Below are positions 1 through 57,856 of a DNA stretch of 57,856 nucleotides, piece after piece. The stretch is from Salisapilia sapeloensis CBS 127946 (taxonomy: Eukaryota; Protista; Oomycota). The translations under genes and the position numbers were made by a program. Where the stretch lies: positions 1 through 57,856 of the forward strand of contig JAADVB010000109.1 of assembly GCA_023334545.1 (NCBI GenBank), in the 5' to 3' direction. Under the pieces are notes generated by a model that worked only from the letters and a program-made list of their open reading frames with translations, was not told the DNA's origin and did not search any database. The first letter of the stretch is position 1, and each line of letters begins with the position of its first letter.

Positions 1-370
1 AGTACGAGCTCGTTACCGAATGATTCGACCGCTAACCTCCTTCAGTGGAGGCAGTGGCCGGATAAATATCGATCTGTGGAAGGAGACCTCTTATGGTAAC
101 CTAATATAAGTATAGGTAACCATCAATAGACTTATACTTTACTTGACGTCTTGATTTTGTTTGTTATCGTTCCTTCTTGATATATCTTATCTTACTACTG
201 ATATAAATTCGCTTTGCATCAGTCTGCTTAAAACGATTTACATACAATAACGTGAACGCGATGCACAAAATGTTGGGAAAGCTTTGATATTTCCAGAATT
301 AAATGCAGCGATGGATGCCCAGGAGGGACCGAAATAGTGGCTATGATCTCTCGAAGTCTGGTTGAGCCCA

Positions 371-1349
371 GTGCGAAATGTTGCCATGCTATTTCTCCTC
401 CATGTCCAAGTCCTGGCAAATATGCAGTCTCGTATTGGTCGGCTCATTCACATCGTCGACAAACCTACGCTGCGCAGCGACCGTCGGCGTCGCGAACTTT
501 CGTTAATAGTCGGCTTTATTCTCCTTTTCATGCTTGCCTCGGAAGATGATCTCGACTGCTCCTTTAGCTGCCATGACAGCAATCTCAGCGGACAGTCAAG
601 TGTAGTTCATGTCGCCACGAAGATGCTTAGAGCTCATCACGTTGTATGCACCTCTATACCCTTTACGAGTGATCACGATGACCTTCGGTACAGTAGCCTC
701 GGCGTACACGTACAGCAGCTTCGCACCATGGCGAGTGATGCCATTGTACTCTTGGTCTGTACCAGGCAGGAAGCCAGGGACGTCGACTAATGTGACAATC
801 AGAATGTTGAACGAGTCGCAGAATCGGACGAAGCGAGCAGCTTTCACGGATACATCAATGTCAAGGCAGTCAGCAAGTTCCATCGGCTGATAAACAATGA
901 TACCGATGACGCGGTCTTCAAAGCGTTCGTATCCGACAATGATGTTCTTCGCATAGTCCGGCATGATCTCGAAAAAGTCAAGCGAGTCGACGATCTGGTG
1001 GATGATGTCTCTCATGCTATACGAAACGCTCGGATCCGGAGGAACGATGCTTTCGAACGTCGGGATCGATCGGTTCCGATCATCATCCGACTCGCGTCTC
1101 GGTAAATTTTCTATCTTCACTTGAGTTTGTTTCTACATGTAGAAATATGCAAGACATATCCTTGTTGTTGAGGGGGATGTAGTCGAGGAAGCGACGCATC
1201 TCTCAAATGGTTTCCACGTCATTGTCAAAGGTACAGTGGGTCACACCGAAAATCTTGGTATGTTTGGCAGCGCCTCCAAGTTGCTTTCGAGTCACGTCTT
1301 CGCTAACCACTTTCTGGAAATCCTGTCTAGTCACAAACATGTAGGACGA
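371..1349 (-). pseudogene. PCCB: Propionyl-CoA carboxylase beta-subunit (carboxyl transferase) pseudogene, C-terminal two thirds
   Basis: Recognisable motifs: [81 protein letters not shown]. In-frame stops: TGA 1203-1205, TGA 596-598 (at the conserved Trp), TAA 503-505, TAG 389-391. A 49-nt intron relic (1159-1111) starts AT instead of GT. Confidence 0.9.
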
Positions 1350-1669
1350 AGCCTAATTGAGCATACCATACTGTCTAAAAGATCCTTGATCTAGAATATA
1401 TATAAAGCTGGCAAGATGCAGTGCTTTGCCGATCGATAGCTAGAAGTTGTATGGCTAAATGTATCATCATGAATGCATTTGCTTTCCATAAGACAAGTAG
1501 GGTAGACATCATCTATACTGCTATGGAATAGTCTTCATCCAAGCAATATGAAGAGAAGAGTCAAATGCTTATGACTCGAACGTTTCTCTATGTTCATGCT
1601 ACAACAACAAAGAGGTGGAGAGCTACTGTGAACGACATTGTATTTGCAATTTGAGTTGTGAACAATGTG

Positions 1670-2621
1670 TCAATGCGAGTGGAGTTCACGATTACCACCA
1701 ACGAGTTTGGCGGTACGGAAGAGCGTTTCCTGAGCGTTGTACAAGAGCTGGTCCATTGACCCGTCGTTATGAATGACAAGATCAGCCTGCTCTTCTTTCT
1801 CCTGTCCAATACAAGTCAGCAAGAGGATAGTTATAAGTAGATATGCATCCTACCGCCAGATTCATCTGCGACTTGATGCGTCTCTCTGCATCTTCACGAC
1901 TCAGATCATTCCGCTTCATTAGCCGCTGCGTCTCGTTCTCTTCAGAGCAAACGACGACGACGATCGGATAGCAAAAGAAGGACAGAATCTTGGTTTCGAA
2001 GAGCAAAGGCGCATCGAACACCACGAGACGACGTCTCGCAATTAGTCGTTCATACACTAGCTGACGGAACATTTCCCAGATAATGTACTTGTGCGTACAC
2101 TTGTTCAGTTGCTCTCGCTTGGCTGGATCGGCGAAGATGACTTGGCCCAATTTGCCACGATCAATCGTCTTATCCTTTGGATTCAGCACATCTTCACCAA
2201 ACGTACGCACGATCTCTTTATAAGCTCCATGACCAGGCAATACGACTTGTCTGGCGATCACATCGGCGTCGATGATGGTACCACCAGCTCGCTGGAAGAC
2301 ATTCGAGACCGCGCTTTTGCCTGTCGCGATACCCCCCGTCAGTCCTACGGCAACAAAAGAGGCACCAACCATCCTTCCGATGAAGAGAGATGCAGCAGCA
2401 GCTATAAATTCCTCTTGGGATGTAAGCTATGATCGAATAAGAGTCAGGTGCATATCGAAAAGCGGTCTAGAGGTGGTGACCATGGGAGTAGCAAAGACGG
2501 GCAGAAGGTTGAGTGCCCATCTCTTCAGTGCATTCTTGCGTGTCTTCTCTTTAAAAAAGCCGATAGGTACACCTACTACGAGCGCTATCGCCGCGATCGA
2601 AAGCACTCGACCATCCAGCAT
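1670..2621 (-). CDS. coaE: Dephospho-CoA kinase with hydrophobic N-terminal extension; exons 2621-2481, 2426-1854, 1801-1670
   Basis: P-loop GLTGGIATGKS, IIDADVIAR, FDAPLLFE. Removing introns 2480-2427 and 1853-1802 (both GT..AG) restores SQMNLAEKEEQADLVIHNDGS. Confidence 0.88.
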
Positions 2622-2691
2622 GAGTGTCTTGGAATGACGCAGATGGGTATCTGTCTGGTAGAACAAAAGGGAAGAGGTATATTGAAGGGAT

Positions 2692-3885
2692 TCATGTGCC
2701 AAGTAGCTGCGTGCTGATCTTTTCGACAATGTCTTGCAGTTCCTCATCCAATTTGGTATGGTGTGTCGTATCTTGACCCAATGTGCGTGTGAGGCAGGAT
2801 GGCGTGAGTGGACTGGATAAATTGTCTGCTAGCAAACCGTCATGGAAGCGACGAAATTTGCCCTGTAAATGTCAGTTGATGCTGTTGGAGTAGGATGGAG
2901 ATATACACGTACTTTGCATCGGTCGATGGTAAATGTAAACACTGGCCTATTAGCAGCGATGGCTTCCGTGGTCATGGATACCGAATCAGGTGTGGTAACG
3001 ATAGCTGTTGCCATGGACAAGAAAGCGTAGTACGGATTGTCTCCTTGCCCGTCGTAGATGAACACATCTTGCTGACGATACTGTCGCTCCAGATAGTCCA
3101 CAAACATATCTTTTACCTATACGCATGCATAAGTCAAAGTTACCATGTATATGCAGACACCGTAGCACCTCTCGCGGTGTCCGTCGAGAGAAGCTGACTA
3201 GGACGGAAACATCCTGAACTCGACTGCCGATAGCTGTATCCAATTCTTTCATCATGTATTCCATATCCTCCTTCGAAAACGGGAATCCACGACATGGACC
3301 ACCAATAAGCAGTACCACTCGAAATCTCTTCTGTCTGTAAATAGCAAGTCGCTCAGCCCACTTGGCTTCTTCTTCACGAAGCTTTGTTTCTTGCATATCA
3401 AAGACTGTGCCAGTAGTCAGATATAACCGTTCATGCTGCTTAACTCGACGAAAGTCATGTTGAGGTGTGACGACGGCATTAAAGAAGGAAAGTGGGATAC
3501 GAGGATGCTGCACCTGTACACTACACGTCCGCTTGTTGAGAAGACGCATAGCAGCGCATAACGAGACCGTCGTACGTCCCGAGCCGATCACCACATCCAT
3601 AGACGTAGTAGACGTACCAATCGATCGGATCAGGTCATGCGCTTTGTCATCGAGCGGTGCATATCCGAACAAAGCGTTCTGCGTAGCGAGCGCCGTGAGC
3701 AATTGGATGGCTGGCGGGAGCTTTGCAACGAACGAAGAGGTCTGGAGAGCAGGTCGGACAAAGTGAGGTGCAGTGACTTTGACACCGTGTTCCCTTAGAC
3801 ATGAGGTTAATCGACGACCTAGTGCCACCACTTGTTTCTCCGCTCCTACAGCTCCATTGCCAAGCAGAATCAGTCGGACGTTCAT
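2692..3885 (-). CDS. ELM1: Mitochondrial fission ELM1 / DUF1022 family protein (spliced)
   Basis: GNGAVGAEKQ..ALG, IGSGRTT, VQVQHPR, VVTPQHD, LLIGGP, VSFSRRTP, NPYYAFL, TPDSVSMTTEA, then GKFRRFH after an intron. Stop at 2692. Confidence 0.8.
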
Positions 3886-3957
3886 GACACAAACAGAAAG
3901 AGGAAATGATGAAAAGTGTTCGTGTTTGTCTTTTGAAAAGAAAAAAATGAAAGAACT

Positions 3958-5274
3958 CTACTCGTCGTCTTCGCTTTCCTCCGACGCGTTCTCGAGCCAC
4001 TCGATGAAAGGCTGCATCTTAGCCTTGAGGTCCTTACCCTGCTCTTCCGACACTTCCCAGTGACCGTATTCCTTGCGCACGTCGCCATTGGCCCAAGCAA
4101 TCAACTGCTCTTCTTCCAAGACGTCTTCATCGTAAAAGAGCTTCAGAACGACTGGGAAGGCAGACAGCAAGTTCGGGTAGTCGATGACACAAAAGTGTTC
4201 GCTGAGAGCAATGAGACGGTATTGGTCCACGTCACCCTTGACGATCTTCTCCAAGACCGGAGCCATCTTCTCGACTTGATTCTCCGCCACAATCTTGTCG
4301 TCAAACGCAGCTTGGAAGAAAATCACAAGACGATCCGAGATCGGGTGTGCACCATTCGTCTGCTGACGGCAGACTTCATCAAAGATGTCGTCAGTCGAAT
4401 TAGAGTCCTGGATGAAGCGACGGACGTTGTTGACAGCTCCTTCCAGAGCGTTGTCATCCACCTCGAGGTTATCGAGTTGCTCCGTCACGTTGCTTTCCGC
4501 CATGCCCATAGCAGACTGAGCCGCCGACTCGATGGCTTCAGCTTCTGCAGCACGAGCAGCAACAGCTTCAGCCGACAGGTCGGTATGCCAAACGACATCA
4601 TCTTCATCGTCGTCCTGGTCACCTGCAGTGTCTTCATCCGGAGATTGGGCGCTGTCACTCTTGCGACGCTTTTCCTTCTTGTCCTTCTTGTCCTTCTTCT
4701 CCTTCTTGTCCTTCTTCTTCTTCTTATCCTTCTTCTCCTTGTCCTCCGTCTCGGGCTCGTCACGGCTCTTATCCTTTTTCTCCTTCTTGTCTTTCTTAGA
4801 CTTCTTGTCCGACTTGGACGCACGCTTCGCAGCCGTGTGTTCCTTGAGAATAAAGGTCGTGAGCTTGTGGGCCAAGTCGACAGGTTCCTGAGCACCACAC
4901 GCAAGACACTTGTGCATAATCACTTGACCCTTGAACTTGTACTTGGTCTCGGGCAAGTGGCAGTTGGGGCATAGGACGAAGCCTTCAATGTACTTGGACA
5001 AGTGCTGCTGCAGCGTCTGGCTGTCGAACGCACCGTTCACAATCGCTCGGTCCGACTTTTCGTCGTACTTGGACTGCGCACCAAGCTCACATCCGAAGAA
5101 CTTGCACACTTCCGCAGGCGTACGGTGCAAGGATAAAGCAATGTCCGAACAGTTGACCACGAGCGTCTTAATACCGTTTCCACGGCCTTCAATCTTGGCC
5201 TGTAGACGCGGCATTTTGTATCGATACTCGGGATCATCGACCGGGTTGGTACCCGCAATATTCATTGTCGCCAT
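3958..5274 (-). CDS. EIF5: Eukaryotic translation initiation factor 5
   Basis: YRYKMPRL..KIEGRGNGIKT, zinc ribbon CPNC..PET..CLAC, Lys/Asp-rich linker, C-terminal W2 domain ending FIEWLENASEESEDDE. Single exon. Confidence 0.97.
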   Translation of the reverse strand: MATMNIAGTNPVDDPEYRYKMPRLQAKIEGRGNGIKTLVVNCSDIALSLHRTPAEVCKFFGCELGAQSKYDEKSDRAIVNGAFDSQTLQQHLSKYIEGFVLCPNCHLPETKYKFKGQVIMHKCLACGAQEPVDLAHKLTTFILKEHTAAKRASKSDKKSKKDKKEKKDKSRDEPETEDKEKKDKKKKKDKKEKKDKKDKKEKRRKSDSAQSPDEDTAGDQDDDEDDVVWHTDLSAEAVAARAAEAEAIESAAQSAMGMAESNVTEQLDNLEVDDNALEGAVNNVRRFIQDSNSTDDIFDEVCRQQTNGAHPISDRLVIFFQAAFDDKIVAENQVEKMAPVLEKIVKGDVDQYRLIALSEHFCVIDYPNLLSAFPVVLKLFYDEDVLEEEQLIAWANGDVRKEYGHWEVSEEQGKDLKAKMQPFIEWLENASEESEDDE

Positions 5275-5736
5275 GGTTGATGTAAAGTTACGTTGCGCGG
5301 TTTATATACTTTTTACGTTTTTTGGCGGAGTCTCCACTCGCTTCAAACTTCAGCCACGGGTTTGTCCAATGCATGCACTGACTGGCACTTGGACTCGATA
5401 TAGGAGCCGACACTCGAATGGTAGCCGACGGTAAGAACGACGGATGGCAAGTGTGCGGAAAAGAAAAAACGAGGTTCAGAGCAAAAGCCTCGTTGCTTTG
5501 CTCCACTCGTTTAAAAAGAAGAAAAGTTCTTGTCGTACAAACGCAAAAAGACTGTTTCAGAATGCGAAAGGTCCTTCGCACTCGCTTTCTGCAACTTTCG
5601 GCTTGTGCTCTCGCGCGCTAATTCGGAAATGTCTGGAGGAGGCAGCGGTCGGGAATGTGACAGGCATTCGTCTGATATTAATATGGACCAACCGTCCTTC
5701 TTCGAAGAAAAGAAAAGAACGATATCTTTTGTTTTG

Positions 5737-7926
5737 CTACACCGTCCGAGCTCGCTTCGATGGATAGCTCACGAGATGCTGGTCGTCTTGTCTTGGGAGA
5801 GGCGATCGTAGCGATAGATCAGGTGTCAAATGGCTTGGCTGAATGCGCACGGGATTTAGATCTAGACTGTACATGCGGCGATACCAATCGATGCTGTTCT
5901 GTTCCGACGGATATAACGAATCTAGACGCTGTCCTTGGATCTCAGCAGCATATACAGCATGTGCACATGGAAACTGTCGGTCTTGCCATTGTCGACATGA
6001 ACATTCTTTGTTTGGCAGATGGACATTGTACCAGTCAGCTGCTCGTGCAAACCGACTTGGCGCAACCATTCGGACTTTGATCGTCGCTTCCTGGGTCATA
6101 GCTTCACATTTTTGACTCGTACGTAGCACGATTTCCATCTCATTCGCTCTTTTCGGCACGAACTGCTTCGGAGACAAGTTAACAACGCTCTGTCGGCGCT
6201 GGATAAAGTTATGAGCGACTTGTGTAGCATACTGATGGAAAGCGTGCAAAGGTCGTGTACTACTCAACGGTTCGTCGCCGAACCAAAGGACGTGAGAAGC
6301 ATGTGATTCTTGGTCCAGTGGAAACACTACTTGTGCACCCGACGTTTCCGTCAAGTCACACGTGACAACGTTATAAGTCGGCTTATGATGGTAATTTAGA
6401 AACAGGTAGCGTATCCACTTGTGACCAGGCAGAGTGTCCATGAATATAGAAGCATCTGCATGCAGCTTATGTAGCTGGCTACGGCGCAAGTGGTACTCCT
6501 CTGGACTGTCGCTGCGCGCGAGGGCGTAGACAGTATGTTTGACGTCTGGCGTAAGAGGCTGCTGGAGCTGCTTGCACATGTCTTCCACGATGCGCTTCAT
6601 GCAGTAGTGATGAGCTGCACCCGACCAGGAGGTTTCGATAGCAGCTTCCAGTCCATGCTGTCGACCAGCGATGACTGTGCAGCTCTCCCATGAGATGGTA
6701 GGTATATGGAAATGTAATTGTTGAATGAACCACGCCCACGCTTGTTCATTTTCCTGTCGAACGAGTGCGAAGGCAAAGGTGAGAAGCTCGTCGTTTGGGT
6801 CTTTTATAGATGCTTTAAGGTAGACGCCACACATGACTTCGTCTCCATGCATGCCAGCTTCAGTTGGGGAGACTCGATCAAGAGACACGATCAGAGGGCA
6901 GAAAGAAACTGCGTGGATGGCAGTATGAGGGATGAGAATCGCTCGTTGAAACACACTCCCCGCATCTTTCTCTACAGACACGACAGATCCATTATTTACT
7001 TCTCTGACGGCATTTAGGTAGCTCTCGAGTCGCTGAAAGTCCTCTCGAATACATGTATATCGAGAGTTTAGCAACTGGCGTTTGACTCTGGATGCTGTCA
7101 TGGGATTAATGTGCAATCCTCTTTTTAACAATAAACTACGAATGCCTTTGCCTTTCATCTCTTTTATAGAAGAGAGTGGCATTTGGGATTGGGACAGCTC
7201 ATCCGCAACGATGCGACAGAGATTCTTTGTTGATAAAGTGGTATTCCGTTGACATGGAGCTTGCTCTTCGTCGTCCGAGTCCGAGTCAGCCGTCCTCTTT
7301 TTGGATACATGATGATGTGTACCAACGAATTTATAGTGGTTGTGTAGAAAGCATGCTCTAGTTACTTTCCATGACGTTCCCTTGCCGTAGCAATTCATGT
7401 AAAATGGACATCGCAAGTCTTCTTTTGGTGTCTTTGGATCGTAAAATTGCTGCTGAGAGAGTTTCTTGCATTTGTACTTAGCATTTCCACCACCATCCGG
7501 CTTGGAACTTGAGTGGGCTACGGTCAATTGAAAACCTCTTTGCACAGCAAAGAGCTTGCAACGTTCCTGGAGCTCCTTTTGAGTCGAAAACACTTCTCCG
7601 CCACATCCGCAAGGGTTGGATGTACCACTCGTCTGTGCAACACCGTAGCTCTTGGACTCTGCATCACGACTAATGTCCAAGCCAGGGTCCAATAGTCCCA
7701 TGGAAACTGCTTCATGCAAGTCTAAATCGTCCAGCGTCGCATACTCATCACATTTGCTGGCACCTGACATCTCAAATGTTGTCCTCGGGGATGCTTGATT
7801 CATACCAGCGGATTTGTCTGTATTACAAGATGCAGATGAGCTTTCTTTCGGCGTGAAAGAACCTATGTGCGTGTAACTAGCGTCGAGCAAGACCGCTGAT
7901 ACGGATGTATCGGTCTCTTCATGCAT
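5737..7926 (-). CDS. MULE (Mutator) transposase-derived protein: MuDR/WRKY-like Zn DNA-binding domain + MULE domain + SWIM finger; probably domesticated
   Basis: Intact 729-aa ORF. CKK..CPF..WKV..HNH DNA-binding domain; SLD..DPNDELLTFAFALV..ENEQAWAWF MULE core; SWIM CSCRQWQDRQFPCAHA. No terminal inverted repeats noticed. The exact start codon is uncertain. Confidence 0.8.
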   Translation of the reverse strand: MHEETDTSVSAVLLDASYTHIGSFTPKESSSASCNTDKSAGMNQASPRTTFEMSGASKCDEYATLDDLDLHEAVSMGLLDPGLDISRDAESKSYGVAQTSGTSNPCGCGGEVFSTQKELQERCKLFAVQRGFQLTVAHSSSKPDGGGNAKYKCKKLSQQQFYDPKTPKEDLRCPFYMNCYGKGTSWKVTRACFLHNHYKFVGTHHHVSKKRTADSDSDDEEQAPCQRNTTLSTKNLCRIVADELSQSQMPLSSIKEMKGKGIRSLLLKRGLHINPMTASRVKRQLLNSRYTCIREDFQRLESYLNAVREVNNGSVVSVEKDAGSVFQRAILIPHTAIHAVSFCPLIVSLDRVSPTEAGMHGDEVMCGVYLKASIKDPNDELLTFAFALVRQENEQAWAWFIQQLHFHIPTISWESCTVIAGRQHGLEAAIETSWSGAAHHYCMKRIVEDMCKQLQQPLTPDVKHTVYALARSDSPEEYHLRRSQLHKLHADASIFMDTLPGHKWIRYLFLNYHHKPTYNVVTCDLTETSGAQVVFPLDQESHASHVLWFGDEPLSSTRPLHAFHQYATQVAHNFIQRRQSVVNLSPKQFVPKRANEMEIVLRTSQKCEAMTQEATIKVRMVAPSRFARAADWYNVHLPNKECSCRQWQDRQFPCAHAVYAAEIQGQRLDSLYPSEQNSIDWYRRMYSLDLNPVRIQPSHLTPDLSLRSPLPRQDDQHLVSYPSKRARTV

Positions 7927-7983
7927 TTGTTGTCTGACTATTTAGACTTGATTAACATATACAGGCAAGAAATTTGTATTGGC

Positions 7984-8804
7984 ATGTACCTCGTACGTCG
8001 TGGCCATCGCGTTGCGCGTGTGCAGTGGAGATCGGTCGGTCGTCGATGGGAATCGAATGTAACGAAAGGAAGTGAGAAACCTACGCGAGAAGCTGCACGC
8101 AAAGAGCGACAGCAGAATGAACCTCCGAAGCGTGATGTGGAAGCCGAGGAGAACTCGGACGATGGAGCACTGATGCGGCTACTCGGTTCCGATTGGGGTG
8201 ATCGTCGCGGACAGAAAGTTTCTCTGCCCATGAAGATTTACTGGGGTATATTCCTCCTAGTCATTGGCAACGGCATCTTCACGTCGGTCCTTGGCAAAGA
8301 CGGTATGCTCCATCCATTCATCCGCATGTGTACCCGTCGATAACGTTATGGCTACTAGAGAAATTCTTTGTGAACAAGGCGAAGCGTCAGATGGAAGAGA
8401 AGACCGGTCAAGAAAGCGTGAGTGAGTATGATGAGTCAGAAGAACAAGTAGAGCAGGTAGAGGAGCAAGTAGACCCAGTAGAGCAAGTAGAGGAAGAAAA
8501 AGAAGTAGAAAGCTCTTCCACACCGCCGCCACGATCAGCAGGTTTGACGTCTGGCGTTATGTCCTCGAGTGCAATGGGCAGTGCCAATCCGTTTATGCAC
8601 CGGCAATACAATACAGTTCGCCGGCCGCAGACAAAGGAGGACTTGCAGCAGCAGTTGCAAGAGCTTCGAGCTCGACAAGCAAAGGTGGAGGAGCAGATCG
8701 GCAGCCAGACGTGGCGTTCTCAAAGTGATCTTGAAAGTGAGATTCGTAGCATTGAGTTGCAAAAGAGGCAGGTGAAAGACACGATTAAGGAGCTTTCGAA
8801 ATAG
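7984..8804 (+). CDS. Hypothetical single-pass membrane protein with Arg-rich, mitochondrial-type N-terminus and C-terminal coiled coil; intron 8303-8358
   Basis: MYLVRRGHRVARVQWRSVGRRW leader; TM IYWGIFLLVIGNGIFTSVL; a 56-nt GT..AG intron joins ORFs 7921-8343 and 8328-8804 in frame. Confidence 0.65.
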
Positions 8805-8811
8805 ACCATTT

Positions 8812-10259
8812 TCACTTTGTGATTGCAATGGATACGGCACCACCTGCCTTTATCGATAGCACATACAGTTCGTTATCGCTGAAGAAAGCAACACGTTGTA
8901 GGCTAGACCGGTTGGTATGGTCGCCATGGCCTAGTGTGTGCGTCAGTAGTCAGATAGAATAAGAGGATAGGAAGGAGATGTACCGAGGTTGCCATGTTCA
9001 TTCCATCCACATGTGAACAGCTTTCCATCGTTTGTGAGCACGAGAGAATGCTCACTGCCACAAGTTACTTGAACAACTTGACTGTCGGATGGAACGGATA
9101 CTTGCACAGGCGTGATTGCTTGCTCCATTGGCACGCCTATTTGTGGAAATGAGGAATGTAAGATAGTTGGTGTGCGGACGAGTGATACCTAACTGTCCAT
9201 GCGTGTTCCGTCCCCACGCGATGACAGATCCATTTTCGGTTGTACAGAGTGTAAAGTGCCAGCCAACGTCTAACTGCCTTGTGACGATGGGATCACCGTT
9301 TTCCATACGGACGATCGTTGGATGGAAAACTTTAGGTATCCGCTGGTTTGTATCGACACTTGGTGATCCGACTTGACCGTGTCGGTTGCTGCCACAACAA
9401 TATGCTTGTCCTGATGTTGTCTGGAATACAGAATGCTCCCATCCACATCCGACCCATGCAACTTCATTGAGGTCGGGAAGGATAGTGGGGACTGTAGCGA
9501 TGGTTATTTCTGGTCCTAGACCTAGTTGGCCATGTCGACCAACACCCCACGCAAATGCGCTCCCTGTGTTTGTAGATAGGAGAGCATGCTTCCAACCACA
9601 TGCAATGCTGCGAACGCATATGGATGGAGGTAAAGATTGCAGTGGAAATGGTTCAGATGCTTCTTCTGATGTTGACGTAGATCTTCCTAACACGGAAAAC
9701 TGCGGAGATCCCCACGAGTATACTGTGTGGTGGTTGCCAGAAGAAACGACTGCCAATGTGTTCCACCATCCACATGCGACTTGATGGACTGCATTCTAGA
9801 ACGATTCATTGCATCAGAGCTGCTGGTTGAGATGATGTAATACTGTAATCGAAGCAAACGTTTTCGATTTTACTAGACGAAAGAGCTGTAGGAACCGTTG
9901 GGGCATCTCTGGATTGAATATCTGCTGTTCCTAACTGTAACTTTTCGTTGTCACCCCAAAGGTAGAGGCGAGAATCTCCATCCAAGCCGACTGTATGACA
10001 CCCTCCAGTCAATATCGTTTCTGGATCAACCTAGACAAATATAAGCATAATTTATAAGACAGAATTGAGAACATTGCGCTCATACGAATTGCTGGTCAAG
10101 CTTTTGTGGCAAAGCGTGATCTTCTGAATCGCCCAAACCAAGCTGTCCGGACCCACCTACAGCAAGAGTGCCCTTGTAAGTGACCATTATAAATAATAAT
10201 GGTTATCATATGCATGAAAGTGCACCTGATCCCCACACATAGACTTGTTTTGATGCCAT
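8812..10259 (-). CDS. RCC1-repeat beta-propeller protein (multi-exon)
   Basis: Repeated RCC1 motifs: VYVWGSGGSGQLGLG, LYLWGDNEKLQLG, IACGWKH, AWGVGRHGQLGLG, VGCGWEHS, AWGRNTHGQLG, VTCGSEHS, GWNEHGNLG. GT-AG introns join the ORF fragments. Confidence 0.88.
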
Positions 10260-10441
10260 TCCTGCCTATAAATTTTCTTGTCACCTCTTGTGTACCGCTA
10301 AACGTACGCTATAATTACTCTGTGCACATTTACGTACATATATCAAGTGACGTTAATGCTACGACATCGTCTGCCGCTATTTCAAGCGCAAAGACGAGTA
10401 GACATCGTTTTCAAGTAAAACTTCCCATTTCTTTTCTTTTA

Positions 10442-10993
10442 TTACTTGCGGTATACTCGACGCGCTTCGTTCATCATCAAGCCGTAGAAACGTTTGTAAT
10501 CCATACAAGCGAGCAAGTGGTCCACGAACCACGCATACTCGTGTTCTTCAAACAGGGCTAGATATTGCCCATCATACGCTTCTCTGCACTCTTTGAAAAA
10601 GTCCTCGATCGAGATGTCTTCCTCTTCCAAAAAGTCTATAATCCACATAAAAGGATAAAGGTTGCTGGCGTATACGCATAAGTGCTATCGAACCTGTAAG
10701 CTGTTCTTCAAAAAGTGCTAGATATTCATCATACAGCTCCTTGTACCTGCAGACAAGTCAATCCCGAAACGATGTTAAAACAGTGACAATCAGACGCACT
10801 CGTGCTTATGCTCAATTTCATCACTACTCTTCGCCTCTACCGCCTCAGTAAAGACATCCGCATGCTCTCTACAGCAAAATTGTCAGTTTTTACACCTCTC
10901 ATCTATCCACAGTCTCTCGCACCTGGCAAAGTCGTCAAAGACCTTTTCAAACGCCGGTGTGGCACAGAACGTAGCTGCTCGTTGGAGTGCCAT
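10442..10993 (-). CDS. BART-domain protein (ARL2BP/CFAP36-like), multi-exon; start uncertain
   Basis: Spliced product F..FA.EHADVF..EHKHEYKELYDEYLALFEEQL..FLEEEDISIEDFFKEC..LLACMDYKRFYGLMM is typical of BART domains. Confidence 0.8.
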
Positions 10994-11046
10994 TTGTTTT
11001 CGGATGGATCTCCAAAGGTCGCATCTCTTCACAGCGCATATTTCGT

Positions 11047-11075
11047 CCAATCACCTTCGCCTCTGCATCGATTGG
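11047..11075. promoter_or_regulatory. Two oppositely oriented CCAAT boxes in the divergent BART/PABP promoter
   Basis: CCAAT at 11047-11051 and ATTGG at 11071-11075, between the divergent genes. Function is inferred. Confidence 0.35.
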
Positions 11076-11140
11076 CCTCGAACCGCCCGCACCCGATCAC
11101 ACCTCTTCATTCTCTCTTTTTTCTCTCCTTTCCGAGCTTG

Positions 11141-11178
11141 AAAAAACCCCAAAAAAACTTCAAAAAAAACAAAAAAAA
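11141..11178 (+). promoter_or_regulatory. A-rich tract in the predicted PABP 5' UTR (candidate autoregulatory sequence)
   Basis: A6-CCCC-A7-CTTC-A8-C-A8. It lies downstream of an initiator-like TCATTC (about 11107) and upstream of a predicted 5' UTR intron (11197-11284) that ends 2 nt before the ATG. Confidence 0.6.
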
Positions 11179-11286
11179 GTTTCCCTTCTTCCTCAGGTAC
11201 CCGCTTACCATGTATGCTGAACGAATCATCCACATGGATGTGTTGGTCTAGACAAATATTAACATGCATATGGCTCTTTATCAGGT

Positions 11287-13242
11287 ATGGCGACCACGAA
11301 CTCAACTTCCCCCACGAACAGCCCCGCGCAGACTTCTGCCCCGGCTTCCAATGCTGCTCCCTCGGGCGGAGCTGCGCAGCAACCGTTCCACACGGCCTCG
11401 CTTTACGTTGGCGACATTCACCCGGATGTCACGGAGGTACTTGATAAGCATTTGATAACGTATGGAAAAGAAGTATACTGAATGTTTGTACGTCTCTAGG
11501 CTCTGCTATTTGAGATTTTCAACGCAGTCGGACCGGTTGCCTCGATTCGTGTGTGTCGTGATGCCGTGACCCGCCACTCGCTCGGCTACGCGTACGTGAA
11601 CTTCCACAACGTGGCTGATGCCGAGCGTGCGTTGGACACGATGAACTTTACGAGCATCAAGGGTGTCCCGTGCCGCATCATGTGGTCGCAGCGTGACCCG
11701 TCGCTCCGCAAGTCTGGTGTTGGCAACATCTTTGTCAAGAACCTCGACACGTCCATTGACAACAAGGCGCTGTACGACACGTTCTCCTTGTTTGGTAACA
11801 TTCTTAGCTGCAAGGTCGCCATTGACAACACCACGGGCAACTCCAAGGGCTACGGATACGTCCACTACGAGACGGCTGAAGCTGCCAACGAAGCTATTGC
11901 CAAGATCAATGGCATGCTCATTGCTGGCCAAAAGGTCTTTGTCGGCCACTTCCAGAAGCGTCAGGAGCGCCCGGACATCCACGACTGGACTAACTGCTAC
12001 GTGAAGAACATCCCGACGACGTGGCAGGATGAGGACTTGCGTAAGGAGTTCGAGCCGTATGGAACCATCGTCAGCGCCGCGACCATGAAGGACAAGAACG
12101 ACCCAACGCGCAACCGTGGCTTTGGCTTTGTGAACTATGAAGAGCCGGAGAGTGCCCACAAGGCCGTTGAAGCCAAGTCCGGCTCTACGGTCAAGGGTGC
12201 GGACGGCGAAGAGCTCGAGCTCTACGTCGGTAAGGCGCAGAAGCGTGCTGAGCGCGAGCGTGAGCTTCGTCAGAAGTTTGAACAGATCAAGATGGAGCGT
12301 ATTAACAAGTACCAGGGCGTCAACCTCTACATTAAGAACCTTGACGACCAGCTCAAGGACGATGAGCTTCGTGAAGCCTTCTCTGGCTACGGCAACATTA
12401 CGTCTGCTCGTATCATGCGCGACCAGAACGACAACTCGCGCGGCTTTGGCTTCGTCTGCTTCTCCACGCCGGAAGAGGCCAACAAGGCGATTGCCGAGAT
12501 GAACGGAAAGCTCATCTCTGGCAAGCCCGTATACGTCGCGCTTGCTCAGCGCAAGGAAGTGCGTCGCGCTCAGCTCGAAGCGCAGCATGCCCAGCAGCGT
12601 GCCGGTATGATGGCTGGCCGCGGTATGCCGATGGGCCAGCCGCCCATGTACGGCGCTGCCCCGATGTTCTACGCGCAGCCTAACCAAATGCCCCCGCAGG
12701 CGCGTCAAGGCTTCGTGTACCCGCAGCAGATGATGCCGCGTGGTATGCCGCGTGGCCCTGTGCCGTACGGTGGCCGCGGTCCTGGTCCGGCTCCTGGCTA
12801 CGGCATGCCCGGCTACGGTATGCCGATGCAGGGCGGTCGTGGTGGACGTGGTGGACGTCGCCAGGGACCTGCTGGCCCTCAAGGCCCGAACGGCCCTGGT
12901 AACCGCCGCAACTTCAAGTACACGGCGAACGCTCGTAACCACCCGCGCGAGAACATGGGTCAAGAGGAGATGGGACAGCAAGCTCCTGCGCAGCAGCCGA
13001 GCGGCTCGGAGCCGTTGACGTCTGCGGCGCTTGCGGCTGCGTCTCCGGAGATGCAGAAGAACATGATTGGTGAACGTCTGTACCCGCTTATCCATCGCGA
13101 ACAGCCTGAGTTGGCCGGTAAGATTACTGGTATGCTCTTGGAGATGGACAACGGCGAGCTCTTGCACTTGTTGGAGAGCCCGGAGGCGCTTGACGCTAAG
13201 ATCCAGGAAGCCATCCAGGTGCTCGAAGCGCACCAGGGTTAA
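11287..13242 (+). CDS. PABP: Cytoplasmic poly(A)-binding protein (4 RRMs + MLLE); intron 11437-11499
   Basis: ASLYVGDIHPDVTE|ALLFEIF, SLGYAYVNF, SKGYGYVHY, RGFGFVNY, SRGFGFVCF, and C-terminal KNMIGERLYPLI..AGKITGMLLEMDN. Confidence 0.98.
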
Positions 13243-13486
13243 CTGGAGAAGCTTGTGCCCAGTCTTTCCGTAAAGGGAGGATGAGAGAGAATCGAAGGGC
13301 GGGACGTGCTTTCTGATGGAGTAGTGTAGTGGTAGCTAGACTGCGCGTAAGAGAGCAAACGATGGTCGGACGTGCCTTTCGGAAATCGTAGTGTTTATAG
13401 GTTGGGTCTAGGATGAATATAGATCGGATGGCAGATACAATCGTACTTTAGTGAATTTATATAGGTAGCAAGACACACGAGTATAA

Positions 13487-14407
13487 ATGGCGATGAGAGC
13501 TTGGCGAGTGGTGAAGCAGGTTGCTGCGAGACGGTCTGCTGTCGACAGTGTTGGCAAGTCCAATGTGATGCTTCAGGCCGCGAGTATGCAGGCTCGAGAG
13601 ATGGGGATCTTTTCAAAGGTCCGTGATACGGTGCAGCAAAAGATGGACGATCGGAATGTCGCCAAGCAAGGTGTGTCCTGCTGATTAGCATGTATGTGTG
13701 CAATTGGAGTAAAATGATGTGATTGCAGGAGAGGCGTATAAAGAGCAGATGCAAAAGCTAGCAACTCTTGATAAGTTCGACTTGGTTGACTTCCATAAAC
13801 AGCTTCAGGTAGATATATTCGTACCATTTATCTTGTGCATGCTGCTGACGAATGCATGCGCTTTAGAAACAAGCTGATGATGCTGGTGTCAATGGCTTCC
13901 GATCGATGCTACCTGGCTACTCCTCTATGGTATAGCTCATCACAGTCAAATGTAGGAAGTAGTCGATCTTAGTATATTTCTTGTAGACCGAAGTACAGCA
14001 GATGAAGAATTTCTTGGCCATTCTCGACGCCATGGATGTACGTCTGCACTACTTGTCTCTTGTATCTAAACTCCAAATCTTATATACGAAACAGGAAGAA
14101 GTGAAGAAGAATCCCAAGCTCGTGGATGGCAAATTCAAGCGTAAATTCATGCAAAAGCATGACTTTGTACGTTGTCATCTTCAACTTTTTACCTTTTCTA
14201 CTACTAATCTTCCTATTTTAGAAACCGGAAGACTTGTCTGCTATGATGAAAAACTTTGATCAGCTTCAGGCGATGCAAATGTGGCTGCAGAAACGCGTGG
14301 AGCGAGGTCTGCACGTCCCAGAGACGCTCGACGAGACGACGCGACTTATGCGTGCGGATCCGACAGGTTTCCCGACACGCAAGTTTCGTCCCAAGGTCCG
14401 TCGCTAG
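13487..14407 (+). CDS. Predicted mitochondrial protein with a stand-alone SRP54/Ffh M-domain-like region (about 213 aa, 6 exons)
   Basis: Five GT-AG introns of 55-58 nt (13671-13728, 13809-13866, 13930-13986, 14038-14094, 14167-14221) give one open frame. It contains KFDLVDFHKQLQ, RSMLPG and AILDAMDEEVKKNPKLVDGKFKRK..EDLSAMMKNFDQLQAM. Confidence 0.8.
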
Positions 14408-14493
14408 ACATTCTAGACAGAGTAACAAGACATCGAATACAGAGCAAGCATGCGCGAATGAAAAGAAGAAGCGTAGATCTATTTCCTTGTCAT

Positions 14494-16352
14494 CTACTGC
14501 TTGGCAGTTGGGAACGATCCCAAGTGTTTCACCGTTCCAACGTCCTTCTCCAGTTCGTTCATAGCGCATTGGACAGGTGTATCATCGACATGCCCATCGA
14601 TTTCAACGACGAAGTCGTACGAGCGACGTTTTTCACGATAAATGGACTCTAGACGAGATAGATTGACGCCATGTTTCTTCCAAATCTCCAAAGCGTTCAA
14701 GAGCGAACCGACTTGATGCGAAATCTCCATGCTCAGACAAGTCTTGTCTTGTCCGGTGGATGCAGGATAGTTCTTGGACACGATGCCAAAGCGGATGAAG
14801 CTAGAGGTGTCGAGGACATCTCGCCACCGACTGCTTTCACTTTCATCGACGTTGAGTTTATAGACAGACGCAGCCGCTGAGGTGGTTACTGCGACACTGT
14901 TAGGATGATAGGAGGCTTGTTGGGCTGCTTCTAAAACACCAGGAGCAGGAACGATACGTGCCGTTGGCCACGTGCGTTCGATGACAGTCTGCAACGATGC
15001 GTTCAGGTCTTCTGGCGCAAAGACCTGAGCTACATCCGACTGACGGCAGCTCTGGGCGTTCTGACTGGCACACGCAAAGGTCTTGTAGAGGAAGAGCTCA
15101 GCAGAGACTTTGAGAGAATGGTGGATGAGCTGCAGCTGCGTCTCTTTCACCATACCAGACTCGGAGTCTTCGAGAGGAACGACGCCATAGGCTGTTTGGC
15201 CGGCAGTCACTTGGGTGAAGACTTTTGAGATGGATCCAGCGACGGAGAGATGCTCCTGATCTAGTGTCTCGTTGCCAAAGTGGTTCATGGCAGCAAGGTA
15301 GTCGAACGAGCCTTGTCCATTGGCAATGGAGATGGCTGGATGCGAGAGACGCTGGAGAAGGTATGCTACTTGCACGTCTTTCGTGAGTGGCATGACAAAG
15401 TCCCTGTACAAGTCCGAGATGAGCTGCGGGTCGACCTTGTGGTTCTTCTCCGACGCTGAGACGCCAACGTCTTGACCATACGTCGACGCTTTTAGCTTCA
15501 CGCGTTCCAATACTTTCTAAAGGTGCTGTGAGTAGATGAAGAGATGGAGGTATGTATAAAAGAGTAAACCTCTTCGACTGCTGGTTTCGTAAGCTCGTTC
15601 ATAAGTCCTTCTGCATCGTTGTTTCGAATCAATTCAGTGTATTTTGGCGTCTCGGCTTGGAACTTAGCTTCAGCAATGAACTTGCCAAAGTGAATGCGCT
15701 TGCTGAGTGCCTGGAGCACTGCCATATCAGCAGTAGCAGACGATCCTCTCTATCATGGATATTGAGTACAATGCAGCTACTAGAGTAGAACTATGGTATG
15801 TACAGAAGTGACGTCACTCGTGTCAACAGTAATGTCTGGTAGGATCTTGTTCAAGTACACCTTCATAATGGTGTCATTGATGTTAATCTTGTTCGGTTTG
15901 AGCACCTGTGGGTAGCTCGAGTCTGGTAGGATGGGGCTTGGAAGAGCGTGTGGGTAGAATGCATTCTCGTCAGGAGAAGTGTATCGACGAGCAAGAGCAT
16001 GAAGCTTCTCCGTTTCGCTAAACATAAAGTCCTACGTGATGAATTGAGTGGTGGTACGATGGCTTGAGGATCATAAAACTCTACGAGGAAGCTTCCGTCA
16101 AAGGCACCGAATTTGCCTTTCAAACCTTCATACGCAACGCTGTTGCTGTCACTAGAGTGCAAATACACTTCTGGATTGCGTACGAATTGAGCACGTTCGA
16201 TCAAGGCGAAGATAATCGTCTCCTCTTGGCTACAAGATGGTCATTTATGTACATGAGCATAATCGTATATTATATCAATATCATGCAAATACACACCGAA
16301 TGAGGATATTACGGAAATCATCCAACTTTACAGACTGCACTGGAGTCTCCAT
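14494..16352 (-). CDS. Eukaryotic-type chorismate mutase fused to prephenate dehydratase-like + ACT domains (multi-exon)
   Basis: LDDFRNILIRQEETIIFALIERAQF, ETEKLHALARRYTSPDE, LQALSKRIHFGKFIAEAKF, VMPLTKDVQVAYLL; then PDT-like YGVVPLEDSESG and ACT GSLLNAL..NLSRLES. Confidence 0.9.
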
Positions 16353-16379
16353 CCTACTCCGTACAAGACAAATTCAGAA

Positions 16380-17809
16380 ATGCTGGAAGAGCTCGTCGGC
16401 ACGGATGGCGTTGCGCAATTAAGTCGCGGTACTGAAATGGTACACATGGTACAATGTGAAGTTCCGAAGCACACTACTGGAGAAGCATCATGTGGGAGGA
16501 AGACAAGGACGTGCATATGCCTGAAGTCAAGGTGCAACGCATCGTATGGATTGGAGCTGGTGCATGTATGGTGTTTTCAGCATTGGCGTCATTTTCACTC
16601 ATTCGTGGTCATGTCCGTCACTATACTCGACCGAATGCACAGAGTAAAGTAAGTAGAGATACCGTCGGAAAGATTTCTTCATGTCGATGATGTTGTATTT
16701 GTAGATTATTGGTATTTTATGGATGGTTCCGATCTATACGATCGATTCATGGCTTTCACTGCGATTCAAGGTTTGGATAAAAGGATGTAGTTAGAGAAAG
16801 AATGGGTCTGATGAATATGCTTGGTAGGGAGCAGCGTTATACCTCGACCTCATGCGTGATTCATACGAAGCGTACGTCATCTACTTGTTCCTGGCACTTA
16901 TGGTAGCCTACCTTGGAGCTGGGAGTGATGAAAAAGTCATAGAGGTACATTTTATCACTTCAAATAGCTCCTTGTGCTTGGTACTGATCATGTCTACCTC
17001 GGTAGCTGCTGCACTCTGTCCCAGAGATCCCACAGCCATGGCCTCTGAGAAAATGGCGTCCTCCTATCCGTACAGACGCATCTTTCCTTCACGACTGCAA
17101 GCGTGCATCCATGCAGTTCGTTATTCTCAAGCCCTTCATGGCTGCCGTCGCCATCCTGTTGCACGTGAATGGCAAGTACACGCCAGGCAACTTTAGCCCT
17201 GCGAACGGGTACATCTACGTCAGTCTCATCGTGAACGCTTCGATCACGTACGCCTTCTACTACCTTGTTCTCTTCTACGTTGCGTTGCATGCCCACTTGG
17301 CTCCTTTCAATCCCGTGCCCAAGTTCCTCTGTATAAAAGCCGTGCTCTTCTTATCTTTCTGGCAAAGTGTCATCCTCGCATTCCTCTCTCGTTTCCACTT
17401 GATCCATGAACTTGGCTCATGGACCGTGGAAAACGTTACGACTGGCATCCAAAACGTCCTCATTTGCTTTGAAATGTGTTTTGTCGCTATTGCACATTAC
17501 TATGCTTTTCCTTATGAACCTTACGTCGGTCTTCCGTCTGCCAAGATTCATGGACTGTCTGATCACTTGGCACTAGATGATGCTGTTCGAGACTTCAATC
17601 AAGTCATGCCAGTCGTCCTCCCGACGCCTTTTAAACCTAGTGCGTCGGTTGTTAGAGGAGATAGGAGATATAGGTTTATTATGGACGACGTTAGTAGTGA
17701 ACAAAGTACGCGACTGCTAGATGACGATTATGAAGGTCATAGTGGACGAATGGACGATGACGTGCGTGAAAAAGAGGTTGCCGCTCCACCGAGAGGGTGG
17801 CGACTTTAA
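16380..17809 (+). CDS. TMEM184: TMEM184 / organic solute transporter alpha family membrane protein (multi-exon; start 16380 or 16490)
   Basis: ILWMVPIY, RDSYEAYVIYLFLAL, MQFVILKP, PKFLCIKAVLFLSFWQ, QNVLICFEM, HYYAFPY. Confidence 0.88.
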
Positions 17810-17941
17810 TTGGGATAAGTATCTAATGCAATGGAAGATTGATTGTATCTTTCTTGATTACTTCTACCTTCCTACATATCTTATTCTATCGTTTCCATCG
17901 ATATCACTTTTATCTTGAAGGCAAACGTGTATAGACAAAGC

Positions 17942-18544
17942 ATGGAAGACGAAGTGTATGAATCTGCGCTGGGTTACTTCCAGGCTAAAGTAGCTGAGAA
18001 ACCCTTTGATGCCGACTGTCATCACTATGCTGCTGTGCTCTTTGCGAATAAAAGGAATACCACAGCACATGCTTACCACTCTCGAATTGCTGTGTTAACA
18101 AAGCAAGGTGGACCTGAAGCAGCAAATGAGATGGCCTTGTCACTCATGCATCAAGATCGAGCGAATGAAGCTATAAAAGTATTGAAAGACACCATTAAGC
18201 GCTGGCCAAGTTTCCATTGTGCGTACACGAATCTAGCTGCGATATATGCAAAATGTGGTCGGTACAAGGAAGCTCTTCCGCTGTGTGACAAGGCAGTGAG
18301 GATCTCACCAGCGGATCCGGCGCTACATCGAAATCATGCTCGAGTCCTTGAAAAGCTGGGAAGAACGACAGAGTCTTTACAATCGTATCGTCGTGTTCTA
18401 AAGTTGGACTCGTCTGATGAAGAATCCCTTCGTTTGACGGCGCTTCAGTCGCTATCAAAGCGAAATGTCCCGCGAGAGACTACGTTAGCGACATACGGAC
18501 AATATCGGTCTCTCCGACGTGAACGCTATGACTTAAAACTGTAG
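17942..18544 (+). CDS. TPR-repeat protein
   Basis: AYTNLAAIYAKCGRYKEAL..AVRISP.DP.LHRN.A.VLEKLGR..ES...Y..VLKLD tetratricopeptide pattern. Confidence 0.8.
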   Translation: MEDEVYESALGYFQAKVAEKPFDADCHHYAAVLFANKRNTTAHAYHSRIAVLTKQGGPEAANEMALSLMHQDRANEAIKVLKDTIKRWPSFHCAYTNLAAIYAKCGRYKEALPLCDKAVRISPADPALHRNHARVLEKLGRTTESLQSYRRVLKLDSSDEESLRLTALQSLSKRNVPRETTLATYGQYRSLRRERYDLKL

Positions 18545-18953
18545 AGCTTTCAATCACAAGAGAACGTGACCTATGTAGTATCTAGTATCTCGCTTCTAGC
18601 TACTCTATATCGTAAATAAGAATGCTCTCTTTCGTGCTCAAGTGCACGGAGTAGATGTCTATCGCTGTGGTGGGATGGATGTAACGTTGTTGTGGTTCTT
18701 CCTGTGGCTATTTTTGCATGCCCTACACAAGTTCAGTCTCGTGTCTGACGAACTGATCTGGCTATAGTCAACGAGAACGGCCATGCCATAATAGCGGAGC
18801 GTTTCTGTAGCTTTCACACATCCATCGGCACCTGATCCGGCAATCGCCGTGAAACTTCAGCCTTCACTTCTTCATAAGCTCGATCGACTTGAACACCATT
18901 ATCCATTCGCTTTTCGACACAACTTGCAAGAAACCTTGGTGTACTCAGTGAAA

Positions 18954-21092
18954 ATGAAGCGAACAAGCAATCGAAATATAGTACCGTGTTCATCGAAACG
19001 ACTTCGGACTCTCCATGGGTACACAAGAACCACGGATGGTGCGATCCAGCAACAAGAACAATCGTCTAAATTAGCCCAGCATCAAGTCATGCAAGACCCG
19101 GACCTTATTCGCTATATGTTTGCCTTCATGGACATTCGCGACCATCAACACATACGGGCTACCTGTCGCGCCTGGAAGCGTATTTTAAGCTCCATGACAA
19201 TCAACACGGTTGATTTATCTCAACACTCGCCGCTCACAGCACGCAACATTGATCGAGCACTACTAGGCGTAACGAAAACATATCGATTTGTACGACATCT
19301 CGACTTTACTGGCCAACGCATGCTAAATGATCACGACATGCTAGTGCTTTCATCCCACTTCTGGCCGTCATTGGAAAGCTTGTGCTTAGACGATTGCCTC
19401 GACTTGACCGACCACGGTTTGCGCCTCGTATTGAACGCTCGGTCGTTGAAACTTCGATCGATCAGCATGAAACACTGCAAGATGGTTGGTGAAAGCATTC
19501 GTCAAGGGCAGATCCACGGACGCCATCCGCAGCTTCAGATCATTGACTTGGACGACACACGCGTCGAATATGCATTCGTGAACGGCTTAGAGCGTTACTT
19601 TCCATCACTACATACTATCAGAGCGACGCATACGCCAGCACACCATACGATGCTATCCTCCACTCTTGACGTCCAGAGTCTATTGGATCAACTCCAACGA
19701 AGTATCGAAGACCAAACGATCGATAGCGAACTGATAGAAGCTCTAGTGACCGACTATAACCGATATGTGTCTCGATGGAAGGCATACAAAACGACCTGTG
19801 TGAGTGTATTTCAGAAGACGCTACTAGCTGACGGTCCAAAGGCACTATTTAACGCACCTTTGAATGCGCGAGATCAAGTATCCGCTGTCCTGTTTGCGTG
19901 CAAGAGGGCACTAGTGCGATCTCTCTCGGTTCTCTTGGTTACGCAGATGATTGATGTGGAGGTGACGAACAACCATGGATCGTCACCTCTGTATCTCGCA
20001 GCGGAAAGAGGACTGCCACGCATGGTCCGCATGCTGTTGCTGGCAAATGCGAATGTACACCAGCGTAGTCACTGTCTCGCTACTCCACTGCACATTGCGT
20101 GTGAAATGAATTGGACCAATTTAGTTCCCATGCTACTCAAGTGCGGTGCGGATCCGAGTGTAGCGGTCCTTGGAGGCTCGACTCCTCTCTGCACAGCAGC
20201 CAAGAACGGCCATCGTCAGATCATTCGTAACCTCATAGATTACGCCGCAAATTACTACCTTGGCAACGGTCCTCGTCCTTGTCAAGTGAGTGCGGAAGTA
20301 CTACGAGCCATCTTTCTCGCATGTGAAAGTGGCTTTGTCGATATTGTAAGCGATTTGTTACGATGGACGAACATGCACGTGGACACTTTACTTAACGACA
20401 GCATTTCGCTGCTGTATTTGGCATCCCAGATCGGTCACTTGGACCTCGTCAAGTTGTTTCTGTCTAAGCGTGCGAACCCAAATTTCCACCGTGCTGAAGG
20501 TGTCTCCTGTCTGTACATTGCAGCCCAAGAAGGACATGTGGGTGTGGTAAAGTACCTCCTTATGGCTGGTGCAGATCCGGATGCACGCATGGCGGACGAT
20601 GCGACGGCTTTGCACATTGCTGCGCGCATGGGAAACCTCGACGTCGCGATCACTTTACTCGATCATGGAGCCAACATCGATGCACAGACTCGGTCTGGGC
20701 TGTCTCCACTGTATATTGCCAGTGAAGAAGGCCATACAGCTATGATTGGACTGTTCATTGAGAAGCGATCCAATGTAGATTTGCAGACAGCGAACGGTAC
20801 AACAGCTCTGTTTGTGGCAAGTCAGAGAGGGCACTTGATAGGCGTCCATGCACTGCTTGCTGCTGGTGCGAATGGTAACATTGCCAAGGCGAACGGTACA
20901 TATCCGATGGACATTGCTATGTTCATGGGCTACCATGACGTCATGAACTTGTTGCTGCAGTATGGTGCTCACATCGGTGGTCTCTCCTTACACTTTGCTG
21001 AAGCTCGTAACGATCGATCACTTCACTTTGAACTCATGCAGCGATATTACAACCAGCACCGGGACGATGCGAATATGGCCGCCAGGAGATAG
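18954..21092 (+). CDS. F-box + LRR + ankyrin-repeat protein
   Basis: F-box-like QDPDLIRYMFAFMD..RATCRAWKRI; FBXL-type LRRs (LESLCLDDCLDLTDHGL); about 10 ankyrin repeats (SPLYLAAERG, TPLHIAC, TALHIAARMG, SPLYIASEEG). First ATG used. Confidence 0.85.
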   Translation: MKRTSNRNIVPCSSKRLRTLHGYTRTTDGAIQQQEQSSKLAQHQVMQDPDLIRYMFAFMDIRDHQHIRATCRAWKRILSSMTINTVDLSQHSPLTARNIDRALLGVTKTYRFVRHLDFTGQRMLNDHDMLVLSSHFWPSLESLCLDDCLDLTDHGLRLVLNARSLKLRSISMKHCKMVGESIRQGQIHGRHPQLQIIDLDDTRVEYAFVNGLERYFPSLHTIRATHTPAHHTMLSSTLDVQSLLDQLQRSIEDQTIDSELIEALVTDYNRYVSRWKAYKTTCVSVFQKTLLADGPKALFNAPLNARDQVSAVLFACKRALVRSLSVLLVTQMIDVEVTNNHGSSPLYLAAERGLPRMVRMLLLANANVHQRSHCLATPLHIACEMNWTNLVPMLLKCGADPSVAVLGGSTPLCTAAKNGHRQIIRNLIDYAANYYLGNGPRPCQVSAEVLRAIFLACESGFVDIVSDLLRWTNMHVDTLLNDSISLLYLASQIGHLDLVKLFLSKRANPNFHRAEGVSCLYIAAQEGHVGVVKYLLMAGADPDARMADDATALHIAARMGNLDVAITLLDHGANIDAQTRSGLSPLYIASEEGHTAMIGLFIEKRSNVDLQTANGTTALFVASQRGHLIGVHALLAAGANGNIAKANGTYPMDIAMFMGYHDVMNLLLQYGAHIGGLSLHFAEARNDRSLHFELMQRYYNQHRDDANMAARR

Positions 21093-21814
21093 CTTAATAA
21101 AGTAGATTTTATCTTATTGAACGCGGTGTTGTACGAGAGGATATCGACTACAGATCCTGTTCTATTATCTACTTATTCCGCTATACGATGCCTTCGTTTC
21201 TTTTTCATTAGAACACAACGAGGTAGAGGCCAACGTCTTTGAATTGTCCTTTTGCCTATACTAATCCTCTAGTATGCAGAAGTTGCTTCCCTTCACACGA
21301 CTTCAAAGATTACCATACAGACTCGAATGGTTTCCATCTCTTTATTCTTCATGAAATAAGAGTGGCGTGACAACACTGGATAAACGCTGGAAAAGAGTAA
21401 GAGTGCTTGATTACATAGTACGAGTCTTATAAAAGAACTTGTGAAGGTAGCTGCCGAAGAGTTCCTTGAGCAGTAAGTCTTCTAGCAATTGCATTTCCAG
21501 CACTGGAAATGCTTCCAACTGTAATAGCAGCTTATACCGATAAATCTGGCAAGTCGATGTCATCCTATTCTTCCTTCAGCAGTGGAAGGCAACGAAAGTG
21601 TTTGCTGGTGCAATGCACAAGCATAACTCGGAAATGCCAGCCTGCCTCCAACGGAACGACCAGGTATCCAATCCAGTTACCATGAGCTATCGGTCACCCT
21701 AGACGTACACGCAAATTAAAAAAAAACTAAATTTATTCCATTTCTAATAGGGGTATATTTATCCACAGAACTTTTCGACGATAATCGATTGGCATTTTCC
21801 GATCTACTTTGACC

Positions 21815-22565
21815 ATGGCGACTTGGATGCAAAAGGAGATTCATTTAAAAGCACCATCCCGTGGCTTCCATTGTATGCACCATCCTTCATTGCTCATATA
21901 GTGTATACCTGACGACTGGTGTGCAGTGATGACCAACGAGGTGCAGAAGCAGCTGCCGGAGCTTCGTGAGATTAAAGTGGGTATCTGCCACCTCTTTATT
22001 AAGCACACGTCTGCCTCGCTTTCTGTGAATGAGAATTGTGACCCAGACGTCCGGTATGTAGCAATAGTTTACTCCATTAACCATTCCGGTGGTTTTCTAA
22101 CGAAGACGTAGGACGGACATGGAAGGCGCGTTCAATCGTATCGTGCCCGAATCGTGGAACCGGTATGCTCATTTTCATGCATCTCGAAAGGAATATTCAT
22201 ATTTAACGAAGTACAAATGCTATTAGTGAATTTTTCCGACACACGATGGAAGGCGACGGTATGCTTATTCAATTATCTTTATCGAATGTATATGAATATT
22301 GACGCTGCTGTAGATGACATGCCTGGACATATCAAGGCTACTCTCATCGGTCCATCCGTCGACATTCCGATCTCGAATGGGAAGTTCAATCTCGGTACTT
22401 GGCAAGGTACATTTTCTCTCATCTCGCCTTGCCTCATCCAAAACCGATACTAACCACATTTTCTATCGTATAGGAATCTATTTGTGTGAACACCGGGATG
22501 CTGGTGGATATAGCGGAGGTCATGACCGTAAGATCGTCGCGACGATCCAAGGCACGACCAAGTAA
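21815..22565 (+). CDS. yjbQ: YjbQ / UPF0047 family protein (multi-exon)
   Basis: RGFHL, HTSASLSVNENCDPDVR, EG.DDMPGHIK..L.G, LGTWQGIYLCEHR. Confidence 0.9.
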
Positions 22566-22843
22566 GCAGGGCACCATAAAACCAATACACACCAAGTGTC
22601 ACTCTTATACTACCTCCATCTCCATTTTACACTTTCATCTACCTCTTAAATCTTTTTTCAATACACAAAATCGTCCACAAGTACCTAGAACATGCATCTC
22701 AACCTATCCTTGGTCTCTTGTCTCTTTATATGGATTTCCATGTCGCCCATTCATTTGGTAATGTTTGAAACGTTTCACTTTGATAACCAATCCAATATCT
22801 CTAGAGTCACTCGACGAGCCAAAGCGGGAAAATTAGTGGCAGG

Positions 22844-25800
22844 ATGGCGGAGCAGGAAGCCGAGCATGTCCGTATGATGGACGCTGGGCGGCTCATATCC
22901 ACCCCGGAGAAACCTCTGAATAGTCTCAAGTCATTTGTAGACCGAGGTGGTACGCGCAAGTATAAAACACAGGCGCATGGCAATCAATATGGCTTTCGAT
23001 TCCTATCGACCAAAGATGGTAAGAGCTTTTGTATGTACAATGACGATTCAATGTGTGTATGAACGCGATGTACTTGACTAGGCTTTGTCATGGTGACGAA
23101 TGACCAGGTGGAAAAGGCGAGTGCAGCTTACGTCGAGCGTAAGAAGGATGCGATCGATCGAAACCAGACTGGGCCTGTCAGTAACGAGGAGCTGGCGATC
23201 CACCACTATGTCAGTTTACCTTACCCTCCTCATATTCTCTCTTTATCACCGGATGAGCTCTGTCTTGCCGTCGGATACGCTGATGGCATCGACATGTATG
23301 AAGTCGAATCGATCTATTCGATGGATGAACCTCCTCTATTGCAATCGTTTTCGGGTTTAGACTCGGAAGAGATGATATGGCACGAATCATCTGACAAGCT
23401 GCTTGTCCTCACGGCAGACCACAACGTCGTGGAAGTCAAACCTGATGGAAGTAAAGCTCGCGTGTCCCAAGTGGAGGGAAAAGCTTCTTCTATCTGCTAT
23501 TCGCCATCAGGAAAGCAAGTAGCTGTAGGAACGACAGAGGCGACAGTCGTCATCCTAGATGCAACGTCCTACATGAAGGATCGTCAGCTGGACAAGCCTG
23601 AAGCATGTGAAGAAGAGGACTTTGAGGCCCACCACGTCCACTGGGCAGAAGATGACCTCTTCTTCGTCGGGTACAGACGCTACGACTCGGAAGAACGAGA
23701 GATCTCAGCTCTCTGTTGTGTGTTCGATAACTCTGAGTGCATTGATTTGGATGAACTCGTGGCGTTTGATGCGTATACGGAGACCCAGAGTCACTCGTTT
23801 TACACTGTCTTTTTACCCGACTGGCGCATGTTCTTCGTTGGGTGCTCTTTAAGTGCCGATTTGGAGCTATTGGTACATGATCCAGAGAGTGAAGAATGGC
23901 AGAACTGGAAGTCGTCAGAAAAGTACCAAGCGCGTCTACCGATGAACGGAGAGGACGATGAAAGCTACCCCATGTCACTCGATCTAGACCTTACTTCGCA
24001 GCAGGAAGTAGATGTCGATGACACGATGTATCCACCAGGTCCTGTCCTATCGACACTAACGACAGAAGGCATGGTCGTCCAGTTCGTCTTTATCGATACG
24101 AGTGTATCGGATGCACTGGACTTTATCCAAGCACCAGAAGCGTTTAAACCTTTCATCCAGTCGACGGAAGAACCTGACAAGACCAGTGGTGCGAAGATGA
24201 TTGCGAATGATGTGGAGAACGTGTATGCCGATGAAAGTTCTGGTGACGAGGATGATGAAAAGGAGCGTGAGGAAGAGCGTGAGAAAGCGAGAAAAGCATT
24301 TGATATAGCTAATCTTTATCGAAGTGATAAAGTGATGAAAGAGAGATTTTCAGAGCTACTCGAAGCAATGGGTTCGATAGTGACGAGAAATTGTTGTGCC
24401 AAGTACGCGAATCGTATTTCGAATGAAGATGGAGATATCGAGAAAGAGGCTTTCGTCCAGTGGTACGTATCATGGGTCTTTGATACTGGGTCGGAATCGG
24501 AGGATGAGGAAGAAAAGGAGGAATCGAAGCCTTTGACTCCTGGTGAAAATCCGTTGGATAAGTTTAAAGCACCGGAAGGATCATGGACATGTAATGTCTG
24601 TCGTGTGATTAATCCAGATCCAAAGGCGAAGAAGTGTCTGTCATGTGCTCAGAGTAATCCAGACGCACCGGCGGAAGAGAAAGAGGAGGCGTCTGCTTCG
24701 TCGTTTGGCTTTGGCATCCAATCGGATGAAAAACCAAGCTTCTCCTTTGGTGTATCGGATGGCACGTCGGTAGAGCAGGAGAATCCAGCCATGACAGGAG
24801 GTTTCTCCTTTGTTGTACCGCCACGAGTGGAGGAAACAAAGGATGAAAGTCCTGCAGAGGAACTTTTGGAGGGCGATACGGAGACTCGTACGACAGGTTT
24901 CTCCTTTGGTGTGTCGAGTATGGAAGAGGAAGAAGAGGAAAAGAGCTCGAACGAGGAGTCTAAGACAGAGGCTCCAGCGAAGGAATTGAAAGAGCTAGCG
25001 TACGGACAGGACGACGAGAATGAGTTTGCGGATTCGGATGGAGACGATAGTGATGGAGAAGAGGAACGTCGTGAGGAAGAAGAGAAGGCTCATGCTGCGT
25101 TCAAGGAGGTTGCAGACGGTCGAGAAGGTCTTTCGAACGATGACTTTGCTCCGTTATTGAAAAAGATGGGTGCGACGTATGATCCGGCGGACCATGGTCG
25201 AAAACTTGCGAAATTGGAAAAGGATGGAAAGCTATTGGAAGAAGACTTCGTTCAGTGGTACCTAGACTGGATGTTTGCCGAGGAGTCTGAAAGCGAAGAC
25301 GATGAGGAAGAAACTGTCTCTGCGCCAATGAAGACAGCAGAAGAGCGTGCAGAAGCCATGAAGAAGTTTATGCCCACGGAAGGCTCCTGGATGTGTGAAA
25401 CCTGTCGTGTACGTTGCTCAGATCCGAGTGCAGCCGAATGTCCTTCGTGTGGAACATCCAACCCTAATATACAAGAGAAGGAATTGAAAGAACTGGCGTA
25501 CGGACAGGATGATGAGAACACATTTGCCGAGTCGGATGGAGAGGAAAGTGATGAAGAAGAGGAGCGTCGAGAGGAAGAAGAGAAAGCTCGTGCTGCTTTT
25601 AAAGAGATTGCAAGCAATTCGGAAGGTCTCTTGCCTGCTGACTTTGCTCCATTGCTAAAGAAGTTAGGTGCAACGTACGATCCTGAATATCACGGGAAGA
25701 AGCTACGTACGTTGGAAAAGGATGGACAAGTGTTGGAAGAAGATTTCGTGGAATGGTACTTAGACTGGATGTTTGGTGAAGGGTCTGATAGTGAAGAGGA

Positions 25801-28800
25801 AGAAGAAGAGGTTGCTTCTACACCGATGAAGACAGCAGAAGAACGAGCGGAAGCCATGAAGAAGTTTATGCCAACGGAAGGCTCTTGGGTGTGTGAAACC
25901 TGTCGTGTACGTTGCTCAGATCCAGATGCAGCCGAGTGTCCTTCCTGTAAAGCTTCTAATCCGAATGCACCAAAAAAAGAGGAAGAAGAGGAAGAGGAAG
26001 AGAAGAAAGAGGAGCCGGCTAATGGCCCTACAGGCTTCTCCTTTGGATTTGAGACGCCTGTGAATGCAAATGGCTTCTCCTTTGGATCCGAGACACCGGT
26101 GGAGACGAGTGAGATGTCCTTTGGATCTGGTCAACCGATCTCGTCCACGAGCTTTGGTGGAGGTCAGTCGACTGGCTTTTCGTTCCCATCGTCTGCTTCG
26201 AATGGTGGCTTTAGCTTCGGATTCCCAGCGAAGAAGGATGAGAAGTCTACTAATTTGACTGGAGGATTTAGCTTTGGAGCACCTGCAACCGAGTCTAAAG
26301 CGGAAGAAAAATCGTCCACGGTAGACAAGTCGCCGTTTGGAGTGGGATCAGCAGCGACGTTTGGAGGCTTTAACTTTGGTGGAAGTAGTGAAGAGAAGAA
26401 GGATGTAGAGGAAAAGCCCAAGAAAAGTAGTAGTGGTTACCCGCCTAATACGTCTCAGATGAAAGCTCCACCTGCAGCGCCGGGTGCCAAGTCGAGCACG
26501 GGCAGCTCTTATCCTCCGGACACGTCTTCCTTTAAGGCTCCACCGGCGGCCCCAGGTGCGAAACCGAGCGGAGGGAGCTCTTATCCTCCAGATACTACGT
26601 CTATGAAGGCTCCCCCTGCAGCGCCAGGCGCTAAACCAAGTACCGGAAGCTCGTATCCGCCAGACACATCGTCATTTAAGGCTCCGCCTGCAGCACCAGG
26701 CGCCAAACCTAGTGGCGGAAGCTTCTACCCTCCGAATACTTCGTCATTTAAGGCGCCACCTGCTGCCCCGGGCGCTAAGCCATCCGGTGGTAGCTCTTAT
26801 CCGCCCGATACGTCGTCCTTCAAGGCGCCACCGGCGGCTCCAGGTGCGAAACCGAGTGGAAGCAGCTCCTTTACTACGGACACGTCAAAGTCCAGTGCTC
26901 GACCATCCCTACCACAGCCTCAGTTCTCTTCTAGGACGAGCACTTCAAGCTCTTCGTTTGGCAGTTCATTCGGCCTCAGCAGCATCAACAGCTCTCTACC
27001 GAAAGCAGAGGAGAAGACAAGTACAAGCAGTTGGAACAAACCTTCTTTCTCCACGCAATCAAGTAAAGAGAAGTCAACTCCTTCAACCGATGAAGAACGA
27101 GCTATTTGGAGACTCATCAACGAGTTCAACGTAGCTGTGAAACGCGTAAACGATCGAGCATCCAATCTATCTATCTCATCTACATCTACATCGGAAGAAG
27201 AGAAGAAGGAGCTTCGAACGACCATGTCAACACTTCATCAAGAAGCTTCTTCCCTCCAAGATCTACGCGATCGTCTTGAAAAAGACGTCATGTACTTAAT
27301 CGGTAGCGATGGAGACATTCACGAACAATTGGAGTTTGCAAAAGAGATTCTCGTGAGCTTTGATGATGAGCGTATTAAGCAGTCGCTTGAAGACCAGCCG
27401 CTTGATAGTCGATCCGATCGGACGCGACAGGAACTACAGAGTCGATTGTCGGAAGTGGAGAAACGCACGCAGGAGCTTCGAACGCACTTTAGTATGGAAA
27501 AAGATGGACAAGGACGTCCGAGTGTTCCGAGTGTCCTTCGTTTGCTAAAGAAGACGTACGAAGATGCGAAGAGTAAGTATAATGGCGTCTGTGATCTAAT
27601 GACGCAGATGGACAAGTTGGATGTGAGTGGACTGAAAGAAGAAGTGTCGCTTGTCCCGATGGAAGATGTTGATATGAAACAGCTCGTGCGGGAGGAACAG
27701 GAGCGCCGATCGGATGTACGCAGTCGATTCTTGTCGCTTTCGAAGCAGCAAGTGCAAGTGCGATCGCTCGTGAAGAAGAAGGAGGAGGAGGAGGAGAAGA
27801 GTGTCAAGTCGACGAGTAAGCTGATGCCGCAGACGCAAAAGACCGTGGCGTCTCCGATGGCCAAGCAGACACCTCCTGTCACTCCATCGTGGTCGTCTGC
27901 GATTCCGCCAAAGGAGACGACTACGAAATTAAGTGCGATGCAGAAGAGTATGCAGGAGAAGAAGCCGACGTTTATGCAGATGCCGGAGAAACCCGAGGCT
28001 GGGAAGGCGGTGGAGAGACCGAGTATTAACGAGTCACAAGTAGAGAAGGAGGAGAAAACGGATTATAAGACGTTGTTGGAGAAATTCTACAAGGTACACA
28101 ACCCAGAAAAGGTTGACAAGGTCTGGAAACCACTGCAAGATTATGCTGGTAAGGAAGAGACGCTTGTGCGGAATGTCTTTAAAAAGTATTTGCCGGATGC
28201 GAGTGAAGATGACTTGAACAAATTCTTGGAGCAAGGTATTGTGCCGCCAAAGGTCGAGAAGAAGTCGACTGTTAGAGCATTATTCGGATCGTCGGACAAG
28301 AACGACAGTAATGAGTCCAAGGAGACGACGTCCTTTGGAGGAAAGAGTGAGTCGACGACATCGTTTGGAGCCAAGAAGAATGAATCGACATCGTTTGGAG
28401 AGAAGAAGGAGGAAACGTCTTCATTTGGATCCTCTAATAAGGATCAGTCGACTGCATTCGGATCTACCAAGAAGGAGCAGTCAACTGCGTTTGGATCTAC
28501 TAGTAAAGACCAGTCGAATCCATTTGGATCAAGTACGACACAGTCTACTTCGACAAACCAATCTACTACGTTTGGATCCTCACCATTCGGATCAACTGCA
28601 TCCACATCCACTGGGTTTGGTAATACCCAGAACTCTGCGTCTACTGGCTTTGGGAATGCACAAAACTCTAGTTCTCAAACGGATTATCGACAGAAGCTAG
28701 TCGAGTTTTACCAAAAGCATAACCCGGATAAAGTTAAAGACGTAGATACGACGTTGGAAAAGTACAAGGGACAAGAAGATCGTCTATTTGCGATGCTTGA

Positions 28801-29773
28801 GAAAAAGTATGTGCAAAAGGCATCGACACCTCAGGCGACGAGCAGTCCGTTCGGCCAATCATCCGGATTTAATACGCCATCTACTCCTTCCACTACGTTT
28901 GGCAATGCGTCTGCTTCTCCATTCGGAAAACCAGCACAAGCACCATCGACGCCGTCTGCCTCTCCGTTTGGCAACCCGACAGCATCCTCAAATGCATCTG
29001 CTTCTCCGTTTGGTGCCAAACCATCACCGGCGCCATCGACTCCATCTGCATCTCCATTTGGTAAACCAGCGTTTGGAGGGAATGCCGCACCATCGACGCC
29101 GTTCGGTAGCTCTATGACAGCGAATCAACAACCTGCGTTTGGTGCCAGTAGCTCGTTGTCATCGAACCAACAGCCGGCGTTTGGTAGCTCCATGACGTCT
29201 GCTCAGCAGCCTGCATTTGGTAGTGCGAGTGGGTTTGGCAACAATCAAGCGTTTGGTGGTCAGACTGACTATCGGCAGAAGCTGATTGAGTTCTACCAGA
29301 AGCATAATCCCGACAAGGTCAAGGATGTCGATACGACGTTGCAAAAGTATAAGGGACAAGAACAACGGTTGTTTGCCATGCTCGAAAAGAAGTATGTGCA
29401 AGGGAATAACGCGACTGCATTCGGCGGAGGAAGCACTGCCTTTGGATCAGCTTCGCAGCTCGGAGGCAGTGGCGGAAGTGGATTCGGATTCAACAATGGA
29501 AACAACGCCCAGTCTGGATTCGGCGCGCCATCACAACTTGGTAACTCTGGCTTTGGAGCGGCTGGAGGCTTCGGATCTACCGGCGGATCTGGATTCAGTA
29601 CGTTCAGCAGCCAAGGCTCTGGCTTTGGTGGCTTTGGCAATGCTTCGACGAACTCTTCTGGATTTGGAGGAAATGCGTCGAATACTTCGTCTGGCTTTGG
29701 AGGTGGAGTTCCATCGACGACGTTTGGCCAGAGCTCTGGCTTTTCAGGATCGAGCTTTACTCAGATGAGATAG
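22844..29773 (+). CDS. Large Nup159/Nup214-like FG nucleoporin (about 2290 aa); intron 23019-23081
   Basis: N-terminal beta-propeller (NQYGFRFL..GFVMV; STLTTEGMVVQF), FSFG/FG repeats, central coiled coil and C-terminal FG-rich tail. The ORF at 22844 is joined through a 63-nt GT-AG intron. Confidence 0.8.
24980..25975 (+). repeat. Direct 498-bp (166-codon) internal duplication encoding acidic linker + EF-hand-like + RanBP2 zinc-finger module; a more diverged third copy lies at about 24270-24660
   Basis: AAGGAATTGAAAGA..GCGTACGGACAGGA recurs at 24980 and 25478. The zinc-finger Trp codons are at 25388 and 25886. Confidence 0.92.
26435..26866 (+). repeat. Six tandem 72-bp (24-aa) coding repeats SYPPDTSSFKAPPAAPGAKPSGGS
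   Basis: Tyr codons at 26438, 26510, 26582 etc. Peptide conserved, synonymous positions diverged. Confidence 0.95.
28061..29398 (+). repeat. Three dispersed copies of a ~44-aa helical motif DYRQKLVEFYQKHNPDKVKDVDTTLEKYKGQEDRLFAMLEKKY
   Basis: Copies start at about 28061, 28682 and 29267, embedded in FG repeats. Confidence 0.9.
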
Positions 29774-30149
29774 AGGCCGATGACAGTAGCTATCTCAGTT
29801 GGTTGTAGGATCGATGTCATCCAATCATTTTTCATCTCGTTCGATCTTTGTCGTTTTTCATTTTAGAATCGGACGTATACGACGTAGTAGTAGTAGTGTA
29901 TACTTCGCAGTCCTATTTGCGACAGACTTGCTGGCTAGTACTCGTGCCGCCAGGTCTTACAAAGGGCTGCAAAAGAGATTGTTCATACAAGCAGTCGCAC
30001 GGCCGTTGAGTTTGTGAGCTCATTGGGACTTTTACGTCGAGATCACAGAATTAGGCGGTGCAACATTTCTTTTCTTAGGTACAGGATCAAGTAGATGAGT
30101 CGAGAGTGTAGGTTGGAACAGTATACGATAAAAAAGAACGAAAATGCAA

Positions 30150-30725
30150 TTAAGCTTCTTCACACCACTTGTTCTCTTCTCGAATCTGGTTCTCTTCTTC
30201 CGGGGTAAAGTCGTTGACGATGTTGAACGTGTCGCGGATCTCCTGCGGAGTCTTCCCCTTGATCATACTCGCCACTTTGGCGCAGGACAAATCCAAGAGA
30301 GACTTGATGTCCATGTAATTCGCCGCGAGAATCAGCTCAAACAGCATGTCCTGTTCAATGTCGACGAACGACGCGTCCCAGTCGGACACGACGTCGTGCA
30401 TGTCCGAGCTCTTCAGCGGCTTCTCAATCTCTTTCATCGGCTCCGACTTGTGCTTGTCGCAGAACTCAATGACTTTACGCAGCACCGTGCTCTTGACATT
30501 CGGCAGCGGAATCTCCTGCACTTCATCCTCATCGGGCTCGTCTATCATATCATTGTGAGCAAATTAAGGAAGATGGGTACGAACTCGAGGGGTGCCACGA
30601 GTACCTGCAAGAAGGGTCTTGACGAGCTCGCTCAAGGCAGCAACATCTCTCGTGACCTCGAATCGGTCTCCATCCATCGAAACAAGGCACACCTTGCGGG
30701 TATCTTCCGGAGTAGCTTCGGCCAT
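30150..30725 (-). CDS. SKP1: SKP1 (SCF adaptor); intron 30604-30542
   Basis: [73 protein letters not shown]. Confidence 0.98.
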
Positions 30726-30887
30726 GGTATATATCCTTCCTTTCCCACTTCTCTGGTCGGCGCTTGTTCGACTTATGGGGACATGGTCATACAAACATTC
30801 AATGAGTCATTATACTTTATGTGAGTATAGGAATCATGCGATGCCACGTACTTCTGGCTGGTCGAAAGAAAAGAAAAAGAAAGTCGG

Positions 30888-32281
30888 ATGGGCGACTTGA
30901 GTCCGGCATTCGGTTTGGGACTACCTGCTCACGCTGCGGCCGTGACGATCCTACCACCTCCAGACGTACAGAATGCTACAGACGGACTAGGCAGAGTGCA
31001 GACTACGGAAGAACTAGGCAAACACTTCCACCATGCTAAGGATGTGGTCAATCGAGCTGACACAGCGTTGGAACAATGGCGCCGTGCTTGCTTTGCCCAA
31101 CGTAATGTAGAGCATAGCATGTACTCTCCTGATGTACTAGCATACGTACCGACTACAGTGGCTCACCCTGAACAACTGGAGACGTACACACCTCAACGAG
31201 CGCTTCAGCGCATTCGTAGTCATCGTCGGCGTCAAAAACTCTATTATGCACATGCAGGAGCGACGGATGCATCGGACAAGGGAGGTTCGAAACGACGCTC
31301 TAGTTCCCTCTCGTTAGCACTATCTACCTTTGAAATGGAGGACGAAGATATAGAGAAAATGCCAGAAGCTGTGCGTGCGAGGGTATGGCCACCAGAGGAT
31401 CTAACGAGCAAATCGCTGCAGCAGAAGGGAGTACGCAATCGAGGCGTATATAATACTTCGATCTCGGGCCGGAAGAAGGCTGGACCAGTCTTTGTCGACG
31501 ATCGATTCCCTCTACAGGCTAAGAAGTGTCATAAATGTGGCACCCAGTCGTCTGCTTTATGGCGTCAACGTGCCTTGAAGCCTACGAAGACGAAGACGGA
31601 GGATACGAAGCCACCACTGAATGAAGTCATGGCGGACTATTGTCTGAAGTGCTACTTGACACTCGAACGCACCGACTTGTTCGCGAAGAAGAAGAAGGAT
31701 TTAGCCAAGCGGAAACGACAGACTCGAGATCGAGCCTATCGTGAACGGAAGAAGCAACAGGTGAAGCAAGAGACAGTGGAAGCTCCTGTGGGGCCGCCTG
31801 CAGAGCCAGAAGGCGACCTGGTCATTCGATTCAAGCGACCAGAGGCTTCGGATAGTAAAAAGGAGAAGAAGAAGAAAAAGAAGAAACACAAGAAGAAGCA
31901 TAAGAGGCGAGAGGAGGAAGCTTTAAAGGAAGAATTTTCCGACGTCGGACGGAAACGAGCAGCATCCTTATCATCGTCTCCATCGTCAAAAAAGCGCAAG
32001 GTCGACAGTTCGAGGGACAGGGAGCTACGACAATTGGGCCAGTACTGCCCTGTGTGTGACATGACGTACGAAGCAGACGATCAGAGCAGCTTTGTCTGCT
32101 GTGATGCGTGTGAACTATGGGTGCATTCGACTTGTGATCTATCTCTCACGCCGTACGTTGATTATCTAAGAAAAGTATACTGTCTATTTATTATCATGGC
32201 AATAGAGAACGCATCGCGGAGCTCAGTACGACGGACCAAAAGTATATTTGCCCCGCTTGCTCCAACGCCGCAACGCTTTAA
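30888..32281 (+). CDS. Nuclear protein with atypical GATA-like zinc finger, Lys-rich region and PHD finger; intron 32153-32205
   Basis: CHKC..SALWR..CLKC; CPVC..Y..VCCDACELWVHSTC..YICPAC, completed by splicing. Confidence 0.78.
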
Positions 32282-32306
32282 CTCGAAATACACTTGTCTT
32301 TGCATG

Positions 32307-35300
32307 CTAACACTTGCTTGTCGCTGCTGCTTGTTGCATCTTGACAGCCATAGCGCGTGCGCTTTCTGCCTTGGCTGTCTCTCGTTCCTGTCGTAGCTTC
32401 CTTCTTACATCCACCGGCATGGCTGGCACCACGGTTGCCATCCACACTTTTAGTCCTAGTAGGAGGTGCTCTACGGCAAAGACGATCCACACCTTGACGG
32501 CGACGGGGGTGTTTGCAGGCAGTAGCTCCTCGGCTTGTGTTGTTGTGAAAGCGATGTGGAGGCAGTTTGTAAGGACTGCTAGGACGCTCATGGCTTCTAG
32601 CACTCGTGCCCAGACGCCTATGCCACTCGCACGACGAGCAATGGGTCTCTGTCTAGTGTGGCATAGCTTAAAGGCATCCGTACGGAGCTCCACGACGTTA
32701 TTGATGAAAGCTAGGAGGGGAGCGAGTGGGAAAGCAAGAGAGAAGAACGTAACGTAGCCGAATTGAATCATCATCTCTGTAAAGTCTTCAAACGTGTCAT
32801 AGCTTTGAAGCTGTGCTTCTTCCCACGCTGTGTCCGAAGCTTGCTCTAAACGAACGCACTGCTCCTGGATTACAGCGTGCTGGAATCGAACGTCAGTTGA
32901 GCGTTGACTGCATCGAGATAGCTCAGCATTTCCTCTTCTGGAGCGAATCGAATGGGACGGATTGAACACAGGAGATCGATGGAACTGTTTGTTCGTCTCG
33001 TCCTTCTTCTTTTCTCGCTGTAGCTGTCGTCGAATGAAAGGAAACAGCGTTACCATGATGTTTTTCCAAATTTGACCAGCAATCATGAATGACGCGAGTT
33101 GAATAGCAAGTCGTAGCAGTCGACTTTCGTCCGATACCTCATTTGCCTTCGTACCGGCGACGTCGGCGACTTTGCTATTGGGTGTTGCGAAAGCGTAGTA
33201 GTAGAGCGAGGCAAAGACATGGACGAAGCGAAAGGAGAAGTCTTTCAGGATCAGATGACTGCGATACATGGACTCGGTTCGGTGGTTCTCCCAATTCGTC
33301 AGCATCCGAGCGAAACGAGTGAAGAGATAATCAAAGAGAGGAATAAGGAGTCCGTAGAGCATTGGTGTAATGAGGAAGTAGAACCAGAAACTTGACGACA
33401 GTGGTAACTGCGATAATCGCTTCAAATTCTCCAATGTCAGGCCTTGGCTAAAGGTTGATGATTTGGTACGGTCTGCTTCTTCCGTCGACGCATGCAGACT
33501 CGCATCCTGCAGGCGGTCTCTTGTAGCAAAAGCAGCAAGAGCGATGAGCATGACTACCACTACGCTGATGAGTACACATGGAAATGTCACGAGGTACTTG
33601 AGATATCTTTTCCATTGTGGATAGTGTTTCTCTCCACCATGGCCAGGTACTGGGGTTCCGTAAAACTCAGGCCGGGTGATCTCTTCATCTTCATAGCCCA
33701 ATGTACCCCACCTGAATGCTAAAGCTGCTGCTCTTCGCTTCCAGGCAATTTGGAAGGCAGATGTCCAAAGCGCCATGAAGATTGCATATAAAGGAGCGAT
33801 GGGGTGGTCTAGACTCCAGGATCGTACCTGGTACACAAAGAGCAAGATCCCTACTGCGCTTGGTGCTATAAGCCATCGAGTGTACATTTCCATCCAGGCA
33901 AAGTAAAAGGCGACTTTTTCGCCATAGTACTGTGCTACTTCATCAATTGGTTGGTACAAAACGTGGCGGATGAGCCGCTCTGGCCAGATATTACAACACA
34001 GCTTTGGTGGTTTATTGCTGTGCGTTGGAGATATGGGGTCTTTTATCTCGGATTGAAAATCAAATGGAGATTTCCAGTATGTTACCCAGTTCCTGCGTAG
34101 CACCTCAAGGTTATGCTTGTGCAGTGGAAACATTTGCACGACATACTTGCTTTTAAGCGAGCTAAAGTCATTCAAACCAGCTCCGCCATTGTCTGATGTC
34201 AGCAGCATGTGCACAATACTTTGCTTTTCACTGTCAATGAAATGCACCTCGTCACGAATGGCGTCATAATCGGCGAAAGTAGCACGCAGTTCGCAGGAAA
34301 ACTCCATCCAGCTCTGGTCATGCTGTCTTCGCTTCCTCATGCGCATTCGTTCTGCGCCTAACTCTAAAATATGCTGAGGAGCGCGTACTTTAAGCAGGCT
34401 TTGTTTGCCATCAAGAGATAGCAAACGCTTTACTTGTAACCCAGTCTTCTTAATCTGATCTACAATGGATTTACGAGCATTCGTTTTTGTCTTCTTACTC
34501 CGGTTCAAGGCTGAGGTTGCTACGAGTGACATGCGCTTCGTGGGACTTGGCTTCTTGGAGCTACTATCTCTCCGCGTTGGGCTATGATTCCCAGGCATCT
34601 CCAGATGCTCTTCATACTTTGAAGGTTTCAACAAAATAGCGAAATCAAATTCACCATCCTCGGATGTTGTTATGGGAGCCTCGATAGCATCGTCGGCTTC
34701 CGTTCTCCTACGTCGAAGCTCATCCTTTTTATCCGGAGCATTCAAGCCGGCATCTTCCAATTGATTACTCTGCTCCTGAGCTTCATTCGTATGCGCTTTA
34801 TCGGCGCATTGAAAGTGTTCAGGACTGTCAACCTTTGGGCGTTCACTGAAGACCTTCTCGCGTACCTCTAGCTGTAACTGAGATCGACGTCGCTGAAGTC
34901 GATTATCACGTCGTGACGCTGGTGGTAGCGGACGCGGGAATGGTGAGTTGACATCGATCGTATCAAGATTGTCTTGATGTGCAGTCTGAAGACGAGCTTT
35001 GCCTTTATCTTTGTCAAATTGCGACTGAACTGCTGCACGTATTTGTTTGTTCTTACTCTGATCCAATGTTGCGTGCCTGATAGCTCGTGGTGGCTTTTCA
35101 ATTGTACCAGCACTCTTCGTTCGTTCCACATTCATCCATTCATCTCGACCTGCTGGATGATGATCACCTGACCGTAAAAGAGCCTTCCCAGACTTCTGAC
35201 GGTACCTCGATGCAGATGTCGTAGAGCTCGATCGATGTGGAGTATCGATAGAATTTCGCTTCGATGTAATTGGTGCTTGTCCACCAAGTATCTCGTCCAA

Positions 35301-35324
35301 GGCGCCTGACACTGTACGCTCCAT
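32307..35324 (-). CDS. Anoctamin/TMEM16 family channel/scramblase
   Basis: QPIDEVAQYYGEKVAFYFAWM, ENHRTES.Y..HLILK.F.F.FV..F.SLYYYAF, YDTFEDFTEMMIQFGYVTFFS.AFPLAPLLA..NN.VE.R.DAFKL. Confidence 0.95.
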   Translation of the reverse strand: MERTVSGALDEILGGQAPITSKRNSIDTPHRSSSTTSASRYRQKSGKALLRSGDHHPAGRDEWMNVERTKSAGTIEKPPRAIRHATLDQSKNKQIRAAVQSQFDKDKGKARLQTAHQDNLDTIDVNSPFPRPLPPASRRDNRLQRRRSQLQLEVREKVFSERPKVDSPEHFQCADKAHTNEAQEQSNQLEDAGLNAPDKKDELRRRRTEADDAIEAPITTSEDGEFDFAILLKPSKYEEHLEMPGNHSPTRRDSSSKKPSPTKRMSLVATSALNRSKKTKTNARKSIVDQIKKTGLQVKRLLSLDGKQSLLKVRAPQHILELGAERMRMRKRRQHDQSWMEFSCELRATFADYDAIRDEVHFIDSEKQSIVHMLLTSDNGGAGLNDFSSLKSKYVVQMFPLHKHNLEVLRRNWVTYWKSPFDFQSEIKDPISPTHSNKPPKLCCNIWPERLIRHVLYQPIDEVAQYYGEKVAFYFAWMEMYTRWLIAPSAVGILLFVYQVRSWSLDHPIAPLYAIFMALWTSAFQIAWKRRAAALAFRWGTLGYEDEEITRPEFYGTPVPGHGGEKHYPQWKRYLKYLVTFPCVLISVVVVMLIALAAFATRDRLQDASLHASTEEADRTKSSTFSQGLTLENLKRLSQLPLSSSFWFYFLITPMLYGLLIPLFDYLFTRFARMLTNWENHRTESMYRSHLILKDFSFRFVHVFASLYYYAFATPNSKVADVAGTKANEVSDESRLLRLAIQLASFMIAGQIWKNIMVTLFPFIRRQLQREKKKDETNKQFHRSPVFNPSHSIRSRRGNAELSRCSQRSTDVRFQHAVIQEQCVRLEQASDTAWEEAQLQSYDTFEDFTEMMIQFGYVTFFSLAFPLAPLLAFINNVVELRTDAFKLCHTRQRPIARRASGIGVWARVLEAMSVLAVLTNCLHIAFTTTQAEELLPANTPVAVKVWIVFAVEHLLLGLKVWMATVVPAMPVDVRRKLRQERETAKAESARAMAVKMQQAAATSKC

Positions 35325-35474
35325 GCTGGAGACTATAACACAAGAAGGATGTTGGAGAAAGTTTCAAAGTGTTCGCTGTGCAGTGAAACCAATATCGTTT
35401 CAGTTTCCTTGAATATAAAACGAAAGAGTCAAGTAGAAATGTATTCATGGTTCATTATCTTTGTCAATGCTACA

Positions 35475-37646
35475 TTACCATGCAAATATCTCTTTGTGGA
35501 AGCAGTATCCGTGCTGCTTTGCAAGTCGTTGCGCTTCCAAAGTCAACGTTTCCGGTCCACAGGCCACCACGAGAACATCCTTCTTTCCACCAAATCGTTC
35601 TGCGTTCACCAATTCATCCAGTACCGGACGTCCTGCTCGGTAAGAAAACATCGTGCCATGTGAGTTCTCAATTGAGCCGTTGTCAATTTCCTGAGATGCA
35701 TGACATGTCCAATGCACTTGGCTTTTGCCGACCTGTCCTTCCAAATCATTGTTGTCCAAAACAACTTTCTCTGCAGCCAGATCATCGGACTCGGAAGGTA
35801 GGAAGGCATCTGCCATGAGCAAATCTTCTCGTCGCTTCACCGACCACAAAACATGCACATCTGCTAGGCTACCACGACCATTGTGGAGGATGGAAAGAAT
35901 GGGTGTGATGCCGACGCCTCCTGCAATAAGCACAAGCGTGCCAAAGTTCTTCGGATCCCACTTCATTCGTCCATAAGGACCCCACAGTCGAATGTTTAGA
36001 GTTTCCTTATTTGATGATCCATGCAGCAACTTCTTCGTGTAGGTTTCTTCGCCCATATTCTTGACGCAGAAGCCGATTGAATCGCGTGCTCTTGTCGGCA
36101 CGGCCGTGAATGGATGCCACTCGAGCGGATGAACCGAAGGAACGTGCAACCAGTAGAAGGAGCCAGGTTGAATCTTGCCGGCAAGCACTGCAGTCTCGTG
36201 ACTGGGAGTCAAGACCAAAGTCGTTGTCTGGGAATGTTCATGAATGGAAACTTGGGCTTCAGCGGTCTTGCTGTTCAAACTGGTCCATGACAGCAAGATA
36301 CCGAAGGCGTATAGCGCAAGTGGAACGGCCAAGAGTGGTCCAGTGTACGACGAAGCGTGTAAGATCACCAGCACGAAGATGGCGATGGAGAGTACTCGAT
36401 GGATAAAGTAGAAAATGTGGTAAAAGTTGCGACGCACAGGTCCACTAGCCGAAAGTCCCATCACCACGATGCAAATGAATGCAATGGTGCCGTAGAATGG
36501 AGTCGCATTGCCGATTTGGGTGGTGGAAAAGAAGTTGGCAACCTTGGTAGCTAAGAGACCGTGGACGAGAGCTGCCGGTACAATCGCCATTCCCATCCAT
36601 CGATGAAACTTAACCATTCGCTCAAAGGACGAATCGAAGACTACTCCCCACAGTGGTTGAATCTTGGTGACGGGTAGAATCAAGAATGTCAAGATGAGCA
36701 GAGCGACGTGACCACTGGTAATTTGCTTATCTTCATGGCCAATGTCAACAAGGACGGATATGAGCACTGCGACTAAGAAAACGAGCAGTAGCAACGTTTG
36801 TGCCAGCTCCAAGTCTGCTAGAGTTGTGCGGACGACGTCACATAGCGCAGTGGCGAAGCTCGATGGCTTTCTCACGTCAGATGGTGTGGACACAATGGTG
36901 ACGTGACGCAACGCTCTCTTCAGCTTTGCGCTTTTGCTTGAGGCATATGTCAAGGCCATACCACCGATAAGCATTACAACAAAGGTAACCGCACTGATCA
37001 ATGCAGTGCAGTTGTGTGTGCTACAGAACGGCGATTCAGTGGCAAGGGCTGTGCCAGCTCCAGCGCTGTAAGTAGCGGTGCCGTAGGTGCCTGCCGCATG
37101 AGATGCGATGGGCCATTTGTCGGCGTACGCCCAGATAAAGCTGTTCGAACCGGAGCTTGTAGCTTCGATCGCAACGTCGCTCGATGTAGTCGCTTTCAAA
37201 GGCCTTTGGACCGTAAAGCTCAGGCTGCCGTCACTAAGCTTACCAGCCTTGTAGACAGAGTAGCCAGCTTTGGCTTCGTTCGACTCGGTGACACCGCTGC
37301 TACTTTGAGCAGTAATCACGTAGGGAGCAACGCTATCGTCCTTCTTATTGTAGAAGAGCACGTTCGCAGATGGAGAGCTGACCATGTGCATCCCACGAGA
37401 GACGCCGACGGCGAACCATTCGGCCGAAGAAGACACGCTGGCATCCAAGGTGTACTCAAGGCAGATCTGGTCGCCGATGACGAGGGAGCGAATGCTAATT
37501 GGCGTACCACTACCACCTAATTTGGCAGTAGGTTGCTTGGCAAAGGACGGACTGGAGCAGACACTGGCCGCGCTGCTGGAAGACGATTGCGCGTAGATAG
37601 ACGGTAGCAATATGCCACATAGCAACGGTAGGATTGAAAACTTCAT
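35475..37646 (-). CDS. Signal peptide + DOMON domain + ferric reductase-like TM, FAD- and NAD(P)H-binding domains
   Basis: MKFSILPLLC signal; EWFAVGVS..M DOMON; heme His pairs (FHRW, LVHG, IHRV, ILHA); EWHPFT, GPYG, LIAGGVGITP, ACGPE, HKEIFAW. Confidence 0.9.
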   Translation of the reverse strand: MKFSILPLLCGILLPSIYAQSSSSSAASVCSSPSFAKQPTAKLGGSGTPISIRSLVIGDQICLEYTLDASVSSSAEWFAVGVSRGMHMVSSPSANVLFYNKKDDSVAPYVITAQSSSGVTESNEAKAGYSVYKAGKLSDGSLSFTVQRPLKATTSSDVAIEATSSGSNSFIWAYADKWPIASHAAGTYGTATYSAGAGTALATESPFCSTHNCTALISAVTFVVMLIGGMALTYASSKSAKLKRALRHVTIVSTPSDVRKPSSFATALCDVVRTTLADLELAQTLLLLVFLVAVLISVLVDIGHEDKQITSGHVALLILTFLILPVTKIQPLWGVVFDSSFERMVKFHRWMGMAIVPAALVHGLLATKVANFFSTTQIGNATPFYGTIAFICIVVMGLSASGPVRRNFYHIFYFIHRVLSIAIFVLVILHASSYTGPLLAVPLALYAFGILLSWTSLNSKTAEAQVSIHEHSQTTTLVLTPSHETAVLAGKIQPGSFYWLHVPSVHPLEWHPFTAVPTRARDSIGFCVKNMGEETYTKKLLHGSSNKETLNIRLWGPYGRMKWDPKNFGTLVLIAGGVGITPILSILHNGRGSLADVHVLWSVKRREDLLMADAFLPSESDDLAAEKVVLDNNDLEGQVGKSQVHWTCHASQEIDNGSIENSHGTMFSYRAGRPVLDELVNAERFGGKKDVLVVACGPETLTLEAQRLAKQHGYCFHKEIFAW

Positions 37647-38326
37647 GCCGGACTCGTCGACAAAATGAAACTGAGTTGGTGCACTCGGTCTTAGCAGTGG
37701 GTGGATTGAGGGTTCGTTCAAGCGGTGTTTGACGTAGGACACTGAATGGTTTTCTGTAGCTGAAAATGACCACTCGTGCGGCTAGAGAGCACTTGACAGA
37801 TGGGCTCCGACATGATTAAATATAGAACTGCCAAACGCTTTGCGTATGACACTTGCGGGCATATATTCCTCAAAGATAAGTCGCCATACCGTCGAAAAAA
37901 CGCAGCTCCAACTATTCTCTTTTATCGACTAACAGATCCTCAGACGACATGACAATTATGCTCGGGAGTTTCCATGTGGGCAGTAAACAGTCGTTTATCG
38001 TGATAGATCGATGCAAAATGGCTCAAAATATGCCAAATAGCGGGCGCTAGTTGCTTGAAATGTACAGGAATAAGTGTATTGAAAAGCAGAAGAACGCTTT
38101 CTTTCCTGCGGCATCTCCAGCTTGATCCACTGGTCGGTGAATGCGATTCTGAACTACGGTGCTGGTAGCGTGCACGTACCACGTGCGTAGCATCTGTCTT
38201 TCGCTTCAAGATAACTTCAATCTTGACTGTCTTTGCTTCAATGTATCTTCGGATCTAGAGCTCATAACTATCTCAGCGATACATATTCGACTGCTGTCTT
38301 TAAGCTGCTTGCTACTACTGGTATCG

Positions 38327-38763
38327 CTAGTGGATAGACAGAGGTGACATGGACAAATTTGCGACGGCGACGCAGGATATGGCAATGCTTCTCTGAAAAG
38401 AAAGGCACAAATCCACGACGAGCGATGCCGTTGCGATCTTTCTAACAAGTAAGCTCCGGTCCTTCGTACATTCGAGAATTCGCATGCATGAATGAGAATA
38501 GAACTCCTCTACTCTAAATTTAAGCGTAGACTCCAAACATAATTTTTTGTCTAAACCATCTCCAATGTCTATATCGTCATTCTAACAAGTCGAATCGCTC
38601 ATGAGTGAGTGGAAATATCTAGTGCAGATAAAGAAGTGTAAAAGGGGAGAGTTGCTACACAAGGCTGTTCGATGTTAATCGTTCTAGTCAATAAACACAA
38701 ATAGGATATGAGGTCCACTAGGCGAATTCTTTGGACAGAATTCTTTATGCATGTGTTATCCAT
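38327..38763 (-). pseudogene. Possible degraded cyclin-box relic
   Basis: Interrupted fragments RIRLVDLI..QPCVAT / TLLYLH*IF / LESTLKFRVE / SLVVDLCLSF..IAISCVAVA loosely resemble transcriptional cyclins. The similarity is weak and judged by eye. Confidence 0.25.
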
Positions 38764-38971
38764 AAAGCAGATCCTGCTTTCTCCATTTTCTATTGCAGAG
38801 CATATCTATAAAAGATGTCGAATATCTTTTTCTTTGAGATATGATCAAAGGCACACGAGAACTCGAAAAGAAGAGATCAATACAAACAAATACATGCTTA
38901 CTTCCGATTCTACTCTGAGATTAGCAAGGGAATAAAATGGTAAAGGTACAGGCTATAAAGGAAAAAATCTG

Positions 38972-40267
38972 CTACTTGCGTAGCGAGTGGATCGACAGGA
39001 TAGCCACAGACGAGATTGCTACAGCGGCGATGGATATTCCTATGGTTGTCTTAAAAGCATCAGGCAAATCGATGACGAGAGGAGCTTTAGCCTGCTGCGG
39101 CTCAGCCGGTTGTGTCTGTTCTTCTTCCTCTTCTTCCTCTTCTTCTGCAGGTGGGAAGATAATTCCGGAACGGAGGTCACGGAGAATCAATAGATACTAT
39201 ATGCAGAGGTAAGTCACGAGTGAGAAAAAGTTGTAAAGCTCGTGTGCATACCTCCAGATCACCAAAGCATACATCCTTATAATACACCATCAGCTGCAGC
39301 ACATTGATTGCAAGCTGGTCCAGCTTGCCATTATTCTGTTGCGAAGCCTACAATCGATATAGTATCTTTCTATCAACATAGAGTTATATATACATACCAT
39401 AAACTCCATTCCGGACGCTTCGCTAAGTACTTTGACATGCTCTTCTTCCAATACACGAGCGAGTTCATCGTGCCCGTAGACGAGCGCTGTTTCATGCCAA
39501 AGGTTTACAAGTCGATATAGACAATGGCGTTCATCTGTCTCGAGTCGATGCAACATATCGTTCATGGTCACGAGCGTCTCTAGCGATGGAGGAATAGCTA
39601 AAGATACGTGCATCAGGTATGGTTTGTGGTACGTGTAGACTTCCGGCGGAACGAGTGAGCCACGAAGGTTGCGAAAGCTCACTGCTACGAGCTCTTGGAG
39701 CACAGTCGCAGCTTCGGCTACCGTCATGGCAGTGAGATTTGTCTCCAGCACTTCCAATGGCGTCTCCATCAAGTCGTCTGCGATGATCGAACCGGCGTAC
39801 GAGGACGAAACGGAGGAAGCGGACGGACTGGTATTGTTGTTGCTAGAATCATGGGCGAATCCTTGGTACTCGCCTCGCTCCTTTTGCGCTTTCTCAAGTA
39901 AATGGACGTACAGGATCTTGCACCGGCGCTTAATCGTACTATTCGTCGGTGCAGGTTCGCAGCTCACGAGTTGTTTCGAGCGTGTGAGCTGATAAAGAGC
40001 TGTGAGTACAGACGACAGTACTTGCATGCACGAGCCAAAGACAGCTGCACGTGTAGCCTCCTTATTAGCCGTTGGTTGTGGCGGTCCAGAGGACTGTCTA
40101 GGTGGCATGTGGCCCATAAAGTCGAGATTTGGAGGCGACTTGGACGTAAATGAGTTCTGCGAGAACGTCCGCTGCGGTTTATACAGCGTCTGCTGATTAT
40201 CGTCATCTAGCTCTGGAGATGTCGGTGACATCTTCTGATACGACCTGGACTGCCATCGTGTCTGCAT
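38972..40267 (-). CDS. Hypothetical helical protein, possibly degenerate RhoGAP-like, with acidic run and C-terminal TM anchor (3 exons)
   Basis: Two GT-AG introns join ORF 39290-40267 in frame to ..QLMVYYKDVCFGDLE|YLLILRDLRSG..IGISIAAVAISSVAILSIHSLRK. The RhoGAP resemblance (AVFG, SLVP..Y) is weak. Confidence 0.65.
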
Positions 40268-40557
40268 GTCCGTCTCCTTTTTTTAGAAAATGATCCGGAC
40301 CGTGGATAGAAGATATGTACGTCGTTTCATGATCTTGAAACCACTCCTCATGTATGGAGAGCATTCTTTTCCACGGCGGTATGCAGGCATTATTAAACGT
40401 CTGACCTCTACGGTCGAGAGTGTGTTCAGTAAATGAGTGGTAGAGCGTCTGCGGTACAAAAAGCATGGGAGAGGGGACATGTAGATGTACGATAATCTCG
40501 AAGGACAAAAATCGATTAGACTGGTTAAAAGGCGACAGCTATTTCGAGTTCGATCTA

Positions 40558-41802
40558 CTAGTCGATCTTCAGGATGAGATCAATGATAGATAAACAGGTT
40601 CCACCGAAGTCGATGTGTGTAAGACCGCCAGAGTATGGCGTCGTGATGTTTAATGCGGCCATGCCTTCTGCGAAGAGAGGGTACTCGGTTGCAAACGGAC
40701 CATCCGCCGTGATGTAGAACGTCTGGTTGCCTCCGCCCATGACACTGTGGACCATGTCCGTGAGAGCAGAGAACGTCTGAGTGTTTGGTGGTACGATCTG
40801 GCTAATCATCTGCGTCGACTCGCCTCGAGGGATACCGACCGAACCGTTCGTGAGTGCATACCCAATGTACTTGTCTTCATAGTGCATGGTCAGGTTAAGC
40901 TGTCCGATGCCGTTGAGCCCGAGCGTTCCGGGGTTCGACATCGTCGTATTGATCGAGATCTCATACCCATCTTTTGGGCAGTTGTGCAAGTTCAGCAAAT
41001 TGATAACTGGTGGAGGAGTCGAGAACTGGTTAAAGCCTTCCATCTTGAAAGTCCGGTCGAACGTGACGCCACTTCGAGAGAGCCCGAGCGAGTGCGGCGT
41101 GATATGTGACTCGAGAGTCATGTCGATACTCTCTTGTGTAATCAACGCGACATTCATCTTGCCAAAGTGTTCTTTATCCGTGACGTTCACACGAGCGGAG
41201 AAGTTGTCAATGTCCCACTTGAGGCGATCTTCTTCGACAATGACTTCGGGCATGTCGATCGTGCCGAATTTTTTGCCTTCCCACAACAAGTCCCCTTGCG
41301 TCGCTTCGACGACTGCGTGGAAGTTGCCTTCGTGAGTAAAGTGAAGGCTGACGATGGTGTCAAAGCCGTCGTCGTCGATCTTCATGATGTCCATGCTGTT
41401 GACATCGAGTGTGACTTGATTGGCAAACATTTGGAAGACGGCATCGATGACAGGGAACCATACGATGAGGAAGACGACGAGGAGGAAGAGGACGATGGAC
41501 GTGATGAGAGTGATGATAAACGACTTCTTGGTCATGTAGCAGCAGCAGTACTTGCGCTTGAAAGAATCTGGTGAGCCAGGGGCAGGCACAAAGGAGGTTC
41601 CACGCTTGTTTGCTGCCGGTTGCTCGACTTTGGCCGGAGCAGGCTCCGTAGCGGCCGGTCTTGGCGTCGTCGCGCCATTCTGATACGCCGGACTAGCTGC
41701 CGGCGATCGCGCATCGCCATCCTCACGCACTGGTGTGGCAATGTCGCCCTGATACGGCTGTGGGCTACTGACCTCTGGGGTGATTGGCTCTCGGTCCGTC
41801 AT
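40558..41802 (-). CDS. DUF3712 / LEA_2-like type II membrane protein
   Basis: Pro-rich N-terminus, CCC + TM helix, FGTIDMPEV, F.R...MEGFN.F, NTTMSNPG.LGL.GIG.LNL.M.Y. First in-frame ATG used. Confidence 0.75.
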   Translation of the reverse strand: MTDREPITPEVSSPQPYQGDIATPVREDGDARSPAASPAYQNGATTPRPAATEPAPAKVEQPAANKRGTSFVPAPGSPDSFKRKYCCCYMTKKSFIITLITSIVLFLLVVFLIVWFPVIDAVFQMFANQVTLDVNSMDIMKIDDDGFDTIVSLHFTHEGNFHAVVEATQGDLLWEGKKFGTIDMPEVIVEEDRLKWDIDNFSARVNVTDKEHFGKMNVALITQESIDMTLESHITPHSLGLSRSGVTFDRTFKMEGFNQFSTPPPVINLLNLHNCPKDGYEISINTTMSNPGTLGLNGIGQLNLTMHYEDKYIGYALTNGSVGIPRGESTQMISQIVPPNTQTFSALTDMVHSVMGGGNQTFYITADGPFATEYPLFAEGMAALNITTPYSGGLTHIDFGGTCLSIIDLILKID

Positions 41803-42384
41803 ACTCACTTCTTCCTTTGCCGGCAAAATGTGGTCTGAGCGAGATGATCGACCGCTCTTTGCCACATACCGACGTGCACGGAACTGCGGAACCAGCTTGA
41901 AGTTAGTAACTTGATTCGGACAGCTCTGCTATGCGTAAGCAAGGAAGTGGACATAAAGTTATGACGAAATGGAGAAGTAATGAAGTGATGCAACGATGGG
42001 CAGACCGGCAGGTGGGCGGTCGAAAGGAAGAGTAGGCTAGTGATCCTCGTCCAGTCATGCTCGTCTAATATAAATCAGAGATTTTGACGCGAATATAAGT
42101 CTCATATATCGTGCACGACCATGTTCACTTGAAGAAGGGAGAGGAGGAGGGTACAGTGGGATCGGGTACGACTTGGTCTTTCGTCGAAATTGCCGGTCGA
42201 GTACTAGGGTGCTAGCATGCTCTGAACATCGAAAGCAACATCCTGATCGACGTGTGTTCAAGAGTTTCGATCTGAGCACAGAAAGATAGACACAAACGAG
42301 ATACAGTGCGTGGTCAGGATCGAAACCAAGTGGTTGACGCGCTGGTTCTTTTTCCGAGTCGCGTCAAGGAATCAGAATATCGAA

Positions 42385-43344
42385 ATGGAAGGATCCAGTG
42401 CGATTGGGGCCGATGTGCCGGATATGGCCGACCACGTTGTCATCGTCACGGGCGCCAACTCCGGTGTCGGTTTCCAGACGACCAAGATCTTTGTTCATGC
42501 CCATGCACACGTCGTACTAGCATGTCGGAGCCAAGCGCGAGCACAAGATGCGATGGCGATCATTCGACAAGAAGTGGATGCAGATGCACGTCTCGACTTT
42601 ATACCTTTAGATTTAATGGACATCGCTAGCGTACATGCCTTTGCCGAAAGCTTTAAAGCCAAGTACAATCGTCTCGATGTGCTCGTGAACAATGGTGGCG
42701 TACTACTCCCAACAACGAAGTTCACACAGGACGGATGGGAGATGCATTTTGCTGTCAACTACCTCGGTCATTTCGAATTAACCAACGAGCTCTTCGACAT
42801 GTTAGTCCGATCGCCAGGTACAAGTCGTATCGTTAGTGTCAGTAGTCTCATCCATCACGCTGCATCCTTGGACCTTGATACAGTCATTTGGTCTCGACCG
42901 AACAAGTGGATGTACGTGAATGAATACAGCGTTTCGAAACTCGCCGCTCTGCTCTTCACGTATGAATTAGACAGACGAATTCGACGCTATGGGTTAGAAG
43001 AGAAAGTCATGGCGGTGGCAGCTCATCCAGGCGTTACGAACACAGAACTCATTCCAAAGCTCATTGCATCCGTCGTCGGCGAGTTCTGTGTCCCGATCGT
43101 AGAAACGATTTTGAACTGGGTCCCGATATGTCAAGAAGCAGAGAAAGCAGCACTACCGATCGTCTACGCTGCGACACACGCGTCCGTTGCAAGTGGTGAC
43201 TATTATGGTCCGAATGGTTTTGGAGGTATACATGGCGATGGAGTTAAGAAAGAGGAATCGAGTGCTGCTAGTCATAACGAACAAGATGCGATCAGGTTGT
43301 GGGAAGTGAGTGAAGACGCTCTGATGCATGAGTTTAAGATTTGA
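42385..43344 (+). CDS. Short-chain dehydrogenase/reductase (retinol dehydrogenase/WWOX-like)
   Basis: VIVTGANSGVG, LDLMD..SV..FA, LDVLVNNGGV, FAVNYLGHF.LT, RIVSVSS, YSVSK, HPGV.NTEL. Confidence 0.93.
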   Translation: MEGSSAIGADVPDMADHVVIVTGANSGVGFQTTKIFVHAHAHVVLACRSQARAQDAMAIIRQEVDADARLDFIPLDLMDIASVHAFAESFKAKYNRLDVLVNNGGVLLPTTKFTQDGWEMHFAVNYLGHFELTNELFDMLVRSPGTSRIVSVSSLIHHAASLDLDTVIWSRPNKWMYVNEYSVSKLAALLFTYELDRRIRRYGLEEKVMAVAAHPGVTNTELIPKLIASVVGEFCVPIVETILNWVPICQEAEKAALPIVYAATHASVASGDYYGPNGFGGIHGDGVKKEESSAASHNEQDAIRLWEVSEDALMHEFKI

Positions 43345-43366
43345 ACTGGCGTGCATCGAGATCCTG

Positions 43367-44331
43367 TTATTCCACGTAGTCAAAGTCGTCTTTAATGCCA
43401 AGCCATTTGTCTACCTACACAGACGTTAGTTGATGGTTGCAAAATGAAAGCAGAGGAGAGGTACATCAGCAGCCGCGAGGCCTCGTTTCTGAGTAGCCCA
43501 AGTGCGTAGATTGAACACATTGTCTATAGGTACATTAGCTCCCATCTTCTATCGACAACTGGAGATGACGTACCTGTCCATCTCTCCGCTCCTTCCTTGG
43601 CTATCTTCACCTTTTGCTCTAATATCTAGGCATGAGTAGATATACTCTTGATAAGTCAATTAATACGTACCCATCTCTTCGATGACGGCCGGATCATTGT
43701 CCGCCAAGAGCTGGACTTGGGCTTCTAATTGTTGGACACGAGCTTCATCTTCTTCCAATTGCTTCATCTTCGCCTGCCTCTCTTCCTACAACACGATAAC
43801 GTGAGTCGTAGGAGCTTGGAGATGAGTCATGGAAACGAGACCAAGTTGGCCACTTTGGCACGCTCAGCAGCAATGCTTTCCTCGGTTTTTGCTAGTTTCA
43901 CTTGAGCTGTCTCTTTACGCTTTTCCAATTGAGACAACTTCCGCTTCCGCTGCATCGTTGCTTTGGATGGGAACGACCAAAAGTAGTTTGCCGAACCGAT
44001 CTACCAAGGACGATACCAGTTCTAGAGCTTTGCATTGATCATGGAGATAGAGGAACTTGCCTTGTCGTAATCGACGAGACCATCGTCTACGAGTGCCTGG
44101 TTCACATCCTTGACTGTCTGTTGGACTATGGACAAGTAGAAACGTATGCATTAAGTAGTGTCCAGCAAGTGCAAACTTTTGCCTTGAGAGGTGATAGAGC
44201 ATGGCAATCGTACCAACGCCTGCTTTCGAAGCAAGTTTCTCAATCTCCTTGAGATTATACACTTCCTTCGTTTCGTGATATATGTTGAGAATGCGATCAC
44301 GCTTCTCCTGCGCCGAGACACCTTTTGCCAT
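43367..44331 (-). CDS. MND1: Meiotic nuclear division protein 1 (multi-exon)
   Basis: KGVSAQEKR.RIL..YHETKEVYNLKEIEK, QTVKDV.Q.LVDDGLV..DKIGSANYFWSFPS, NDP, A.RWTDNVF, GI.DDFDYVE. Confidence 0.93.
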
Positions 44332-44471
44332 CGTAGACGAGTACTAGGAATGTCTTTCGAGTATTCGTCTTGTATTTTTACATTATTTTAATAAAAAAAG
44401 ACTGATTGAAAAGTAGTTACTTTTGTAGAACATCACACTTTATAACGTTAAACGATCGACTAGCTACTTGC

Positions 44472-45050
44472 TCATACGGGTACGAAGAAGTCGTAGAGTA
44501 CTTTGGGACATAGAAGCTTTCCTGGACACATATCTCGGTCTTTTGCAATTGTACTTGCAACGAGATCAATACTTTCTTGGAGAAATTTGGTCAGGAGTCT
44601 GTAGGCACTGGTGTTCTTCCGGAAGACCAGAGATAGGTCACTTGGAAGTGGTTTGCGCAAGATAGCAAAGTCGACGATTTTCGTGCAAGAGGCGCACAAA
44701 CTGCCGTCGTGCGCATCATGTGCTTCGTGGTAGAGGTTGGAAAGTAAACGTTCAAATTCCTCGTGTGTGTGCTCGACTTGCATATCCGGCTTTCTGTTCT
44801 CGATATCAGCCGTAACAGGACTTACTGCGAGTTGATTCGTTGGTAGTCTCGAAATGCACGAGTTCTGGTGCTTGAAGTACACATTGATCATGTAGAACTT
44901 TTGTCCATCTCGCTTGGTCGAGTTAACAACTCGAACAGCTTGGAGTTGTTGTAGAAACTGGCGATGTCGGGCGTACTCGCTATCGCATTGGGGTTCCATC
45001 TCTACCGTTTCAAGAGGTCGAAGTTGATGGATTGGTCTGGATGCGAACAT
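44472..45050 (-). CDS. Oomycete-type PX-like hypothetical protein
   Basis: FLQQLQAV..RDG..FY.I.VY..H..S..PT..D..VEH..EEF..L..H..C..C..LL.KFL matches my recollection of an expanded oomycete hypothetical family. Confidence 0.65.
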   Translation of the reverse strand: MFASRPIHQLRPLETVEMEPQCDSEYARHRQFLQQLQAVRVVNSTKRDGQKFYMINVYFKHQNSCISRLPTNQLAVSPVTADIENRKPDMQVEHTHEEFERLLSNLYHEAHDAHDGSLCASCTKIVDFAILRKPLPSDLSLVFRKNTSAYRLLTKFLQESIDLVASTIAKDRDMCPGKLLCPKVLYDFFVPV

Positions 45051-47148
45051 GCCGACGTATGAATGGAAGAGGAAATATTTAAGTGAGGTCGGAGGTCCAT
45101 CCGCAAATAATGGTGCATCAGGTTACTACGGCGTTTCAATCAAGGGGACATCTAATCATGGAGATGCTGCACAATTGGCGCATCTCATCATCGTTCGTTG
45201 ATGAGGTACATTTAGCTCATCTAAACATCGTCCGAAGATGAGCATTATATTGGTACCGATTCGGCCCATCTTGAACTGGTAGAGAGCTACTTTTATTTCT
45301 GCAGAGTTTTTTCTTGATTTAAACGATTTCATGCACCTCTATCGAAATATAAAGAAGATGAAGGAGAAGATAAAGGTTGAGTCGTTCTTTGCATTTGTAA
45401 AATATCAGAACGGGGTGAATATATCGTCCGTAACTCGTTGGTCGACATCAAAGGTAAGGCTAATCATGCTGACAAGCACACCACATGCGACCCGACACGT
45501 GCTTCGTCTGCTCGATTAGATGACTCATGGCTAACTGGCTGTACCAGTTATGAATGGCTCGGATGGAACGTTCGGACCATTTCGATCAATAGACATGTCG
45601 AATAAGACTTACGTCAACCTAAACTGAAGCACTGGATCTCGGGTGAAGGCTGCCATCCATTTGGTGCAGAGCAAGCGTATTTAAATCGTTTGCTGGGTGC
45701 AGAAATATCTTGCTGTGAAAGGATGTTTGACACGTGCGCCTGAGAAAGACTCTCAGTGGTATGTTTCCACCAACACATTGCTCAAGTCTTTTGAGCTCAT
45801 ATTGGAAAGTCACGATGAAGTCAAACCATTTACTGCTGTATGTGGTACGCACGATGAGTTATGCCTTAAATAAAAGCCCATTTGCTAGTCCATGCGGGAG
45901 TGCATGACGTACGCAAAGAGCTCAATTCCTTATAGATAGTCCAGTGCTGCTCATAAACTGTAGTCTTTAGCTTTGTCTTTACACTCGCATCCTCTCCGAG
46001 GTTATCACGTGCTTTATCTTTCAACTGCATCCATTCATTTGGTTTGAAGGAGATACCGACACAGTAGGTTGTGATTGCAAGTGGACATGATAATAAAGGA
46101 GAGAATTTTCGATCGCTGCCTGTCACCTTTGACTTTCCGCTAGCGACTCTCAGCCTTGGTTCCTTGGTCAAATTAAGTCTGTCAATCGTGAATGAGGAGT
46201 AGACTTTTAGAAACCTGAGTAAAAACAGAAATATACTCAAGGCGCTAACTGTATTTCCACAATAGCTGAATGAGGCTAAGCTCTTCCTGCTTGATCCGAA
46301 AGTAATTTTCATGATATTCACTGAGTTTTGCTACAGAGTCTCTAATCGAGTAGCTCGATAGATATGAAGGCTGCTGAGCTTCATGCGAATATCGTAGCAA
46401 GTGCTGTTCAATGAACACACAGTTAACGAACCTCGGACGTTGCTACTAGTCGATGATGGAAGCATCGAACAAAGCATTTATCGCCGTCCTACAGTTATAA
46501 CTTTGCCGTCTCTGCATTAAGCTTGTAGTAGAGAGAATTAATCATCTCTTGCACCAAGCAAACCTCCTCACTTTTATAAGACCTTTAAACCCTCCACTTG
46601 CTCTTCGCCTTCCATTCAATTTGTACAAGTTGGAAAAATCGTTGGTGGAAATACACCTTTATGTCCTAGTGTACTCTTCTTATGGCTTGCTTGCAAGCGA
46701 TGTCACTGTTCTAGCTTGTTTCCAGAACGATCATACTTTAAAGCATCGGTTTTTATGGCCAAACAATGGTATTTTCTTTCTGTTTCTAGTTAAAATATCC
46801 ATGAAGCCTACATGAGGAAAGTAACACAATTATTACTTGACTTGTATAAGTTGGAAGTGTGAAAACCAAACGAGAAATAGATATCTCATATGGATGCTGA
46901 AGGATGAATGCAATAGCAAACAATGCAGGCAGACACGTACTGAAGTATTGTAGAATCGATGTTAGTGTCAACATATACTTTGATTTCCATCAATATATTA
47001 TCATAAATTGCAATGCGCTCGGATACCATGGTAGTCGATGTATAAATTAAAGATATATCTAGAATTTTAGTTTTATCTATTTCTGTCGTTTATTCTCTCT
47101 GAATCCAGATTTAGCGACCTACCGAAGTAGAAACCAAAGCAGGGATTC

Positions 47149-50100
47149 ATGTCTGACACGGGCAGTGATGGCGATGTGCCTATTCACGCTGTGGATGAAT
47201 CCACATTGGATGATGCGACAAAAAAGTATGTCGAGTCCCCATGGGATGAGTCCAATAACGCGGATGTGAGCCAATTTGGTGAAGATGGCATGCTAGATGA
47301 TGAAGGTGAAGAAGAAGAGCATTATCATTGGAAAAGGTCTGACGGAACTCGTAGTCATCCGCAAGAAGATGACGCTGAAGATGATGCTAACAACTTTTAT
47401 ACAAATCGGACATCCGAAGCAGATACTTTGAATGGAGCTGAAGCTACTGATGATGAATCGCGAGTTCCATTCGGTATTGATGACCTTCCGCTATTTGCAG
47501 ATGAAAGAAACAAAGCGTTGCATCGGGAGATCCGATTGAAAGAGAAGAGATTGCAAACTGCTATTGGTGATTTGTCTGAGACTTCCTCTCGAGTAGATGT
47601 CATGACAGAGCATTTAAAAAATGTTAAGCAGGAACTACATCACACCGAGCAGCTAAATAACGCAAAGCAAAAAGAAATTGAAAGTGAAGAGCATATGAAG
47701 CAGCTAGCGCAGCGTGAAGTTGGTCGGATCCAACAGGAAATGCGGCGCCTTGAGGCCGAAAGCGCTGACCTTGAAGGCAAGTTGAGCACGGTGCAAAACT
47801 ACATATTCAAGGGAAATGAAGAGATGGATCGCTTTAAACTCCAGATGAACTGGAATCAAGACGAGATGGAGCAATGGACAATGGCAGCAAAGCAGAAGGA
47901 TGAAGATGCCATGGCTCTTGAACGTTATCGTCGAGTCGATGAAGGTAAAATTAAAGAGCTGACAATTGAAATTGAGAAAACGACGAAAGCTTTACAGCAG
48001 CAGAAGCAGGCAGTGGAGGACGAAGCGACAGAAACACAAGCAAAGCAAATTGAGTTAGACAAGACCGCTGAAGAGTTTCGACAGCTTCATGATGAACGTC
48101 AAAAGCTCGTACGACAGTGGCAAGAAACGATCGAAGCAATGCAAAGTCGCGATGAGGAAATCGCTAAAGCCGCTGAGCAGTATGCCATTGCAAAACAGCA
48201 CTATAACGAGAAAGGGGAAGTACTGAAAGAACAAAAGCATCGTCTAAATGTGCAGGAGAAGGAGAATGCGGATGCCCAACTTACCATTAGCGCCAAGGAG
48301 AGGCAGCAGGCAAAGGTTCAGCAAGATTTCCAAAGTACAGTTGCAAAGCTCCAAGAGTTTAAAGATCAAGTTGAGATCTTGAAAAATGAGCTAGCTAGTG
48401 CTGTCTCTCAATTGAACCAACAGCGTTCGGTCAATGGGAATAAAAGTCAAATGCTTCAAACACACAAAAGAGAGCTAGATCAAGCTAAAGCTAGGTATAA
48501 CAGCACGAAAAAGATCCTAGAAGCATGCACTAGCTCTAAGGCAGATGCGGAAACCATGGCGAAAGATGCGGAAATGGATTTAAATGCCATGGAGAATGAA
48601 GTGCGACAAGTGGAGAAGGAACTCGCAGGTCAAAAGGAGCAAATGTTTCGTCAAAGTCAGCAGCTTTTTACACTTCGTCAGAAAGAGGCTGCGTTGATTG
48701 CAGATATCTCTGGTACAAAGTCAGCGATACAAAACCTTCGAACGAAGCTCAAGCAGCTTGATGCGCAGACACTGCGTCAACAAGAGCTCGTATACAACGG
48801 CGAGTTCCAAATCCAGCAAATGGAACGCAAAGTTTCTCGAGCAAAAGGTGAACGTAGCGTCGAAGAGACCAAAGTCCTTCAGGCACAGATCCAAGTTTTG
48901 CAAATGGAGCTAGATCGAGTGAAAAGTGAGCAGTCCATGTTGGTAGCTCAGTGCAAGAAGCTTGAGGATGAAAAGCGTGCTCAAGAGCGTGTAAAGAAAG
49001 CATTGCAGAAGCAGCGCGATGAAATTACTAGTAAGATTGGAGAAATTGAGCTTGCGAATGAAAGCTGTGGTACTGCTTTGAAACAAAAGCAAAAGGAAAA
49101 GGAAGAAGTGCTTGTCCAACATGATCTTCAGTCCTTGGAAGTTAAGCGACTACAAGGACTATTAAATATGCGTGCGGATGAAGTGTTTTCGCTTGAAAAC
49201 CGAGATTTTCAGCTCAAGAAGAGCATGGAAGAGCGAAAGAAGGAGATTTCTGTGCATCAAGACCTTCAACGAGCTCGAAACAAAGGCCTGGAAGAAGAAC
49301 GTCATAAAATATCGATGGAGCTAGCAGAGCGAGAGAATCGAGTGAAGAAACTACAAGCCAAATTCGAGACGCTGTGTAAGATGGCAGCCTATGGTGGTGA
49401 TGATGAAAATGGAGAAGAACGCAGTCAAGCGTACTACCTGATCAAAGCAGCTCAGCGACGTGAAGAGCTACAACGTGAAGGCGATGAATTGGATGACAAG
49501 ATCCGAGTTGCTGAGAAGGAGAGTCGAGCTTTAAAAAAGACGCTAGAACACCTCGAGGATAAAAACTCCCAATACCGCAAGAGCTTCCATCGAGCAGATC
49601 TGTCTAGTGACGACGCTTCCCGAATGATGGCGCTGGAAAATCAACTAAAGCAAGCGGAGGATGTTTTCTATCGACGCAAAAAGGAGCTATCTCGACTGGA
49701 AATGGACATGGAAAGTGAAAGCAATCGGCTGAGTGAAGTGGAAACCCAGAAGCGGTTCGTGAAAGAGAACGCAGCTCAGCTTGAGAATGCGCATAGTCAT
49801 GTGGAGAAGGATCTGTCAAATGAACGTCAGAAATGGGAAAAAGTAGTGAAGAAATGGAATCGCCAATTGCAGTCGTCAGGTGAGTCGAAATCGTATGAAA
49901 AGATGATTTTAGACACGTATGACGCGAAGGAAGTGGGAAACAATTTGCTCTATACGCTTGGACAACTAGCGAATGAGTTCCCAGAGATCAGTGACCTTCT
50001 CCAGACATCAGTGCAAGACAATGGGCTGCACCTCCCAAGTATGCCTCCAGGTCGTGTCGCCGCTGCTCGAGCAGCTCAAGCCGCCATGGACCCGTCTCTA

Positions 50101-50295
50101 CCAAGACCCATGTCCGCGAGAAGCGATAGGAGGTACTTAGTTCTTTTGCATATATCCAGCAAGCGATACTAACATGTTATTCATAGCGATCGATCGGTCC
50201 GGAGCTCGTTGAGCAACGCTTCTCAGCGTAGCACAGGTGTTGGCGCTAGTACGCGCATGGCGACACCTATTAGCAAAGTCCAGATTGGCTTTTAA
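47149..50295 (+). CDS. CCDC39: CCDC39/FAP59 axonemal ruler protein; short last exon after an intron near 50133-50184
   Basis: LPLFADERNKAL, MNWNQDEMEQW..KDED..ALERY..DE.KIKEL, EERSQAYYLIKAAQRREELQREGDELD.KI. Confidence 0.92.
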
Positions 50296-50373
50296 GATCA
50301 TGAAAACGATAAGAATTGTATGTGAAACGAGCTTTTTCGTTTTTTCATTTGCTTTCATGCCTTCTTAGACTCT

Positions 50374-51009
50374 TTAAGCAAACTTCTTGAAAGCAGTTGC
50401 GGCCGCCATGCCCATGATGGAGAGCACACCAATGTGCAGCCATGCAGAGGCCGTGAAGAACGGGCAGCCGTGGATGTCGTGGTACGGCATCGTCTCTGGC
50501 GCACGCATCGGGCAGCCTCCTTTCATGGTCGCTTCACGCAGACGCGCCTGCTCCACAGCAGTTTGCGCCCACTCGACGCCGTGGTTGTGGCCCGATCCAG
50601 ACAATCCAGCACGCTTACGAGCCTGCTCCTCGTTCAGCACGGTAAGAACACCGAAGAGCACAGGCACGTTCGTGTCAAGCTGCACGCGCATGATGCCTTG
50701 GGTGACAGCCTCACAGATGTACTCAAAGTGCATGGTTTCGCCCTTGATGAGGCATCCGATGCAGACGACAGCATCCACCTTTTGCGAGTGGATGATGCGG
50801 CTAGCGGCGTACGGAAGTTCGTATGCACCAGAGACTTGGTGCGTCACAATGTCCTTTTCAGCAACTCCGCTCTTGGCTAGCTCCTGCTTGCAACCGTTCA
50901 TGAGAGAACTGACGACTTCTTCGTTCCATTGCGTGTAAACAATGGCGACACGGAGGTTCGTGCCGTCCGTCTTGCGGCTCGTCAATGTCTCTAAAGTTTG
51001 CTTCTTCAT
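50374..51009 (-). CDS. ribH: 6,7-dimethyl-8-ribityllumazine synthase with C-terminal CP motifs and TM tail
   Basis: VAIVYTQWN, VSGAYELP, CLIKGETMHFEYI, VPVLFGVLT..EEQA..RAG..HNHG..WA. Confidence 0.95.
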   Translation of the reverse strand: MKKQTLETLTSRKTDGTNLRVAIVYTQWNEEVVSSLMNGCKQELAKSGVAEKDIVTHQVSGAYELPYAASRIIHSQKVDAVVCIGCLIKGETMHFEYICEAVTQGIMRVQLDTNVPVLFGVLTVLNEEQARKRAGLSGSGHNHGVEWAQTAVEQARLREATMKGGCPMRAPETMPYHDIHGCPFFTASAWLHIGVLSIMGMAAATAFKKFA

Positions 51010-52033
51010 GTCGGTGGTTTGTGTTCTGCTTCTTTGGCGAAGAGGCTGTACTTTGTTGTATGAGACAAAGATAAGGTGATATGTGCTACGTGAGGTTGTC
51101 CGTTGTCTTGGAGCCGCACGTTACTGGGAGCTCTCCTCATCCCATGAACAGACGCAGTGTTGGGAAGTTGGTGTGAAAGAAAAACAAAAGAATGGAATAC
51201 TCGCGTTCTGCATCCGTCCTTGTTCTACTTCAATACGTATGTGCGTTTGATGGTAACCTTGGAAGCTTTGAAGTACATGTATATTCATCGAGCTTGTGCT
51301 TAGATGGAATGGACATCTTTAAGTCGATCGTCTTGTTTTTCTTACTTGTGTCGAGGCTTCCATGTGAGTAGGTTCCAGTATAAGTATGTCCTCGTAAAGT
51401 TCGATTCATTTTGATCTTTTTCCTATGTTTCCTTATCGGAAGAGCTTCTATCACTGCCAACCTTGGTGAGGATGAAAGGTGAATCTAACGGCTACATTTA
51501 GAATGATGAAGATAAAATATCAAGCAGAAGCGAGCCTCGGTGGCAACAGAACCATTCTAGAGAACGTCACAGCTCGCTGAGTTCACATCGAGCTGACCAC
51601 CGGAATAGGATATCTGGTAGTAAGCTGATGACGATGTCTAAAAATTAGTGAAACAAATCAATTTTGGTACGTTTAATGTAGCAGCATACTTTACGAAACT
51701 ATCTAACCGTCCTGTAAGCGTAGATAATGCTCACTATACTTTTTTTCGTTCAGGACGACAATTAGCAAAGTTTCGGAATGTGCTCAATGGATTTCCAACG
51801 TGTTGGAGTTTTGTTTGTACAGCTAATTCCTTCCAGGTGGCATGGTGTACAAAGTTTGCTGAAGTTCAGGTATCAAGACCAACTACAGTCATCAAATATC
51901 TGTCATCACCGTGGATGACACGCTTGCATACATTCTTCATTGCTTTCAAATCAAGACGAATGTACAATACCATTCACGATCAGTTGCAATAACAAACTAA
52001 AACTCTTTCACATTTAATAACTTCTTCCGATAC

Positions 52034-52896
52034 CTACGCTGCATTTGCCAAATTCCTAGCCAAACGCAGTTTATGATTCTTGACGACTGTGTCTGCCACT
52101 GCATTAGCCGCAGAGACTGCATTGCGATAGCTTTCCTCCTTGTTTAAAACCGATGCTAGGCCTTCAATCGGCACATGGTACGACTCATCGAAGCCGCACA
52201 TGGCAAAGAGACGAGATAAATATGGATAGACATAGTCTTGTTCAGGTGGTGGAGCTTTCCCTCCAGAAGACGAGATCACAATTAAAGGTTTTCCGGTGAA
52301 ATACGGTCGTGTAGGTCCATCTTCATCAGCGCAGTGGAAGGTTAAACCAGCCTGGATGCTGCAATCTAGATACTGCTTGAGTGTGAACGGGATGGAAAAG
52401 TTCCAGATTGGCACGGTAATCAATAGAACGTCTGCTCGAAGGATTTGGGTGGCGAGCGTCTGGATGGGCAATAACGCTGCCAGGTCTTCTGGGTATTGAC
52501 TGCCTTGGCGGGCTCTAGAGACACGTTGGATGGTTTCCAGATCAAAGCGAGGCAAAGACTTGCTCCAGACATTAACAGTTTCAACATTGACTACATCTCC
52601 AGGCCGTCCACTCAAGTTGGCAGCACCTTCTTCGCTGACACGACGGTGGTAGTGGTGGGTTAAGTGGTTTAACATGGCGTCTGCTACGCGTGCAGTAACA
52701 GAAGTATCCGTGAGACTTGCATTTACATGCAAGATTGTTTGTTTCTGTCGATTGGAGTTAAAGTGACATCTAAGAAATTGGAATTATATGCTGTACTCGC
52801 TTACCTCGTCTCCAGCTTCCATGGGTTTTCACTCGGGTTGGAAGATTCTAAACTGTGGTACGAACGAGGAATACCTACTTGAAGTTGAAACCCCAT
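52034..52896 (-). CDS. azoR: FMN-dependent NADH-azoreductase (AzoR/AcpD, flavodoxin-like fold); predicted first exon 52896-52805, start uncertain
   Basis: ILHVNAS, ADVLLITVPIWNFSIPFTLKQYLD..QAGLTF, SSSGG, PYL..LFAMCGF. A GTAAGC..TTAG intron links an upstream in-frame exon. Confidence 0.85.
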
Positions 52897-53227
52897 GCAA
52901 CTTTTCAGGAACAGTAAATGATGGACACGCAAGATCTCATAAAATGAGCAAGTTCAAGTCTGTCGATCGAATCGCCGAAACGTCGAGCTGGAGAGCGACT
53001 ACGCTTACCGATTTTGTACTGAATTGAATAGATTAATAACATCTTTATTTGTATTATATATCTAGTTTCGATTTATGAAGATTCAAGAGATGAAGAAGTA
53101 CTCGGCTGGTATTGAGCGCTGGATGATACACTTCGGTATATTCAATATCACAACGAAAATGATCTAACTAACTACCACGCTATGCACATATAGAGTTACA
53201 AGATGTTCTTATCAATGTTTGCTCTAG

Positions 53228-54551
53228 TTACATTGCTTGATCGCGTGCAATTTGCTGCCACAAGTCGTCAGACTGCAATGTTTGTTCTTCTATACGTCTA
53301 CCGCTAGCACTCGTGTTTGTAGTAGGTACTTTTTGCTGCTTTTGACCTCTATCCACACCCTTCTTTTGGTTCCTTCTCTTTTGTCCGCCACTAGGTTTCT
53401 CCACTCCCACTTTCACTTTCGTGCCATTGTCCGTGTTCTTGCTCCCGGTCTTCTTCTCCTTTGTCGCCTTCTGTTCCAGTTTCTTTGACTTTTTATCATG
53501 CTTGCCAGCTACTCGTTCCTTTCCAACCTTGCTCGTCTTTTGAGCTACAGGTGGAAGTCGTGGCTCGACCCCACATCCAGCGGCATGCTCTTTGATCTGG
53601 TCAATGGATAATAAGCTGCACTCTAGACAAGCGGAGCAAATATGAAGATCCATAAAAGGAACAGGACACTGTTTTTCGTGTTCTTTCATTCCAGATTGAG
53701 TTTCGAATTCGGTTAGACAGCGATGACATCTTGGCGGTCGTGGCGTGTGCACATCTAGGACGCGAGAAGTTCTTGAAACCTCAAGCTCTGTAAATCGATT
53801 GGTGATTGCGTCGTATACATGGATCAATACGAGTGCATCTGCTGCTGCGTAATGTAATTGAGATGCACTTAATGGCCTTCGGTTCCAATTGGACATTTGC
53901 TGAGTCTTAGCGAGCTTTCGTCCGAGATATAAGAAAACCAATTTCTGTAGACTGAGTAGCCGGTGTCCACCTACTGCTAAGACAGACAAGTCATTGACTT
54001 CAACTACATTCTTTACTACGGTAAAGCACGATGCATTCGGGTAGGCCGCGGATAGCTCCTACAAAACAGCAGATAGTTATATCGATATGTAGCGTAATTG
54101 AAAGCAAAGAGCCTACCTGCAAGTCTTGGTAAAACGACTGACCAAGTTTGAGTACACTCTTGTCAAGGAAGATTTTACTCAGCGTCTTATTGTACACAGC
54201 AACAGGCAAGGACAACAAGTCTAGTACAAACACTAGCTCTTCGCCACTGGCATTCCTCATTGCAATTTGGAATATACTTGTTGGGTTCACAGGTCGATTC
54301 TTTCCAAATACTGGTCGAGTTTCCTGCAAAAAGCATATACTTTAGTCCTTCGAATATGACTACAGCTACAGGCATGAGTCACCAACCGTGTCGAAGCCGA
54401 GGACAGTGGCTGTCAGAAGCTTGGATGCGCAATGTGTCCATTCTTGTGCATTTCGAATGAAATGGACAGTCGTTTGCAAACCTGTGGGTGCATACACCGG
54501 TACGCCTCCAAGCTTGGTAGCTAGCAATCGAGCTTTCTCTCCTTTCGCCAT
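53228..54551 (-). CDS. DEDDy 3'-5' exonuclease (EXD/mut-7-like) with C-terminal zinc-finger-like motifs (multi-exon)
   Basis: ExoI GFDT|E, FQIA, VLDL, ExoII KLG..FYQDL, SLQKLV..LG.KL.K..QMSNW.RRPL..QL.YAAADA. Confidence 0.88.
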
Positions 54552-54619
54552 CTTCCAACGGTCTCTAGGTGTGTCACACTTTGTTCTACAAGACACCAAG
54601 AATCTCACGTCCGATCGCG

Positions 54620-56478
54620 ATGGCATACACCGAGCGCACTGTTCTATGCCTTGCAGCGGCCGTGCGTATCATCTTGATCATCTATGGGACCGTCCAAGAC
54701 CAGTATATGAAGGTCAAGTACACCGATGTCGATTACAATGTGTATACGGATGCAGCACGGGAAGTAGCGGATGGAAACTCTCCTTATGATCGTACGACGT
54801 ATCGATACACGCCGATCCTGTAGGTTATTTCTAGTCTATGAACGTATGAGTGCAGTGGACATGATAGAAAGATGTGTATAGAGCCTATATGATGCTTCCG
54901 AATTTATTTGTGCATGAGTGTTTTGGCAAGGTGCTTTTTGGTGCTTGTGACTTGCTGATCGGTCATCTTTTGTTTGCTATCCTTCGCAAGAGAGGTCTAT
55001 CAGAGCAAAGTAAAGTCCAATTTAATGTATAGGACGTCGTTCTTGTTAGCTGATTGTGGTGCATAATCTATCTCTGTAGGTGCTATTCGCTACACGAGGT
55101 ATGCGATACTGCTATTTGACAGTACGAGTATGCCATCTTATCTACATATCTACGCACCTACAGTGTATGGCTCTTCCATCCATTTTCAATCAACATTTCG
55201 ACGCGTGGGAACGCTGATGCCATAGTCGCCTTCCTCGTCATCCTCTCCATCTACTTGTTAATGCACAAGAAACACATTCTTTCGGCACTCGCGTGAGTTT
55301 ATTGCAGAGCAAAGGTGGTTATGTAGCTCTTCATGACTGCTTGTATAGATATGGATTCGCCGTCCACTTTAAGATCTATCCGATCGTCTATGCACTTGCA
55401 TTCTTGGTGGTAAGCACATGCTGCAGCAAAGTTTATGCTAATATTCATTGTACATGTTCACATAGCTACTTGATAAAGATTTTCGAGGTACAACGAGTCC
55501 GAAAAAGTCAAATGATCAACCTGTATTGCGTCAGATTCTTGGGCTTGTGACGTGGGACCGCGTCTCCTTCGGTGCTATCAGTGGAGGACTGTTCTTGGCT
55601 CTTATCGCTGTCTTCTACTACACGTAAATCACTTGCCACTCCTCCTGTTACTGCATACATTACATGGTGTAACCTTTATACTTTTCATATAGTTATGGAT
55701 ACGAGTTTCTCTATGAAACATATCTCTACCATCTCACTAGGACGGACAACCGCCACAACTTTTCCGTCTACTTTTACGATCTTTACCTCCGGTACATTCG
55801 ACAGCACGAGGCAATAGCATACGAATATCGAGTCAAACTAATCATTTCATGTGCTTAAACAGGTATAATACGCCATCCGGATTGAGCGTTGGACTCCTTA
55901 CGTTCCTGCCTCAAGTGGCATCTCTTTTGACGATTTCCTTTTGCTTCGGACGCGACATTAGCTTTGCGTTATTCGCATTGACAATGGTCTTTGTTATCTT
56001 TAACAAAGTTTGTACTGCCCAGGTACGTTTCCATACTCACTTACTGATCCATTGTAAGCCAGGGTGTTGTGAGTACTAGCATACTGATTTCCTACATAGT
56101 ACTTTTTGTGGTATACGGTGTTCCTTCCGCTGATCTTACCACGCACGACGCTGCAGCTACGATGGAAAGGAGTAGGCATGATCCTGACATGGCTTGCAGG
56201 CCAAGTACGTATTCAAGTCTAAACTTCTGCTGATACCACTCTTGGAAGTAGCGAATGATGGCGGTGCTAATGTGTTTATGTGGTAGCTGCACTGGCTGTA
56301 TTGGGCCTACTACTTGGAGATGGAAGGAGAGAACACGTTCTTCCCTCTGTGGGTTGCCGGATTGCTCTTCTTCATTGCCAACGTTGGCGTACTAGCGACT
56401 GTAATGAGTCATCATCAAGTTGTTCCGCTGTTTGACAATGGAGGAATTACCTCGCTGGACAAGATGAAACAAGAATAA
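54620..56478 (+). CDS. PIGM: GPI alpha-1,4-mannosyltransferase I (many introns)
   Basis: [75 protein letters not shown]. Confidence 0.95.
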
Positions 56479-57598
56479 AGCTAACAGTTTACAATGTTGG
56501 AACTAGTATTGACTGAGCGTGTATTAAAATTGCAAGTTCGTCCAATTGAGAGCACTTGCTTTCTGTTAGATACGGCCATGATAATCACTTGCTTAAAAGT
56601 TTATCTACATTATCTTCTTGTCGCTCTGGCACGCATCACACGATAGTCGGCATTTCTCGTCCATTTCATTTACCAGGCGCATACAAGCTTTTAGTATCAT
56701 AAGTCCCTCTTTACGCACCTCCAGGCTGCCTAGGTATGATACAACTCCTCTTCAACTATAGAATCCTTTGCAGATGCTATCCTCTTTGTTAAATCTACTT
56801 GATCACCAATGAAAATAGATTGATTCGATCGGATTGTGACTGGAACGTACCACCTATATAAAGAAAATAAATAGCTACGTGATCGCGCATCTTCGGAGCG
56901 AATCATGGTCTACTTGCATTGACTACGGATGCTCACTAGAAGTCCAAGACTCTAACAATGCTTGAAATGAAAACAAAAAGCATTATTCTTATGAGCAAGA
57001 GCTATAAAGTAGGCAGTCTTTGTGCTTTGTAGAACAGGATATGAATATTTTGGAAGTGATGTCGGCTGGATATGCTGAGTGCCACTGGACTAGCTCCTGG
57101 ACTAAGCAAAACTGTCGTACGGGAACAGGTCGTAGAGATGAGATAGAAACAGAGTTGGTAAGCCATTTGACAGAGTTTGTACTCATATCAGATGAATATA
57201 AAGCGAAAAGCGAGTACTAGCATCAATGACCACCTGACTATAAATTTCGATAAAAAAGAAACTTTATTCATATTTATAGAATCTTTTTCTTCTGTAACGT
57301 CTGGTACTCAGGCACCTAGAGAAAATCAACAATACAAAGATTCGTACATTTGAAAATAGCCAATCTATGATCAAGTACTAGGCACATTGTGACTATTCCT
57401 TCTAGACACATAACTTTTCTTACACAGCATTACTTGAAAAACTCCACTTGAAAATCGAAAATCGACAAGAGTATTATGTTTTATTTCGCTCATGCACTTA
57501 TTGCTGCAAAGTGTATTAGTTCACATTTCGAAAGCGCAATGTTTTCTTTGCATCAACATCCTTACGAAACCAGCAAAAAGAGTCGATATAGACTGAGG

Positions 57599-57610
57599 AA
57601 AAAAGAAAAA
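57599..57610 (-). terminator. RNA polymerase III T-run terminator of tRNA-Met
   Basis: TTTTTCTTTTTT begins 3 nt after the discriminator base on the minus strand. Confidence 0.8.
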
Positions 57611-57613
57611 GAT

Positions 57614-57686
57614 TGCTCCCTGCCAGGCTCGAACTGGCGACCTTCAGATTATGAGACTGACGCTCTACCAACTGAGCCAAAGGAGC
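57614..57686 (-). tRNA. tRNA-Met (CAT), elongator type
   Basis: Cloverleaf GCTCCTT TG GCTC AGTTGGTA GAGC G TCAGT CTCATAA TCTGA AGGTC GCCAG TTCGAGC CTGGC AGGGAGC A. T-loop TTCG and U31:U39 are typical of eukaryotic elongator Met. Confidence 0.97.
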
Positions 57687-57856
57687 TATATGATCCCTCA
57701 TCCACTAAGCCATATATCAACCAACGCAAATGGCAAACATACAAATAGTTCATATGCTCTGCACTCATAAGATGCCCGTGCGGGAACGATGACAGCATCG
57801 TTCGCGTCAAACAGTGCAGCCCGTCACATATCGCTCCTATGAACATCCTTCACCGA

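Follow-up and report, generated by a model that had tools for sequence, protein, structure and literature searches.

The locus at positions 13487-14407 (+) of the window, by which we mean the whole 57,856-nt stretch of Salisapilia sapeloensis CBS 127946 DNA analysed here, raises the question of whether a gene that is broken up in the list of open reading frames encodes a stand-alone, mitochondrially targeted relative of the Ffh/SRP54 M domain, and whether such a protein would be a novel 'RNA-free mitochondrial SRP relic', as the original prediction proposed, or a member of a family that has already been described.

Gene structure and transcript

The splice sites of the gene were set by manual reading of positions 13200-14700, and RNA contigs later agreed with them. 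Positions 13487-14407 (+) splice into one open frame of 636 nt, as had been predicted, with the length of the product corrected from ~213 residues to a computed 211. An in-frame TAA lies immediately 5' of the ATG at 13487, and reading of the sequence found no upstream ATG within the transcript, whose 5' UTR covers at minimum 13442-13486 (+), counted from the start of record 1 of RNA contig X1. The five introns (13671-13728, 13809-13866, 13930-13986, 14038-14094 and 14167-14221, all on the + strand) are 58, 58, 57, 57 and 55 nt long, respectively, within the range of 55-58 nt originally given; all run from GT to AG, the first is in phase 1 and the other four in phase 0, and they are AT-richer than the exons, with a GC content of 37% versus 51%.

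Exon 1 (13487-13670, +) encodes residues 1-61 and the first base of codon 62, comprising a presequence-like N-terminus (residues 1-39) followed by the start of a long N-terminal helix. Exon 2 (13729-13808, +; residues 62-88) carries KFDLVDF, which corresponds to GFDLNDF in the first M-domain helix of Ffh, and exon 3 (13867-13929, +; residues 89-109) covers the finger-loop region with the family motif G-W-x-S-M-x-P-G, in which the Trp is replaced by F99. The helix encoded by exon 4 (13987-14037, +; residues 110-126) aligns to the Ffh segment ending in MEAIINSMT, while exon 5 (14095-14166, +; residues 127-150) holds what is left, in degenerate form, of the SRP-RNA-binding helix-turn-helix: GKFKRKFMQKHDF versus GSRKRRIAAGCGM in Ffh. 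Exon 6 (14222-14407, +; residues 151-211 and the stop codon) encodes the last M-domain helix (EDLSAMMKNFDQLQAM), a C-terminal extension specific to the MAP67/mL105 family discussed below (WLQKRVERGLHVPETLDETT...DPTGFP) and a basic tail. The 3' UTR extends approximately over 14408-14479 (+), with RNA contigs ending at 14456 and 14479.

Four RNA-type runs from two organisms (X1-X3 from organism A and X5 from organism B) were compared over 13300-14600. In each of the four, one contig skips exactly these five intervals, so that every junction of the model is present in RNA contigs from both organisms. The X1-X3 contigs match the window without a mismatch, and in X5 ~4% of aligned positions differ, indicating that X5 derives from a diverged relative. 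A single RNA contig spans 13442-14456, and the transcript therefore reaches at least from 13442 to 14456 or 14479. The six-exon gene is real, expressed and spliced as modelled. Its full-length product was not found in a collection of 5.8 billion proteins. Upstream of the gene, RNA word depth is very high (up to ~7900 in X2) at 13300-13387, just 3' of the PABP stop codon at 13242, which is consistent with an abundant PABP 3' UTR.

An Ffh-type M domain behind a presequence-like N-terminus

The spliced window protein was compared directly with other proteins by pairwise alignment, while Pfam, PDB-profile and structure comparisons were made with its homologues or with alignments that contain its exon pieces. 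BLASTP and phmmer both align residues 66-166 of the window protein to residues 313-424 of E. coli Ffh at 27% identity (41.6 bits in pairwise BLASTP), reproducing the motif alignments first drawn by eye. The Smith-Waterman score against Ffh is 123, compared with 38.7 ± 6.0 for 2000 composition-preserving shuffles, none of which reached 123 (z = 14). At the family level, we used an alignment of 15 full-length homologues and the six window exon translations (A1). The Pfam family SRP_SPB (PF02978) scores above its cut-off in all 15 homologues and is the sole Pfam family found in them; in P0031, the orthologue from P. kernoviae, it reaches 48.8 bits versus a cut-off of 27. Searching the single exon pieces of the window against Pfam returned no SRP_SPB match and one sub-threshold chance match, because the pieces are too short. 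Using hhalign, A1 matched E. coli Ffh (translated from NC_000913) with a probability of 97.4% over Ffh residues 322-427. The AlphaFold model of P0031 (pLDDT 76.4), which is 52.6% identical to the window protein and aligns to it without gaps, was searched with Foldseek, and all of the top 37 matches were Ffh/SRP54 or mitoribosome chains, the latter from Toxoplasma, Tetrahymena, Chlamydomonas and Polytomella. The profile and fold comparisons thus bear out the original M-domain assignment, with the mitoribosomal matches corresponding to mL105.

Several features of the protein are those of bacterial Ffh and mitochondrial Ffh (mtFfh), including the M-domain helices, a finger loop ending in LPG, collinearity without gaps over the last 49 M-domain residues, and a high methionine content (8.7% in the M-domain core, versus 13.3% in the E. 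coli Ffh M domain and 2.5% in the long open reading frames of the window). In contrast to these proteins, the window protein lacks both the N and the G (GTPase) domain: as predicted, the match is confined to Ffh residues 313-432, and the sequence upstream of it in the 211-residue product holds only the putative presequence and one helix. It also lacks the SRKRRIAxGxG motif, which the Ffh alignment places opposite KFKRKFMQKHD, the same replacement noted originally, with only K-R kept. Its finger loop is shorter, an N-terminal helix and a C-terminal extension are added, and its architecture would imply neither an FtsY nor an SRP RNA partner. By these comparisons, the window protein is a stand-alone Ffh/SRP54 M domain.

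The N-terminus had been described as Arg/Ala/Ser-rich and nearly acid-free. A count over residues 1-38 agrees, giving five Arg, two Lys, eight Ala and four Ser with only one Asp and one Glu, for a net charge of +5, and residues 1-13 are amphipathic. In the family alignment, the N-terminus is variable up to a conserved R-x-[MF], after which comes [GS]-[VI]-F-S, and processing near residue 39 would fit the position of this Arg, two to three residues before the conserved G/S-V/I-F-S. The N-terminus thus looks like a mitochondrial presequence, from which we infer that the protein may be imported into mitochondria.

Membership of the MAP67/mL105 family

A stand-alone, mitochondrially targeted homologue of the Ffh M domain is the definition of the MAP67 family given by Pyrih et al. 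2021 (PMC8321541), who found MAP67 in most lineages of eukaryotes outside Metazoa, Fungi, Discoba and Metamonada, reported its presence in mitochondrial proteomes, and identified mL105 as its orthologue. Tobiasson and Amunts 2020 (PMC7326499) placed mL105 at the tunnel exit of the Tetrahymena mitoribosome, from where its C-terminal helix enters the tunnel. In Polytomella, Toxoplasma and Perkinsus, later structures and complexome data (including PMC9576764) find mL105 in the large subunit, touching insertase density. As Pyrih et al. describe the family as too diverged for a meaningful tree (PMC8321541), we ranked PDB scores in place of a phylogeny with Ffh, cpSRP54 and SRP54. The best match of the A1 profile, which includes the window exons, was 6z1p_AT of the Tetrahymena mitoribosome (E = 1.4e-16), followed by E. 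coli Ffh (4e-14), archaeal SRP54 (~4e-11) and mammalian SRP54 (only ~1e-4). [quoted passage not shown] This match spans profile positions 22-189, extending past the M domain on both sides and including parts not shared with Ffh, and the P0031 model superimposes on the same chain with a target-normalised TM-score of 0.67. Within the C-terminal extension, WLQKRVERGLHVPETLDE... aligns with FLRRTKEKGQPLPETSEE of mL105, in columns that are among the most conserved in the family.

The window protein shares with MAP67/mL105 an Ffh-type M domain that stands without NG, a degenerate SRP-RNA motif and a conserved C-terminal extension, and its putative presequence would fit the family as well; by both sequence and structure, mL105 chains are the best matches. 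Nothing categorical separates it from the family, the differences being F99, D149 and seven more departures in residues 136-168. The SEC-C-like C-terminal extensions of Chloroplastida and Centrohelida MAP67 (PMC8321541) are absent from it. A P. infestans protein, XP_002907919.1, is already listed in Table S7 of PMC8321541 with the TargetP assignment "M" at reliability class 1, and its printed sequence contains the same blocks as the window protein. The gene is therefore not a new discovery, as its family has been published as MAP67/mL105 and is annotated in many oomycetes. Judged by homology, it is the oomycete orthologue of this known family; of the proposed mitochondrial SRP relic, the M-domain-only relationship to Ffh stands and the novelty does not.

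Searching a representative library with exon 6 (14222-14404, +) returned 28 matches, several of which were full-length proteins of 160-250 residues; two others, P0019, which contains WD40 repeats, and P0026, were rejected as spurious. A search of a large collection with P0006 from Globisporangium splendens found ~30 oomycete proteins, nearly all with PF02978, from Phytophthora, Peronospora, Hyaloperonospora, Bremia, Pythium, Globisporangium, Aphanomyces, Saprolegnia and Thraustotheca. UniRef names these relatives "SRP54 subunit M-domain domain-containing protein". The spliced window protein is 50-55% identical to the Phytophthora and Pythium proteins over ~180-217 aligned residues, with E-values down to 1.9e-77; its alignment to P0031 runs over 196 residues without a gap, and the six exon pieces tile the alignment of 15 homologues collinearly.

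The order PABP, MAP67, chorismate mutase/prephenate dehydratase (CM/PDT) is common to the window and P. cactorum, and all five intron positions are identical in the P. cactorum gene, which has a sixth near the C-terminus. This annotated sixth 'intron' (L002 7042-7114), after which six codons are left, lacks an initial GT in the exon mapping, and the C-terminal end of the public P. cactorum model may be imprecise. In the window, the CM/PDT gene (14494-16352, -) is convergent with MAP67 and the 3' ends of the two almost touch; in P. cactorum, the CM_2+PDT gene (L002 7351-9313, +) lies on the same strand as MAP67, in the opposite orientation to that in the window, and an extra gene of 825 residues sits between PABP and MAP67. 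Together, the reversed orientation and the extra gene suggest that the lineages differ by an inversion of local extent and by one insertion or deletion. RNA contig X2 (2405 nt) runs through both MAP67 and CM/PDT, suggesting that their 3' UTRs may overlap. The public name 'chorismate mutase' is attached to some MAP67 orthologues, among them P0034 from P. cinnamomi and P0006, and one 648-residue protein, P0004, is a fused gene model containing SRP_SPB, CM_2 and PDT; the name probably spread from models in which the two adjacent genes were run together.

Predicted role, divergence and alternative readings

The Ffh M domain binds bacterial ribosomes at a site at the polypeptide exit tunnel. We consider the gene highly likely to specify the MAP67/mL105 orthologue of oomycetes, a mitochondrial protein that would handle nascent chains at the tunnel exit without SRP RNA, with import, ribosome binding and chain handling all proposed by analogy. 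The nuclear-encoded product would consist of a diverged Ffh-type M domain flanked by a presequence and long helix on one side and a basic, family-specific C-terminal extension on the other. If the arrangement follows that in the solved mitoribosomes of ciliates, apicomplexans and green algae, the protein in its mature form would belong to the mitochondrial large subunit and lie at the exit tunnel, where its C-terminal part may reach into the tunnel and its methionine-rich groove may meet hydrophobic nascent chains. It could thereby help to couple these chains to the inner-membrane insertase (Oxa1), independently of SRP RNA, of any NG GTPase and of an FtsY receptor. Binding to the oomycete mitoribosome is predicted here by homology with Tetrahymena, Toxoplasma, Polytomella and Perkinsus. 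To metazoan mL45, a Tim44-like protein, Tobiasson et al. 2022 (PMC9576764) assign the corresponding place at the tunnel exit and a comparable membrane-mediating role. They describe mL45 as specific to metazoa and as recruited after mL105 had been lost, so that its role would be analogous rather than inherited.

The window copy keeps 47 of the 56 strongly conserved family columns. One of its nine departures is F99 in the finger loop, in place of a Trp that is otherwise invariant in the family, and the remaining eight lie in residues 136-168, in the remnant of the SRP-RNA-binding helix-turn-helix, including D149 in place of an invariant Gly. This is the second Gly of the SRP-RNA-binding motif, which is Gly in all 15 other family members and Asp in the window protein. 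The diverged relative represented by X5 shows almost no change in the exon that encodes this remnant. As nine of 56 conserved columns are changed, the window protein could make somewhat different contacts than its relatives do. A reading in which mL105/MAP67 has drifted further in this oomycete lineage than in any sampled relative, reflecting either a rebuilt surface for docking on the mitoribosome or a function that is partly independent of ribosomes, strikes us as rather doubtful.

The unusual divergence of the helix-turn-helix remnant in this genome would also fit a MAP67-family protein that works in oomycetes as a matrix chaperone for hydrophobic segments, soluble or membrane-associated, and not as a stable mitoribosomal subunit, and Pyrih et al. 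could only speculate on the function of MAP67 (PMC8321541). We regard this as distinctly unlikely, as wherever the family has been seen, by structure or complexome profiling in Tetrahymena, Toxoplasma, Polytomella/Chlamydomonas and Perkinsus, it has always belonged to the large subunit and lain at the tunnel exit; in addition, the C-terminal extension by which mL105 is anchored in the tunnel counts among the most strongly conserved portions of the window protein.

The M-domain fold and motifs are common to SRP54 and Ffh, as would be expected if the locus derived from cytosolic SRP54, as a fragment or a pseudogene copy, or were an independently truncated mitochondrial Ffh with no relation to MAP67. 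Such an origin is very improbable, given an intact frame that is spliced and expressed, synteny and intron positions that are conserved across oomycetes, and an mL105 match that extends outside the M domain; eukaryotic SRP54 is, moreover, the weakest class among the PDB matches (~1e-4, versus 1.4e-16 for mL105 and 4e-14 for bacterial Ffh). The original prediction had allowed for the outcome that the locus is a piece of cytosolic SRP54; the much higher scores of bacterial Ffh, and a gene that is conserved as well as expressed and spliced, tell strongly against it. Helical sequences rich in Met and Lys might resemble one another by chance, and the 27% pairwise identity to Ffh and the failure of single exon pieces to match Pfam could be read in that way; this is hardly credible against a Smith-Waterman score 14 standard deviations above 2000 shuffles, an hhalign probability of 97.4%, SRP_SPB above the gathering score in 15 of 15 homologues and a fold search whose top 37 matches are only SRP54/Ffh and mL105.

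Taken together, these comparisons favour the MAP67/mL105 assignment, and on the alignments the locus is a routine orthologue whose sole local peculiarity is that the former SRP-RNA-binding motif and the otherwise invariant Trp have diverged further. In practical terms it contributes a validated gene model to this genome, and the presence of a MAP67/mL105 orthologue here makes no long-standing question newly testable. MAP67/mL105 has been described as an ancestral eukaryotic mitoribosomal protein that was lost in opisthokonts, and it has already been recognised in oomycetes; these non-opisthokont pathogens would have, at the tunnel exit of their mitoribosomes, a protein that is absent from animals.
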